DNA of 63,013 nt, filler included, from Candidatus Babelota bacterium (GTDB taxonomy: Bacteria; JAGOBX01): assembly GCA_017999075.1 (NCBI GenBank). It is 7 parts of 7 records of this genome, joined end to end, with 100 filler letters (N's around TTAATTAATTAA, not from the genome) between each part and the next. Parts side by side here need not be neighbours in the genome. Positions count along the whole stretch, not along the records: positions 18,216 to 27,147 come from JAGOBX010000119.1; 6 more parts are not named here. The stretch is one strand, 5' to 3'. Below, in pieces: positions 1-63,013 of this stretch. The notes below the pieces were generated by a model that saw only the letters and a list, made by a program, of their open reading frames with translations, was not told the origin of the DNA and ran no database searches. Numbering within the stretch: the first letter of the stretch is position 1; each line of letters starts with the position of its first letter. The position numbers were made by a program, and so were the translations under genes.

Positions 1-3000
1 TTATCGTATCATACGCATTTATTCCAAACCTGTCAGTAAGTTTTACGCATACAATGTCTCCGGTTTTTGTAAGTGCAGCTGTTCCGCTCCACGATCCGTT
101 TGTCCCTGTTACTAAACTTATATTCTGTATTACGCCATTAACATATAACGTTACAGTATCATATATCAAACTGTTCAATGTTGTTCCACTGACAATCACA
201 TTCTGCGTTACCGTATCTGTTATAACAGGATATGTTATTTTTATAGATGACATTTTATAATAATTTACGTTTATTGTATCGTAATATGAATTTCCTGAAG
301 TATTAGTCAATTTAGTTACTATACTGTCTCCTAATCCTGACAATGACACAGTACCTGAAAAATTACTGTTTATACCAGTTAAGTATATTATTGAATTTAC
401 AGTTGGTATCCCGCTTGTATCGCCGGAAGAAAAAGTATAAATAACTATTGTGTCTCCTGATTGAGTATTGGCGGTTGTCCCGCTAACAGTTATTATCTGA
501 GTTATTGTATCATGAATAACGATTGAAGGATATATTATTTTAATATCTGATATTATTTTTGGCAGGACAACTTCATAACTTCCGGAATACCAGCTTCTAT
601 TATAAAATTGTCGTCCATCAGTTATATGCGAATCATACGAAATAATGCGGTAATAATATGTCTCTCCAGCAACAATATTCGTATCCGTATAATCTGTATC
701 GCTTGTGTTATTCGTGTCAAAAATTAAAAACACTTCCCAATCGTCAGTATCCCCATCATCTCTGCATTCTGTACTCTTAACCCTATACAATCTATATCCG
801 GCTAATTGATTATCTCCAACGCCGAGCGAAATTCCATTTTCATCAAACGTAGGTTTTGTCCATCTTAAATTTATCTGACCGAATAACGAAGTATCCGCGC
901 TCACAAAACTCGGCGTAGCAGGTGCGACTGTATCCGCGCTGATTGCCGTATCTATCACTGAAGTTCTAAATGGCGACCAAACAGCGCCATTACCCACAAT
1001 CTTTTTTTTTATTAAAGCGGAATCGCTTATATTCCAATAATTATACCTAAAATCAAAATATGTATCTCCTGCAATATATACAGCAGAATCAGGATTCACT
1101 GCTCCGCCTTTCCAATTGTTAAAGTTAAATATATCTGAATATGAATTACCTTTTATATAAAACCCGTATTTTACATTTGAATCAACAGTATTCTGAGCAA
1201 AATAATTATATGCCGAACTGTCAATAAAAAAAACATAATTAGCTGCATTTAAACTATAATTTGAAATTAGAATATTCGAATCAGATCCAAATATATAAAA
1301 ACCAATTTTATTGTTTGAGCTTATATTATTAAATATCAAATTTTTTGAACAGTGAGTCAATGCAACTCCGTCAGAATAATTAAAAATATTATTTCTTACA
1401 GTATTACTATCAGACCATCCGTTTAAATAAATACCAAAAGAAAAATTGTTTTGAAAAATATTGTCGCTTATAAGATTATTTTTTGAAGTCATTAATACTT
1501 GTATGCCCTGATTATTTTTGAAAAAAAAGCAATTTTTTATTCCATTATCTGAGCTAGGACCACCTTTCCAATTTCCAAATACATCAAGATAATACGACTT
1601 TCCAATTAGCGCCACGCCAGTTTGATTCTCATAAAGATGTAAGTTATTAATTAAAGAGTAATTTACAGAATTAAAGCTCATTCCATAATAGCAACCTATA
1701 ATTTTTATATTTGATATTTGTAAATTATTTTTTTCTTCGGAATAAATTCCATAAAGGCTTGTTATATTTGAATCCCCTGGCGGATCAATTATCGTCAATG
1801 TTGAATCTGCCCCAATAAGTGAAATTCCATCAGTGTCTATTACTACAGTTTCTGAATATATCCCAGCATCAATAAAAATAGTATCCCATGATTTAGCCAT
1901 CGACAAAGCTTTTTCGATACTCCTGAATGGAAATGTTTCAGAACCGTTACCCGTAAGATTATTCCCCATTGAAATGCAGAAAATATCATTTACTGTAGAA
2001 GTATCATTTACATACCATTTAGGTCCATAATATTCCGGAGACATAATATTTTTAGCATTAAAAATATTTGAATACCAGCTTCTATTATAAAATTGTCGGC
2101 CATCAGTTATATGAGAATCATACGCAACAATGCGGTAATAATATGTCTCTCCAGTAACAATGTTAGTATCTGTATAATCAGTATCGCTTGTGTTATTCGT
2201 GTCAAAAATCAAAAACATTTCCCAATCATCAGTATCTCCATCATCTCTGCACTCTGTACTCTGAGCTCTGTACAGTCTATATCCTGAAAAATGACTATCT
2301 CCTACGCCGAGCGCAACTCCATTTTCATCGAGCGCAGGTTTCGTCCAGCTTAAATTTATCTGACCGAATAACGAAGTATCCGCGTTCACAAAACTCGGAG
2401 CAGCAGGAGCAACAGTATCCGCACCGATTGCTGTGTCTATCATTGTCGTTCTAAATGGCGACCATAAAATTTTATTTGAATATGTGCCTTTAATTTTATT
2501 TGCTATTGCAGCCGAATCTGTAGTCGACCAATAATTATTTCTAAAATCAAATTCTGTATCGCAAGCGTTATAAACAGCAAAATCAGGATTTACTAATGAT
2601 GGTATAAAATTATTTTTTACAAATGTATCAAATGACGACGTCCCGCTAATATAAAAACCGTATTTAAAATTTGAATCCGCTGTATTTTGTGAAAAATAAA
2701 TATTATTTGAACTGTTTATATAAAATCCCTGACCGTTTGATGAAATATTATTACTGCTTAAATTATTATTAATAATAATATTTTCAGAAGAAGAAATATC
2801 AAAACCATATGAATTATTATTTTTGCCTATATTGTTAATTAAAATACAGTTATTACTTCCTATAACAAAATAACCGCGTAAATTATTATAACTTTTATTT
2901 CCTGAAATATATTCACTGTCACTTATCCAGCAATGAAATCCATTATTGGAGTTATCATATATTATATTGTTGGTTATATAATTACTATTAGTGGATTGTA

Positions 3001-6000
3001 AATAGATACCTACTGACTTATTACTATACACAAGGTTTGAATCAATAGTATTATTGAAAACATTAGAAATAAGTTTAATCCCGTCTCCAATATTGTTTTT
3101 TAAAATATTATTATATACAGTACAAAATTTTGATGAACTACTTATTTCAATACCACGACCGGTATTACTGTCAGCAATATTGTTCTGCAATATATTACTA
3201 TTACTTGAAGTTGATATTTCATAGCCATCACCATTATTTATACTATTATTATTTTCTAAAATATTATAACTGGAATTATTATATAAACGAAATCCTTTAT
3301 TTAAATTATTAAAGCACCTGTTATTTTTAATTATATTATTGACAGAATTCCATAGCGTAATACCGCTTGATAAATTATTTAAACATATATTATCATTAAT
3401 ATAATTTGAATCAGAGCCATTTAGCCATATTGAAGAACTAATATTATTATATAAATTATTATTTGATATGTAGTTTTTATCTGAGTTTAAAATAACTATA
3501 GCATTCACATTATTCTCGGATGTCATATTTTGAAAAATAAAATTTGAGTCAGAACCATTGTATAAATAAATTGCTCCTTCATAATCAACCCCGTTATTTG
3601 TAAAATCAATGGCTACTCTTGCTATTACAGAAGAATCAACATTATCAAAAAAAATACCTCGGTAACAATCTGTAATTCTTAAATTTTCAATGCGTAAATT
3701 ATTTTTTGTATTCGCATAAATCCCGTAAAGCGTAGTTACGCTTGAATCTCCCGGAGGATCAATTATCGTCAAACTCGAATCAGCACCGATAATCGAAATT
3801 TTGTCAGTGTCTATTACTACAGTTTCAGCATATGTTCCAGCAGCTATCTGCACGGTGTTTCCGCTCACACATTTCGATAATGCTTTTGTTATAGTTCTGA
3901 ATGGATAACCTGAAGAACCATTATAAGTATCCGCGCCTAATGAAGAGGAAACATAATAAACATCACCTGAATATTCAGACATTGCCCCTACAGCCGTATA
4001 TATTCCGGAATACCAGCTTCTGTTATAATATACAGTATTTCCAGTGACATGAGAATCATAAGCAATTACTCTGTAATAATATGTCTGCCCAATAATAATA
4101 TCAGTATCAATATAATCAGTATCTTCAGAATTTATAGAATTAAAAATCAAATATTGTTCCCAATCATCTGCTTCCGGCTGAATGTTTCTGTATAACCTAT
4201 ATCCTGAAATACCTGTTAAAATAGAACTATCTTCATCAAAAACCGGTTTACTCCAAACTAAATATATCTGTCCGCCTGCTGATGAGTCAGCACTTAAAAT
4301 AACCGGAACTGCAGGAGCTTTAGTATCGCTTCCTAAAAAAGTGTCTATAGCAGAAGTTCTGTAAGGTACCCAATTGACATACTGAGAATATGCCCCTTTT
4401 ATTTTCTGAGATAAAACAGCGGAATCTGTTGTTGTCCAGTAATTATAACTGAAATCTAAGCTGTTTGAAGAAGCATTATATACCATAGAATCAGTGTAAA
4501 CCGCTCCGGTCTTAAAATTGTTTTTCTGAAAAATGTCTGACGACGATGTTCCAGTAATATAAACCGCATGCCACCCGTTCAACTCAATATTGTTCTGAAA
4601 AAACATATTTCCATTTGAATTATAAACATAAAAACCGTTTTTAGTGTTATTCAATATCAAGTTTCTTGAAAAACTGTTATAATCAGAAGACTGTATCAAA
4701 AAACCATTTTCAGTATTATTCGAACATTCATTTTCAACAAAAATATTTGATTGCGAAGTATCGATTTTTATTCCTGCCTGGTTCAACGTAACATTATTGG
4801 CTGAAATTGTGTTTGAACAAGATTTTTGCAATAAAATTCCGAAATCATTAGATGTTATATAGTTTTCAGCAACAAAATTATATGTTGATGTATCAATTAT
4901 ATATATACCGCAAGCATTTAATGTAAAAGTATTATATGAAATATCGTTCCGCGCGGATTTCATCATATTAAGTCCGCCGCTATTAAAATTTGAAATCAAG
5001 TTATTTGTTATAATGCAGGTTTCTGCGTTTGATGCCATTATAGCCACAATTCCATCAACAAATTTGTTTCCGGAAATAATGCAGCTTGTTCCATTTGTGA
5101 TATTTAATCCAAAATTAAGGGAATTTAAAAAAGTATTTTTTAACACACCTATAGTGTCAGATGTAAATACTATTACTCCTTCCTGATTTCCCTCAAACAC
5201 ATTTTCCGAAAATGTGTTTGAAGATGAATAATCCGATTTTGCCGCATCAATATTATTTTTAAAAGAATTTTTTCTTATTATATTGGAATCACTGCTGTAT
5301 AAGTCTATTCCAGCTCCTGAAAGTATACTGTTTCCACAATTTTCAATTGTATTATTCTCTATTACCGATGAATCCGTATTATAAAAATATATTCCGCTAT
5401 AACAATCCTTGATTTTCAGGTTTGTAATAAACATATTATTCTTGCCATTAGCATAAATCCCGTAAAGCGTGGTTACGCTCGAATCTCCGGGCGGATCAAT
5501 AATAGTCGAACTCGAATCCGTTCCGATTATAGCTATATTATTTACTCCTATAACTACAGTTTCAGGATAAATGCCTGCAGCTATATTAATTGTATCACCT
5601 GTTGTTAAGAAACCTGTTCCTGACCAGCCTGTAATATTTCTAATATATTTTTTAGGAGCAGCTTCTGTCAACCCGCTGTTATTAGTATCTCCTGTGGTAA
5701 TATTTACATACCAGTTGTTAGGTCCTGAAGTATCTGTAAAAATTGCAGTAAGACATTTGGTATCAGAATACCAGCTTCTATTCTGATATTCAATACCTCC
5801 GCTTATATGGCTGTTATACGAAACAATTCTATAATAATATGTTTCGCCAAACGTAATTCCAGTATCTACATAATCAGTATCTTCAGCATCATTGTTTGTA
5901 TATATTAAATATGATTCCCAATCACTAATTCCAACAGGATTAGTAGTTCTATACAATCTGTATCCTAAAATAGGCGCAGCTCCTGAAAGCAAACTTCCAT

Positions 6001-8884
6001 TTTCATAAACAGAAGGTTTCTGCCATTTTATATTCATCAATCCGAAAGTATCTGCATCAATAAATACAGGAGCTGCAGGAGCAACAAACTCAACATTCTG
6101 GTTTGTATCTATTTCAGATGTTCTGTATGGAATCCAGTTCACAGAATATGAACTTCCGCTTAAAATATTAACCCCGAAAATTTTTGACGCAATTGATGAC
6201 GAGTCGGAAGTATAAAAATAATTATATCGGAAATCGTATTGAGTATCACAACTGTTATATACTACAGAATCAGGATATGCCAGTGAGCCACGCCAGTTAT
6301 TTCTCAAAAAAGTATCACTGTTTGAAGTGGATGAAGTTATTGTATCTGACGCAATATATAAAGCGTACATCTGGTTTGAATCAACTGTATTCTGAGAAAA
6401 ATAGTTATTGCTTGAATTTCTCAAATAAATTCCATAACCTTCTGTTCCACTATTTCCTTTTATTGTATTGTTCACAAATTCGTTATTATCTGTATAATTA
6501 GCATAAATTCCTTTACCATAATTATAGCTTATATTATTTTCAATAAAATAATTATATCTGCTTCCTATATAAAAATTTATTCCTCCAAGCGTATTATAAA
6601 CACATTGATTTTTTGACAGTGTGTTTCCATAAGAATTTGTGCTGTCAAAATAGAATGCATAATTATTATTAGAAACTAAATTTTCCGAAAATGTGTTGTA
6701 GTATGACAGTACATTGCACCCGTTCTCAAGGTTATCAATAATTTTATTGTTAGAAAATGTATTGTAAGATGAAGGACTCTGAATAGATATTCCGGTAAAA
6801 TTAAGTTTAATAATTGAATTGGTTATATTATTGTTTTTACATCCTGTTGCCAGATAAATTCCATACCAGTTATTAAACAAATAACAATTTTTTATAGTAG
6901 CCAAGTCAGAATTCTGAAAATAAAATGCTCCGCCGCTTGCCGCCCAGCTTCCGCAATAATCTACCATAACATCTTCTATAAGTGCAGAATCTACTGTTGT
7001 TTCAAAATAAATACCTCTGTAACATTCTGTAATCCGTAATTTTTTTACTGTTAAATATTTCCTGTTTTTAGCATAAATTCCATTCAATGAAGTTACTGTT
7101 GAGTCGCCTGGAGGATCAATAATAGTCAAATTCGAATCAGCTCCTATCAAAGAAATACAATCAGTATCTACGGTTATTGTTTCAGAATATGTTCCAGCAT
7201 AAATATAAACAGTATCTCCTGATCGCATTTTTGATAATGCTTTAGATATGGTCTGATACGGCGAATCTTCAGATCCGTCGTTCAATATATTATTTCCTGT
7301 ATCGCAGCTGACATACCATTTTGGCCCGCTATATTCAGGAATAACAGCAAATGTCTCAGATGCTGACCACTGAGATCTCATAAATCCGCCATCAACCGCC
7401 TGAACACTCCAATAATATGTGCCTATAGGCAAATTTTTAAATATTGCAAATGTGCAATTCTGAACATTCCCAAATAATACATTTGATACCGAATCATTTG
7501 AATCACTGTCTGATGCAGAAATCTGACAGCCCTGATATGAAGTTCCAAGCATAACATTATAAGTCATAATTTTTGAAGGCGTAGTGTCAGTTGTTACATC
7601 TGACCATTGTAATATAACGCTTGAACCGGATAAAAAATTAACTTCGTTAGGAGTTGTTAAAACCGGGGCTGCAGGTCTGATATTTGCCGGAGCCAATCCG
7701 TCATTTCGGTATAAATTTGATACCGAAATTCCTCCTGACAATCCTGTCACAAGAAAATCAAGATCTCCGTCATTATCATAGTCGCCTATATCTGAAGCTC
7801 CATATTCTATTCCCGTAATTCCAGCGCCGGCATCCGTAAATATTCCGCTTCCGTTGTTTTTATATATTTTAGCAAGAATTGTAAAGGTGTCATTCCCAGT
7901 AACCATAATATCCAGATCTCCGTCATTATCATAATCTCCTGTTTTTACTGACGCAAATGTTACTCCTAAATTAACTCCCATAGGTTCTGTAAAATTACTA
8001 AATGTCCCGGTACCATTTATATTCATATATATTATAAATCTTACATTGCCTGAGCCTTCTCCTGTCAGAACTAAATCTATATATCCGTCATTATTATAAT
8101 CGCCAGATGTTAAACAAGGATGCACCAACCCTTCATTGGCTCCCATTGGTTCATGAACATTAGTAAAAGTATTATCTCCATTATTTCTATAAATTATAAA
8201 CCTGTTCGCTAATTCATTGTCTCCGGAGATTGCTATGTCTATATCCCCGTCATTATCGTAATCAAAACATTGTATTGATGAATTTGATACTCCTGTAGTT
8301 GAACCCATAGGCTGAGTCTGAATCGTAAATGTTGAATTCCCGTTATTTTTAAAAATTATAAATCTTGCATATATTTCATCATAACCTGTAGCAGCTAAAT
8401 CTAATAAACCATCATTATCAAAATCCGCCCATTGTATCGAAGATGTGGATAATCCTGCATTAACACCCATTGGTTCATTGATGTTCGTAAATGTGTGATT
8501 TCCGTTATTTCTATAAATTATCAAACGGCTGTATGTTCCGTCATACCCTGAAAATGCCAGATCAAGATCTCCGTCATTATCATAATCCCCCCATGCTAAA
8601 GACGAATAATCGCACGCAACCAATCCTGCACTTATATCTGTAAATGTTCCGGTTCCGTCATTTCTGTATATCTTGCTGATTCTTACTCCGCTGTCAGAAC
8701 CGCTTAAAGCTATATCCAGATCTCCGTCATTATCATAATCGCCAAAAACCACAGAACTTGCACCCACATTTGCAATCGATGCGCCAATATTTGTCCAGCC
8801 TGCTTCAATTCTGCTGTTCTGACTCAATACAAAAAAATATAAAAAAAATATTATTATAAATTTAAAATTATAAATTTGTTTCAT
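1..8884 (-). CDS. Giant secreted/surface protein (>=2961 aa, 3' end runs off the window): signal peptide, 7 FG-GAP/VCBS repeats, FnIII, 4x [parallel beta-helix (NosD/pectin-lyase-like) + FnIII], Ig-like repeats
   Basis: Hand translation from ATG 8884 gives MKQIYNFKFIIIFFLYFFVLSQNSRIEA/GWTN. There are seven GDYDNDGDLD-type motifs (~8745-7760), four copies of 'AGxYxETxxxxxxxIxxIGxDSxxTIIDPPGDS' each followed by N-rich beta-helix rungs, and FnIII motifs 'GYRLYR...YYYRI/V'. The frame at the left edge (...DRFGINAYDTI) matches the start frame. The ORF track missed it because no stop lies inside the window. Confidence 0.93.
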   Translation of the reverse strand, partial: MKQIYNFKFIIIFFLYFFVLSQNSRIEAGWTNIGASIANVGASSVVFGDYDNDGDLDIALSGSDSGVRISKIYRNDGTGTFTDISAGLVACDYSSLAWGDYDNDGDLDLAFSGYDGTYSRLIIYRNNGNHTFTNINEPMGVNAGLSTSSIQWADFDNDGLLDLAATGYDEIYARFIIFKNNGNSTFTIQTQPMGSTTGVSNSSIQCFDYDNDGDIDIAISGDNELANRFIIYRNNGDNTFTNVHEPMGANEGLVHPCLTSGDYNNDGYIDLVLTGEGSGNVRFIIYMNINGTGTFSNFTEPMGVNLGVTFASVKTGDYDNDGDLDIMVTGNDTFTILAKIYKNNGSGIFTDAGAGITGIEYGASDIGDYDNDGDLDFLVTGLSGGISVSNLYRNDGLAPANIRPAAPVLTTPNEVNFLSGSSVILQWSDVTTDTTPSKIMTYNVMLGTSYQGCQISASDSDSNDSVSNVLFGNVQNCTFAIFKNLPIGTYYWSVQAVDGGFMRSQWSASETFAVIPEYSGPKWYVSCDTGNNILNDGSEDSPYQTISKALSKMRSGDTVYIYAGTYSETITVDTDCISLIGADSNLTIIDPPGDSTVTSLNGIYAKNRKYLTVKKLRITECYRGIYFETTVDSALIEDVMVDYCGSWAASGGAFYFQNSDLATIKNCYLFNNWYGIYLATGCKNNNITNSIIKLNFTGISIQSPSSYNTFSNNKIIDNLENGCNVLSYYNTFSENLVSNNNYAFYFDSTNSYGNTLSKNQCVYNTLGGINFYIGSRYNYFIENNISYNYGKGIYANYTDNNEFVNNTIKGNSGTEGYGIYLRNSSNNYFSQNTVDSNQMYALYIASDTITSSTSNSDTFLRNNWRGSLAYPDSVVYNSCDTQYDFRYNYFYTSDSSSIASKIFGVNILSGSSYSVNWIPYRTSEIDTNQNVEFVAPAAPVFIDADTFGLMNIKWQKPSVYENGSLLSGAAPILGYRLYRTTNPVGISDWESYLIYTNNDAEDTDYVDTGITFGETYYYRIVSYNSHISGGIEYQNRSWYSDTKCLTAIFTDTSGPNNWYVNITTGDTNNSGLTEAAPKKYIRNITGWSGTGFLTTGDTINIAAGIYPETVVIGVNNIAIIGTDSSSTIIDPPGDSSVTTLYGIYANGKNNMFITNLKIKDCYSGIYFYNTDSSVIENNTIENCGNSILSGAGIDLYSSDSNIIRKNSFKNNIDAAKSDYSSSNTFSENVFEGNQEGVIVFTSDTIGVLKNTFLNSLNFGLNITNGTSCIISGNKFVDGIVAIMASNAETCIITNNLISNFNSGGLNMMKSARNDISYNTFTLNACGIYIIDTSTYNFVAENYITSNDFGILLQKSCSNTISANNVTLNQAGIKIDTSQSNIFVENECSNNTENGFLIQSSDYNSFSRNLILNNTKNGFYVYNSNGNMFFQNNIELNGWHAVYITGTSSSDIFQKNNFKTGAVYTDSMVYNASSNSLDFSYNYWTTTDSAVLSQKIKGAYSQYVNWVPYRTSAIDTFLGSDTKAPAVPVILSADSSAGGQIYLVWSKPVFDEDSSILTGISGYRLYRNIQPEADDWEQYLIFNSINSEDTDYIDTDIIIGQTYYYRVIAYDSHVTGNTVYYNRSWYSGIYTAVGAMSEYSGDVYYVSSSLGADTYNGSSGYPFRTITKALSKCVSGNTVQIAAGTYAETVVIDTDKISIIGADSSLTIIDPPGDSSVTTLYGIYANTKNNLRIENLRITDCYRGIFFDNVDSSVIARVAIDFTNNGVDYEGAIYLYNGSDSNFIFQNMTSENNVNAIVILNSDKNYISNNNLYNNISSSIWLNGSDSNYINDNICLNNLSSGITLWNSVNNIIKNNRCFNNLNKGFRLYNNSSYNILENNNSINNGDGYEISTSSNSNILQNNIADSNTGRGIEISSSSKFCTVYNNILKNNIGDGIKLISNVFNNTIDSNLVYSNKSVGIYLQSTNSNYITNNIIYDNSNNGFHCWISDSEYISGNKSYNNLRGYFVIGSNNCILINNIGKNNNSYGFDISSSENIIINNNLSSNNISSNGQGFYINSSNNIYFSQNTADSNFKYGFYISGTSSFDTFVKNNFIPSLVNPDFAVYNACDTEFDFRNNYWSTTDSAAIANKIKGTYSNKILWSPFRTTMIDTAIGADTVAPAAPSFVNADTSLFGQINLSWTKPALDENGVALGVGDSHFSGYRLYRAQSTECRDDGDTDDWEMFLIFDTNNTSDTDYTDTNIVTGETYYYRIVAYDSHITDGRQFYNRSWYSNIFNAKNIMSPEYYGPKWYVNDTSTVNDIFCISMGNNLTGNGSETFPFRSIEKALSMAKSWDTIFIDAGIYSETVVIDTDGISLIGADSTLTIIDPPGDSNITSLYGIYSEEKNNLQISNIKIIGCYYGMSFNSVNYSLINNLHLYENQTGVALIGKSYYLDVFGNWKGGPSSDNGIKNCFFFKNNQGIQVLMTSKNNLISDNIFQNNFSFGIYLNGWSDSNTVRNNIFNYSDGVALTHCSKNLIFNNISSNNKIGFYIFGSDSNILISNYSLNAANYVFFIDSSAYNYFAQNTVDSNVKYGFYIKGNSYSDIFNFNNWKGGAVNPDSAVYIAGDTYFDFRYNYWNISDSALIKKKIVGNGAVWSPFRTSVIDTAISADTVAPATPSFVSADTSLFGQINLRWTKPTFDENGISLGVGDNQLAGYRLYRVKSTECRDDGDTDDWEVFLIFDTNNTSDTDYTDTNIVAGETYYYRIISYDSHITDGRQFYNRSWYSGSYEVVLPKIISDIKIIYPSIVIHDTITQIITVSGTTANTQSGDTIVIYTFSSGDTSGIPTVNSIIYLTGINSNFSGTVSLSGLGDSIVTKLTNTSGNSYYDTINVNYYKMSSIKITYPVITDTVTQNVIVSGTTLNSLIYDTVTLYVNGVIQNISLVTGTNGSWSGTAALTKTGDIVCVKLTDRFGINAYDTI
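586..2464. repeat. 394-bp direct repeat pair (586-979 and 2071-2464) encoding duplicated FnIII modules
   Basis: Ungapped hand alignment with about 45 mismatches (~88-89% identity), largely at synonymous positions. Confidence 0.9.
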
Positions 8885-9014
8885 ATCATAAATTCCTGAC
8901 TTTTAAATTTTTTTTTGATAAAAATTATGCTTGTAAATATTTAATTATAATTTGAATATTTCATTTTTATTATAATCAATATTTTGACTGTCCTATTTTT
9001 TTAATCTTATACTT

Positions 9015-9114
9015 NNNNNNNNNNNNNNNNNNNNNNNNNNNNNNNNNNNNNNNNNNNNTTAATTAATTAANNNNNNNNNNNNNNNNNNNNNNNNNNNNNN
9101 NNNNNNNNNNNNNN
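9015..9114. other. Artificial contig linker (N44-TTAATTAATTAA-N44)
   Basis: All-frame stop spacer flanked by N runs; the same structure recurs six times. Confidence 0.99.
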
Positions 9115-9381
9115 ATCAAGATTAACTTTGTTTCCAATTTCAATATAAAATGTACATACTCCTGTATCTTGACAAACCGGAATATTTTCAGATTTCGCTA
9201 TACAATTATTTTTTATAAATAAGTCTATTATTTTTAAAACCCTTTTGTTATTTGTTGGTTTTGATTTAACTAATTTGAAAAAATCAGAATCAATTTGATA
9301 ATTGGTAGTTTTGCAGACTTCGGATATTTTTTTTACAATATAAGAATATTTAATTGTGGCGTTTTTTTCTATTCTGGTCAC
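9115..9381 (-). CDS. Fe-S hydro-lyase alpha subunit (class I fumarate hydratase / tartrate dehydratase alpha), N-terminal fragment
   Basis: IPVCQDTGVCTFYIEIG motif; truncated by the contig end. Confidence 0.85.
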
Positions 9382-9390
9382 AGCAGCATA

Positions 9391-9600
9391 TTAAAATTTT
9401 CTAAGTTCATCCCGCATTTTGGCAAATTGGTTTCGTTCATGCTCATTTTCTTTAATCTCATACTCAAGATATTCCAATTCTTTTTTAGAACGAATCATAT
9501 AAAAAATATATAACATTATAATTGCAACAAATAACATAAGTAATATTATTATCCAATATAATATATCAAGTTGATCTATTATTGATATCAACCCTTCCAA
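9391..9600 (-). CDS. Small single-pass membrane protein, hypothetical
   Basis: TTG start with AGGAG RBS; one hydrophobic helix followed by a charged coiled tail; sits directly upstream of the fumarase alpha gene. Confidence 0.65.
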   Translation of the reverse strand: MEGLISIIDQLDILYWIIILLMLFVAIIMLYIFYMIRSKKELEYLEYEIKENEHERNQFAKMRDELRKF

Positions 9601-9820
9601 TATTTTACTCCTGAATTTATATATTTTTTATATTGTTAAATGATTATACTACTAATTTAAATAAAAATCAATTACTAAAATCACATCTAAATTATACTTT
9701 TAAATAAATATACGGAATTTGATATCATTGCAATACTTTTAATAAAATTTAACCACAACGAACCAAATTCCGCATTTATTCAATTTCTTTTATTTGAATA
9801 AAAACCTAAAGGTTTTATTT

Positions 9821-9988
9821 TTATGCTTTTGATATTGCATTTACTGGGCATACTTCTTCGCAAGCTCCGCAGTCTGTGCATACTTCAGGATCTATTTTAT
9901 AAATATCTCCTTCTTTAATTGCATCAACAGGACATTCTGATGCGCATGACCCGCATGCTATGCATTCTTCTGAAATTACTCTTGCCAT
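9821..9988 (-). CDS. 2[4Fe-4S] ferredoxin (55 aa, clostridial type)
   Basis: Not in the ORF track. Translates as MARVISEECIACGSCASECPVDAIKEGDIYKIDPEVCTDCGACEEVCPVNAISKA*, with two CxxCxxCxxxCP motifs and a GGAGG RBS. Confidence 0.97.
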   Translation of the reverse strand: MARVISEECIACGSCASECPVDAIKEGDIYKIDPEVCTDCGACEEVCPVNAISKA

Positions 9989-10013
9989 TTTACTTTACCT
10001 CCAATTTTGTTTT

Positions 10014-10571
10014 TTAAACTTCAAGAATATCTTTTTCTTTTTTTGAGTAAATATCATCAATTTCTTTTATGTTTTCGTCAGTAATATCTTGAACTATTTT
10101 CAAACTTTTTCTATAATCATCTTCTGTAATTTTACTTGATTTTTGAAATTCCTGCAATTTATTGTTTATATCCCTCCTGACATTTCTGACAGCAACCTTG
10201 CAATCTTCACATTTATTTTTTGCAAGTTTAACTATTTTTTTTCTGGTTTCTTCTGTCATTTGAGGAACATTAAGTCTTATTACATTTTTATCAGGCTGTG
10301 GAGTTATTCCTATATCAGATGCAAGAATTGATTTGCATATCGAATCTATCATATTCGCATCCCATGGTTTAACTAATATCATGCGTGGTTCAGGAATACT
10401 GATATTAGCTACCTGAGTAACGGGAGTTTTAGAACCATAATAATCTACAATTATTGATTCAAGCATTGCAGCATTGGCTCGGCCTGTACGCAATTGTGAT
10501 AAATCTTTCTTTAATACCGTAATCGTTTTAGACATACGGTTCTTACAATCTGAATATATTTCCTGAAGCAT
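10014..10571 (-). CDS. frr: Ribosome recycling factor
   Basis: LRTGRAN and VAVRNVRRD motifs; canonical rpsB-tsf-pyrH-frr order. Confidence 0.98.
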   Translation of the reverse strand: MLQEIYSDCKNRMSKTITVLKKDLSQLRTGRANAAMLESIIVDYYGSKTPVTQVANISIPEPRMILVKPWDANMIDSICKSILASDIGITPQPDKNVIRLNVPQMTEETRKKIVKLAKNKCEDCKVAVRNVRRDINNKLQEFQKSSKITEDDYRKSLKIVQDITDENIKEIDDIYSKKEKDILEV

Positions 10572-10620
10572 TTTCCGGCTCCTTTTCTTCTTTATACTAT
10601 ACTTGCTTATAAAAAAAAAT

Positions 10621-11343
10621 TTATAAAATTACTGTGCTCCCCACTTTTTTGCCGATTACAGCATTCTTGATGTTTCCTTTTTTATTCATATCTATAACAA
10701 GTATCGGCAGTTTATTGTCCATACTTAAAGAAACTGCTGTTAAATCCATTACTTGAAGTTTCCTTTTTAAAACTTCTGAATAAGTTATTTCATTAAATTT
10801 AACTGCATCCTTGTATTTTACTGGATCTTTGTCATAAATACCATCCACTTTAGTAGCTTTTACCATAACTCCCGCTCCTATTTCAAGAGCACGAAGCGCT
10901 GCCGTGGTATCTGTCGTAAAATAAGGATGGCCTGTTCCTCCGCCGAGTATCGCAACTTTTCCCGATTTTAAGGATTCTTTGACTTTTTTGGCTGACATTC
11001 GTTCTGCAATTTCATCCATATTCATTGATGAATATACTTCCGCAGGACAATTATTACGAAGTAAACATTCACATAATGCTACTGAGTTTATCATTGTTGC
11101 AAGTATTCCCATATGATCCGCAAGATTTCTATCCATTCCTTTTGAACTGCCGGCTAATCCTCTGAATATATTTCCTCCACCTATAACTACTGCAACTTGA
11201 ACTCCTAAAAATACAAGTTCTTTTATTTCTGCAGCAACATATTCCATCACTTCCGGAGATATACCATAATCCTGATCCCCTTGAAGAGCTTCACCGCTTA
11301 ATTTAAGCAATATACGGTTATATTTTAATTTGATTTTTTTCAC
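10621..11343 (-). CDS. pyrH: UMP kinase
   Basis: LLKLSGEAL, GGGNIFRG and PYFTTDTTAALRA motifs. Confidence 0.98.
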   Translation of the reverse strand: MKKIKLKYNRILLKLSGEALQGDQDYGISPEVMEYVAAEIKELVFLGVQVAVVIGGGNIFRGLAGSSKGMDRNLADHMGILATMINSVALCECLLRNNCPAEVYSSMNMDEIAERMSAKKVKESLKSGKVAILGGGTGHPYFTTDTTAALRALEIGAGVMVKATKVDGIYDKDPVKYKDAVKFNEITYSEVLKRKLQVMDLTAVSLSMDNKLPILVIDMNKKGNIKNAVIGKKVGSTVIL

Positions 11344-11399
11344 AGATTCCCTCCTTTTAAAACTTATAAGGCTATATTGGTTATTAAAAATTTCAAATT

Positions 11400-12329
11400 T
11401 TATTTTGCCTGATTTAACTGGGCTTCTACTTCTGCGGCAAAATCAACTTTTTTCTTTTCAATGCCTTCTCCAACTTTATACCTTACAAAACCTGTTACTG
11501 TAATTTTTACTCCAGCAGATTTTTCAACTCCGGCAATAACATTCTTAACTTTTAAAGTTGTATCTTTAATAAATAACTGATCTACCAGACATACCAGTTC
11601 ATAATATTTAACCAGTTTCCCTTCTACTATTTTAGCAATTATATTTTCTGGTTTTCCTTCGTTCTTCATCTGCTGTGCATATATCTCACGCTCATTATTC
11701 AGTTCTTCTTTTGTCACTTCAGAAGATGTTACATACTTTGGTTCAGCAGCAGCTATCTGCATACTCAAATCTTTTATAAGTTCCTGAATTTCAGGAGCAT
11801 TTTTCTTAGACGCATCGCTAACTTTTAATTTAACTATAACGCCTATTTTTCCATTGCCATGGATATATTTTGTAATACATTCATCAGGTTCAGCATTAAT
11901 TATGTCAAATCTTCTTATTTTAATATTTTCTCCAATTTTTGCAATAAAATTTGACAGTTCTTCATTTACAGTAGAATTCCCGAATTTCTGAGTTTTTAAA
12001 ACTTCAAGATCAGCTGGTTTATTTTCAAAAATATGTTCAGTAATCTTTTCTGCAAATTCAAGAAAACCATCGTTTCGGGAAACAAAATCCGTTTCCGAAT
12101 TAATTTCAGCAATTACCGCAAGTTTATCAGTTAATTTTACTTTAACTATCCCTTCAGCAGCTGTTTTTGAAAGCCTGTTTGCCGCTGCTGCAAGACCTTT
12201 TTCACGAAGAACTTTAACTGCTGCATCCATATTACCATCCGCTTCAGTTAAAGCTTTTTTACAATCAAGCATTCCTGCGCCTGTTTTTTCTCTAAGTTCC
12301 TGAACCATTTTAGCTGTAATTGCAGCCAT
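11400..12329 (-). CDS. tsf: Elongation factor Ts
   Basis: LREKTGAGMLDCKKAL and EINSETDFV motifs. Confidence 0.98.
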   Translation of the reverse strand: MAAITAKMVQELREKTGAGMLDCKKALTEADGNMDAAVKVLREKGLAAAANRLSKTAAEGIVKVKLTDKLAVIAEINSETDFVSRNDGFLEFAEKITEHIFENKPADLEVLKTQKFGNSTVNEELSNFIAKIGENIKIRRFDIINAEPDECITKYIHGNGKIGVIVKLKVSDASKKNAPEIQELIKDLSMQIAAAEPKYVTSSEVTKEELNNEREIYAQQMKNEGKPENIIAKIVEGKLVKYYELVCLVDQLFIKDTTLKVKNVIAGVEKSAGVKITVTGFVRYKVGEGIEKKKVDFAAEVEAQLNQAK

Positions 12330-12423
12330 AACTCCACACCATCCTCACCTTAATAATTATTTTTTTTGACGCATATATTTTTTATCTTATGTGCCAAAAA
12401 TATCTTAGTTTTTTTGATAAAAA

Positions 12424-13299
12424 TTAAAAACCTTTCTTTTTCGAAGGAATTTTATTGAATGCGACAGAAGATTCATCCTCAACAATTCCAACTTCATCTA
12501 TTATAGTTTCTTCTTCCATTGTTTCAATTTCTCCCTCTTCTGCTTCATCATTTGCAGCTTCGGCAGCGGATTCTGTATCCTGTTCTTTTAATTTTTCTTC
12601 CATTTTCTTTTCCCACTGGCTTCTGCCGTCTATTACAGCTGCAGCTATCGTAGAACAGAATAATTGTATCGCTCTTATTGCATCATCATTTCCTGGAATG
12701 CCGTAATCAACTATATCCGGATCTGCATTAGTGTCAAGTACAGCTACTACAGGTATATTCATTTTTCTGGCTTCAAATATTCCTATCTCGTCTTTTTTTA
12801 CATCTATAACAAAAATAGCATCAGGTAATTTTTTTAATTGTTTGATTCCGCCTAATAACTTTTCCTTTTTATCCCGTTCTTTTATTAAAGTATTTCTTTC
12901 CTTCGTCGGAAGCTTTTTTATCAGACCTGATTCGATCATTTGATTAATCTTATATAATCTGTCTATACTTCTTGATACAGTTGAAAAATTTGTAAGAGTG
13001 CCTCCAAGCCATCTCTGGTTTATATAAGGCATCCCGCAGCGTTCAGCTTCCTGTTTAATAGTTTCCTGAGCCTGTTTTTTGGTCCCCAAAAATAAAATAG
13101 TTCCGCCTTCTGCGCAAAGATTGGTAACATATTCTATTGCTCTCTGAAAATATCTTATAGTCAATTGCAAATCAAGAATATGTATGTTTTTCCGTTTTGT
13201 AAATATAAACGGCTTCATCTTCGGATTCCATCTTTTAGACTGATGTCCGAAATGAACTCCCGCTTCAAGCAATTGCTTCATCTGTACTTGTACTACCAC
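12424..13299 (-). CDS. rpsB: 30S ribosomal protein S2
   Basis: [20 protein letters not shown] and [10 protein letters not shown] motifs; acidic C-terminal tail. Confidence 0.99.
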
Positions 13300-13319
13300 T
13301 TTAATTTCCTCCTAAAAAT

Positions 13320-13405
13320 GTTTTTACCTCCATCTTAATCATTTTTTTATAAGCAGTGATTTAAAACAAATCAAAGAACCTTATAAAAATCATAAGATGT
13401 GCGTA
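13320..13405 (-). promoter_or_regulatory. Putative rpsB 5' leader (S2 autoregulatory stem)
   Basis: On the minus strand, ACGCACATCTTA ... TAAGATGGAGG forms a stem (13393-13399 with 13331-13337). This resembles the CAC...GGAGG-flanked stem of rpsB leaders. Confidence 0.45.
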
Positions 13406-13443
13406 TTGATTGCGCTGATAAAAATTTTATCGCACAATTATAT

Positions 13444-14037
13444 TTATATTTTATTTGAATTATTTTTTTTGTCAAGCTTTTTATATTTATTTTTTATTAA
13501 ATCACGCAGAATTATCGCTTTTTCATATTGTTCAGAATTTACCGCAATTTCAAGTTCATCCTGAATCTTTTTTATTTCATCATAAATCTCATTTTCTATT
13601 TCTTTTTTAACAGGCCGTTTTCCTATATGCCTGGAAGAATTATGTATTTGTTTTAACAAAACAGTCAGTTCTTCTTTAAAAAATTTATAGCAATCAGAAC
13701 ATCCTAACTTTCCTCTTTTTCTAAATTCAATATAAGTCAATCCGCAAGTATCGCATTTCAAAAATTCATTTTTAAATATATTGGATGAATTAAGTTTATT
13801 TTTTTTCATTCCGTTAGATTGGACTGAAGGCGGAACCGAATCCTGAGTATTATTATTTGTTAACGATTGATCAAACTTTTCAAATTTCTGCATTTCTCCC
13901 AATAAATCCTGCGTAGGGTCATAAAAATTTTTTTTCTTTGCGCATTCATGGCATAAATGGATTTCATTAAAAACATTATTTATACTCTCTTTGTAATGAA
14001 AACTCGCTTCATTTTTTTTACAATCATCGCAAAGCAT
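13444..14037 (-). CDS. mcsA: McsA-family protein-arginine kinase activator (4 CxxC + UVR domain)
   Basis: MLCDDC, LCHEC, CDTCG and GKLGCSDCY motifs, HIGKRP, and C-terminal EQYEKAIILRD. Confidence 0.9.
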   Translation of the reverse strand: MLCDDCKKNEASFHYKESINNVFNEIHLCHECAKKKNFYDPTQDLLGEMQKFEKFDQSLTNNNTQDSVPPSVQSNGMKKNKLNSSNIFKNEFLKCDTCGLTYIEFRKRGKLGCSDCYKFFKEELTVLLKQIHNSSRHIGKRPVKKEIENEIYDEIKKIQDELEIAVNSEQYEKAIILRDLIKNKYKKLDKKNNSNKI

Positions 14038-14297
14038 CAGTTTATTTCCTTTCCTTTATTTTTTTCCTTATTGCCGCTAATTAAATCATTACCATTCAAA
14101 ATATAATAAAAAACTGCGCTGAATAACAAAATACCTATCCCGAAAAAAAATAAAGTTTGAAAAAATGAAGAAAATACTTTATCCCCGCCTGTTATTTCTT
14201 CAAACATATCTAAAGGATTTCCATACCTATATAAATATACAATTATAAAAAACAGCGATATCCCGATTATTGAATTTATATAATTACTTTTTTTCAT
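14037..14297 (-). CDS. Small 2-TM membrane protein, hypothetical
   Basis: Two hydrophobic segments; its stop overlaps the mcsA start. Confidence 0.7.
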   Translation of the reverse strand: MKKSNYINSIIGISLFFIIVYLYRYGNPLDMFEEITGGDKVFSSFFQTLFFFGIGILLFSAVFYYILNGNDLISGNKEKNKGKEIN

Positions 14298-14359
14298 TTC
14301 ACCAATTCAAACACAGTTCATACTTAAAAAAATATATTTTTTTAATGATATTTACAAAA

Positions 14360-15493
14360 TTAAAATCTGGGATCATATATAACTTCAGGCGATTTATTGT
14401 CAATCTCTTTCATTCTTATATCAGCCATAAGGCTAATAGAAGATTTTTTCTCAGGATCTTTATCCATAACATACTTAAATTGTTCCCTGGCTTTATCCTT
14501 CATTTTTTTTCTTAAATAAGCAATTCCTAAATTATACCTGTTCTGCATATCGTCTTTATTTACTTCCACAGCTTTTAAAAATTTGTTGAATATTTCATCA
14601 GCAAGCTTTGAATCAGGCGCTATCTTAAAAATCATGCAATACCGCTCGCCTGCAAGTTCAGGCTCTTTCATTAGTTCATATATATGGCCTAAATGATTAT
14701 ATGCTTCTATATTTCTGTTGTCGATGCTTATAGCATTCTGAAATAATTCCAGCGAAGCATCAAATGCAGCGCCTCTATTCCATAATCCTCTCAATCGCAT
14801 CGTTTGATTTTCAAATTCAAAATAATATGTTTTAATCTCTATAATGTTTTTTTGCATTTTACTTTTATACTTCTTGGCATTTTGCGATTTTATTATTTTT
14901 TCGTTTATTCTGATAATATTTTCGATCTTCTCTGACAGTTCTGTTCCTGCTCGTTCATATCTGTTTATAAACGAATCGAGATTTAATCCTTTAAAATATT
15001 TTCCGCGTTCAGTAATAACCTTCACAACTTCAGGAATTAATAATTTAGTGTCTTTCAGCATAACCACCAAACTGTCAGGAATATAATCCATTTTGATAAT
15101 TTCAAATATGTTTGCCAAATCTCTTCCTATGTTTGCACTTAACTGATTTATTTTCTGATATCCTTCTGTTTCCTGATAAATAACCAGAGCTCCTGTGTCT
15201 TCTTTATCAAGATATTCTGCTATTTTTAAAAACGCTTCCCCATCCACTATTTTTTTGTCTGCATAATATTTTACTGTTTTTTCGTAACCGTAATACAGCA
15301 ACGAAAAAATACCAAACAAAATAGCTGCTATAATCAAATGAGTTTTTAAAGATAAATGCAGTGGGTGATAATTTTTTATTGATTCAATTTCTTCCGCCGT
15401 GTATTCAACAGTATTATCAGATTTTACTCGTTCGTCACTCTGATTCCCATTAATATCAGTTGAAGATTGCATAATTTTTCTTTTTTTTGCCAT
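14360..15493 (-). CDS. Membrane-anchored tetratricopeptide-repeat protein
   Basis: One TM helix near residue 55-70; C-terminal TPRs (EAYNHLGHIY, RYNLGIAY). Confidence 0.8.
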   Translation of the reverse strand: MAKKRKIMQSSTDINGNQSDERVKSDNTVEYTAEEIESIKNYHPLHLSLKTHLIIAAILFGIFSLLYYGYEKTVKYYADKKIVDGEAFLKIAEYLDKEDTGALVIYQETEGYQKINQLSANIGRDLANIFEIIKMDYIPDSLVVMLKDTKLLIPEVVKVITERGKYFKGLNLDSFINRYERAGTELSEKIENIIRINEKIIKSQNAKKYKSKMQKNIIEIKTYYFEFENQTMRLRGLWNRGAAFDASLELFQNAISIDNRNIEAYNHLGHIYELMKEPELAGERYCMIFKIAPDSKLADEIFNKFLKAVEVNKDDMQNRYNLGIAYLRKKMKDKAREQFKYVMDKDPEKKSSISLMADIRMKEIDNKSPEVIYDPRF

Positions 15494-15580
15494 ATTTTTT
15501 TCTCCAATTCATTTTTTTTACATAAATATAAATATTCTTTAATCCCAAATTAACGTATCATATAATAACAGAAATAAAAA

Positions 15581-16504
15581 TCAACTATATTCCAACATAT
15601 TTGTTAAACATTTTTTTGATTTTTCCGATATTTTCAGGTCAAGCGCAATTTCATATTTTTCATATTTCAAACAATTATATACATCTGTCAATTCTGTAAG
15701 TTTCATTGTTTTGCATTCAAGAGATGATTCTACCGGATAATATTTTTTCTCTGGTATTTCCTTAACTAATCTATGAATAATTCCGGGTTCAGTCGCAATT
15801 ATAAATTCTAACGATTCAGATTGTTTGATATAATTAATCATTCCTTCAGTGGATAACACAGCGTCAGCCGCCTCTATAGTTTCTAAAGGACACTCAGGAT
15901 GAGCTATAACTTCCGCATTAGGATATTTTAATTTTGTGGATTTTATTTTATCAATTGTTATCTGATTATGCACATAACAGTATCCGTCAAATAATATCAG
16001 TTTTTTCCCTGTTTTTTTTTCACAATATGCTCCAAGATTCTTGTCAGGAATAAATATTATATGTTCATTTTTAATATTTTCAATAATTTTAACGGCATTT
16101 CCTGAAGCACAGCATATATCTGATAATGCTTTAACTTCGGCATTAGTATTAACATAAGCCACGACTATAGCTTTTGGAAATCTATTTTTTAATTTTTCCA
16201 GTTCAGCAGCGCTTATCATATTTGCCATAGGACAACCAGCGTCAAATCTCGGTATCAATACTTTTTTATCCGGAGATAATATTTTTGCGGTTTCCGCCAT
16301 AAAAGTAACTCCGCAGAACACTATCATATCGGAGTCTGTATCTGCAGCTTTCCTGGATAAAAATAATGAATCTCCTACAAAATCAGCAATTTCCTGAATT
16401 TCTTTTCTTTGATAGTTGTGCGCCAGAATCACAGCATTTTTTTCATCTGCAACACGCCTTATTGATTTTTGAAGAGTTTCAAAAGTTTCATTTACATTAT
16501 TCAT
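15581..16504 (-). CDS. nadA: Quinolinate synthase
   Basis: ILAHNYQ, GDSL, FCGVTFMAE, AGCPMA, YVNT, CYVH and AHPEC motifs. Confidence 0.97.
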   Translation of the reverse strand: MNNVNETFETLQKSIRRVADEKNAVILAHNYQRKEIQEIADFVGDSLFLSRKAADTDSDMIVFCGVTFMAETAKILSPDKKVLIPRFDAGCPMANMISAAELEKLKNRFPKAIVVAYVNTNAEVKALSDICCASGNAVKIIENIKNEHIIFIPDKNLGAYCEKKTGKKLILFDGYCYVHNQITIDKIKSTKLKYPNAEVIAHPECPLETIEAADAVLSTEGMINYIKQSESLEFIIATEPGIIHRLVKEIPEKKYYPVESSLECKTMKLTELTDVYNCLKYEKYEIALDLKISEKSKKCLTNMLEYS

Positions 16505-16708
16505 TTTCGAATTATAATTTTTCTGTATTCTGGAAATGATCCCAAAAATATTTTATATTTTTTTCAAAAATTATTTATCGCTTATAAATATATAATTTTT
16601 GTAAAAAACGCCAAAATATCCATTTGGAAATATTGCCATTCCATTCTATTTTTTAAAGTGTACGATTTTATTTAAACATTTTAAAATGTCAATTTTTTTT
16701 TAATTTTC

Positions 16709-16746
16709 AAAAAAAAAGCCGCTGGTGTCATTTCGACAGCAGCGGC
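16709..16746 (-). terminator. Rho-independent terminator of the HU gene
   Basis: GCCGCTG...CAGCGGC stem followed by a U run on the minus strand, ~50 nt after the HU stop. Confidence 0.85.
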
Positions 16747-16798
16747 CCAGCCGTTTATGCTAATATGCTAAATAACTTTTTATGGTTAAAATTCCCGC

Positions 16799-17146
16799 TT
16801 ATTTGGATAATTTGGCTTTTTTGCAGCTTTCTTTGAAAGCTTTGTTAAAAGAAACTTTAGGAACTTTTGTTGCAGGTTTTGCAGCAATAGTAATTTCCTG
16901 TCCTGTCAAAGGATTACGACCTTTTCTTTTTGGAGACGCAGGTCTAACTTTAACAAATATTTTTCCAAAATTACCAACCGGAACTCTTGCGCCGCTTAAT
17001 ACGCCGGCGTTAACAACTTCCAAATAATCTTCGATAACAGATTTAGCTTTAGCTTTAGGTATTTCACCTTTAGAAGCTACATACGCTACCATTGAATTGA
17101 AAGTGAACTTTTCCGGTAACTTAACTTTTGCTACTGCCTTTGCCAT
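16799..17146 (-). CDS. hup: HU-family DNA-binding protein
   Basis: GNFGKI...RKGRNPLTGQEITIAAK motif; basic protein; AGGAGG RBS. Confidence 0.92.
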   Translation of the reverse strand: MAKAVAKVKLPEKFTFNSMVAYVASKGEIPKAKAKSVIEDYLEVVNAGVLSGARVPVGNFGKIFVKVRPASPKRKGRNPLTGQEITIAAKPATKVPKVSFNKAFKESCKKAKLSK

Positions 17147-17392
17147 AAAAAAATCCTCCTAACCAAATAATTTACAGGAACAAAAAATCCCTGTTTTTAA
17201 AGGAATTATATATGTTTTAATAAAAAAAGCAAATATTTTTTTTATTATTTTATTATTTTTTCCTGTATTTTACAGGGTTTGGAAAATACGGCATCACTAA
17301 AACCCAATCAAAAACGCTTATTTTTTGGTACAATATGAATTACAAATCAGACACAGCTAAATCTTAATCTCAAAAAAATAAAAAAAAATATA

Positions 17393-17420
17393 TTGACAAA
17401 AAATAAAATAAATATAAAAT
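17393..17420 (+). promoter_or_regulatory. sigma70-type promoter of the repeat lipoprotein
   Basis: TTGACA-N16-TAAAAT with an upstream A-tract; AGAGGAGG RBS at 17451-17458. Confidence 0.6.
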
Positions 17421-17466
17421 TACTTCAGAATTATTTTTTATTCCGAAAAAAGAGGAGGGATATTAA

Positions 17467-17712
17467 ATGTTGAAAAAAATAATTGCTTTAGGATTAATTG
17501 CAATTTTAGCTGTCAGCTTTGCTCTTGTAGGTTGTTCAAAACAAGAAGAAGCAGCTCCTGCTGCTGATCAAGCTGCTCCGGCTGCTGATGCTCCGGCTGC
17601 TCCGGCTGCTGATGCTCCAGCTGCTCCGGCTGCTGACGCTCCGGCTGCTCCTGCTGCTGATGCTCCAGCTGCTCCGGCTGCTGATGCTCCGGCTGCTGCT
17701 CCGGCAAAATAA
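17467..17712 (+). CDS. Small Ala/Pro-rich repeat lipoprotein
   Basis: Signal peptide with lipobox LVGC; mature part is CSKQEE + AAPAADQA + 5x APAADAPA + AAPAK; strong RBS. Confidence 0.9.
   Translation: MLKKIIALGLIAILAVSFALVGCSKQEEAAPAADQAAPAADAPAAPAADAPAAPAADAPAAPAADAPAAPAADAPAAAPAK
17551..17706 (+). repeat. 24-nt coding tandem repeat (APAADAPA)
   Basis: gctccggctgctgatgctccggct-type units with synonymous variation. Confidence 0.9.
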
Positions 17713-17872
17713 TGTAATACATTATTATTTGCAATTAGTGAAAAACTGCCGCAGTTTGATTAACAATAATATTGATTTCAAACTTCGGTATGTTTTTCGA
17801 GCTATAAATTTTGAACTGACCGTAATGATATATTTTATTATATAAAAATATTTCGTTACGGTCATTATTATT

Positions 17873-18115
17873 ATGAATTCCTTATTATTAATAACTCCGC
17901 CTTTTGTAAATCCTAATTGTCCGTATCCTGCCACGTATTTATTGGCTGGTTATTTAAAAAATTCATTCGATAATCTGAACATACTTCAAAAAGATTTATC
18001 AGTTGAGCTATTAAATAGAATATTTTCTTCTAAAACATTAAAAAAAATATTTAATTTATCAAAAAAAAATATTATAAATATTCATTCAGATGAAAGATTG
18101 TCTAAAATAAAAAAA
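17873..18115 (+). CDS. B12-binding radical SAM protein, N-terminal fragment
   Basis: LLITPPFVNPNCPYPATYLLAGYL...QKDLSVEL is a typical N-terminus of this family; truncated by the contig end. Confidence 0.65.
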
Positions 18116-18215
18116 NNNNNNNNNNNNNNNNNNNNNNNNNNNNNNNNNNNNNNNNNNNNTTAATTAATTAANNNNNNNNNNNNNNNNNNNNNNNNNNNNN
18201 NNNNNNNNNNNNNNN
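18116..18215. other. Artificial contig linker
   Basis: N44-TTAATTAATTAA-N44. Confidence 0.99.
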
Positions 18216-18878
18216 AAAAGATTATCTCTTGAAAGTTTATTTTCTGAAATAAGCAAGAAAGATATTAATACTTTTAATATAATTTTGAAAGCGGATGGAA
18301 GAGGTTAAGGGGAAGCGATACATTCTTCTTTGAAGGAAATAGGAAATGAAAAACTTAAAGTCAATATAATACAGGAAGGCGTAGGAGCTATTACGGAATC
18401 AGACGTTACATTGGCCAGCGCTTCTGATGCAATAATTATAGGATTTAAAGTAAGACCTGAATCTATTGCAAGTTCTCTTGCCAAAAAAGAAAATATAGAA
18501 ATAAGGCTATATGATATTATATATAACCTTCTTGACGATGTTAAAGCAGCTATGACAGGAATGCTTGAATCTGTAATTGAAGAAACTGTTACAGGAAAAG
18601 CTCTGGTAAAAGAAGTTTTTAAAATTTCAAAATTAGGGAAAATTGCCGGAAGCGTAGTAATTGAAGGAAAAATATTATTCCCGTCTTATGCGAAACTTAT
18701 AAGAGATAATATTATGTTATACAATAGTAAATTATTCTCATTGAAACATTATAAAACCGAGGTTCGTGAAGTTGTTTCCGGAAAAGATTGCGGAATAGGC
18801 CTTGAAAATTATGAAGATATCAAAGAAGGCGATATAATCGAATGTTATATAAAAACCGAAAAAAAACAGGTTCTATAA
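18216..18878 (+). CDS. infB: Translation initiation factor IF-2, C-terminal fragment
   Basis: LSLESLF...IILKAD, GVGAITESDVTLASAS and DCGIG motifs. An in-frame TAA at 18306 near the contig end is probably a base-call error. Confidence 0.95.
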
Positions 18879-18909
18879 TATAATATTAAATCCGGTATTA
18901 CTTGGTTAA

Positions 18910-19470
18910 ATGTTCATAAATGTTATAACAAAAATATCAACTTTTTATTACAGATTATTTTATAAAATTATTTCGTTGTTTTGTAAAATAACATTTGTGA
19001 TATCTGATTCTCATTCAGCTATAAATCCTGCCATACTTGATAGAATAAAAAATATTAATAATAGTGTTGTGATACATTGCGGTGATTGGTCTGCGCCTGA
19101 AGACTATTATGAAATGAAAAAATTATGTGAAAAATTATATACGGTTCATGGAAATACTGAAACGTATGAGATGGAAAAGATTTTACCAAATGAATTAGAC
19201 ACGGAAATCAATGGAATTAAAATTCATGTGATTCATGAGCTTGACAGTTATAAAAAATATCTTGGATTATCCGGAGGAAGAGAGTATATAGTTTTACACG
19301 GACATACTCATCAACCTTCAAAAAAAAAAAATAAGTCAGTTTATTTTTTTAATCCAGGTTCATGCGGGCCAAAACGATTTTCGAATGTTCCAGCTTCATA
19401 CGGTGTTATTTATTTTTTTAAAAAATATTTCATATTTTCGGTGCACAAAATATGGTTTTATTACGAATAA
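18910..19470 (+). CDS. YfcE/MJ0936-type metallophosphoesterase
   Basis: SDSH, HCGD, HGN, GHTH and NPGS motifs. Confidence 0.9.
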   Translation: MFINVITKISTFYYRLFYKIISLFCKITFVISDSHSAINPAILDRIKNINNSVVIHCGDWSAPEDYYEMKKLCEKLYTVHGNTETYEMEKILPNELDTEINGIKIHVIHELDSYKKYLGLSGGREYIVLHGHTHQPSKKKNKSVYFFNPGSCGPKRFSNVPASYGVIYFFKKYFIFSVHKIWFYYE

Positions 19471-19532
19471 TAAAAAAAGGCTGTCAATTTTTTATTAAAA
19501 ATTAAAATGAAAACATTGAATTATTAAATATT

Positions 19533-21041
19533 ATGTCCGGATTATCATCATTAAAAAAAAATGCTGTAGAAACTTTTATAAGTTCATATCTAATACAGTT
19601 TGCTTCCAAATTTATAAGCATAATCACCCAATTAATTATAGCAAGATTTTTTTTATCTACAGAAGAATTCGGTATTTTCTTATATGTTTTTTTTATATTT
19701 TCTATTATAAACAATTTGCGCGATTTAGGAATATCCACTCAGGTTATCAGACAAAAAGATATTGATTATTCTTTGATAAATTCGCTGTTTTTTGTTTTAT
19801 CTTCCGCTATAACATTATTGCAAATAATATACGGTTGTTTTATTTACAAAACAAACCCTTCTTACAGTAAAGCTTTAATTTTTATGTCTCTAAGTTATGT
19901 ACCCACGGCGTTAGGTTCTGTTCCATCCATATATTTCGCACAAAATTTATTGATAAAAAAAACATTAAACGCGCGGATATCCTCAATGATTGCATATTTT
20001 TTTGGAGCTATAATGTTAACTTATGCGGGATTAGGAGCTTCCGGATTAGCATTAGCCAAATTTTTACAAAGCGCAGTTTTCACAATTTTAATTCGGATTA
20101 AAGCTTCTGATATAATAAAAACTAATTTTAAACTTTCAGGAACCAGAAATATTGTTAAGGAAAGCTACAAGTTTTTTATTAATGACAACCTTGGATTATT
20201 GACTACTGAAATATATAACTATGTTATAAAAAATTTTGTTTCAACTGCGTCTCTTGCAATTTACAGAGCAGCTTATTCACTTGTCGATATTCCGGTGAAT
20301 ATAATTGAACAGGCGTTTTACAAAGTAGCTTATCCAATGTTTTCTAAACTTTCTTCAGATAAAGAAAAATTACTGAACGCTTATTCTTTTTTAACAATAA
20401 TATTATTTTGTGTAGAAGTCCCTGTATATCTATATATTTTTTTCAACAGCGAACTGCTCATTTATTTTACTTATGGATCAAAATATTCTACATCTTCAGA
20501 AATGATAAAATGGCTTGCTTTTGTTCCTATTTTTACTCCATATACCACTTTTGGAATCGAATTATTCAAATCTTTAAAAAAAGACAATTGGCTTTTAACT
20601 TATATATTTATAGGGTCGTTTTTAATAATCCTGTTTTCGTTTATATTAACAGCTAATTATGGAATTAAAGGCACTGCTGCAGCAAATTATCTGGGATTGA
20701 ATTATTTTATAATTTATTATTTCATATACAAAAATTTTAAAAAACATTTTTATTACATATTAAAAAAAATGGCTGTAATATATTTGTTTCCAGCTTCATT
20801 GTTTTATATAACATCAAATACTGAATTTAAATTCGGTTTTTTGAAATCATCAGTAATTTTTTTTGCAAATTCTGTAAAACCTTTATCCGAAACTTTATAC
20901 AGAAAAATATCAGATTTGAATTTAAAACTTGAGATAATATCCCAAGGATTATACCATTTAATTTTTTTAGTTCTGATCTTTTATATATTTTATATTTTCA
21001 TTTATAAAAAAATGCAGAAAGAACTGGGTATTAAACTATAA
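19533..21041 (+). CDS. Wzx-type oligosaccharide flippase
   Basis: About 12-14 TM helices; IIARFFLSTEEFG and DLGIS N-terminal pattern. Confidence 0.85.
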   Translation: MSGLSSLKKNAVETFISSYLIQFASKFISIITQLIIARFFLSTEEFGIFLYVFFIFSIINNLRDLGISTQVIRQKDIDYSLINSLFFVLSSAITLLQIIYGCFIYKTNPSYSKALIFMSLSYVPTALGSVPSIYFAQNLLIKKTLNARISSMIAYFFGAIMLTYAGLGASGLALAKFLQSAVFTILIRIKASDIIKTNFKLSGTRNIVKESYKFFINDNLGLLTTEIYNYVIKNFVSTASLAIYRAAYSLVDIPVNIIEQAFYKVAYPMFSKLSSDKEKLLNAYSFLTIILFCVEVPVYLYIFFNSELLIYFTYGSKYSTSSEMIKWLAFVPIFTPYTTFGIELFKSLKKDNWLLTYIFIGSFLIILFSFILTANYGIKGTAAANYLGLNYFIIYYFIYKNFKKHFYYILKKMAVIYLFPASLFYITSNTEFKFGFLKSSVIFFANSVKPLSETLYRKISDLNLKLEIISQGLYHLIFLVLIFYIFYIFIYKKMQKELGIKL

Positions 21042-21090
21042 AATAAACCTAAAAAATATAACATTTATTTTTTTGGTTTATTTTATAGTT
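21034..21090. terminator. Inverted repeat between convergent genes, probable terminator
   Basis: Perfect 16-bp arms AACTATAAAATAAACC / GGTTTATTTTATAGTT. Confidence 0.55.
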
Positions 21091-21239
21091 AATAATATGC
21101 GTTGGATTAAATAATAGGATTAATAATTATTGCAGAATCAATCAATCATCCGCAAAAAACTTCCTTCACTATAAATATAACTGCATTTTAAAGAAGGTCC
21201 AGTTTTATATTATAATCCGTTTTTTAAAAACCCCAAGCA

Positions 21240-21527
21240 TTATATCAAGGTTTTAACCGCATCTTTAGAAATATTCCCTTGACATAATAAAGCCTGCGCC
21301 GGATTGCTCTGCAAAGCTGAATTCAAATTATTTACCATATCAGCAGCATCTTTTAATGTTACGATATCAACTCCAGCAGATTTTTGATTTTCACGTGAAA
21401 TATTCAAAATAACATCACTTACAGATTCTTCTTTAGAAAATTGAATCTTAGGGTATTTAATGCTGAAAATTTCTTCGTATTGTAATTTTGAAGTTTCACA
21501 TTGAAGATATGAATTTGAAATATTCAT
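21240..21527 (-). CDS. Small protein (95 aa) resembling the flagellin C-terminal helical region
   Basis: ATG 21527 has a GGAGGTG RBS 6 nt upstream. The C-terminal half LNISRENQKSAGVDIVTLKDAADMVNNLNSALQSNPAQALLCQGNISKDAVKTLI parallels the flagellin tail ENLxAAxSRIxDxDxAxEM...QAxLAQANxxPxxVLxLL. Confidence 0.7.
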   Translation of the reverse strand: MNISNSYLQCETSKLQYEEIFSIKYPKIQFSKEESVSDVILNISRENQKSAGVDIVTLKDAADMVNNLNSALQSNPAQALLCQGNISKDAVKTLI

Positions 21528-21579
21528 TTTGTTCACCTCCCTGATGTTTGACTTAAATCCTTTTAAGTTTCTATCATTA

Positions 21580-21607
21580 ATATCGGCAGATAGTAATAAA
21601 ATCTTTA
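21580..21607 (-). promoter_or_regulatory. sigma28 (FliA/SigD) promoter
   Basis: Minus strand reads TAAA-N16-GCCGATAT, ~53 nt upstream of ATG 21527. Confidence 0.85.
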
Positions 21608-21748
21608 GAAAAAAATAAAAAAAAATATCAACTCTATTTTTTTCAACAGGTTATTATTTATAAAAATAAAATATTGTTTACTGGTGTCCAATAAAAATTT
21701 AAAAAGGCAAAGGCAATGCCAAAGACTCATCCGGTTCGCCTGGCAATC

Positions 21749-21788
21749 ACTAAAAGCACTACACTAAAAGTGCCGACTAAAAGTGCCG
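21749..21788. repeat. Short intergenic tandem repeats (ACTAAAAG x3; ACTAAAAGTGCCG x2)
   Basis: Copies start at 21749, 21763 and 21776. Confidence 0.8.
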
Positions 21789-21869
21789 TATAGTCAAAAG
21801 TCATTTTCAATCATTTTTTGTCCATGATATTTCATGAAGCACCAAATATAATATAAGAAAATATCCGGA

Positions 21870-24800
21870 TTAGTCATTTTTAGATTTAATTTCATATAAT
21901 TTAAGCAACGATTTATAATATTCATTAAGTTCTTTTTTATAATAATCAGGCATAGAATTATTTAAAAATTTTTCTAATTCTACAGGCAGTCCGGACGATT
22001 TTTTTAAATCTACGGGCGGCGCAGACTTAGGTTTAACTTCTAAAGCCGCTTTTGATTCGCGTTTATCCTGATTTTCAGTTTCTTTTTTTAACGACCTTGA
22101 TGTATCTATGAGTTTATCATAAACCGATTTCTGAGATTCTTTAACTTGTTGATTTAATGTTCCTTTTTTAAGTGTTTTTTCTATTTTATTCATTTCATCA
22201 ACAAGTTTCTGTAATTTTTGCTGCAGAGCGTCGCCAGAATTAGTATTTGAATCCATAAGCTGCTCAAGAGATTGACGTATCAAAGACTGTTCGTAAGACA
22301 TTTGTTCAATCTGTTCCTGTGAAAGATCATTAAAATTAAACGACATTGAATTCAAGGATTGTTGAGCTTTAGCTAATTGTTCTAACCTATCAGACATATT
22401 GGAAGAATTATTTTTTTGATTATCTTTATTCAAATCTTCTTTAATTTTTAAAAGCTTGAATATAAGTGAAGATGTCGATTTCATTATTATATTTATTTTA
22501 TCAAGAGAACCTGCTGATGATTTATTTTTAAGAGAATCGCAAATATAACCGTACATATCGGAAATATATTTAAAATCTTCAATCAAATCAGCCGGAAAAA
22601 CAAAAGATTTCGCTGTTAATTGAAAATATTTTGCGCTTTGAATATATATATAATTTTGATATTCCTGACATAAATTAATAAAAAACGGATAATCCGCAGG
22701 AACAGAATTTATAAACTGATTGTTAGTTTCGCGTAAAATATCTTCAAAATTATTTTTCAATTCAAGATTTTTGTTCTGCAGATTAATCATTTTAAAAATA
22801 ATTGTCTCAATGTCCTGTTCAAATTTTTCAAATTCTTTATTACTCATTTGCGTCAAAAGATTATTTAATTGTTCGGCAAGATTAGATAATTTTTCTTTTA
22901 AATCATTACTTTCTTTTTCCATTTCATCTTTGTTTTTTTGAACTTCTGATTCAGTTCCAGATTTTTGATTTTTCATATTATTCGCCAATTTTTTTGATTG
23001 CTGATTTATTTTTGCCATTGTTTCTTTTATATTATCCAGAACTTTTTGAGTTTGCTTATCTTCAGAACTATTTTTCAAATCATCAACAGCCTGTTGAAGT
23101 TTTGAGAGTTCTGATGCGAGTTTTTCCTGCTGAATCGCACCTGATTCTAAATCATTTTTATTAATTGAAGATGTTATATCATTTTGTTTAAATTTTAAAT
23201 CATCTATAGTTTTCTGAATATTTTTAAGCGTATTCTGCATTTTAAGCCGGTTTAATAAAGACAAAGTTCTATCAATTTTTTTCCCGAATTCATCTTTATT
23301 GAAAACTGCATTTTTCAAAAATTCCTGCTGCTGCATAGGATTTTTAGAAGCTAACGCATTTTGAAAATCAGTTATAGATTTTTTTATATCGTTATCTCTC
23401 AATTCATCCATAAGCTTGTTTAATTTTGAAAGTTTTTCCAAAGTTTCTTCACCAAGCATTTCCCTGGTTTTTTTGTATTGCTCGACAGCCTTTGAAATGC
23501 GCGATTGAATTTCTTTGATTTCAGCTTCTATTTTTTTCTGCGCATCAAGAAGTTCTTTTATTTGTTTTTGTGTTGACCAATCCGAACTGTTTGATTTCAT
23601 CAAATCATTTATTAATTTTTTTGCGGATTTGGATATATCTTCATTTTTTGCCTGAATTGCATTCATAACATTAGTCGAATAATTAAATTCTTTGTTAAGT
23701 TCATTAAATAAATCAGCAACTGACGGAACTTTAAGTTTAAATTTTTTGGTAACAGCTTTTTTGAAACCGGAAACTGCATCGTTATCGTAAGCATCTGCAT
23801 AATAAAAAATTTCATCGCCAGGCATAACATCATATTTAGAAAAATCTATTGTATAGTATGCTGTATGATTAAGTGCTGTTTTTCGAAAATCGAGTTGAAA
23901 AGTATCCTTGATTATATCATTAAAAAAATATAAATTACCTGAACTTATACCGAAATCATCTTCTGCTGCAACAATAAAATAAGCAAGCATATCGTCAGGA
24001 AGCACAAATTCCTCTTTTCCCGGAAACTCAAAATTAACGGCAGGTTCCAAATCAGGTTTAACTGAAATATTAATTTTTTTCCTTGTTTCAGCAGGTATTG
24101 TTAATTTGGATTCAAAATAAAAACTTATTGTTCCTTCTGAAAAAGGTTTATACCTAAAAATATAATTCCTATTATTTTTTTCTGAATACCTGACAGAAAA
24201 ATTCCCATATTTTATAAAAAATTTTTCAGGTTCAAAATTGATATTACATTTAATTTCAATTTCTGAACCTTTAAGAATTTCTATTGTTTCATGAAATGAA
24301 TACAAAATATCAGTTTCAATATTAGAATACTGCGGAGGCATAATTTTTATATATTCGATATTTATAACAGGCTTAGTGTACGCGGTTATTAAATAACGTT
24401 TTGAAATAAATTTTTCTGCTGAAATATAATATTCAACATTGGAAATAATATTTTTCAGTGAATACGAAAAAGTATCCCTGGTTTGCTCCCTATTTGTTAA
24501 TGTTATTTTTTCATGGTCTCCGTTTGAAACTAAAGTCAAATCAACAGAACTTATTTTTTTTTCATATGATATAGGTTTAATCAGAATATTTACAGATTCA
24601 CCTTTTATTATTGCAATTGAACCTGGAGATACATTGAAGGATATTTTTTCAATAACTGTATCAGTTTTATAACAGTTTTTTATAAAATCTATAAGGCGCA
24701 AATAATTATATTTAAACAGTATGCCCTGAAAAGCAGCTCCTAATACAATTATAATTAATGCTCTATTTATCCTGCCATTTACAGGTCTTAAAATATATTC

Positions 24801-25190
24801 CAATTTTAATCTTGAAATATTAACTGCAATATCTTGAATTAATTTTTCTGTAAACGGATTGGACGGGTTAGATTTAAAGGCTGTATATACCGAAGAAATT
24901 TTATATGCAAGTTCCGGCGAAGATTTTTCAAATAAAATTATAAAAGACTTAAAATTATAAAACTCAGTCTTAAGTAAAATTATTATAAAAATAATTATTG
25001 CAAAACTTATTATTAATGGAAAAAAATTTTTTAACGCAAAAATTAAATTATTATCGAGTTGCGCCCAAACCGCCAAAATATTAAGCCATAAAATTATTAA
25101 AGAATATATTATGGACACATATAGTACAGCTGAAACCGCATTATACAGCCAAAAATATTTTTTTAATAATTTATACAAGTGATTTATCAT
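21870..25190 (-). CDS. DUF4175-like membrane-anchored protein (3 TM, Ig-like domains, long coiled coil)
   Basis: N-terminal TM helices; AEDDFGIS and YYADAYDNDAVSGFK motifs; Q/K/E-rich coiled coils; C-terminal PDYYKKELNEYYKSL. Confidence 0.75.
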   Translation of the reverse strand: MINHLYKLLKKYFWLYNAVSAVLYVSIIYSLIILWLNILAVWAQLDNNLIFALKNFFPLIISFAIIIFIIILLKTEFYNFKSFIILFEKSSPELAYKISSVYTAFKSNPSNPFTEKLIQDIAVNISRLKLEYILRPVNGRINRALIIIVLGAAFQGILFKYNYLRLIDFIKNCYKTDTVIEKISFNVSPGSIAIIKGESVNILIKPISYEKKISSVDLTLVSNGDHEKITLTNREQTRDTFSYSLKNIISNVEYYISAEKFISKRYLITAYTKPVINIEYIKIMPPQYSNIETDILYSFHETIEILKGSEIEIKCNINFEPEKFFIKYGNFSVRYSEKNNRNYIFRYKPFSEGTISFYFESKLTIPAETRKKINISVKPDLEPAVNFEFPGKEEFVLPDDMLAYFIVAAEDDFGISSGNLYFFNDIIKDTFQLDFRKTALNHTAYYTIDFSKYDVMPGDEIFYYADAYDNDAVSGFKKAVTKKFKLKVPSVADLFNELNKEFNYSTNVMNAIQAKNEDISKSAKKLINDLMKSNSSDWSTQKQIKELLDAQKKIEAEIKEIQSRISKAVEQYKKTREMLGEETLEKLSKLNKLMDELRDNDIKKSITDFQNALASKNPMQQQEFLKNAVFNKDEFGKKIDRTLSLLNRLKMQNTLKNIQKTIDDLKFKQNDITSSINKNDLESGAIQQEKLASELSKLQQAVDDLKNSSEDKQTQKVLDNIKETMAKINQQSKKLANNMKNQKSGTESEVQKNKDEMEKESNDLKEKLSNLAEQLNNLLTQMSNKEFEKFEQDIETIIFKMINLQNKNLELKNNFEDILRETNNQFINSVPADYPFFINLCQEYQNYIYIQSAKYFQLTAKSFVFPADLIEDFKYISDMYGYICDSLKNKSSAGSLDKINIIMKSTSSLIFKLLKIKEDLNKDNQKNNSSNMSDRLEQLAKAQQSLNSMSFNFNDLSQEQIEQMSYEQSLIRQSLEQLMDSNTNSGDALQQKLQKLVDEMNKIEKTLKKGTLNQQVKESQKSVYDKLIDTSRSLKKETENQDKRESKAALEVKPKSAPPVDLKKSSGLPVELEKFLNNSMPDYYKKELNEYYKSLLKLYEIKSKND

Positions 25191-26143
25191 ACAGCGCCAA
25201 GTTCCATTTCAAGTTTTTCAAATCGTGATTCTATAAGTTTAACCAAATTTCCGTTTACAAAAAGTTTATCGTTTTTGTCTCCTGTGTATGAATGAATTTT
25301 TATTAAATTTTCCGATGGAATTACGGTGTAATTATCATCAATAACAATAATTTTAGAAAGAATATATTCAGGAAGACTAAGGCGTTTAACTATGTATTGT
25401 AAATTTTTTTTATCGTATAAAGTAAAACTATTATCAAAATAATAATCAAAATATTCCGATATTCCACAAGATTTTACAGTATGATAAATATAATCAATAT
25501 CGCTCCTCGAAAAAATACACAAAATATAATTTTGCTTTAATCCGGCCAGGAATTCTGTTGTGTTAGGTCTTAAGTATGCTGAAACATTTTCATCAGTATA
25601 ATCCGGATTTACCAGAGTTCCGTCTAAATCAAAAACCAATATTTTTTTTTTTGATTTTAACTTTTGAATTTTTTCCTGATATTCGATCGTGATTTCAGCT
25701 ATAGTAACTTTATGCAATTCTTCGTTTTTAATTAGTTCCGCCAGTATTTCCTGAATAGCGTTGTACCCTTTAAATTTTTCTTTTAATTTTCTATAAAATT
25801 CAATTGTTTTATTTTCTTCTGCTATTGCAAATTTTATGAGCTGATCTATATTTTTTATTTGAGTTGATTCAACTAATTTAAAATTTGATTCAAGGCGTAA
25901 AATATGCTGAACTAATGCGTCAGGTTTAAAAACAGTATTGTTGAAAATATTTTTTGAAATACATTTAATATAATCTATATGTTTTTTTTCTTCATCAGCA
26001 AGCCTATTCAAGATTTGTTTCAAGCTGCTTATAGGAGTTAAACCTGAAAGATGTTTATAAAATTCAAATGACTTGAATTCGTTTTCAATTGAATTAATCA
26101 AAAGATTATAAAGCAATTTCAATTCTTTATCCGTAAAGCTCAT
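25187..26143 (-). CDS. Fusion of a ferritin-like (rubrerythrin-type) domain and an FCP1/SCP (NIF)-type HAD phosphatase
   Basis: N-terminal half has E..E/FY and LADEEKKH, repeated as AIAEE..FY and LIKNEELH. C-terminal half has KILVFDLDGTLV, YLRP, KKNL, IIVIDDN and NLIKIHSYTGDKND. Confidence 0.8.
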   Translation of the reverse strand: MSFTDKELKLLYNLLINSIENEFKSFEFYKHLSGLTPISSLKQILNRLADEEKKHIDYIKCISKNIFNNTVFKPDALVQHILRLESNFKLVESTQIKNIDQLIKFAIAEENKTIEFYRKLKEKFKGYNAIQEILAELIKNEELHKVTIAEITIEYQEKIQKLKSKKKILVFDLDGTLVNPDYTDENVSAYLRPNTTEFLAGLKQNYILCIFSRSDIDYIYHTVKSCGISEYFDYYFDNSFTLYDKKNLQYIVKRLSLPEYILSKIIVIDDNYTVIPSENLIKIHSYTGDKNDKLFVNGNLVKLIESRFEKLEMELGAV

Positions 26144-26160
26144 ATTTTAAATATATATTA

Positions 26161-27030
26161 TTAAAAAAACATTGAATTTAAGTTTACATACCACGATATA
26201 AATTCAGAACCAAGCAGAAAAGATAAAATTCCTGAAACACAAATAGCCGGAGCAAATGGTATTTGATCTTTTGTACCTTTTTTTTGAATTATCATAGCAG
26301 GTAATGCAAACAAAATGCCTATTACAAACGAAAAGAATACCATGAATAATGCTATTTTCCATCCTAGAAACGCGCCTATTCCAGCTGCTAACTTTACATC
26401 TCCAAAACCAAAAGCTTCTATTCCTTTTCTTGAATAATAAAATTCTGCAGCGATAAAAATAAATAAAAATATTCCACCTGCAACAGCTATTCCTGACAAT
26501 GAATTTAATAATGGTTTATACCACTCTCCAATAAATATGTGGTATAATTCCGGATGATTTAACGGATAAAAATTAAATAAAGAAAAAATAGGTCCTGCAA
26601 TTATAAGTCCTATTGAAAATCTATCAGGAATAATAAAATGATCAATATCAATAAATGTAACGATAATCATTACACAACTGAATGCCGCAAAAATAATTGA
26701 ATCTGCAGGATGGGTTGTAATATCAAAAAATTTTACCGCAGCAACAAACATTATCGCTGTCAATAATTCAATTAAAAAATATCTTGGCGAAATTTCAGTT
26801 TTACAATAACGACATTTTCCAAGCAATAATACATAACTCAGCAAAGGCGTTAAATCCGAAGCTTTTAAAATGGTTCCACATTTAGGACATCTGGACCGGT
26901 CTAAACCTATAGGTTTATTTTCAGGTATTCGTAAAATGCAGACATTTAAAAAACTCCCTACTGAAGCTCCAAATATAAAAGCCGTAAAATAAATTAAATC
27001 ACCGAACATATTAATTTCATCTGCAATCAT
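26161..27030 (-). CDS. pilD: Type IV prepilin peptidase / N-methyltransferase
   Basis: GSFLNVCILRIP, RSRCPKC, GKCRYC, DIDHFIIPD, GFGDVKL and IPFAP motifs. The start is uncertain (27030 or 27009 is more likely than 27123). Confidence 0.95.
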   Translation of the reverse strand: MIADEINMFGDLIYFTAFIFGASVGSFLNVCILRIPENKPIGLDRSRCPKCGTILKASDLTPLLSYVLLLGKCRYCKTEISPRYFLIELLTAIMFVAAVKFFDITTHPADSIIFAAFSCVMIIVTFIDIDHFIIPDRFSIGLIIAGPIFSLFNFYPLNHPELYHIFIGEWYKPLLNSLSGIAVAGGIFLFIFIAAEFYYSRKGIEAFGFGDVKLAAGIGAFLGWKIALFMVFFSFVIGILFALPAMIIQKKGTKDQIPFAPAICVSGILSFLLGSEFISWYVNLNSMFF

Positions 27031-27147
27031 ATTTTTATTATATTTAAAAAGAATATATTTTTCAAGAAAAAACAAAAATAATTCTATTTTTATTATAGAA
27101 TACAAATTTAATTTGACAAACAAAATAAAATCAGATAAACTTTATAC

Positions 27148-27247
27148 NNNNNNNNNNNNNNNNNNNNNNNNNNNNNNNNNNNNNNNNNNNNTTAATTAAT
27201 TAANNNNNNNNNNNNNNNNNNNNNNNNNNNNNNNNNNNNNNNNNNNN
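27148..27247. other. Artificial contig linker
   Basis: N44-TTAATTAATTAA-N44. Confidence 0.99.
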
Positions 27248-27815
27248 TGATAATAAGTTTATTGAAATACTCGAACGTATGGGTTGCGTGGTAAACTATA
27301 AAAATTCTTGTAACTCTATAGAAATTGTACCTCCTGAAAAATTGCGTTCTGCCGGAGAAATAGATATGTCGAAAATGCAGGATGTAGTGCCTACAGCAGC
27401 TGTTGCCGCTGTGTTTGCAGAAGGAGAAACTAAAATAGTAAATATAGAAAATTTAAAATATAAAGAGTGCGACAGGTTTAAAGCGATAATAACGGAATTA
27501 AGAAAAATAGGCGCAAGAATTGAATATGGGACAGATTGGATAAAAATTTACGGTACTGATGATGAGAAAAAATATTTGCCGGCAGAAATAGAAACGTATA
27601 AAGATCATAGAATGGCAATGTCGTTTTCTCTTGCGGCATTAAAAATTCCGGGATTGATTATAAAATCTCCTGAATGCGTTTGTAAAACTTTTCCTGATTT
27701 TTATAAATCGTTTTTGCCTTTATTTGAAAATATGGACAAGGAACCCGAAAATTATTATTCTGAAATTTACAAAAAGGAACTTATTAAATTTCAAAATAAT
27801 ATTAATAATAAATAA
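27248..27815 (+). CDS. aroA: EPSP synthase, C-terminal fragment
   Basis: KECDRF, DHRMAMSF and CVCKTFPDF motifs. Confidence 0.95.
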
Positions 27816-27842
27816 TAATTTTATAAAAGGAATGAAAGTTGA

Positions 27843-28814
27843 ATGAAACGAAAACGAGTATTTGTTACCGGTATCACCGGATTTGCAGGAATACATTTGA
27901 CTGAATATCTTCTGACAATGAATTGTGATGTTTCAGGAATATTTTTTCCTGCGGAAACTTCAGCAGTTTTTGTTAAAAAATTTCCGAAAGTCAAAATTCA
28001 TTTTTGTGATTTGGCAGATAAATCTAATCTTCAGCAGATACTTCTTGAATTTCAGCCTGAAATAATTTTTCATCTTGCGGCAATATCATCAGTAAGATAT
28101 TCATTTACTCATATATCTAAAACAATAGATGCAAATATTAAAGGATTTAACAATATTCTTGAAACCGCCGCCAATTTACCATATCAACCAAGATTTGTAT
28201 TTATAAGTTCTGCTGATGTTTATGAACATTCTATAGATGGACAATCAATAAATGAATCTTTTCCTGTAAATCCTAAATCGCCTTATGCAATATCAAAATA
28301 CAGTTCTGAAATGTTTTTTAATTATTATTTAAGCATGAATATGATAGACGGGGTTATAGTAAGACCGTTTAACCATATAGGACCATATCAGCGAGATGAT
28401 TTTGCAATATCATCATTTGCCAAACAGGTTGCATTAATTGAAAAATACGGAAATACCGATGCTATTGTAACCGGAAACCTGGGAGCAGAGCGTGATTTTA
28501 CTGATGTCAGAGATACTGTTAGAGCCTATTATCTTATTTCAATAATTGAAAAATTTGAAAAAAATGAAGACAGAATTATTAACATTGCGACTAATAGATG
28601 CTATTCTATAAGAAAACTTCTTGAAACTCTTATTTCTTTTTCCACATCAAAAAACATTAAAATAGCAGTTGATAATAAGCTGTACAGAAAAATAGATATT
28701 CCCAGGTTAAAAGGAGATTATTCAAAACTTAATGCTTTAACCGGCTGGAATCCTAAGATAAGTATTGAAGATACATTGCTTGCTACACTGAATTATTGGA
28801 GAAAAAATGTTTGA
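27843..28814 (+). CDS. NDP-sugar SDR, GDP-mannose dehydratase / GDP-4-keto-6-deoxymannose reductase (Rmd-like)
   Basis: TGITGFAG, HLAAISSV, SPYAISK, RPFNHIGP and RDFTDVRD motifs. Confidence 0.88.
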   Translation: MKRKRVFVTGITGFAGIHLTEYLLTMNCDVSGIFFPAETSAVFVKKFPKVKIHFCDLADKSNLQQILLEFQPEIIFHLAAISSVRYSFTHISKTIDANIKGFNNILETAANLPYQPRFVFISSADVYEHSIDGQSINESFPVNPKSPYAISKYSSEMFFNYYLSMNMIDGVIVRPFNHIGPYQRDDFAISSFAKQVALIEKYGNTDAIVTGNLGAERDFTDVRDTVRAYYLISIIEKFEKNEDRIINIATNRCYSIRKLLETLISFSTSKNIKIAVDNKLYRKIDIPRLKGDYSKLNALTGWNPKISIEDTLLATLNYWRKNV

Positions 28815-30808
28815 TGAATAAAAAAAAAAACAGATATATAAATTTTCTGATTTGTTTTTTTATTTTATTATTTTTTATTTTTATACAAAAAATAACTGCT
28901 TCTGAAAACAAGTTTATTGATAAATTTGAAATTTTATTTTTCCCTGAAAAAATATACGAAGGACAATATTTTATTGCCGCGGCAAAAATTAAAATTAACG
29001 ATAAATATCATATAAATTCTGATAAACCTTTATCGGATTATTTAATACCAACTGTATTGGAAATAAACGGAAAATATATTGAGCAAGCTGAAATTAAATA
29101 TCCTGATCCGGAGAAAATAAAATTATCTTATTCATCTTCTGAAATAAGTGTTTTTAAAAGTGAAATCTATATTTATGCAAAAATTAAATTTGAAAGGAAA
29201 ATCATAGATGAAATAATTGAATTGAAATTAAAATTCGGATTTCAGCCGTGTGATGATTTTTCTTGTTATCCTCCATCCTCAATAGAGAAATCAGCGAAAC
29301 TTCAAACAGAAAAAAACACCAAAATTCAGAATAAGTTTTTTCCTGGCTGGTTCAAAAAAATAAATTTTGATCCGGAAAAAATATTTGTTTTTCAAGAATA
29401 TTCTGCTGACTCGGCAAAAAATAAATTGAATGAATCTTTGGAAACAATTTCAGATAAATTTAAAAAGGAAATAGTTGATGCTGCAGGAGATTCTAATTCT
29501 TCTGCAGTTACTGAAAATAAAATTTCTGCTTCGCCGGATTTAAAAGAAAAAGTTAGTGGCGGATTTGAACATGATAAAATTCTCCCCCCTACACATAAAA
29601 GTATTTTTGTTTATCTTTTTTTTGCTTTTATAGGTGGAATTATTTTAAATGTAATGCCGTGTGTGCTTCCTGTATTATCTATAAAACTTCTTGGTTTGAT
29701 AAAACAATCAGATTACAGCAGAAAAAATTTGGTAATAAGTAATTTGTATTTTATATCAGGTATATTTTTTACTTTTTTGATTATTTCTGTTATTGTGATA
29801 ATAATAAAACAGAGCGGAGGATATGTAGGCTGGGGATTTCAATTTCAAAATGCTGGTTTTATAATATTTATTTCGACAATTCTTCTTATTGTTTCTTTAA
29901 ATTTATATGGAGTTTTTGAAGTTACAGTTCCTTCTTTTGAAAAGATTCAAAATATAAAAACAAAAGTTTCGGATTTTAAATTTTCTAAATTTTTAGAAGG
30001 AATTCTTGCGACCTTACTTGCTACGCCGTGCACAGCTCCTTTTTTAGGAATATCACTTGGATTTGCATTTTCTCAAGGCCCGGTTATAATTTTATTGATA
30101 TTTTTTTTCATTTCATTAGGAATGTCAATACCATATATTGCAATAATAATTTTTCCTTCATTTATAAAATTGCTTCCCAAACCAGGTAACTGGATGATTA
30201 TATTAAAACAATTTCTAGGGTTTCCAGTTATCTTAACTGTCATATGGATGTTATGGATTTTAAATTCTCTCGCTGGAACAGATGTTTTGTTTAATGTCAT
30301 AATTTTTTATACGATAATATCTTTTTGCTGCTGGGTATTTGGAAAAATAACATATATTAAGCAGTCATTTAAATATACTATTATAATAATTTTATTGTTT
30401 TTATCGGTATTAAGCGGAAAAAAATTGCTTTTTAATAATAATGTTGTCACAAAATCTTTTTTGACAGAGAATGAAATCCAAAAATATTCTGAAGAAATAT
30501 TTTATTCGGCATTGAAAACAGATAGGATTGTTTTTTTGGAATTTACCGCTGATTGGTGTCTGACTTGCCAATTCAATAAAAAAAATGTGCTTGAATCGAA
30601 AAAAATTTTAGAATTGTTTTCTGAAAAACGTGTGTTGCACATAAGAGCAGATTGGACAACAGGGGATAAGAATATTACTTTATTGCTTAATAAATTTAAC
30701 CGTTCTGGGGTTCCACTTTATGTGATTTATCCATCTGATAAAACTAAACCTTTTTATATTATGCCTGAAATAATTACGATTAAAATGCTTGAAGAACTTA
30801 TTCAATAA
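28814..30808 (+). CDS. dsbD: Thiol:disulfide interchange protein DsbD
   Basis: N-domain QPCDDFSCYPP; TM domain MPCVLP and ATPCTAP; thioredoxin FTADWCLTC. Confidence 0.93.
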   Translation: MNKKKNRYINFLICFFILLFFIFIQKITASENKFIDKFEILFFPEKIYEGQYFIAAAKIKINDKYHINSDKPLSDYLIPTVLEINGKYIEQAEIKYPDPEKIKLSYSSSEISVFKSEIYIYAKIKFERKIIDEIIELKLKFGFQPCDDFSCYPPSSIEKSAKLQTEKNTKIQNKFFPGWFKKINFDPEKIFVFQEYSADSAKNKLNESLETISDKFKKEIVDAAGDSNSSAVTENKISASPDLKEKVSGGFEHDKILPPTHKSIFVYLFFAFIGGIILNVMPCVLPVLSIKLLGLIKQSDYSRKNLVISNLYFISGIFFTFLIISVIVIIIKQSGGYVGWGFQFQNAGFIIFISTILLIVSLNLYGVFEVTVPSFEKIQNIKTKVSDFKFSKFLEGILATLLATPCTAPFLGISLGFAFSQGPVIILLIFFFISLGMSIPYIAIIIFPSFIKLLPKPGNWMIILKQFLGFPVILTVIWMLWILNSLAGTDVLFNVIIFYTIISFCCWVFGKITYIKQSFKYTIIIILLFLSVLSGKKLLFNNNVVTKSFLTENEIQKYSEEIFYSALKTDRIVFLEFTADWCLTCQFNKKNVLESKKILELFSEKRVLHIRADWTTGDKNITLLLNKFNRSGVPLYVIYPSDKTKPFYIMPEIITIKMLEELIQ

Positions 30809-30860
30809 TGCTAATTAATATAATTTATGTTAATCAACGCTGGAATTAAGATTAAAGTTT

Positions 30861-31586
30861 TTATTTGGTCAACAATAGATTCTGTTTAATTTCGGATTTT
30901 ATTTTTTCAAGAGTTTCCAATTGAGAATCTTTGTTTTTATTTGGCGGGTCAATAGGTTTTGAGAATATAATTTTGACGTTTTGTTTTTTTACCAAATATT
31001 TATTTTTAGGCAGAATTTCATAAGTTCCGATAATCGCAACAGGAACAATTTTGATTCCTGTTTCCACGGCAAGATATAAACTTCCTCGCTTGAAATCCTG
31101 TAAATTTCCGTCAAGAGATCTGGTGCCTTCAGGGAAAATAGCGATGGATAATTTTTTTTGTTTGATAATATCAGCAGCTTTTTTTAAAGCTGCAAAAGAT
31201 TTTTTTGGATTAGACCTGTTCATCTCGATGCAATTAAGTTTTTTCATGGCTGCGCCGACAAACGGGATTTTAAAATATGTTTCTTTAGAAATCCATGCAA
31301 AATTATAAGGCAGATATCCTGATAATATGTATATATCAAATGCACTTGTATGGTTCGGGCAGAATAAATAGTTTTCTGAAGAGTCAAGGTTTTCAAGTCC
31401 TTCAATTTCAAGTTTAGAACCTGTAAGTTTAAATAAATATTTGCCCCAGTTTTTAAAAGTTTTTCGGGCTTTTTTTTCTTTTTTAAAAGTTACGAATAAA
31501 AAAATTAATATGGATACAATTACAGTTATGATAACTACTCCGCAAGCAAAATAAAGTGTTTTTAAAAACTGGATAATAGGTTTCAT
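30861..31586 (-). CDS. plsC: 1-acyl-sn-glycerol-3-phosphate acyltransferase
   Basis: NHTSAFD and FPEGTRS motifs. Confidence 0.93.
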   Translation of the reverse strand: MKPIIQFLKTLYFACGVVIITVIVSILIFLFVTFKKEKKARKTFKNWGKYLFKLTGSKLEIEGLENLDSSENYLFCPNHTSAFDIYILSGYLPYNFAWISKETYFKIPFVGAAMKKLNCIEMNRSNPKKSFAALKKAADIIKQKKLSIAIFPEGTRSLDGNLQDFKRGSLYLAVETGIKIVPVAIIGTYEILPKNKYLVKKQNVKIIFSKPIDPPNKNKDSQLETLEKIKSEIKQNLLLTK

Positions 31587-31918
31587 CTGTTTTTTGAAAA
31601 AAAACGGTTTGTCGAAGAATCCGATAAAACACTATCGGAAGAACTATCTTCGATTTTGACTATGATTTCGTTAGGTTTTAAAAGCTTATAATTATCGCGC
31701 GCAAATTTTTCCACATAGAAATCATTTGTTTTAAGGTTATCAATATCTGTTTTTAAATCTGAAATTTCGATTTTAAGATTTTCAATTTCTTTAGAAAGTC
31801 TGTTTTTTTCTTTGTTTAACCGATACCGTTTAATCAGACCGCTGTCGCTGAACAGAATAAAATGCATAACCGTTAGAAATAATATTGATGCAATTATTAT
31901 AATATTTTTTTTTTTCAT
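31583..31918 (-). CDS. ftsB: Septum formation initiator FtsB/DivIC
   Basis: TM helix, coiled coil, and YVEKFARDNYKLLKPNE. Confidence 0.88.
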   Translation of the reverse strand: MKKKNIIIIASILFLTVMHFILFSDSGLIKRYRLNKEKNRLSKEIENLKIEISDLKTDIDNLKTNDFYVEKFARDNYKLLKPNEIIVKIEDSSSDSVLSDSSTNRFFSKNR

Positions 31919-31947
31919 AAGAGTTAATTATATAATAAAATATTACC

Positions 31948-34900
31948 TTAAAAAATAATGATAACTTTAGTATTAATGCCATATTCCATATAGTCATCGC
32001 CTTCAGAAATTTTATTTTGATGTTTATTCAATCTTAAATCCGCGCTCATTCTGAAAAAATCACTCATGTCATATTGCGCGCCTACGGTAAAACCGTATTC
32101 TAAAAGATTAGACGAATTATAAGAAGTATTATCAGTTCTTTGTACAATTGTTTTTTGAAGATTAAAATTTAATGTTCCGTTAAGATTGAGTTTGTTATCG
32201 AATATCCATTTTTTATTCGTGAAAGGTTTTAATAATTTGAATGGAGAAGCAGTATAATAATTCCATGTGATTTTTGGTGTATATGAATTTGATTTTTCAA
32301 TAGTTAATCCGCTTTCAGAAACTGAATTTTTTTTATTAAAAGGCAGTCCCATATTAAAAACAGTATTAAATTTATCTGTCCACATTATTTCCATTCCCAA
32401 GCTTCTGTCATGATTAAATGTTTCTGTCAAACTTTTTTTATAATCACCTGATTCATCTTTTGAATATTTGTAATCAAAATTGAGACTTGATTTTTTTGTT
32501 TTTTTCATTAATTTAAAACTTTTTATCAAATCAAGCCTTGTATTAATCTGACCGCTTAATGAATTACTGAAATTTTCGGATGATTGACTTTGGGTAATAG
32601 ATGTTTTAGACATGTAATTATATCTGAAACTCAAAGGTTCCCAAAAATTAAATTGACCATTAACAGTGTGAGATTGAGAATTATTTGCTGAACTTCGTTT
32701 ATCAATAACAGTTGAATCGCCTTCATTTAAAGGTATTCTTGATTTGTCAAGCCAAGGCCAAATATATTTTGTGAAATAGTCATTATAAATATTTGTAAAT
32801 TTTTTATCTGTGCCAAGTTTAGAGTAACTTGCTGATACATTATTGCTGTAAGCGTAATGAACTGTAACGAATTTTAAAAAATTCCATATTTCATTTGGAC
32901 GAATATTAACATCTATAGATAATGAAGCGTTTATATTTGAATTCTTATCTTTTTCAGCTTGATTAGCATTTAAAATTTCAGTATATTTTCCGTTTAAGTT
33001 AAACCTGCTGTCAACAAATTTAAATTTTTTCCACCAGTCAGAAGGAAAAATATCAAGTTTTATTCCTGCTCCGTAATCAAGATTTTCTATCGGATCAGAG
33101 TCGGGTCTGGAGATATCGTATCTTAAATCTTTACTTTGACTTAAGTCGAATACAGGTTTAATTCCTAAGATTTTTATAATATCAACATTTATAGAAGATT
33201 GAAGAATATTATTTTCAAGACCGCTGAGTTTCATAGTAGAATGGTATTTATCTGTTATGGATAGATTCGGCTGTAATCTTATCCAGTTTAAAGGTTTTGA
33301 AGTAACTCCCATTTTTTTGTAGTATGTTACGTATTTATCAAAGGTTGACTGTTCTGTACCGAGTATATAATTTTTATCATCAATAGTATAACTATACTGA
33401 TAATTCATATCGATTCGCAATTCTTTGCCTGATGGAATTTTGTTTAATAACGGGATTTTTTTTATTAAAGCTATTTCTCCAAAAATAAATCTGTTAAAAT
33501 TTACAGAATAGCTTGCAGATGAATTAAGGCGTTTTGCTGAAAATTTGTATTTTGATTCAGTCAAATCTTTATCTGTTTCGGTGTTTTCATAATCAAGTTT
33601 TAACATAGGCAATTTATCTTTAGAAAATGATGTTGAAAAAGTTTTTGATTTTGTTCCGGTAGTTCCTATTTTACTGCGTTCGACGTCCTGTACTATATCG
33701 GGTTCAACTATAACATCGCTTTTTATATAAGTTCCGCTTACAGGAAGGGATATTCCCCATTTTGCAGGAAGAAGCCTGCCTAATGCTACGCTTCCATCGT
33801 ATGATTTTTTGATACTTTTTTCAGGAACGAACGACTGAGATACTGATGAAGAAATTTCATCCACGCTGCGAAAAGTATTTTCTCTGTAATCTTCCCTTGT
33901 ATTAAAAATGAAAATATCTTTATAAAATTTTGTTTGCCATTGAGTTTTTCTGGCAATGCCTGTTTCTTTTATTGCATCTACTACATGCAATGTATTTATA
34001 AATAAATTACCTGTAGATAAATTTGTATCTCCGATTACTCCGAATTTTATTGTTCTTATATTGTATAATGATACAATCGAAGATTGCGTTTTAATTCTGT
34101 AAGGACCTGAATCAATAGTGTATGGAGGTCTTATTGTGCTGTCGCTGATAGAATTCGAAATATTTTTAAAAACTGTGAGTGGAATTTCTATAGGTTCCCA
34201 TTTTTTTTTATCGGATGATGCTGCAGGAATTTTAAATTTATATTCATAATAATTGTTTTGATCGCCTAAACGTATAAAAGCAGTTTCACCGTTGTTTTCG
34301 GAACTTCGTACATAAAATATAAGTTTTTGATATTTTGCTATGTTTATAGAACGTCCGAAATCCCGTTCTGCATAGTATTTATACGATGGCGATGAATAAT
34401 CGGAATATCTGATGTTATTGTATTTAAGAAACAGAGAACTTTCTTTAATAGTTCCTTCTATTTCATTTTCTATTTTTCTTAAAGACATTTCTTCGGAAAA
34501 TGATGAATAATCATTATCATCGATATTGTTTTTACTTCCAGTAATGAAATATTCAGTATCGCCGTCAAGCCACATACTTCCAACGATAGAAAGGTAATCC
34601 ATATAAATATTTGCTTTTGATGGGATTATTTCTGAATTTTTTTTTGTGAAAATAAACCTTATGTGTTTAATGCTTTTATTACTTGCTCCGCCTACAGGAT
34701 TAAGATAAAAATCGCCGAGATTAATTCGGTAAAATTTGTAGGGGATTCCATCGATTATTTTTCCTGTTCCTTGAAAAGTATCAATATCGGTTATTCTAAA
34801 AAAAGATTCAATTTGATCCAGTTCTCCGTCTCCGTTCATATCTTCGGAATCAAGACGCCCGTTGCTCTGACTGCCGTCATCGCCAAGTCCGATTATTTTT

Positions 34901-36135
34901 GTTTTTCCTCCGCAATTATAAATTATTCCTATATCTTCATTGGGATTTTTATTTAGTTTTCCGTCGAGCGCATTTTTATCAGTGGCGCTTCCATTGACAT
35001 ATAATCCGTCTTCCTGATCAAGCATTCCATCTCCGTCTGCGTCTTCGTTAATTCTTCCTAAATCAATACTTATATTAAAACTGTCAGCTCCCTGAATCCA
35101 GAATTCAAGATATTTTTTTTTGGAAATATCTATGCCGTCTTTTGAAATTAAAGTTCTTACTGCAAACCAAGTATCGGAATTCGACAGTTCTGTAGTATCA
35201 TTTGATAAATCATATGAGATAATCATTGATTTTTGGTTGTCTTCATTATCTTCAAGTATTGACTTGTGTCCGATATCATTATTATTATCAATAGATGTTT
35301 CGTTAAATGTAACCCATCCTTTTTTTTCTTTCGGCAAATTTATCCAGCCGGGTTGAGACGGAGTCAAATGTGTTATCATCCATGATTTGTAACTCATATT
35401 TATATCTATTGCATCTTTAGATGATTCCATATCGTCTATCATTGCTTTTCCGTAAATATTCGGATCAAACTCGCTTCTTGCAAATTCAGTTATTAATTTT
35501 ATGTCAAACCATGATGCAGGAGGTTCTTTAATATCATTCTTTAAAAATTTATTTAGAAAATTTACAAATAAATTTGCGGGTTTTACTTCAAAATCGATAT
35601 CTCTAACCGAAGTGCTTTGAGGAGCTGCGTCTATATTAGGAATTTCTGAAGCTTTGTCATTGGTATTGAAAATCATTGTAGTTCCTACCTTTAAATTCGG
35701 GTTTACAATACCTTCGATACGTGTTCCAAGAAGAGTTTTGTTTGCGGCTGCTCCAAACGGCACTCGTTCATAATCAACTATTACACTGCTGGTTTTTGTT
35801 AATAATGAAGGATCAAGAAATATCAATAAACCGCTTTCGTAATCTATATAATAATCAACATTTCTTGTTAATGTTTTTCCGTCAACTTTAACTATTTCAC
35901 TATTTCTTACAAGATCAAAAGCATTTAGAAAAAATTGTTGATTTTGAGCTTTGACTTCAAGATAAAATCTGAATCTGCTTGTAGGATTATCTTCTATATA
36001 AATTAATGGATTAGCAAGACCGTATAATGCTGCAGACTGACTGTTGAAAGGCTGAGCAACAGGAAATTCTATCCAGCCGTCTTCGTAATCAATGAACTCG
36101 TCATCTATTTTTCCATCAGGAGCGTCATCAGCGGT
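31948..36135 (-). CDS. SprA/Sov-like large outer-membrane beta-barrel protein, 5'-truncated (>=1395 aa)
   Basis: The frame stays open past 35826 to the contig end (...NSEIVKVDGKTLTRNVDYYIDYESGLLIF...KTLLGTR). It contains IDLGRINED, SEDMNGDGELD, FIRLGDQNNYYEY and LGRLLPAKWGISLPV, with a long beta-strand-rich C-terminus ending in Phe. Confidence 0.75.
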   Translation of the reverse strand, partial: TADDAPDGKIDDEFIDYEDGWIEFPVAQPFNSQSAALYGLANPLIYIEDNPTSRFRFYLEVKAQNQQFFLNAFDLVRNSEIVKVDGKTLTRNVDYYIDYESGLLIFLDPSLLTKTSSVIVDYERVPFGAAANKTLLGTRIEGIVNPNLKVGTTMIFNTNDKASEIPNIDAAPQSTSVRDIDFEVKPANLFVNFLNKFLKNDIKEPPASWFDIKLITEFARSEFDPNIYGKAMIDDMESSKDAIDINMSYKSWMITHLTPSQPGWINLPKEKKGWVTFNETSIDNNNDIGHKSILEDNEDNQKSMIISYDLSNDTTELSNSDTWFAVRTLISKDGIDISKKKYLEFWIQGADSFNISIDLGRINEDADGDGMLDQEDGLYVNGSATDKNALDGKLNKNPNEDIGIIYNCGGKTKIIGLGDDGSQSNGRLDSEDMNGDGELDQIESFFRITDIDTFQGTGKIIDGIPYKFYRINLGDFYLNPVGGASNKSIKHIRFIFTKKNSEIIPSKANIYMDYLSIVGSMWLDGDTEYFITGSKNNIDDNDYSSFSEEMSLRKIENEIEGTIKESSLFLKYNNIRYSDYSSPSYKYYAERDFGRSINIAKYQKLIFYVRSSENNGETAFIRLGDQNNYYEYKFKIPAASSDKKKWEPIEIPLTVFKNISNSISDSTIRPPYTIDSGPYRIKTQSSIVSLYNIRTIKFGVIGDTNLSTGNLFINTLHVVDAIKETGIARKTQWQTKFYKDIFIFNTREDYRENTFRSVDEISSSVSQSFVPEKSIKKSYDGSVALGRLLPAKWGISLPVSGTYIKSDVIVEPDIVQDVERSKIGTTGTKSKTFSTSFSKDKLPMLKLDYENTETDKDLTESKYKFSAKRLNSSASYSVNFNRFIFGEIALIKKIPLLNKIPSGKELRIDMNYQYSYTIDDKNYILGTEQSTFDKYVTYYKKMGVTSKPLNWIRLQPNLSITDKYHSTMKLSGLENNILQSSINVDIIKILGIKPVFDLSQSKDLRYDISRPDSDPIENLDYGAGIKLDIFPSDWWKKFKFVDSRFNLNGKYTEILNANQAEKDKNSNINASLSIDVNIRPNEIWNFLKFVTVHYAYSNNVSASYSKLGTDKKFTNIYNDYFTKYIWPWLDKSRIPLNEGDSTVIDKRSSANNSQSHTVNGQFNFWEPLSFRYNYMSKTSITQSQSSENFSNSLSGQINTRLDLIKSFKLMKKTKKSSLNFDYKYSKDESGDYKKSLTETFNHDRSLGMEIMWTDKFNTVFNMGLPFNKKNSVSESGLTIEKSNSYTPKITWNYYTASPFKLLKPFTNKKWIFDNKLNLNGTLNFNLQKTIVQRTDNTSYNSSNLLEYGFTVGAQYDMSDFFRMSADLRLNKHQNKISEGDDYMEYGINTKVIIIF

Positions 36136-36235
36136 NNNNNNNNNNNNNNNNNNNNNNNNNNNNNNNNNNNNNNNNNNNNTTAATTAATTAANNNNNNNNN
36201 NNNNNNNNNNNNNNNNNNNNNNNNNNNNNNNNNNN
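36136..36235. other. Artificial contig linker
   Basis: N44-TTAATTAATTAA-N44. Confidence 0.99.
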
Positions 36236-36982
<747 letters not shown>

Positions 36983-37204
36983 TTATAAATTTTTATTTTT
37001 TTTTGATTTAAATATGATCACTGAATAATTAAATTTTATAAAATTTATTTGAAAAATGCAATATATATATTTAATTTTTACAATATTTATGATAGAATAA
37101 TAAAAAATTAAACCTTGAAATTAATTAAGATATATTTTTCAGTTTAACAGTTTTGTAATTAATAATCGGAAACTAAATTATTATATTAGTTCGGAGAATA
37201 GTTT

Positions 37205-40200
37205 ATGAAAGAAAATGATAATGATAATAAAATAAAATTATCCGATAATGCTAAAATTGGTATAATAAATCGCGGCGAATGCGCTATGCGTTTTATACGC
37301 GGAGTAAAAGAATATAATAAAACTTTTGGAACATCTTTGAAAACTGTGACGTTTTACCTTGATTCTGATAAAGATGCGCCTTATGTAAAATATTCTGATT
37401 ACTGTTATCCTCTGAAAAACATAAATATGTTTTTTCAGATAAAAGGCAATGTTTACATAAACCGGCCATTTATGCTGAAAGCATTGGAAATATCAGGATG
37501 TCAGGGAGTATGGGTAGGATGGGGATTTTTATCCGAAGATTCAGAATTTGCAGCTATGATAGAAAAATCAGGAATGGTTTTACTAGGTCCTTCATCAGAA
37601 GCAATGGCTCTTCTCGGAGATAAAATAAAAGCTAAAAATCTGGCAGAACAATCAAATGTATCAATATGCAACTGGAGTAAAGGACCTGTTAAATCTGTTG
37701 AAGAAGCTTATGAAATTGCAGAACTAATCGGATATCCAGTAATTATTAAGGCGGCTAATGCTGGCGGCGGCAGGGGTATACGTTTTGTAATGAATAAAGA
37801 AGAACTTGAGCGTCAGTATATTTCTGCAAAAGAAGAAACAATACGCATAACAGGCGGAGACTTATTATATATAGAACATTTTGTTAAATTCGGCAGGCAT
37901 CTTGAAGTGCAGATCGCAAGCGATAGGTTTGGGAATGTCTACGCATTCGGAGTTAGAGATTGCTCTGTGCAGAGAAAAAATCAGAAAATATTAGAAGAGA
38001 CTCCGCCAACGGACATTTCAGAATTAACTATAAATGAAATGCAGGATTCAGCTAAACGGCTTATAAAAGCCGCCAAATATCAAGGCGTAGGAACAGTAGA
38101 GTTTATTTTTGATATTAGTTCTCAAAAGTATTATTTTATGGAAGTCAATACCAGACTTCAGGTCGAACATACGGTTACAGAGCAGTTATATAATATTGAC
38201 CTTGTAAAAATTCAAATTCAAATTGCATCAAACATTGAATTGTCAATACCTGTTTTTTCCCCTAAAATTCATGTTATTGAAGCCAGGTTAAACGCTGAAG
38301 ATCCTGAAAATAATTTTGCTCCTGCTCCAGGAAAGGTTGTAGCGTTCAATATTCCGTCAGGACCAGGAATAAGGGTTGATTCAGGCATTGAAAAAGGTAC
38401 CTCTATTCCTCAGGAATTTGATTCAATGATTGCAAAAATAATTTCTTCAGGTTCTACACGTAATGAAGCATTTGCAAGACTTGAACGCGCATTGGAAGAA
38501 TTCCAGATTTTAATAGAAGGCGGGACCACCAACAAAGCATTTTTAATTGAGCTTCTGAATAATCCCGGAATAAAAAAAGGCGGAGTTTCAACAAGATATG
38601 TTGAAGATATGCTTTCTTCCACTCCTGATGTTATAAAAAGGTTTGATTGGCAGATCGCATTATTAGCGTGCGCTATTGAACAATATGCTACTAAATATAT
38701 TGAAGAATTAACTAATTTCAAGCAGCAGTTCAACAGAAGCGGGTATCCGCAAAATCTTGATATGGCATTAGGTCATCAAATATCTATCACTCATAACTCT
38801 ATAACTTATGATTTTTTTGTGAAATTTGTCGGAGAAGATATTTTTCATATAAAAATAAACGGACAGTTCATAATTGTCAAATATGTTTGGGAAGAATCAA
38901 TTGCCGTTTTATATTACAATGAAAAACGGTATAGGATACAAACTGTCACTCGCGGTAATACTATAATTTTTGAAATTAATGGAACTCCATATCCTATACC
39001 TATAGAATCAGGAGGACTGGTAAAATCACAATCGCCTGCAATGGTAATTTTTATTCCTGTGAAACTTGGACAGGAAATAAAAAAAGGGCAACTTCTTCTT
39101 TCTCTTGAAGCAATGAAAATGGAAACTACCGTTACTTCACAGGAAGACGGAATAATAAAAGAAATTTATGTTAGGCAGGGTGAACAGATAGCAGCTGGTC
39201 AGCCTTTGATAAAAATAGAACAGATGAAATCTTCTTCTATAAAAAATTCTGAATCCGAATATGAAAAAATTGATTTCAATAATATGGCTATTGATTTTAA
39301 TGATGTTTCTTCAAAAAATCTTTTTGTCATATGGAATTTTATAAAACGAGAATTTGAAGCTGTTTTTTTAGGATTCGACAACAAGGAAAAAACTACAGAT
39401 ACTTTGAACCGGACTCTTGATTTCATTGAACGTCATCCGCATTTTAAAAACCATCTTATTGAATTATTCCTAACCTGTATTGAAATGTATCTTGATATAG
39501 AATCTCTTTTTTCAAACAATGCAATTTGTACAGACAATTCAGCTGGAACAATAAGTTTTCAAGAATTGATGATGCATTATTTCAAACGTACAAAAGACAG
39601 GGAAAAGGGTATGCCTGAAGAATTTCTTACTATGCTTAACAAAGCTACAAGCTGGTATAAATCAGGAAAACTGCATGAAATTGAAAATTATACGAGAGCG
39701 ATGTTCAGAATATATAAAACACATTTCTATATAAAAATTAAAAACGAACTTCTGCATCAAATGCTTATAATTATGCAAGATAATTTAAATCCTGCAGATG
39801 TAGCTTTTACTTCTGATAAGCTGTCCGACTTGTTAGAAAAAACTGCGCAGTTAACATCATTACTCCATCCTAACATAGCTAATGCTGCATTAAACGCTCA
39901 ATATATTTTGATAAATAATTATCTTCTGCTTAAAATAAAAGAAACTAAATCGGCGTTGATAGCAGAATTGATAAAATCATTTAAGAACACAGAACATTAT
40001 TTTGCTAAACAGGAATATTATACAGGAATAATCTGTAATTTAGGAACTGAAATTATTCCTTTTCTTTTAAAATTATCAACTGACGATTCAGAATTTGATT
40101 CTGAAGAAATTAATTTAATTGGAAATGAACTTCTATCTAAACGATTTAACAGGGACAGACATATAATTGAAGCAGAAAATTTAAAAATAAATTCAACAAA

Positions 40201-42796
40201 TGTATACCGTCTGATTTTAACCGAACATCAATCTGACAAGAAAATCGAATATTTACTTACTTCAACCAAAGATATTAATTGCTTAAAACAAATTTTGTCG
40301 GATATTTCAAAGTTTTTTAACGGTAAAAATATTATTCCTGAAATCACAATACTTGCAGGAGAATTAAAAAATAATTGTGATTACAAACAATTACTTGATA
40401 GTGAAATTTCGAAAATAAATATGAATCCAGGTTCTTTTATTACAATCGGATTATTTTATTCTGACAATCAGAATAATTTTTATTCCTATTATTATAATGA
40501 TAAATCTGTTCCTGAAGAAAAATTAATTTTTCGTGATTTTTCACCTCTTCAGATACGTGAATTCAGGTTAAAACGGTTTGTAAATTTTGAATTTGAATCA
40601 GTTTATAAAAGTGAATCAGTATTTTTAGTAAACGCTAAAAACATAAATAATAAAAAAGATGAACGTTTGTTTGCATTTGTTGAAACACCGGAAACAAAAC
40701 CGGAATTCAGGGAAGACGGTTCAATATTAAGAATATTATCATTTGAAAATTCTTTTATGGAAGCAGTATTTGCAATAAGGTCAGTTCAATCTAAACGAAA
40801 AAATTTGTTGTTATGGAACAGAATAATAATTCACATACATTCTGTGCTTCAAACAACATTAAAGCAAATAGAAAAATATGCAGGATATCTTTCGCCCAGG
40901 CTTTCAGGACTTGGGCTTGAAAAAATTATGATTTATGCCAGAACCCCCGGTGAAAAAGAAAAAAACACAAATGAAATTGAATTTGTATTTGAAAACATTT
41001 CAGGTACGCAATTTAATTTCAGACCAAGAATTCCTATAGATTATCCTTTGGTAGAAATTAATGACTATGCCATAAAAGTTATAAAGGCAAGGCAGCGCGG
41101 CTGTTCATATCCCTATGAAATTATAAAAATGCTTACGCGTTCAAGCGGAAGTTCTATGACGACAACTGATAAATTGCCCCGAGGTGAATTTGAAGAATTT
41201 GATTTGGACAGTAAGAATCTAAAACTTATTTCGGTTAAAAACAGGGAATACGGAATGAATTCTTGCAATATAATTTCCGGAATAATAACAAATTATATTC
41301 CAAATTATGAATATCCGTTTAAGCGAGTAATAATTTTGTCTGACCCAACGGTAGATATGGGTTCACTTGCAGAACAGGAATGCAGAAGAATTATTGAATC
41401 AATAAATTTAGCGGAACAATTAAAAATACCTGTTGAATGGATCCCGGTTTCAGCAGGTGCAAGAATAGATATAGATAGCGGAACTGAAAATCTTGATTGG
41501 ACTGCTGCTGTATTAAAACGGATTATAGATTTTACTCAGTCAGGAGGAGAAATAAATATTATAGTTGACAGCGTCAATGTTGGTGCCCAATCTTATTGGA
41601 ATGCAGAAGCTACTATGCTTATGCATACTTCCGGTATATTGATTATGACTGAAGAATCTGCTATGCTGTTAACCGGAAAAAAAGCGCTGGATTATGCCGG
41701 AAGCGTTTCTGCAGAAAACAATGTTGGAATAGGCGGAGCTGACAAAATAATGGGACCTAACGGGCAAGCTCAGTTTAAAACAAAAGATATATCTTCAGCT
41801 TATCAAATTTTATTTAAACATTATGAATTTACATATAATCCTTCTGAAAATAAAATCCCAATCCAGCATAAAACTTCAGACAGTGAAAACAGAAATATAT
41901 GTTTAACTCCATATACAGATAATTTAAACCAAAACTTTAAAACCATTGGAGATATTCTTGATTTAAAAACAAATCCTGAAAGAAAAAAACCATTTGATAT
42001 GAGACAGATAATGCAAGCTGTTATTGACACTGATTCAGGTTATCTTGAACGGTGGGCTTTTATGAAAGATGCTGAAACATCAATCGTATGGGAATCTCGT
42101 ATAGGAGGGTTTTCGTCAGGTATCTTAGGCATTGAAAGCAAACAGATTTCACGTGTCGGAGAAATACCTAACGACGGTCCTGAAATGTGGACAGGAGGTA
42201 CTCTTTTCCCATTGTCTTCGAAAAAAATAGCAAGAGCAATTAATTCTTTCAGCGGTAAAATTCCGCTTGTTGTCCTTGCCAATTTATCTGGATTTGACGG
42301 TTCGCCTGAATCTATGCGAAGATTGCAGCTTGAATACGGAGCTGAAATAGGACGTGCAGTGGTTAATTTTAAAGGACCTATAGTTTTTGTGGTTATAGCA
42401 AGGTATCATGGCGGAGCGTATGTCGTATTCTCAAAACAATTAAACAAAAATATTAATGCGGCCGCTGTCAAAGGAGCATATGCTTCAGTCATAGGAGGTT
42501 CTTCTGCTGCTGCAGTTGTTTTTCCTAAACTTGTTATTAAAAACACTTTAAGCGACAGCAGAATAATTGAAGCTCAAAATCTTTTAAACCTAAAAAAAAT
42601 TAAAAAGAAAGAATATGATGAAATTTATAAAAAGGTTTTTACTGAAAAACAAACTGAACTTGCTCAGAAATTTGACAATATTCATTCTATAGAACGCGCA
42701 AAATCTGTAGGATCAATAGATACTATTATTTTGCCGGAAGAGTTAAGAACTTTTATAATAAATTCTATCAAAAAAACAAATTATATTGGTATTTGA
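37205..42796 (+). CDS. Single-chain biotin-dependent acyl-CoA carboxylase (BC-BCCP-central-CT, 1863 aa)
   Basis: BC: NRGE, GWGFLSED, GGGRGIR, RDCSVQR, EVNTRLQVEH. BCCP: EAMKM. CT: YPYEI, SAGARI, ANLSGFDG, GGAYVV. Confidence 0.92.
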   Translation: MKENDNDNKIKLSDNAKIGIINRGECAMRFIRGVKEYNKTFGTSLKTVTFYLDSDKDAPYVKYSDYCYPLKNINMFFQIKGNVYINRPFMLKALEISGCQGVWVGWGFLSEDSEFAAMIEKSGMVLLGPSSEAMALLGDKIKAKNLAEQSNVSICNWSKGPVKSVEEAYEIAELIGYPVIIKAANAGGGRGIRFVMNKEELERQYISAKEETIRITGGDLLYIEHFVKFGRHLEVQIASDRFGNVYAFGVRDCSVQRKNQKILEETPPTDISELTINEMQDSAKRLIKAAKYQGVGTVEFIFDISSQKYYFMEVNTRLQVEHTVTEQLYNIDLVKIQIQIASNIELSIPVFSPKIHVIEARLNAEDPENNFAPAPGKVVAFNIPSGPGIRVDSGIEKGTSIPQEFDSMIAKIISSGSTRNEAFARLERALEEFQILIEGGTTNKAFLIELLNNPGIKKGGVSTRYVEDMLSSTPDVIKRFDWQIALLACAIEQYATKYIEELTNFKQQFNRSGYPQNLDMALGHQISITHNSITYDFFVKFVGEDIFHIKINGQFIIVKYVWEESIAVLYYNEKRYRIQTVTRGNTIIFEINGTPYPIPIESGGLVKSQSPAMVIFIPVKLGQEIKKGQLLLSLEAMKMETTVTSQEDGIIKEIYVRQGEQIAAGQPLIKIEQMKSSSIKNSESEYEKIDFNNMAIDFNDVSSKNLFVIWNFIKREFEAVFLGFDNKEKTTDTLNRTLDFIERHPHFKNHLIELFLTCIEMYLDIESLFSNNAICTDNSAGTISFQELMMHYFKRTKDREKGMPEEFLTMLNKATSWYKSGKLHEIENYTRAMFRIYKTHFYIKIKNELLHQMLIIMQDNLNPADVAFTSDKLSDLLEKTAQLTSLLHPNIANAALNAQYILINNYLLLKIKETKSALIAELIKSFKNTEHYFAKQEYYTGIICNLGTEIIPFLLKLSTDDSEFDSEEINLIGNELLSKRFNRDRHIIEAENLKINSTNVYRLILTEHQSDKKIEYLLTSTKDINCLKQILSDISKFFNGKNIIPEITILAGELKNNCDYKQLLDSEISKINMNPGSFITIGLFYSDNQNNFYSYYYNDKSVPEEKLIFRDFSPLQIREFRLKRFVNFEFESVYKSESVFLVNAKNINNKKDERLFAFVETPETKPEFREDGSILRILSFENSFMEAVFAIRSVQSKRKNLLLWNRIIIHIHSVLQTTLKQIEKYAGYLSPRLSGLGLEKIMIYARTPGEKEKNTNEIEFVFENISGTQFNFRPRIPIDYPLVEINDYAIKVIKARQRGCSYPYEIIKMLTRSSGSSMTTTDKLPRGEFEEFDLDSKNLKLISVKNREYGMNSCNIISGIITNYIPNYEYPFKRVIILSDPTVDMGSLAEQECRRIIESINLAEQLKIPVEWIPVSAGARIDIDSGTENLDWTAAVLKRIIDFTQSGGEINIIVDSVNVGAQSYWNAEATMLMHTSGILIMTEESAMLLTGKKALDYAGSVSAENNVGIGGADKIMGPNGQAQFKTKDISSAYQILFKHYEFTYNPSENKIPIQHKTSDSENRNICLTPYTDNLNQNFKTIGDILDLKTNPERKKPFDMRQIMQAVIDTDSGYLERWAFMKDAETSIVWESRIGGFSSGILGIESKQISRVGEIPNDGPEMWTGGTLFPLSSKKIARAINSFSGKIPLVVLANLSGFDGSPESMRRLQLEYGAEIGRAVVNFKGPIVFVVIARYHGGAYVVFSKQLNKNINAAAVKGAYASVIGGSSAAAVVFPKLVIKNTLSDSRIIEAQNLLNLKKIKKKEYDEIYKKVFTEKQTELAQKFDNIHSIERAKSVGSIDTIILPEELRTFIINSIKKTNYIGI

Positions 42797-42882
42797 AAAT
42801 AATTAGTTTATAAAAAAAATTATTTCACATATAAATGGTTTAATTTAATGTTTTGTAGTTTTAATTTTAGAGTATTATTAAA

Positions 42883-44181
42883 TCAGTTATATTTTATTAA
42901 ATTCAGATCGTATCCGAGTCTGAAAAAAAATAAATTCAATCTGCTTGATAATACTGTAATGTCATTCAAATCATAATCTTTTAAAAAAAGATTGTTTTCA
43001 TTGAATATTGATAGTTTAAAATTATATGTGCCTGGTTTAATTTTTAAAAACACCACATCTAATTTTCCCGGTAAAGTATTCCAATAACGAGGATCAAGAG
43101 TATCTTTTCCTCTGATCAGCCATCCTAATGGTTTAATATCTTTTGTAGCTTTTCTTCTAATTTCATCTTTGAGTTCATCCTTAAACAATGAAATTACTGA
43201 TTCCCGCAAAACATCTTTAAATCTCGGTTCAGGAATATTCAAATTATAAGATTTAACAGCATAATTATTAAATGAAAGAATTGTTTTTAACTCAAGTTCG
43301 CTTCTTGGTTCAGGAACAGGAGAATACGACGGGGAAACCTCTTTAAACAAAACATCTAAAATTTGTTCATTATTATTTGAGTCTGCAGCTTTAGTAATTT
43401 TATATTGAGTTTTCAGCGTATTATATGTTTCTAAAATATATTTAGAATAATTTATATCTTTTATTGATTTAGGCAGATCAATAAATATAACAAGACTCTC
43501 GAGATTTTCATTATCAGCCCAAAACAGATAATCATTATTTTTCGAAGACGCCGATTCTGATATCAATTTGCTTTCTTGGTTATACCCGAGTTTATTTAGA
43601 ATTGAAGATAAAATGCCGTAAGCAGGTAAAAAATAATTATTAAAAGATATAATTTTACGCATTGAAACCATAGAAGTATTGTAATCTTTCAAATTATTCA
43701 ATGAAATACATCCAAGAAGAAATTCTGAAAAAATTGATTGGGGTTCCTTAATCAGAGATTGCCGTAATTCAATGAGGCTCTTTTCAATGTCGTTTAATTT
43801 GTAATAACATACAGCTTTAAAAAAGTGAAGGTATGCAAGTTCAAAATCTTTCATTTGATATGGTAATCTGTCTGCTGCTGCCATAGTGCTGACAAAAAAA
43901 TTTTTTTCAAAATTTGTTTTTTCCGCGTCATTTAAACTTTTTAAAGCATCAGTATAATTTTTCTCCCAGAATTTTGACATTGCGAGATTTAATAAATATA
44001 GAGTTTTATTGATTGTTATTTTTTTATTTGCGCCTGAAGAATATTCTTTTGACGCGGCAGTAAAATTGTCAGAATAAAAAAGAATATCACCTTTTCTGGC
44101 AGAGATTATGCCGCTGCAGGAAATGAACGCAGTCAGCGGAACAATCAATAAACAAAACCGAAGCAAATCAAATCTTACCAT
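42883..44181 (-). CDS. TPR-containing lipoprotein (COG3014-like partner of LpoB-family genes)
   Basis: Lipobox FISC; helical repeats; C-terminal DPRYWNTLPG; start overlaps the stop of the LpoB-like gene. Confidence 0.65.
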   Translation of the reverse strand: MVRFDLLRFCLLIVPLTAFISCSGIISARKGDILFYSDNFTAASKEYSSGANKKITINKTLYLLNLAMSKFWEKNYTDALKSLNDAEKTNFEKNFFVSTMAAADRLPYQMKDFELAYLHFFKAVCYYKLNDIEKSLIELRQSLIKEPQSIFSEFLLGCISLNNLKDYNTSMVSMRKIISFNNYFLPAYGILSSILNKLGYNQESKLISESASSKNNDYLFWADNENLESLVIFIDLPKSIKDINYSKYILETYNTLKTQYKITKAADSNNNEQILDVLFKEVSPSYSPVPEPRSELELKTILSFNNYAVKSYNLNIPEPRFKDVLRESVISLFKDELKDEIRRKATKDIKPLGWLIRGKDTLDPRYWNTLPGKLDVVFLKIKPGTYNFKLSIFNENNLFLKDYDLNDITVLSSRLNLFFFRLGYDLNLIKYN

Positions 44182-44762
44182 TTGCTTTTAACTTGAGTTT
44201 TTTTGAATTCAGCTTGACCTGACCATAATTCAACGCTTGTTGTTGTATTGGTGATTGTAACAGATAATCTGAAATAAGTCTCCTGTTTTTTAGTTAACGG
44301 ATTCCATCCATCTGAGCGGGTTTTATCAATCGAATCTATTCTGCCGTACAATAAATAATCAGCTCCCCAAAGTTTATTTCTCTGCTGAACATGCTCGGCC
44401 GTTTTATCAATAAGGTTTTGTTCGTCTTCAAGAACAGTAAGTCTATCACGTTCGACAAATATTGCTCCTGATTTTATTCTTATCGCATCTTTAATTTTTT
44501 CAGAAATAATTTTAGTGTTGAAATGTTCAGCAGTCATATTGTCAATAGATCTTAAAGCAATTGTTTTACCTTTAAGTTCGATAAAATCTTTAGCTATATC
44601 ATCGGCTATTTTACCGGCCATAGCTTCAATATCAACATTTGTTACTCCGGTATCAGCATTAACATCACTGTTAACATCAACACGTTTTGAAGCGCATCCT
44701 GAAATGCAGATCAATGATAAAACTGAAATTGTTATAATTAAAATAATTTTAATTTTTTTCAT
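44175..44762 (-). CDS. LpoB/CsgG-fold lipoprotein (PBP activator LpoB-like)
   Basis: Lipobox ISGC; IDNMTAEH, FVERD, GADYLLYGRI and ELWS motifs. Confidence 0.8.
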   Translation of the reverse strand: MKKIKIILIITISVLSLICISGCASKRVDVNSDVNADTGVTNVDIEAMAGKIADDIAKDFIELKGKTIALRSIDNMTAEHFNTKIISEKIKDAIRIKSGAIFVERDRLTVLEDEQNLIDKTAEHVQQRNKLWGADYLLYGRIDSIDKTRSDGWNPLTKKQETYFRLSVTITNTTTSVELWSGQAEFKKTQVKSKW

Positions 44763-44933
44763 AATAAACCTCCGTCACTAATTATTGAATATATTTTAAA
44801 ATTTGCTAATAAACTTTTTTTAATCAGATAATTTTAATTAAAACTAATTATGATAATATTAGATAACAATCAACCTAAAAAGTTCAAAAAATATTTATAT
44901 TATATTCAACGTTTTAATATTAAGAACTTTTAT

Positions 44934-45106
44934 TTATCGTATTTTTTTTACCGAATTAATATTATTTTCGAATATTATAATTTTATTATCATATACATTA
45001 ATAAAATCATAGTCGCCATCATTGTTATAATCAATAAAAAAAGATTGGTAAGTTATTGAATTTGTATTTAATATTTCATTTTCAACTTTATCAGATGCGA
45101 ATTCAA
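44934..45106 (-). CDS. C-terminal fragment of an FG-GAP/VCBS repeat protein
   Basis: Not in the ORF track. Translates as EFASDKVENEILNTNSITYQSFFIDYNNDGDYDFINVYDNKIIIFENNINSVKKIR*. Confidence 0.7.
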
Positions 45107-45206
45107 NNNNNNNNNNNNNNNNNNNNNNNNNNNNNNNNNNNNNNNNNNNNTTAATTAATTAANNNNNNNNNNNNNNNNNNNNNNNNNNNNNNNNNNNNNN
45201 NNNNNN
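45107..45206. other. Artificial contig linker
   Basis: N44-TTAATTAATTAA-N44. Confidence 0.99.
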
Positions 45207-46144
45207 TTACGATACTGTATTTGATATTTTTTTTGTTATTTTTCGGGATAAAAAATTTTGGCAAGCCTGCTGAAAAAGAAAAGTATTCAAGTATAATACT
45301 GATGAAAAGTCAGTATGAACCGGAAGCAGGGCTCAGGAGCATAGGAGAAACATTGTCAGATGCAGGAAGAAAATTTTTTGTTTATTCGTTAAGGTTAGTT
45401 CCGGATATGTTTTTTTATCCTTTTTTCAAGAATGTAAAACCTTCTGCAGTATCAATTAAATTTTTAGTTCAGGCCTGTGCCGGATTTTTATTGACAATAT
45501 TGATATTGTCAGGATTTTTTTTAAGGTTTAAACCCTTCACCCCTAAAAATATTATCGGGCAAATTTCAGTTTCAGATATTTATATTTTATTGACTGCAGG
45601 CATGCTTCTGATATGGCAGATATACAGCTCAAGATATCTGCTTCCGATATTACCGTTTTTAATTTTTAATATTATATATTCTTTTAATATGATTGCGGAT
45701 AAAAAAATTGTAAAGTATATTTTTATGATTTTTATAACTATTAATATAATTGCTCAGTTTAAACTTATATATCTTGAAAGAACCAATTATATTCCAGGCG
45801 AATGGAAAGAATATTATTCTACTTTAAATTATCTTGAATCTAATAATTTGATAAAAGAAAATGTTAGTGTAGTTTGCAGAAAACCTTTATCATATCATTT
45901 GCTTTCAGGTTACAAGCTTAAAACAATTGGTTATCCGCTTACTGCTGATACGGATGAAATAAGAAAATTTATGAAATATAATAAAATCAACTATATTGTC
46001 AGAGACAATTTTTTTATAAGCGGAGTAGATACTGCCGGAAAATACCTTGATCCTTTTTTAGACAAATATTCATCAGAACTTGAATTATTATATTCTTCGA
46101 ATGATGGAAAAACCAAATTGTTTAAAATTGTTTTTTTTGATTAA
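45207..46144 (+). CDS. Polytopic membrane protein, GT-C (ArnT/PMT-like) glycosyltransferase C-terminal fragment
   Basis: Several TM helices, RYLLPILPF, and a soluble C-terminal domain with INYIV. Confidence 0.6.
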
Positions 46145-46154
46145 CCGTATTTTT

Positions 46155-46916
46155 TTATTTGGTAACAGCAAACAATGCGATGCGGTTTAGAGATGGAAAA
46201 GGTTTTAAACAGAAATCTGCGGAATTCAAAATTGTTCTGATAAAATAATTATTGATATTTACCACATCATTTATTCCATAAAATTTTATTATTTTAAAAT
46301 TGTTTTTTAAAAGCAATAGTTTTAATCCTTTAAAAGTGAATGGCCGTATATGATCTGAGCCTGGGATCAATTCACTTTCAGTTCTATATGAAGATTCGGT
46401 AATATGTCCGATCGGATATTTTAAGCTTATATGAGTGTCAAAGGGCTGAAATCCGAATAATAATGAAATTCTGTTGTATATAGATGCGAGGTTTGGAGTA
46501 TCAACGACAAATAATCCGCCGGGTTTTAAAACTCTGTAAGTTTGTTCAAAAAAGAAATCAGTATTGAATAGATGTTCGATTATGGCTCCTGCATATATTG
46601 AATCAAAACAATTGTCCGGAAAGGGAAATTTTTCTTCATCGACTTTTAGTGAAACTGCTTGAACATTATTTGCGGCAGAAGATTTCAATCCAGAATCAGA
46701 AGTCTCAATTCCGCATAATTTTTTAACTCCGCAGACTGAGCCTATCAATTTTGTAAAATTGCCGTCGCCACAGCCTATGTCAAGATGACTGTCGGATTTT
46801 TTTTTTGAAAAAATATCGTAAACAAGTTTATGTCTTCCTGTGAGAATTGAGTGTTCACCTGAAGTTTTACCTGAATAGTCATCTTTAAACTTGTTTCTGG
46901 AATTTAATTGAGTCAT
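46155..46916 (-). CDS. Class I SAM-dependent methyltransferase
   Basis: LDIGCGDG, FPFPDNCFD, IEHL and RVLKPGG motifs. Confidence 0.92.
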   Translation of the reverse strand: MTQLNSRNKFKDDYSGKTSGEHSILTGRHKLVYDIFSKKKSDSHLDIGCGDGNFTKLIGSVCGVKKLCGIETSDSGLKSSAANNVQAVSLKVDEEKFPFPDNCFDSIYAGAIIEHLFNTDFFFEQTYRVLKPGGLFVVDTPNLASIYNRISLLFGFQPFDTHISLKYPIGHITESSYRTESELIPGSDHIRPFTFKGLKLLLLKNNFKIIKFYGINDVVNINNYFIRTILNSADFCLKPFPSLNRIALFAVTK

Positions 46917-46919
46917 TAT

Positions 46920-47987
46920 TTATTTTAAAGAACCCCAGTGTTTTTTGTAAAAATTGATAGAATCTTCACAATGGTTTGGAACAGGCAAATCATTTTTATG
47001 CTGCTTGCATATTTCGTTAAGTTCTTTTACAAATTCTATGTTTTCAGCTACCCAGCATTTTTCCGAGTAATGCCCGAAAATTCCTGAACTAATAGAATTT
47101 TTCCATATTTCAGAAATTGATTTTTCTTTAACATTTCCTAAAGAAAGATGTATGAAAGGACATGGCATCACATCTCCATAAGGCGTAAGATAAAGCTGTT
47201 CAGCTACAGCTCCGCAGCCTGTTTTAACCCAGGAAGCATGTATATCTCTTTGCGCAAGCCCAATTGTATTTCTTAAATTTTCTATATAGTCAGTATCTGA
47301 TTTTGTTACAAGCAAATCCATTTTATCTTCCCACGCGCCTACAGGACATGCAAGAATAGGATTATATGGGATTTTTTCCGAATGAAGCCATTCAAACAAT
47401 TTTTTCTGATCATCATTTTGATTTAACGAATTGTGGCTGACAGTTACATTGACGGACACTCCAAGCCCGGCTTCTTTAACATATTTAATGGATTCAATCA
47501 CTTTTTTAAATGAACCCTGAAGACCTCTAAATTTATCATGAATTTCAGGAGACATATTATCAAGACTGAATATTATCTGTTTTACTCCGGAGATTTTTAA
47601 AGAATTGATTTTTTCCGGAGTCATTAGAAAGCCATTGGTGGTTATTGAAATATGATTTTTTTTAGGAGAGAATGCATTAATGTATTCCTCGAAATTTTTT
47701 ATTAAAAGCGGTTCTCCTCCCTGAAGATTGAAATGAAGGCAACCTTCATTTCTTGCATCATCGGCAACTTTTTTGTAATCCTGGATATTTAACTTTTCTT
47801 TTTTCTTTTTTAATGTTACTGCAAAACAGTGGTCGCATTTCATATTACAAGCATAGTCAAGAGCTATATCCATATATTTTAAAACAGGAATTTTAAAAAT
47901 TTTACTTTTCAGGAATAAGAGTCCCCCTTTAATCAAAAGTCCGTTTCTTATACCTTTATAAACTTTAATACGTTTTAATATTTTCAT
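46920..47987 (-). CDS. Radical SAM protein with SPASM/twitch domain
   Basis: CNMKCDHC, GGEPLL, TTNG and CGA...YGDVMPCPF...GNV motifs. Confidence 0.92.
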   Translation of the reverse strand: MKILKRIKVYKGIRNGLLIKGGLLFLKSKIFKIPVLKYMDIALDYACNMKCDHCFAVTLKKKKEKLNIQDYKKVADDARNEGCLHFNLQGGEPLLIKNFEEYINAFSPKKNHISITTNGFLMTPEKINSLKISGVKQIIFSLDNMSPEIHDKFRGLQGSFKKVIESIKYVKEAGLGVSVNVTVSHNSLNQNDDQKKLFEWLHSEKIPYNPILACPVGAWEDKMDLLVTKSDTDYIENLRNTIGLAQRDIHASWVKTGCGAVAEQLYLTPYGDVMPCPFIHLSLGNVKEKSISEIWKNSISSGIFGHYSEKCWVAENIEFVKELNEICKQHKNDLPVPNHCEDSINFYKKHWGSLK

Positions 47988-48083
47988 AACCCATCCGAAA
48001 TCAATAAATTAAATTCCGGATAAAACCGGAAATAATGAAATCAGATAATGCCATACAGTTAAGAAAAAATCAATAAAAAAAAC

Positions 48084-48128
48084 TTGACATCAGAATAAAA
48101 ATGAATTATTTTTAACCAAATGGTTAAA
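48084..48128 (+). promoter_or_regulatory. sigma70 promoter with overlapping palindromic operator (probable TetR site)
   Basis: TTGACA (48084)-N17-TATTTT; perfect palindrome TTTAACCA-AA-TGGTTAAA at 48111-48128. Confidence 0.75.
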
Positions 48129-48218
48129 TTATAAAGTTGAATTTTTGAGTTAAATTTTATTGATAAAGATTTGAACCAGGTAGTAATTTATAAAAAATTT
48201 TAGAACAGGAGATTTTTT

Positions 48219-48848
48219 ATGGCTGATACTGAAAAATTTGAATCGTCAAATGATACCGAATTAAAAATACTCGAAGCTGCAAAAAAAATTTTTTCTAAAA
48301 AAGGATATGATGGAGCCCGGATGCAGGAGATTGCGGATGAAGCTAAAATAAATAAAGCCTGCCTTCATTATTATTTCAGGAGCAAAGATAAATTGTTTGA
48401 AATTATTTTCAGGCAATGTTTTAAAAAAGTTTACAATGAACTCGGCGAAGTAATAGATAAAGAACTTCCTCTTAAGGATAAAATAGTGTTTATAGTTGAA
48501 CATTATATAAAATTCATATCGAAAAATCAGTATCTTATTCCGTTTATTATGACTGAAGTAGCAAAGGATCCTGAAAAGCTTGTTAAAATAATCAAGAATT
48601 CTGAAATAAAATTTAAACCGGGAAATTTTATTAAACAAATAAAAAAAGAAATTGAGTCTGGAAAAATAAGGGAGATAGATCCTTTACAATTATTTATGAA
48701 TATTATTTCAATGTGCGTTTTTCCGTTTTTTGCCAGACCTATAATTTGCGGGATACTGGAAATTTCAGAAACAAAATACAGAAAAATGATGGATGACAGA
48801 AAAAAAATAATAGTTGAATTTATAATGAAATCAATTGAGAACAGATGA
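48219..48848 (+). CDS. TetR/AcrR family regulator
   Basis: ILEAAKKIFSKKGYDGARMQEIADEAKINKACLHYYFRSKDKLF helix-turn-helix. Confidence 0.96.
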   Translation: MADTEKFESSNDTELKILEAAKKIFSKKGYDGARMQEIADEAKINKACLHYYFRSKDKLFEIIFRQCFKKVYNELGEVIDKELPLKDKIVFIVEHYIKFISKNQYLIPFIMTEVAKDPEKLVKIIKNSEIKFKPGNFIKQIKKEIESGKIREIDPLQLFMNIISMCVFPFFARPIICGILEISETKYRKMMDDRKKIIVEFIMKSIENR

Positions 48849-48866
48849 AAATAGGAGAAAAAACAT

Positions 48867-50138
48867 ATGGCGCTTTTTATTAAAAAATCATTATTTTCAA
48901 AAAGAATAATGATGTTTTTATTATTTTTTCTAATAAATTCTATTAGTGTTTATTCTGAAAACATAACATTGAACCAATGTTTTGAAAAACTTAAGGAGAA
49001 TTATCCGATACTGAAAAATAAAGATTATTTTAAAAATATTTCAAGTATTAAAATTGAAAATTATGATAAGGAATGGATGCCTTCGTTGTATTTACGAGGG
49101 AATATATCAGATCAGTCTGATGCGGTTCCGAGAACTGACAGAGATAAATATCAGATTAATTTTGAGATTGAACAGATTATTTATGAAGGCGGAATTATAA
49201 ACAATCAGAAAAATTATGAAAAAGAATCGGAAATTTCGGAATTGAAAAAAATAGAAATAGAAATATATAAGTTGAAAGAAAAAGTATGTAAAATTTATTT
49301 TGATATTATTTTAGCTGGCGAACAGATAAAAATTTTTGAGAATACGCTTAAAGATTTAAAATCAAGGCTGAATTCGGTTGAATCAGCAGTTAAGAACGGT
49401 GTCCGCCTAAAAAACGATTTATCTTTAATAAAAAGCGAAATCCTGACAATTGAGCAGGATATACTTTCGAAACAAAATCGTAAACGCGCGCTTTTTGAAA
49501 TATTAAATGAATTAACAGGATTGAAACTAAATGAATATTTTGATTTGATTTATCCTGAAATATTTGTTTCTGATTTTGAAAATGAAAGCGGGGGTAATAG
49601 ACTGGAATTGAGTTTATACGATTCTGAAAAAAAGAAAACTGATATAATGAACGGGATAATAGCAACTAAAAGCAAACCAAAAATAAATGCATTTCTTCAG
49701 ATGGGTTATGGAAAACCGGGATTGAACATGTTTGAAAATATTTTTGAAAAATATGCAGTTGCGGGAATCAAATTTAACTGGAAAGTTTATGATTGGAAAA
49801 CGGCGGAATTGGAAAAAAATATTAACAATAACCGGAAGCAGATAATTGAAACTGAAAAAGAAATATTCAGAAAGAATATTAAAATATCTTTGATTGAGTT
49901 ATTTTATGAGATTAAAACGCTTGAAAAAACTATAATAAAAGACAGTCAGAATATTGAAATAAGAAAGGAAATTCTTGAAAGTATTTTATCTCAATACAAC
50001 AACGGAATAGCGACTGCCACGGAATATATTATTAATTCCAATAATCTGCTGAACGCAAAGAATATTTTAAAAATCCATGAAGTTCAGCTTAAATATTATC
50101 TTGCAAATTATAAAATAATCAGAGGAGATGAATTATGA
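48867..50138 (+). CDS. TolC-family outer-membrane efflux protein
   Basis: Signal peptide, OEP repeat pattern (QIIYEGG; WKVYDW; YNNG) and operon context. Confidence 0.88.
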   Translation: MALFIKKSLFSKRIMMFLLFFLINSISVYSENITLNQCFEKLKENYPILKNKDYFKNISSIKIENYDKEWMPSLYLRGNISDQSDAVPRTDRDKYQINFEIEQIIYEGGIINNQKNYEKESEISELKKIEIEIYKLKEKVCKIYFDIILAGEQIKIFENTLKDLKSRLNSVESAVKNGVRLKNDLSLIKSEILTIEQDILSKQNRKRALFEILNELTGLKLNEYFDLIYPEIFVSDFENESGGNRLELSLYDSEKKKTDIMNGIIATKSKPKINAFLQMGYGKPGLNMFENIFEKYAVAGIKFNWKVYDWKTAELEKNINNNRKQIIETEKEIFRKNIKISLIELFYEIKTLEKTIIKDSQNIEIRKEILESILSQYNNGIATATEYIINSNNLLNAKNILKIHEVQLKYYLANYKIIRGDEL

Positions 50139-51034
50139 CACTGAAAAAAATTTTTGAAAAAATTTTTATTTTGTCATTGGTTTTAATATTATTTTCTGGA
50201 TGTTCTGATAAAACTGAAAAAAGCGATGCTTATGGAAATTTTGAAGCTGATGAGATTATCGTGTCTTCGGAAGTTTCAGGTAAAATAATCAAGTTTGAAG
50301 TTGAAGAAGGGGATATATTGAAAAAAAATCAGCCGGTCTGTTATATAGATGATTATCCTATAAAACTGAAAAAAGACGAATTAGCGGCACAAAAAAAAAT
50401 TTCATTTTCCAAAATCAGTAATATTGTTTCACAGGTGAAAGTTATTGAAGAACAAAAACAGAATTTGGTTAATGACAAGAACCGGTTCCTGAAAATGCTT
50501 GCTGAATCAGCCGCTACTCAGAAACAGGTTGATGATATAATCGGCCAGATAAACGTTTTTGACAAACAAATTGAAAATGTATTAACTCAAAAAGTTTCGG
50601 CACAAAATGAAATTGAGCTGATAGATATAAAAATTGCGCAGATACAGGATCAAATAGACAGATGCATAATAAAAAATCCTGCAGACGGAACAGTGATTAA
50701 TAAATATGCAGAAGAAGGCGAAATTTGCGGACCCACAAAACCAGTGTATAAGCTTGCTAATCTTGAACGCATGTATTTGAAGGCATATATAAGTGAAAAA
50801 CAGCTTTCTTCTGTAAAACTCGGAGAGGAAGCAGAGGTTATTATAGATAATGCTAAAAATGAAACCAGAAGATATAGGGGAAAAATAATTTACGTTTCAG
50901 ATAAATCTGAATTCACTCCTAAAACAATTCAGACAAAAGAAGAACGTGTAAAACTTGTTTATGCAATTAAAGTTTCTGTTAAAAATGATGGGTATATAAA
51001 AATAGGGATGCCCGGAGAAATAAAATTCAGATAA
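50135..51034 (+). CDS. HlyD-family periplasmic adaptor (YbhG-like)
   Basis: Lipobox FSGC; VSSEVSGKI, EFTPKTIQTKEER and KIGMPGE motifs. Confidence 0.93.
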   Translation: MTLKKIFEKIFILSLVLILFSGCSDKTEKSDAYGNFEADEIIVSSEVSGKIIKFEVEEGDILKKNQPVCYIDDYPIKLKKDELAAQKKISFSKISNIVSQVKVIEEQKQNLVNDKNRFLKMLAESAATQKQVDDIIGQINVFDKQIENVLTQKVSAQNEIELIDIKIAQIQDQIDRCIIKNPADGTVINKYAEEGEICGPTKPVYKLANLERMYLKAYISEKQLSSVKLGEEAEVIIDNAKNETRRYRGKIIYVSDKSEFTPKTIQTKEERVKLVYAIKVSVKNDGYIKIGMPGEIKFR

Positions 51035-51059
51035 AATTCATATTTTATTATTATTTATT

Positions 51060-51977
51060 ATGGAAAAGAATGAGCAGTGCAAAATAATTCTTGAAAGCGT
51101 GTCTAAAAAATATGGAGATACCTCAGCGCTTGAAAACATATCATTTTCAGTCAATTCGTCTGAAATATTCGGTTTTTTAGGTCCTGATGGTTCAGGAAAA
51201 ACAAGTTTATTTAAAATAATTGCAACTTTAATCAAACAGAGTGAAGGAAAAGTATCAGTTAATGGCTTGGACGGAATCATTGATTACAAGAAAATAAGAA
51301 ATATTATCGGATATATGCCTGAACGTTTTTCGCTGTATCAGGATTTATCTGTTGAAGAAAACCTCGGTTTTTTTGCTGATATATTCGGAACATCAGTAAA
51401 ACAGAATTATGAAATTATCAGAGATATTTATTCTCAGATTGAGCCGTTCAAAAAAAGAAAAGCGGGGAAGTTATCAGGAGGCATGAAACAAAAACTCGCA
51501 TTATCATGTGCGCTTATCCATAAACCTGAAATACTTATTCTTGATGAGCCGACTACAGGAGTTGATCCTGTATCAAGAAAAGAGTTCTGGGAGATTTTAA
51601 AAAAATTAAAAAAAAACGGAATAACAATTCTTGTATCCACGCCGTATATGGATGAAGCTGAGATGTGTGATAGAACAGCATTTATTTTAAAAGGAAAACT
51701 GCTTGTAATTGACAAGCCGTCAAATATAAGGGAAAAATTTAATAGAACTCTGTATTCTGTTAAAAGTTCAAATTTTCATAAATTAATTACTGATTTAAAA
51801 GAATATTCAGGAACATACAATGTTTATCCGTTTGGCGAATATCTTCATTTTATACCGGAAAACAATACGGGATTAAATGATATTGAAAAATATTTGAATT
51901 CAAGGAACCACGCCAGCATTGAGATAATAAAATCACCCCCTGAAATAGAGGATTGTTTTATGGAATTGTCGAAATGA
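51060..51977 (+). CDS. ABC transporter ATP-binding protein (YbhF-like)
   Basis: GPDGSGKT, LSGGMKQK and LDEPTTGVDP motifs. Confidence 0.96.
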   Translation: MEKNEQCKIILESVSKKYGDTSALENISFSVNSSEIFGFLGPDGSGKTSLFKIIATLIKQSEGKVSVNGLDGIIDYKKIRNIIGYMPERFSLYQDLSVEENLGFFADIFGTSVKQNYEIIRDIYSQIEPFKKRKAGKLSGGMKQKLALSCALIHKPEILILDEPTTGVDPVSRKEFWEILKKLKKNGITILVSTPYMDEAEMCDRTAFILKGKLLVIDKPSNIREKFNRTLYSVKSSNFHKLITDLKEYSGTYNVYPFGEYLHFIPENNTGLNDIEKYLNSRNHASIEIIKSPPEIEDCFMELSK

Positions 51978-52717
51978 AAACTGAAAATAAAATTATAATA
52001 GCAGATAACCTTACGAAAAAGTTTGGAGGTTTTACTGCAGTTGATAAAATTAGTTTTGAAGTTTATAAAGGAGAAGTGTTTGGATTTCTCGGAGCTAACG
52101 GAGCAGGAAAAACAACAGCTATGAAAATGCTGTGCGGCTTGTTGGAACCGACTTCAGGAGAAGCTGAAATTGCGGGATTTGACGCATACAAAGACAGACA
52201 GAAGATAAAAATGAATATAGGATATATGAGTCAGAAATTTTCATTATATCAGGATCTGACTATTCTTGAAAACATTTATTTTTATGCGGGGATATACGGT
52301 ATTTCAAAAACAGAAACTAAAGATAAAAGTTATGAGTTATTAAAAAAATTCCGATTGGAGGCGGTTAAAGACAAGTTGATAAAAACTCTGCCGCCGGGCT
52401 GGAGACAAAAACTCGCATTTTCTATTGCAGGTTTGCATAATCCTAAAATAATTTTTTTAGACGAACCTACGGGCGGCGTTGATCCTGTAACCCGCCGTTC
52501 ATTTTGGGAACTTATTTATGAAACAGTTGACTGCGGAATAACAGTATTTGTAACCACGCATTATATGGATGAAGCTGAATATTGCGATCGGGTTTCAATA
52601 ATGGTAAATGGTAAAATTGAAGCGCTGAATTCTCCCAAATTATTGAAAGAAAAATATGAATCTGAAACAATGTATGATGTATTTTTAAAATTGGCGAGAT
52701 ACTCAGTTTCGAAATGA
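51974..52717 (+). CDS. ABC transporter ATP-binding protein (YbhF-like)
   Basis: GANGAGKT, LPPGWRQK and LDEPTGGVDP motifs; ATGA overlap with the previous gene. Confidence 0.96.
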   Translation: MKTENKIIIADNLTKKFGGFTAVDKISFEVYKGEVFGFLGANGAGKTTAMKMLCGLLEPTSGEAEIAGFDAYKDRQKIKMNIGYMSQKFSLYQDLTILENIYFYAGIYGISKTETKDKSYELLKKFRLEAVKDKLIKTLPPGWRQKLAFSIAGLHNPKIIFLDEPTGGVDPVTRRSFWELIYETVDCGITVFVTTHYMDEAEYCDRVSIMVNGKIEALNSPKLLKEKYESETMYDVFLKLARYSVSK

Positions 52718-52818
52718 TTAGTTTGTGGTTGGTAAAATATTTAATGATAAAAAATAAATAAAAATATTGCGGGATCATTTTTTTAATAAAATAATTAGTT
52801 CAAAACTCAATAAACGTT

Positions 52819-53937
52819 ATGAAAAAGAAAATAGCTTTTTGGGCTTTTATAAAAAAAGAGTCATATCATATTTTGAGAGATTACCGAACACTGATTATAT
52901 TGTTCGGAATGCCTGTAATACAAATTATGTTATTCGGTTTTGCAATAACTAATGAACTTAATTACGCAAAAATCGGAATTTTAGATAATTCAAAAAATGA
53001 AATTTCGTCCAGATTGATTTCTAAAATTTTATCATCAGGATATTTTGATTTGCATAATTATTTTCAATCTTACGAAGATATTGATAAAGAATTTGCAAAA
53101 GGTAAAATTAAAGCTGCAATAATTATTCCCGAAAAGTTTGGGAATCGGTCTGAGACAGCAGAAAATTCTGCAGTTCATCTTATACTTGATTCTTCTGAAC
53201 CTAATACTTCTAATTTACTGACTGCATATATTTCGAGTATTATAAAGGAATTCAATGCAGGATTTCTTACTCATGATAAAATGATGAAACAGATTATTCC
53301 TGAAGTTAAAATGAGATATAATCCAGAACTTAAAAGCGTATATATGTTTGTTCCTGGTCTTATGTCCGTTATACTTATGCTTGTATCAGCGTTAATGACT
53401 TCCATTTCAATTACTAGAGAAAAAGAATTGGGGACAATGGAAATACTTCTTGTATCTCCGCTGAAACCTGTACAAATTATTTTAGGTAAAGTAATACCTT
53501 ATATATTTTTGTCTTTTATGAATGCAGTTATAATATTGCTGCTTGGAAGATTTGTATTTGAAGTGCCAGTGTTTGGAAATACTGCACTGCTTCTTGCGGA
53601 ATGCGTGTTGTTTATTTTTACGGCATTATCTTTAGGAATAATGATTTCCTCAATAACTTCATCCCAGCAGACAGCTATGATGATAGCTTTGGTAGCTTTA
53701 ATGATGCCTACCATATTACTTTCAGGTTTTATTTTTCCTATAAAAAACATGCCTCAGGCTCTGCAGATTTTAACAAATATTATACCTGCAAAATGGTTTA
53801 TAATAATAATTAAAAATATTATGCTTAAAGGAGTAGGATTAAATTTTGTTTGGAAAGAAACTTTAATATTATTTTCTATGACATTGATTTTTATATTTAT
53901 CAGCGTAAAAAAATTTAAGGACCGAATCGATATTTGA
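52819..53937 (+). CDS. ABC-2 permease (YbhS-like)
   Basis: REKELGTMEILLVSP and LLSGFIFPI motifs. Confidence 0.95.
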   Translation: MKKKIAFWAFIKKESYHILRDYRTLIILFGMPVIQIMLFGFAITNELNYAKIGILDNSKNEISSRLISKILSSGYFDLHNYFQSYEDIDKEFAKGKIKAAIIIPEKFGNRSETAENSAVHLILDSSEPNTSNLLTAYISSIIKEFNAGFLTHDKMMKQIIPEVKMRYNPELKSVYMFVPGLMSVILMLVSALMTSISITREKELGTMEILLVSPLKPVQIILGKVIPYIFLSFMNAVIILLLGRFVFEVPVFGNTALLLAECVLFIFTALSLGIMISSITSSQQTAMMIALVALMMPTILLSGFIFPIKNMPQALQILTNIIPAKWFIIIIKNIMLKGVGLNFVWKETLILFSMTLIFIFISVKKFKDRIDI

Positions 53938-53978
53938 AAATAATTAATAAAGAAATATAAGTTAAACCTGGTTACAAT

Positions 53979-54066
53979 ATGAAAAAAATTATAACGATAA
54001 TTATCAAAGAATTCAAACAAATATTCAGAGATAAAGGCATGCTTCCGTTGATATTTATTATGCCTT
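53979..54066 (+). CDS. Second ABC-2 permease (YbhR-like), N-terminal fragment
   Basis: Not in the ORF track. Translates as MKKIITIIIKEFKQIFRDKGMLPLIFIMP. Confidence 0.85.
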
Positions 54067-54166
54067 NNNNNNNNNNNNNNNNNNNNNNNNNNNNNNNNNN
54101 NNNNNNNNNNTTAATTAATTAANNNNNNNNNNNNNNNNNNNNNNNNNNNNNNNNNNNNNNNNNNNN
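54067..54166. other. Artificial contig linker
   Basis: N44-TTAATTAATTAA-N44. Confidence 0.99.
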
Positions 54167-55181
54167 AAAGGAACAGTATGGAATACTGAGGAATAATCTG
54201 GAAAATCTTATGTATTCGTTTGTTGTTCAGGCTGAAAGAAATATTGACGTCATTATGCCGGGTTTTACTCATATGCAGCATGCGCAACCTGTATATCTTG
54301 GGCATTATCTTTTTGCTTATTATCACAAGTTTAAACGAGATTTGATTAAACTGAGTTTAATTTCGGAAATTTCAAACGAATGTCCTTTAGGCGCAGGAGC
54401 TTTAGCCGGAACTTCACATAATATAGACAGGCATTATGTTTCGGAATTATTGGGATTCAACAAACCTACAGACAACAGTATTGATACTGTTTCAGATAGA
54501 GATTTTATTATTGATTATTTGTATGTTTGCGCTCTTATAGCTACGCATTTATCTCAAATAAGTGAAGAATTAATTATCTGGTCGTCACAGGAATTTAATT
54601 ATGTTGCTATAGATGATTCTTTTACTACAGGCAGCAGTATAATGCCGAACAAGAAAAATCCCGATGTTTGCGAATTAACACGGGGAAAATCAGGCCGGAT
54701 TATTTCAAATCTTAATGCATTGTTTATTATGATAAAAGGATTGCCTCTTGCTTATAATCGCGATCTGCAGGACGACAAAAGAATATTGTTTGAAACTGCA
54801 GATTCTATTAATTTGATAATTCCTGTTTTCACCAAAATGATAGAATCATTGAAATTCAATAAAAATGTTATGTTTAAATCGCTGAAAAAAGGATTTATTG
54901 AGGCAACTGATATAGCTGATTATCTTGTTAATAAAAATGTTCCGTTCAGAGAAGCTCATCATATAAGCGGTAATTTGGTGAAATATGCTGTTTCAAATCA
55001 AAAATCTTTACAGGATTTAAGTTTGGATGAGTTTATGTCTTTTTCAGAAAAATTTTCAGATGACATATTTAAAACGATAGATTTTAAAAATATTGTTGAA
55101 TCTCGGAAATCATATGGTTCCGCATCTCTAAAAAATGTAAAACTTCAAATTAAAAACGCTAAGAAATTTTTAAATTTATAA
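54167..55181 (+). CDS. argH: Argininosuccinate lyase, 5'-truncated
   Basis: [25 protein letters not shown] and [10 protein letters not shown] motifs. Confidence 0.97.
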
Positions 55182-55212
55182 ATTTATAATTTTTTCAGGA
55201 GGATGGTTTAAA

Positions 55213-55956
55213 ATGCAAGGTATTCTTTTTTTAGTTGTTATAGGAGTTATGTTTTTGTTTTCTTCGATAAAAATAGTTAAGGAATATGAACGAGGAGTTG
55301 TATTTCGTCTTGGACGCCTGGTAGGGGCACGAGGTCCAGGATTGTTTTTGTTGATTCCAGCTATAGAAAAAATGGTAAAAGTTGATTTGCGTACTGTAAC
55401 AATGGATGTCCCATCGCAAGAAATTATAACTAAAGATAATGTTCCTGTAAGAGTTAACGCTGTTGTATATTTTAGAATTCTGAATCCTGAAAATGCAATA
55501 GTAAAGGTTGAAAATTATTATGTTGCAACATCCCAGATTGCGCAGACGACATTACGCAGCGTTTTAGGACAGTCTGAACTTGATGAACTTCTTACAGCAA
55601 GAGAAAAAATTAATCTTGAACTTCAGAAAATTATTGATGATCAAACTGATCCATGGGGAATAAAGGTTTCAGTGGTTGAAGTTAAAGATGTTGAACTTCC
55701 GGATACAATGAAACGCGCTATGGCTAAGCAGGCTGAAGCAGAACGAGAACGCCGCGCTAAAATAATCAGCGCTGAAGGAGAATTCCAGTCGTCTCAGAAA
55801 TTGCTTGAAGCAGCTCAGGTTATTGAACAGTCTCCGGCTACTCTTCAATTAAGATTTTTGCAGACTGTAAGAGAAATAGCTTCTGAAAATAATTCTGTAA
55901 CTTTTTTTCCTATACCTTTGGAATTATTTAAAGGAATGTTGTCCAAAGAAAAATAA
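55213..55956 (+). CDS. Stomatin/slipin (SPFH) family protein
   Basis: [22 protein letters not shown] and [13 protein letters not shown] motifs. Confidence 0.96.
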
Positions 55957-55973
55957 AAGAACGGTTGAAATTT

Positions 55974-57281
55974 ATGAAAACATTGTTGAAAAATTGCAGA
56001 CTTGTGTTAGAAAACCGTGTTGCAGATTCTGATTTGCTGATTGAAAACGATAGAATTTCAAAAATTTCTGATAATATCAAATCTGCTGGAATTGATAATA
56101 CAATTGATATTAAAAAAAAAATTGTGTTTCCCGGAGCTGTAGATCCGCATATTCATCTTGAACTTAATCTTGGACCGGGCAGAATGTCATCTGATACTTT
56201 TGAATCAGGAACTGCCGCAGCATTAAACGGCGGAGTTACCACAGTGTTTGATTTTGCCCATCAAGAACTGCCCGGAGAAACTCTGCTGAATGCATATCAA
56301 AGATCGAAAAAAAATTCTGTTTCGGCAAAAAACCGGCTGTATTTTCATTCTGGAATAATGAATTTATCTGATAATCTGGAAGAACAGATTGACCGCGTTT
56401 TCAAGGCAGGAGTGAAATCATTTAAAATTTATATGAATTCTGTAAAAACAAATTCGGAATTTCTTTATAGAGCCATAAAAAAAATCAGCAGCCTTAAAGG
56501 TAAAATTCTGTTGCATTGTGAAGATGCAGTTATAATAGAATATTTGAAAAAAAAGCTGCATAATGAAAATAAGCGGGGGTGCGGAAATATTCCTGCAAGC
56601 AGGCCTGATTATCTTGAATTGTATTCAATTGCAAATGCTGCAATTTTAGCGGAAAATCTGGATGCTGAAATTTATGTGGTTCATTTGTCAACTGCGTCAG
56701 GAGCTGAATATATAAAACAAATGCAGAAGCAGGGCGTGAAAATCAGCGCTGAAACATGCGCTCAATATCTCCTGCTTACAGATGATATTTATAAAAAAAA
56801 AGATGGATTTCTTTTTACATGCACTCCTCCTTTCAGAAAAAAACGCGACAATGAAGTTTTATGGGATTCCATTAAAAATGAGACTATAAAGTTTATTTCA
56901 ACAGATCATTGTCCTTTTTTGAAAAAACAGAAACAACGATTCAGCGGCAGTTTTGTTGATTATGTTTATGGACTTCCAGGCGTAGAATTTTCTCCTGTTC
57001 TTATGATTTCGGAAATGAGAAAACGAAAATTTGATTATTCCAAGATCAGCAGGCTGCTTTCCACGAATGCGGCAAAATATTTTGAATTGTATCCTGAAAT
57101 AGGGGTTATTAAAGCAGGAAGCAAAGCTGATTTATTTGTTTATAATCCTGACTGCAGGCAAAAACTGTCATGCAGGAATTGGAAAACAAACTGTGATTTT
57201 TATCAGTTTGAAAACAGGGTTGTAGATGGAAAAATAGAAATTGTAATTTTTGATGGGGAAATCGTAAAAAACATCGGATAG
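55974..57281 (+). CDS. hydA: Cyclic amidohydrolase, dihydropyrimidinase/hydantoinase type
   Basis: DPHIH, SFKIYM, HCED, VVHLST and STDHCPF motifs; start at 55974 (ATG) or 55965. Confidence 0.82.
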   Translation: MKTLLKNCRLVLENRVADSDLLIENDRISKISDNIKSAGIDNTIDIKKKIVFPGAVDPHIHLELNLGPGRMSSDTFESGTAAALNGGVTTVFDFAHQELPGETLLNAYQRSKKNSVSAKNRLYFHSGIMNLSDNLEEQIDRVFKAGVKSFKIYMNSVKTNSEFLYRAIKKISSLKGKILLHCEDAVIIEYLKKKLHNENKRGCGNIPASRPDYLELYSIANAAILAENLDAEIYVVHLSTASGAEYIKQMQKQGVKISAETCAQYLLLTDDIYKKKDGFLFTCTPPFRKKRDNEVLWDSIKNETIKFISTDHCPFLKKQKQRFSGSFVDYVYGLPGVEFSPVLMISEMRKRKFDYSKISRLLSTNAAKYFELYPEIGVIKAGSKADLFVYNPDCRQKLSCRNWKTNCDFYQFENRVVDGKIEIVIFDGEIVKNIG

Positions 57282-57392
57282 AATTTTTATTTCGCTGAAT
57301 AAAAAGTATCAAAAATTGTAAATTTATTTTTTTATATAGCGAATAATTATTCTTAATATAATATTTTGCATTTTGTTCAGCCATGAAATGAT

Positions 57393-58859
57393 TTGTTGAA
57401 TATGAATAAAACCCGCAAAGAATTTATTTCTAACAATATTTTGATTTTCAGTATACAAATATTGGTCTATATAAAAGGCATATTTTTAATGCCTTTGCTT
57501 ATAAAGAATGTCGGCGCAACTTTTTACGGCGGATACGCTCTTCTGATTTCTACATTCGGATTTATATTCGGTATTTCATCATTGGGTTCGGGTTTTAAAA
57601 TCAACAGATACCTTCCATCCACTCAGGATTTAAAAAAAAGGAAAGAAATATTTTATACGGCATTTTATTTTAATTTTTTCAGCATACTTATATTATCTGT
57701 TGTATTCACATTATTTTCCGGATTGTTTAAACAGATTTTTTTTAAAAATTCTCTGGAATTTACAAGTTCAATAATTATACTCGCTTTGTCAGGAAATTTA
57801 ATTCATCACTATTTTACAAATTATTTCAGATACACTCACAGGCTTGTTCATTATGCTGCTGCTGCTGTAATTGTACCATACCTGTTTATATTGATAGTTT
57901 TGTTTTTAGTATGGAAAGATAAACCTATAACTTTGAATCTGCTGGTTATATCGAATTTTGTTTCTATTACAATACCCGGATGCATACTTATATTTTTGAC
58001 GGCTAAAGAAATAGGAATATGGGTGAAACCTAATTTTAAATTACTTGCTGAAGATATTAAAGTCGGCAGCCCGCTTGCATTGAATTATGTATTTGATTTT
58101 GTATTAAGTGCAGGTGACAGATATGTTATATCATATTTTTTAAGCATTACAGCGGTTGCTCATTATAACCCTGCTTATACTCTTGGAAGTTTTATTATTT
58201 TAGTTCCTAAAGTATTAAGCGCAGCTGTTCAGCCTCAGTTAGCCAAAGCATTCGATGGAGGAGATATTGAAACAGTAAGAAAATTGATGCTATATTCTCT
58301 TAAACTGTTTATATGGCTGGTTTTGCCGTTCATAGCGGCAACTGCTTTAGTTTCTAAACCGATACTGGAATTACTTGCTAATAAAGAAATAGCATCTGCT
58401 GCAAATATTATCACTCCTGTTGTCTCTCTTGGTTCATTGTTTTACGGTCTTAACCTGATTCAGGGTTTTTTGCTTTTTTTAAATCTGAAAACAAAAGAAA
58501 TATTTTATGTAAATGTTTTTTCGGCATTTTTGAATGTTATTCTGAATATCATATTTATTTCGATTTTTAAAAATATTATTGTCGCTGCTTTTACGACACT
58601 GGCGTGTTATATGATCACATTTTTTTATATACGTAGTCTGATAAAAAAATATATAACTCTTGATTTGAGTGAAATAAAATTTTATGTTCTTAAATTAGTT
58701 CCGGTTATAGCTGTATGGTCGGTATTGCTTTATTATTTGAATTCAGGATTTCAATTGAATATTTTGATAAAAGTATTAATTGGATTTGTTTTATACTTAA
58801 TAATGTCGGTAATTTCAGGTGTTGTAAATGTTAAAGAATTTAAAATTATCAAAAAATAA
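57393..58859 (+). CDS. Wzx-type oligosaccharide flippase
   Basis: About 14 TM helices; DRYVISYFL...YNPAY pattern; first gene of a glycan locus. Confidence 0.88.
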   Translation: MLNMNKTRKEFISNNILIFSIQILVYIKGIFLMPLLIKNVGATFYGGYALLISTFGFIFGISSLGSGFKINRYLPSTQDLKKRKEIFYTAFYFNFFSILILSVVFTLFSGLFKQIFFKNSLEFTSSIIILALSGNLIHHYFTNYFRYTHRLVHYAAAAVIVPYLFILIVLFLVWKDKPITLNLLVISNFVSITIPGCILIFLTAKEIGIWVKPNFKLLAEDIKVGSPLALNYVFDFVLSAGDRYVISYFLSITAVAHYNPAYTLGSFIILVPKVLSAAVQPQLAKAFDGGDIETVRKLMLYSLKLFIWLVLPFIAATALVSKPILELLANKEIASAANIITPVVSLGSLFYGLNLIQGFLLFLNLKTKEIFYVNVFSAFLNVILNIIFISIFKNIIVAAFTTLACYMITFFYIRSLIKKYITLDLSEIKFYVLKLVPVIAVWSVLLYYLNSGFQLNILIKVLIGFVLYLIMSVISGVVNVKEFKIIKK

Positions 58860-58865
58860 ATAATT

Positions 58866-60821
58866 ATGTCGTTATCAACAAATACGCTGATTGTATGCAG
58901 AGATATATCTGATTTTAAGCGGCTGAACTCTTTTAAAAAGTATTCTGACCGCAGATATATACTTGCATCTGATTCAATCAGTCTTCATAAAAATTGTAAA
59001 AAAATAAATTGGATCGATTCCGATGTTTGGCTTGAAGACAGCAGAAGTTCATTTTCTGTTTTAAATGAAGTTCTTAAATTGATTGATTCAGTAAATTTAT
59101 TTTTAAAAAATATATCCGAAAATGATTCGCTGGGGTTGCCTCAAAATTTGTTTTACTGGATATATCATGTTGAAGGCGGCAAAACAACTCAAAGTATCCA
59201 GGATTCAGTATTGCTGATAGAATCATATTCTAGATTATTTAAAGAAAATGATATAATCGAAGTTATTATAATTGGAAACAGGAAATTTTATTTTGAAAAT
59301 ATGATATTGATTGAAACTGCAAAAAAATTAAATATAAAGGCAACCCTGATTGATTTTTTTTATATTAAGATGTTTTCTGCTTTTTTATTTGATATAATAA
59401 AATATTCGATAAAAAATATGGTTCATTCTGTAGCAGTAACATCATATTTAATGAAAAAAAATTTTTTTGCAATATTAAAAAAACAAATGTTTGATGAAAA
59501 TAAGGAAAAATTCGAGATACTTTTTCAACTATGCGGAAATGCTAAAAAACATCAGGAAAATATTATTCCTATAATGAAAGAACTTAATAAAATAGGGTAT
59601 GAATCAATTGCTTTGTGCTGGCGTGCGAAACTTGCCGCTAAGTATTTGACAGAGGTTGAAAAACTTAAGGTTGCGGAGCTTGAATATTTAATTCCATTCG
59701 GAACATTGATAAAAACTTGTTTTTATTCATTAATAACAATATTTAAATTGAAAAAAATATATACCAGGTTTTCTGAATTTCCGGAAATTAATTATAATGG
59801 CGTTAAACTGGACAGAATATTGATGCGCGGTATAATATTTTTTTTGTTTTCAGAAATTCCTATGAGATATAAATTTGATTGCGCGGTTAAAAAATATTTT
59901 TTAACCCATCACCCTGTGGCAGTAAAATTATGGGGCGGCGGTTATGTAATGGAAGGAAGTTTGCTCAATGATAATATTGAAAAATTACCGCCGAATTCGA
60001 TGCCGGCGAGATTATACTGGTTTTGGCTGATTGGAGGTCCGGTACATTCAAGAAATATCAGTTATGTTGATTTATTTTTGACTGCCGGAGACATTCAAAA
60101 AAAATATTTGATTGACTTAGGTATTCCTGAAAACAGGATAAAACTGACAGGGATGTTCCGTTATACTGATTTGTCAGGGTTTAAAAATAAATATTCTGTT
60201 GATGATTCTAAAACAATTTTAAATATAAAAAATAAATATAAATTAAATATAACTTATGATTTAAGCAACAGCGCCAGAGGAAATCAGTCTGTTTTTGAAC
60301 AAATTCAAATATTAGAATTTTTATTTGGTTTTGCTAAAAATAATCCTGAAATATCACTTATTATTAAGCCCCATCCTTACTGCAATGTTGAAGATTATTT
60401 GTCGTTGTTTAATGAATATAATTTATCAAATTTTTATTTAATAGATAAAACGACTCTTCCATATCATTGCCTTAATTTTGCCGATGTTTTTATAACAAAA
60501 ATTTCTACTATGGGACTTGAATCTATGTTGTTTGAAAAGCCTATTCTGATTATTCTGCTTGATAATGAAAAAAATTGGCGGTTATATGAAGATGCAGCCG
60601 AATATTTCTATTCTACTGACGAATGCGGAAATTTTTTAAAAAAAATTTTAGCTGATGAAGAATTTAAAAAAAAATGGACAGATGAAACAGTCCGGAAACA
60701 AAAAAAATTTTTAAAAAGATTTTTTGGAATAAAAACTGAAAATGCAGCAGCTGCAGGAGCTGCTGCCATCGATGATTATTTGAATCAGAAAGTTGAAAAA
60801 GGAAAAAAATATGATTATTAA
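58866..60821 (+). CDS. Polysaccharide biosynthesis protein with C-terminal GT-B-like domain
   Basis: IKLTGMFRY, LIIKPHP and STMGLESMLFEKP motifs, as in TagB/capsule-synthesis-like transferases. Confidence 0.65.
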   Translation: MSLSTNTLIVCRDISDFKRLNSFKKYSDRRYILASDSISLHKNCKKINWIDSDVWLEDSRSSFSVLNEVLKLIDSVNLFLKNISENDSLGLPQNLFYWIYHVEGGKTTQSIQDSVLLIESYSRLFKENDIIEVIIIGNRKFYFENMILIETAKKLNIKATLIDFFYIKMFSAFLFDIIKYSIKNMVHSVAVTSYLMKKNFFAILKKQMFDENKEKFEILFQLCGNAKKHQENIIPIMKELNKIGYESIALCWRAKLAAKYLTEVEKLKVAELEYLIPFGTLIKTCFYSLITIFKLKKIYTRFSEFPEINYNGVKLDRILMRGIIFFLFSEIPMRYKFDCAVKKYFLTHHPVAVKLWGGGYVMEGSLLNDNIEKLPPNSMPARLYWFWLIGGPVHSRNISYVDLFLTAGDIQKKYLIDLGIPENRIKLTGMFRYTDLSGFKNKYSVDDSKTILNIKNKYKLNITYDLSNSARGNQSVFEQIQILEFLFGFAKNNPEISLIIKPHPYCNVEDYLSLFNEYNLSNFYLIDKTTLPYHCLNFADVFITKISTMGLESMLFEKPILIILLDNEKNWRLYEDAAEYFYSTDECGNFLKKILADEEFKKKWTDETVRKQKKFLKRFFGIKTENAAAAGAAAIDDYLNQKVEKGKKYDY

Positions 60822-62250
60822 TTCAGATGAAATTAAATTTATTGATACTTCTCTCGGCGATGAAACCGGCAGGGTTTTTATATGGGAAAATCGCGTTTTC
60901 AGAGCTATACGCAACGATTCTTCAGAACGTGTTAAAGAACTTTTTTCCTGCGGATTGTTATATGAACTTATATCAAAAAAAATGTTTCCTGAATCAACCA
61001 TAACCGAATACGAGATTGAGAATTATTCGCTGATAATAGAGCATAATAAAATTTCGTTTGTCACTTATCCGTATGAATGGAGCTGGTCAATGCTGAAAGA
61101 CGCAGCCTCTTTAATAATTGAAATAAACATTGTATGCATGAAATACGGATATCAGACTAAAGACTGCCATTCATACAATATTTTATTTGATGGAAGCCGC
61201 CCCAAATTTGTTGATCTTGGAAGTTTTGTAAAACGTAATAACAAAGATTCGGGTTGGAATGCGTATGAGCAATTTCTGCAATATTATTACTATCCTCTTA
61301 AAATCTGGGGAAACGGAAACATGTTTATAGCTAAAGCAGTATTATCAGAATTGTATGAAATGCCTCATTATGAATACTGGTATTATAAATTTCCTGTTAT
61401 ACGTTTTTTTAAAGTTGCTAAAATACGCAGGATAATAGAATTATGTTTTAAACTTAGAAAAATATCAGTGATAGCAAGACGTGAGAACTATAATACTAAA
61501 AAATATGCAGGATTTTTAAAAATGGCTGTTTTATTTGATAAATTGAAAATTCTGCCGTTTCAAAAAATAGATTTTTATAAGATTCAAAATAAACTTGCCA
61601 AATTAACAAATTCAAAATGCGGAGATACGAGATGGTCGGCATACCATAATGCATACAAAGATTCTGCCGGAAATATAATTCCTTCAGAACGATTTAAATT
61701 TGTTATTGACCTGATTTCAAAATATCCTGTTTATTCAGTTGTAGAATTAGCTTGCAATCAAGGTATTTTATCAATATTATTAAGCCGCCTGCCTCAAATA
61801 AAAAAAATTATCGCTACTGATTATGATGCAAACGCAGTAAATGTTTTATATAATTTCTGTTGTAAAAATAAAAACGATTATTATTCAAAAATAACGCCTG
61901 CTGTAATGAACTGTTTTTATCCTGAAATAGTAGGGCTTTGCATAAGACCTGAAATACGGTTTAAATCTGATGTTGTTATTTCATTGGCTCTTACGCATCA
62001 TCTTATTCTTAGGCAGAACATACCGATAGAATATATTTTTAAAACTTTTGCGTTATATACGGATAAATATATAATAACGGAGTTTATGCCTCTTGGAATG
62101 TATGATGGTTCAGAAAGGTCAAAAAAAGTAAAACTTCCTGAATGGTATAATATAGAATGGTTCAGAAATGCATTTAAAAAATATTTTAATTTAGTTATAG
62201 AAGAAAAACTGGAGATAAACCGCATATTATTTTTTGGGGAAAAAATATGA
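60793..62250 (+). CDS. NoeA-like protein: kinase-like N-terminal domain + SAM-methyltransferase-like C-terminal domain
   Basis: TYPYEWSWSMLKDAA, KDCHSYNI and FVDLGSF; C-terminal ELACNQG, LALTHHL and ITEF. The start may be 60811. Confidence 0.72.
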   Translation: MKKEKNMIINSDEIKFIDTSLGDETGRVFIWENRVFRAIRNDSSERVKELFSCGLLYELISKKMFPESTITEYEIENYSLIIEHNKISFVTYPYEWSWSMLKDAASLIIEINIVCMKYGYQTKDCHSYNILFDGSRPKFVDLGSFVKRNNKDSGWNAYEQFLQYYYYPLKIWGNGNMFIAKAVLSELYEMPHYEYWYYKFPVIRFFKVAKIRRIIELCFKLRKISVIARRENYNTKKYAGFLKMAVLFDKLKILPFQKIDFYKIQNKLAKLTNSKCGDTRWSAYHNAYKDSAGNIIPSERFKFVIDLISKYPVYSVVELACNQGILSILLSRLPQIKKIIATDYDANAVNVLYNFCCKNKNDYYSKITPAVMNCFYPEIVGLCIRPEIRFKSDVVISLALTHHLILRQNIPIEYIFKTFALYTDKYIITEFMPLGMYDGSERSKKVKLPEWYNIEWFRNAFKKYFNLVIEEKLEINRILFFGEKI

Positions 62251-62801
62251 TTATAAAAAAAAAAATTATTAAATTTCTGCAAGTGATTTTTCAAATGGTT
62301 TTTTATAAAGTACGCTTTATGTTTAGAAAAATTAATGTTCATTATACATCGGCGGTATCTTTTTCATCACGGCTTAGGCTTATTAATGGTGGCTCAATAA
62401 CTGTAGGAAAAAATTCTGAAATCAGCGGAGCAGTTATTGAAACAAGAGGCGGTTCTATAAAAATCGGAGATTATTGTTTTATAGGGCCCTTTTCAGTAGT
62501 GTATGGACATGGAGGGCTTTCTATAGGAAATTATGTTATGATAGCTGCACATTCAATAATAATACCCGCTAATCATGAAATAAAAAAAAACGGGGAATAT
62601 ATGTATTGGCAGCTTGAAAAACGTAAGGGAATAATAATTGAAGATGATGTTTGGATTGGAGCAGGATGTAAGATTTTGGATGGGGTGACAATTCGTAAAG
62701 GATCTGTTATAGGAGCTGGTTCTGTAGTTACAAAATCAACAGAACCTTATTCGGTAAATGCAGGTGTACCTGCGAAATTTATTAAATACAGGCCTGAATA
62801 A
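62247..62801 (+). CDS. Hexapeptide-repeat (LbH) O-acetyltransferase
   Basis: IIIEDDVWIGAGCKILDGVTI...GAGSVVTK...AGVPAK. Confidence 0.95.
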   Translation: MIIKKKIIKFLQVIFQMVFYKVRFMFRKINVHYTSAVSFSSRLRLINGGSITVGKNSEISGAVIETRGGSIKIGDYCFIGPFSVVYGHGGLSIGNYVMIAAHSIIIPANHEIKKNGEYMYWQLEKRKGIIIEDDVWIGAGCKILDGVTIRKGSVIGAGSVVTKSTEPYSVNAGVPAKFIKYRPE

Positions 62802-62872
62802 AAAATAATATTTTTTGTATGAAAATATAAAAATTAAATTGTTCAGAATGGTATGGTATATAAAAAAATAAT

Positions 62873-63013
62873 ATGAAAAAAATTCTTATAATATTTCCTG
62901 ATGAGTGGGTTGCATATTCTCCCACAATATTGAATTTTATTGAATGTTTTAAAAAATGCGGAGAAACTTCTGTAATTGCATTTGACACTGAAAAATTCAG
63001 TAATAAGGATAAA
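62873..63013 (+). CDS. N-terminal fragment of next glycan-locus gene, probable glycosyltransferase
   Basis: Not in the ORF track. MKKILIIFPDEWVAYSPTILNFIECFKKCGETSVIAFD... stays open to the window end. Confidence 0.6.
   Translation, partial: MKKILIIFPDEWVAYSPTILNFIECFKKCGETSVIAFDTEKFSNKDK

Follow-up and report, generated by a model that had tools for sequence, protein, structure and literature searches.

A 95-residue homologue of the flagellin C-terminus, encoded apart from other flagellar genes in a Candidatus Babelota bacterium, as a candidate FliW ligand

The flagellin–FliW–CsrA switch is the textbook example of protein-level control of CsrA; it is usually described with three players, the structural flagellin doubling as the sensor. 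The ESRIRDxD motif and the D0-N and D1-N helices of flagellin matter for its packing into the filament. FliW binding to flagellin needs a conserved asparagine, which is N255 in B. subtilis, N237 in T. pallidum, and N287 in B. burgdorferi (PMC12327847). In the B. subtilis flagellin Hag, FliW protects residues 240–260 in D1-C, the N-terminal 72 residues suffice for FliW binding, and the FliS-wrapping segment comprises residues 275–300 (PMC6070490). N55 of B. subtilis CsrA contacts Q124 of FliW (bioRxiv 10.1101/2020.07.02.184341). FljJ of Caulobacter crescentus, a regulatory flagellin paralogue unable to form a filament by itself, acts as a co-repressor of the translation of its sister flagellins until its secretion lifts the repression (PMC7591256). 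FlaG limits filament length by antagonizing FliS-flagellin at FlhA (PMC11536152). HP1076 of Helicobacter pylori, a flagellin-like helical protein of 171 aa, occupies the flagellin D1 docking site on FliS (PMC7248283).

The window, that is, the whole stretch of DNA analyzed here (63,013 nucleotides), consists of several contigs of a Candidatus Babelota genome (G000) joined by runs of N. One of these contigs (positions 18216–27147, 8.9 kb) carries a small gene, hereafter the mini-flagellin gene. An earlier note on this DNA had described it as a 95-aa ORF standing alone behind a promoter and a ribosome site, and the reading frame, the GGAGGTG ribosome site (21534–21540, minus strand), and the TAAA-N16-GCCGATAT promoter were all located. 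The frame runs on the minus strand from an ATG at 21527 to a stop codon at 21240–21242; according to the ORF listing, an alternative GTG start three codons upstream would give a protein of 98 aa.

21240..21527, minus strand: coding sequence for P0001, the mini-flagellin of 95 aa, stop codon (21240–21242) included

The gene stands by itself, flagellar neighbors being absent across the visible 8.9-kb contig. Its neighbors there encode IF-2, a phosphoesterase, a polysaccharide flippase, a 1106-aa protein without a Pfam family, and a rubrerythrin-NIF fusion. No flagellar or conserved neighbors were found among 15 ORFs scanned near the copies in three further genomes of the phylum (G001, G002, and G003), and a second copy in G003 is flanked by genes for a helicase, a glycosyltransferase, and a radical-SAM enzyme. 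Beyond the stop codon, two conserved elements emerged when the downstream sequences were aligned.

21195–21206, minus strand: conserved AAAACTGGACCT, preceding the 3′ hairpin
21130..21155, minus strand: conserved 3′ hairpin TTGCGGA...TTCTGCAA, about 85 nt past the stop codon, common to G002

The hairpin has a local fold of −7.6 kcal/mol and possibly marks the end of the transcript. A T run after it is absent in G000; G003 and G001 have classical G+C hairpins with T-run terminators at the matching position.

The two halves of the protein differ in their relation to flagellin.

21243..21413, minus strand: flagellin C-terminal (D1-C and D0-C) homology region, residues 39–95, identified by hhalign, PDB matches, and the family profile
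21414..21527, minus strand: family-specific N-terminal part, residues 1–38, with the conserved, non-flagellin-like pattern M-x-I-S-x-S-Y-L-x-x-E-T...

When the mini-flagellin family was compared by hhalign with 10 flagellins of four genomes, residues 39–95 aligned to flagellin residues 235–291 of 292 over 57 gap-free columns (probability 93.7%, E 2e-7). Seven of the 13 PDB matches at E≤10 were flagellins, aligned at their extreme C-termini (best E 5.4e-4), and the family profile matched the C-termini of the G000 flagellins at E 8e-6 to 4.7e-4. Judged from these alignments, the tail is homologous to the flagellin C-terminus, as had been proposed. A check against the Flagellin_C and FlgM profiles gave a divided answer: the direct comparison with flagellins was positive, and at E≤10 PF00700 (Flagellin_C) and PF04316 (FlgM) each failed to match any of the 20 members searched, the single query also having no match to either. 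The flagellin N-terminal helices are missing, again in line with the first description, since hhalign of residues 1–36 yielded only E 0.67 against flagellin N-termini and E 0.49 against whole flagellins. Residues 1–38 are a possible export signal. Within the homologous half, the best-conserved motif of flagellins, AESRIRDVD, is lost in all seven aligned mini-flagellin copies of the phylum and kept by all five flagellins in the same alignment, and an invariant proline, Pro76, is located where flagellins have an unbroken helix. An AlphaFold2 model of the monomer was helical and of low confidence (mean pLDDT 62, pTM 0.27), with breaks at residue 75 and residues 83–87, as expected for a flagellin terminus whose folding requires a partner.

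The mini-flagellin family, which has no name, comprises 17 clusters of 95–123 aa. Over these clusters and six genomes all homologues are 93–123 aa long, none being a fragment of a long flagellin. Two copies are present in three of the four phylum genomes. Outside the phylum, the same family adjoins fliS in the fliS operons of two other lineages, in a fliD-fliS-mini array in G035 and a fliS-ORF-mini array in G323. A search of genome contigs for related loci found one, a close relative. Pfam and NCBIfam searches with the single mini-flagellin returned no relevant family, a Pfam search with 20 members returned no flagellar family, and the two distant homologues and the ORFs following fliS gave nothing usable in either database (FlgN at E 0.42 on a 125-aa ORF). 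The best ESM Atlas matches, all of them leads only, were unnamed clusters (score 0.95), followed by ExsE (0.89) and a 117-aa Bacillota cluster, 69% of whose members have Flagellin_C (0.88). Full-text literature searches, judged by titles and the starts of abstracts, yielded no flagellin mimic consisting of the C-terminus only.

Relative to the G002 orthologue, dN/dS is 0.139 (dN 0.181, dS 1.30), and the N-terminal half alone has dN 0.148 and dS 1.50; by these substitution rates both halves are under purifying selection. The putative partners are encoded as well. The earlier note had asked whether fliA and flagellar genes occur in the genome, and G000 indeed encodes FliA (236 bits), FliS, flagellins, and fliW-csrA. 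All four phylum genomes have fliW-csrA, and FliW is also encoded in both distant genomes with a mini-flagellin homologue.

Conservation within the family peaks in a short motif near the start of the flagellin-like half.

21387..21401, minus strand: I-S-R-E-N motif, residues 43–47, predicted FliW-docking element with invariant I43, E46, and N47

The family-invariant columns are L41, I43, E46, N47, P76, A79, and N85; all 20 members carry E46 and N47, a pair that aligns with flagellin (K/R)EN. The flagellins of G000 carry a matching ISREN or IAKEN, and its own CsrA reads IQREN, with N at position 55. Across the mini-flagellin family the asparagine expected of a FliW ligand is present, with I-x-(K/R)-E-N as its surroundings. 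The segment DVILNISRE, at first taken to resemble FlgM, proved instead to belong to the flagellin homology, in its D1-C portion.

A model of the complex between FliW and the mini-protein reached an ipSAE of 0.82 (0.83, 0.81, and 0.82 in separate runs), against 0.00 for the best of three controls; of 157 solved complexes, 116 attain the mark applied, as do 2 of 215 mismatched pairs. The runs shared at least 77% of their contacts, and the partner pLDDT was at least 57. The modeled N47 touches FliW residues 25–28, 58, 95, 109, and 125 and is predicted to sit in the pocket that holds CsrA N55, and residues 1–38 are outside the predicted interface. Three of the touched residues, F58, N109, and Q125, do not vary across the aligned FliW sequences and match what the preprint on B. 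subtilis calls the "CsrA N55 proximal cluster" (bioRxiv 10.1101/2020.07.02.184341). The equivalence of N47 with B. subtilis N255 is provisional, because it was counted back from the C-terminus on the 5wjx alignment (mini-flagellin 32–95 versus 238–303, a mismatch of two residues). As the mini-protein is without the flagellin N-terminal region, it has one FliW contact region where flagellin has two. The complex may have passed through the model's memory of, or likeness to, the solved CsrA-FliW complex (PDB 5DMB), and its score speaks for likeness, not for binding; the mini-flagellin itself matched 5dmb_D weakly and not significantly (E 0.51). Among the titration targets initially suggested, FliS or the FliW/CsrA circuit, it is the FliW/CsrA branch that this predicted complex backs.

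Upstream of the gene, the following elements were delimited.

21580..21607, minus strand: sigma-28-type promoter, TAAA (−35) at 21604–21607, 16-nt spacer, GCCGATAT (−10) at 21580–21587
21528..21573, minus strand: putative 5′ leader containing a pair of GGA elements, one within AGGA in a hairpin loop and one within GGAGGTG at the ribosome site

The pattern TAAA-N16-GCCGATA matched at 21581–21607. With 0.14 matches expected per window, 13 of 100 shuffles also had at least one match, so one hit alone carries little weight; the sigma-28 pattern occurs 26 times in the whole genome, and 10 Markov-1 simulations averaged 11.7. Conservation of the motif is stronger evidence than the lone match. TAAAG-N15/16-GCCGAT(A/T) lies upstream of the orthologue in all four phylum genomes, exactly in three (46–53 nt from the ATG) and as the variant GCCGATTA in G003. 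The mini-flagellin orthologues therefore have TAAA-N15/16-GCCGATAA at a conserved distance, the pattern used to define the sigma-28 regulon, and the same motif also precedes fliD in G000. At the level of motifs, this upholds the sigma-28-type promoter that had been claimed. The earlier note had also suggested looking for same-length homologues that retain such a promoter; the four orthologues have it, and the second copy in each genome has a sigma-70-like promoter.

No exact sigma-28 motif was found within 160 nt upstream of any of the eight flagellin-family genes examined in G000, for one of which the contig ends after 105 nt, and co-regulation of mini-flagellin and flagellin is accordingly no more than a possibility. 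In the leader, a hairpin at 21551–21568 (7 bp, A/U-rich) presents AGGA in its loop; the leader fold is −5.1 kcal/mol with a z of −1.14, which is not significant, and the hairpin was seen in only two of the four orthologues, those of G000 and G002. The upstream AAGGA occurs in five of seven phylum leaders versus 4 of 298 (1.3%) Shine-Dalgarno-bearing G000 genes. The two GGA elements are possible CsrA sites.

We consider it somewhat better than an even chance that the mini-flagellin mimics flagellin without polymerizing and titrates FliW, probably along with FliS, in the flagellin–FliW–CsrA switch. It would then probably be an extra, undescribed player in matching flagellin synthesis to flagellum assembly. 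The protein would be made late, from its own sigma-28 promoter, and CsrA may in turn act on the leader of its mRNA. Its invariant I-x-R-E-N is predicted to dock in the FliW pocket that otherwise holds the flagellin or CsrA asparagine, and the D0-C-like tail probably binds FliS as well, as suggested by homology and by the distant homologues that follow fliS. Occupying FliW, and perhaps FliS, the mini-flagellin would act as an extra ligand in the partner switch: while it stays in the cytoplasm, FliW would be held, CsrA would presumably be left free, and flagellin translation would be damped. Were it exported as flagellin is, its loss from the cell would report an open export gate.

This reading draws on the homology, the conserved gene and promoter motif, and the presence of all partners in the genome. 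It is favored by selective retention, the E-N pair being kept and AESRIRDVD lost, by the FliW docking model together with the co-presence of fliW-csrA, by the fliS-adjacent distant homologues and the low dN/dS, and by the enrichment of AAGGA in the leaders. The missing N-terminal FliW contact, the lack of Pfam matches among the 20 members, and the non-significant leader hairpin weaken it, and the sigma-70-like promoters of the second copies count against it, since such a switch leaves them unexplained.

A bolder version, which we regard as tentative and rather doubtful, would make the mini-protein a "proxy flagellin", a dedicated third FliW ligand that turns the switch into a four-part circuit. 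In that version the sigma-28- and sigma-70-type copies, one of each per genome, would fix the threshold ahead of hook completion and after it, FliS would hand the mini-protein to the gate, and secretion of the mini-protein, not of bulk flagellin, would report opening. Such proteins may form an overlooked multi-phylum class, with members in this phylum, in the G035 and G323 lineages, and perhaps in the ESM Atlas clusters.

Several features of the tail would also suit a decoy for FliS or a competitor at the export gate. In that case the tail would load onto FliS, compete with FliS-flagellin at FlhA, and thereby restrict how much flagellin is exported or how long the filament grows, and docking to FliW would be incidental. 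Residues ~67–95 are homologous to flagellin D0-C, with A79, Q83, G84, N85, and a terminal L-(I/L) conserved; the two distant homologues are encoded downstream of fliS and the second G003 copy lies 4.6 kb from it; and FlaG was found in only one of the four phylum genomes, leaving room for an analogue. Nevertheless, the most strictly conserved element, I-x-R-E-N, is in D1-C, outside the FliS-wrapping segment, and the modeled FliW complex (0.82 versus 0.00) likewise points to FliW. We therefore judge a decoy of this kind unlikely as a complete account, and FliS binding is in any case compatible with the FliW-titrator reading rather than exclusive of it. The fliS-(ORF)-mini gene order in G035 and G323 also raises a positive assembly factor, either an adaptor or co-chaperone bridging FliS and FliW in the manner of HP1076 or a first-exported primer, instead of a titrator. 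The apparent retention of both FliW and FliS contact regions, by sequence and in the model, would allow bridging, and HP1076 and flagellin D1 share a docking site on FliS (PMC7248283). A sequence or profile link to HP1076 is lacking, though, and the predicted FliW site is that of CsrA, which suggests competition rather than bridging; on this balance we think such a factor quite improbable.

Descent without function, or service as a minor structural piece of the filament, is harder still to reconcile with the data and has in our estimation only a slim chance of being right. The gene clearly derives from a flagellin C-terminus, but its length is constant over the 17 clusters and six genomes, dN/dS is 0.139, the promoter is conserved, and two copies persist in three of the four phylum genomes. 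On length and dN/dS the pseudogene reading was rejected, in agreement with the earlier note; a structural role is opposed by the missing D0-N/D1-N helices and ESRIRDxD and by the invariant Pro76, at a place where the helix of flagellins is unbroken. Least credible of all is an anti-sigma-28 factor of the FlgM type, small, sigma-28 driven, and disordered alone. Its size, the sigma-28-type promoter, and the low-confidence monomer would fit, and G000 (87% complete) has no PF04316 match. Yet none of the 20 family members matches PF04316 at E≤10, the supposedly FlgM-like segment is flagellin D1-C, and three of the four phylum genomes, including that of the same-genus G002, encode a canonical FlgM above the cut-off at another locus. 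FlgM identity was rejected because relatives have their canonical FlgM elsewhere.

If the preferred reading, titration of FliW by a flagellin mimic, is true, evolution can separate the sensing role of flagellin from its structural role, and the mini-protein would be a natural minimal FliW-binding, perhaps also FliS-binding, peptide for studying how FliW chooses its partners. An unannotated family missed by Pfam and NCBIfam thereby gains a name and a testable function.

Among described systems, flagellin itself (Hag/FliC/FlaB of B. subtilis, Campylobacter, and Borrelia) is like the mini-protein in its D1-C/D0-C tail, its (K/R)-E-N, and the predicted FliW pocket, and the mini-protein leader has GGA elements. 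Flagellins are 270–300 aa long, however, against 95 aa here, and the mini-protein differs from them in having no D0-N/D1-N, hence no N-terminal FliW contact or detectable polymerization core, in the loss of ESRIRDxD, in the invariant Pro76, and in falling below the Flagellin_C threshold. The C-terminal extension of CsrA around N55 offers a second parallel, IQREN55 in the G000 CsrA corresponding to ISREN47; the mini-protein does not have the CsrA RNA-binding fold, and its remainder is of flagellin origin. Likeness to FlgM (PF04316) extends to small size, a sigma-28-type promoter, and probable disorder when free, but not to a profile match, and canonical FlgM is a separate protein in three of the four phylum genomes. 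FlaG (PF03646) is also a small late flagellar protein; it acts on FlhA and not through a flagellin-like tail, and 0 of 20 mini-flagellin members match its profile. The FliS co-chaperone HP1076 is, as far as tested, unrelated in sequence and has no FliW link. FljJ resembles the mini-protein in being flagellin-derived, and its job is regulation; FljJ is a full-length, filament-assembled protein that works with FlbT in the FlbT/FlaF system, whereas the mini-protein is a C-terminal piece for which action in the FliW-CsrA system is proposed.

The mini-protein gene lies on contig C260 of a metagenome-assembled genome (G000) of 3.83 Mb, 594 contigs, and 87% completeness. An earlier note described a 95-aa ORF with a GGAGGTG ribosome site and a sigma-28-type promoter, and we recovered all three. 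The window comprises about seven contigs joined by paired 44-base N runs rather than one continuous genomic stretch, and gene neighborhood is therefore readable only inside each ~9-kb piece. The features are as follows (window coordinates).

18216-27147: contig C260, carrying the mini-protein gene
21240-21527, minus strand: mini-protein frame, 95 aa (ATG at 21527, stop at 21240-21242)
21534-21540, minus strand: ribosome site GGAGGTG
21580-21607, minus strand: promoter TAAA-N16-GCCGATAT
21130-21206, minus strand: conserved 3' element, AAAACTGGACCT then hairpin TTGCGGA...TTCTGCAA
9015-9114, 18116-18215, 27148-27247, 36136-36235, 45107-45206, and 54067-54166: N-run joins

As that note had also remarked, no flagellar gene occurs among the C260 neighbors, which are IF-2, a phosphoesterase, a convergent polysaccharide flippase, a 1106-aa protein, and a rubrerythrin-NIF phosphatase fusion. 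The 1106-aa protein (21870-25190, minus strand) belongs to no Pfam family, has a membrane segment at its N-terminus, and is rich in coiled-coil-like K/E/N/Q stretches; the rubrerythrin-NIF/HAD phosphatase fusion gene (25187-26143, minus strand) lies immediately before it. On another contig, an 81-aa ORF (17467-17712, plus strand) begins like a lipoprotein (…LVGC) and continues with about eight AP-AAD-type repeats.

The mini-protein is homologous to the flagellin C-terminus. The single sequence had no match in Pfam or NCBIfam, and neither Flagellin_C nor FlgM matched any of 20 family members at E ≤ 10. The family profile matched the C-terminal ends of G000's own flagellins (E 8e-6 to 4.7e-4), and profile-profile comparison with 10 flagellins from four genomes gave Prob 93.7% and E 2e-7, with mini-protein residues 39-95 aligned gap-free to residues 235-291 of a 292-residue flagellin. 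Seven of the 13 PDB sequence matches at E ≤ 10 were flagellins, all at the extreme C-terminus (best E 5.4e-4). Residues 1-36 did not resemble flagellin (E 0.67 and 0.49). Thus, the flagellin tail and the missing N-terminal helices proposed in the earlier note both hold, and its interpretation stands in part; its FlgM-like DVILNISRE segment does not, since the gap-free alignment makes this segment part of the flagellin D1-C helix.

Seven columns (L41, I43, E46, N47, P76, A79, and N85) are invariant across the 20 members and three (K49, Q83, and G84) nearly so. The E46-N47 pair lines up with flagellin (K/R)-E-N; none of the seven phylum copies retains AESRIRDVD, the strongest motif of the flagellins themselves, which has given way to unrelated residues. 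Pro76 occupies the D1-C/D0-C junction, where flagellins have Q-A-G. It would disfavor the one long helix seen in the filament, though not the kinked form bound to the chaperone that PMC7248283 describes. An AlphaFold2 monomer (mean pLDDT 62; helices 6-20, 36-50, 55-74, 76-82, and 88-94) fits a terminus that would fold only on a partner.

An exhaustive single-sequence search (1.84 billion) returned 10 representatives of 93-102 aa, and a profile search returned 17 clusters of 95-123 aa, named only "hypothetical." The gene is conserved in all four phylum genomes, in neighborhoods that are not flagellar and differ between genomes; three of the four carry a second copy. More distant homologues occur outside the phylum.

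G000 contig C569, 50-346 (locus L021): second copy; contig ends 49 nt upstream
G003 contig C25, 50398-50709 (locus L087, 6896-7213): second copy, 4.6 kb downstream of fliS
G001 contig C3, 93513-93785 (locus L023): second copy
G035 contig C21 (locus L094, 973-1743) and G323 contig C13 (locus L100, 629-1824): distant homologues of 100 and 107 aa, in fliS arrays

The second copies in G003 and G001 follow a sigma-70-like TTGAnn-N17-TAnAAT box, not a sigma-28 box. The two G001 copies are each other's closest (39% identity), and the copies are therefore not simple orthologue pairs. Among 401 sampled genomes, 11 were matched by the family profile at E ≤ 1e-4. In five (G076, G122, G203, G208, and G238), the profile aligned to the C-terminal end of a longer frame (220-654 aa), taken as a flagellin-family protein; the six with short-ORF matches were the four of the phylum, G035, and G323. 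The latter two, whose homologues have no Pfam or NCBIfam family, both encode FliW, with gene orders fliD-fliS-mini (G035) and fliS-152-aa ORF-mini (G323). ORFs of 123-152 aa follow fliS in G000 (C218, 780-1157; L015), G003 (L087, 2503-2874), and G323 (L100, 1031-1489); they had no family match (best hint FlgN, E 0.42) and may encode a FliT- or FlgN-like chaperone. In the ESM Atlas, the nearest entries were unnamed 82-105-aa clusters from Thermodesulfobacteriota and Verrucomicrobiota (score 0.95), followed by the secreted T3SS regulator ExsE (0.89) and a 117-aa Bacillota cluster with Flagellin_C in 69% of members (0.88). These leads hint at a possibly wider spread of C-terminal-only flagellin pieces.

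The promoter pattern matched the window once versus 0.14 expected, with at least one match in 13 of 100 shuffles; considered alone, this match barely exceeds chance. Genome-wide, G000 has 26 exact matches versus a mean of 11.7 in 10 Markov-1 simulations. The case for a putative sigma-28-type promoter is one of conservation rather than of the single match: TAAAG-N15/16-GCCGAT(A/T) precedes the corresponding copy in all four phylum genomes, the only four species genomes of the phylum in the collection (G003 variant, GCCGATTA). These span three genera, and in three genomes the exact motif lies 46-53 nt 5' of the ATG. Both a retained promoter in homologues and fliA had been named as checks in the earlier note; FliA is present in G000 (236 bits, cut-off 190). 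Seven of the 26 matches lie within 250 nt of an ORF that has a ribosome site, including those of the mini-protein gene, fliD (FliD_N and FliD_C), and an SLT transglycosylase gene, as well as an Imm5-like gene and a transposase. The exact TAAA-N14-16-GCCGATA box was absent within 160 nt upstream of all eight flagellin-family genes examined (G000 contigs C342, C352, C537, C272, C412, and C560; for one gene, the contig ended 105 nt upstream). A common GGATGTTTAAT...GAGGGC element is found upstream of two FlaB-like genes of G000, and several flagellin-family genes have upstream CAAGGAT or GGA-in-hairpin elements that resemble CsrA sites.

AAGGA occurs 5' of the ribosome site in five of seven mini-protein leaders versus 4 of 298 Shine-Dalgarno-bearing genes of G000, a frequency compatible with CsrA control of the mRNA. 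A leader hairpin with AGGA in its loop occurs only in G000 and G002, a genome of the same genus, and is not significant (z -1.14). The hairpin of the 3' element has the loop TGATTGATTGA; G002 has a near-identical element, and G003 has a classical terminator at the same place with a similar CTGACTGA loop.

The PDB match 5wjx pairs profile positions 32-95 with Hag 238-303. When residues are counted from the C-terminal end, N47 maps provisionally to Hag residue 255, the two ranges differing by two residues; the asparagine of Hag's EN is presumably N255. One motif is common to the mini-protein (ISREN), at least one G000 flagellin (ISREN), and G000 CsrA (IQREN, within ...EIQREN55LL...). A conserved asparagine is needed for FliW-flagellin binding (N255 in B. 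subtilis, N237 in T. pallidum, and N287 in B. burgdorferi; PMC12327847), and CsrA N55 contacts FliW Q124 in B. subtilis (bioRxiv 10.1101/2020.07.02.184341). FliW protects Hag 240-260, and FliS wraps Hag 275-300 (PMC6070490).

All partners are encoded: fliW-csrA pairs occur in all four phylum genomes, and FliS was found in G000. We modeled G000 FliW (11-sequence alignment) with the mini-protein (20-sequence alignment). The complex scored ipSAE 0.83, 0.81, and 0.82 (best of three controls, 0.00). It thus passed the tool's mark, as do 116 of the 157 solved complexes and 2 of the 215 mismatched pairs used to set the scale; runs had at least 77% of contacts in common, with partner pLDDT of at least 57. 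The modeled interface comprises mini-protein residues 36-69, with N47 contacting FliW 25-28, 58, 95, 109, and 125. FliW F58, N109, and Q125 do not vary across the FliW alignment and correspond to F58, N108, and Q124 in B. subtilis. The score may reflect the predictor's memory of the solved CsrA-FliW complex, and the model demonstrates likeness, not binding.

We lean, by a little, toward a non-polymerizing flagellin mimic that docks FliW, as modeled, and probably FliS, and whose cytoplasmic form damps flagellin translation. Synthesized late from the sigma-28 promoter, it would use ISREN to dock FliW and, probably, its D0-C-like tail to dock FliS. Cytoplasmic mini-protein would hold FliW, leaving CsrA free and flagellin translation presumably damped; if it is exported, its loss would report an open gate. 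CsrA may also control the mini-protein mRNA.

A FliS decoy or export competitor, for which the same tail would serve, is possible though unlikely, and a positive adaptor or co-chaperone is more doubtful still. A structural piece or remnant seems very improbable; dN/dS between the G000 and G002 genes is 0.139 and low in both halves. An FlgM-like role is hardly credible: canonical FlgM was not found in G000 (87% complete), but the other three phylum genomes, same-genus G002 included, hold it above cut-off. Identity as FlgM, FlaG, or HP1076 was rejected; among the four genomes, FlaG was found only in G001.

Unlike flagellin, the mini-protein falls under Pfam thresholds and lacks the N-terminal helices. 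Judged from titles and abstract openings, none of the papers that came up in literature searches describes a C-terminal-only flagellin mimic; the mini-protein appears to be a variant within the known flagellin-FliW-CsrA theme. Its closest likeness in way of working would be the flagellin of the Hag-FliW-CsrA switch. Conceptually closest is FljJ, a regulatory flagellin paralogue of Caulobacter, with translational repression relieved by its secretion (PMC7591256).
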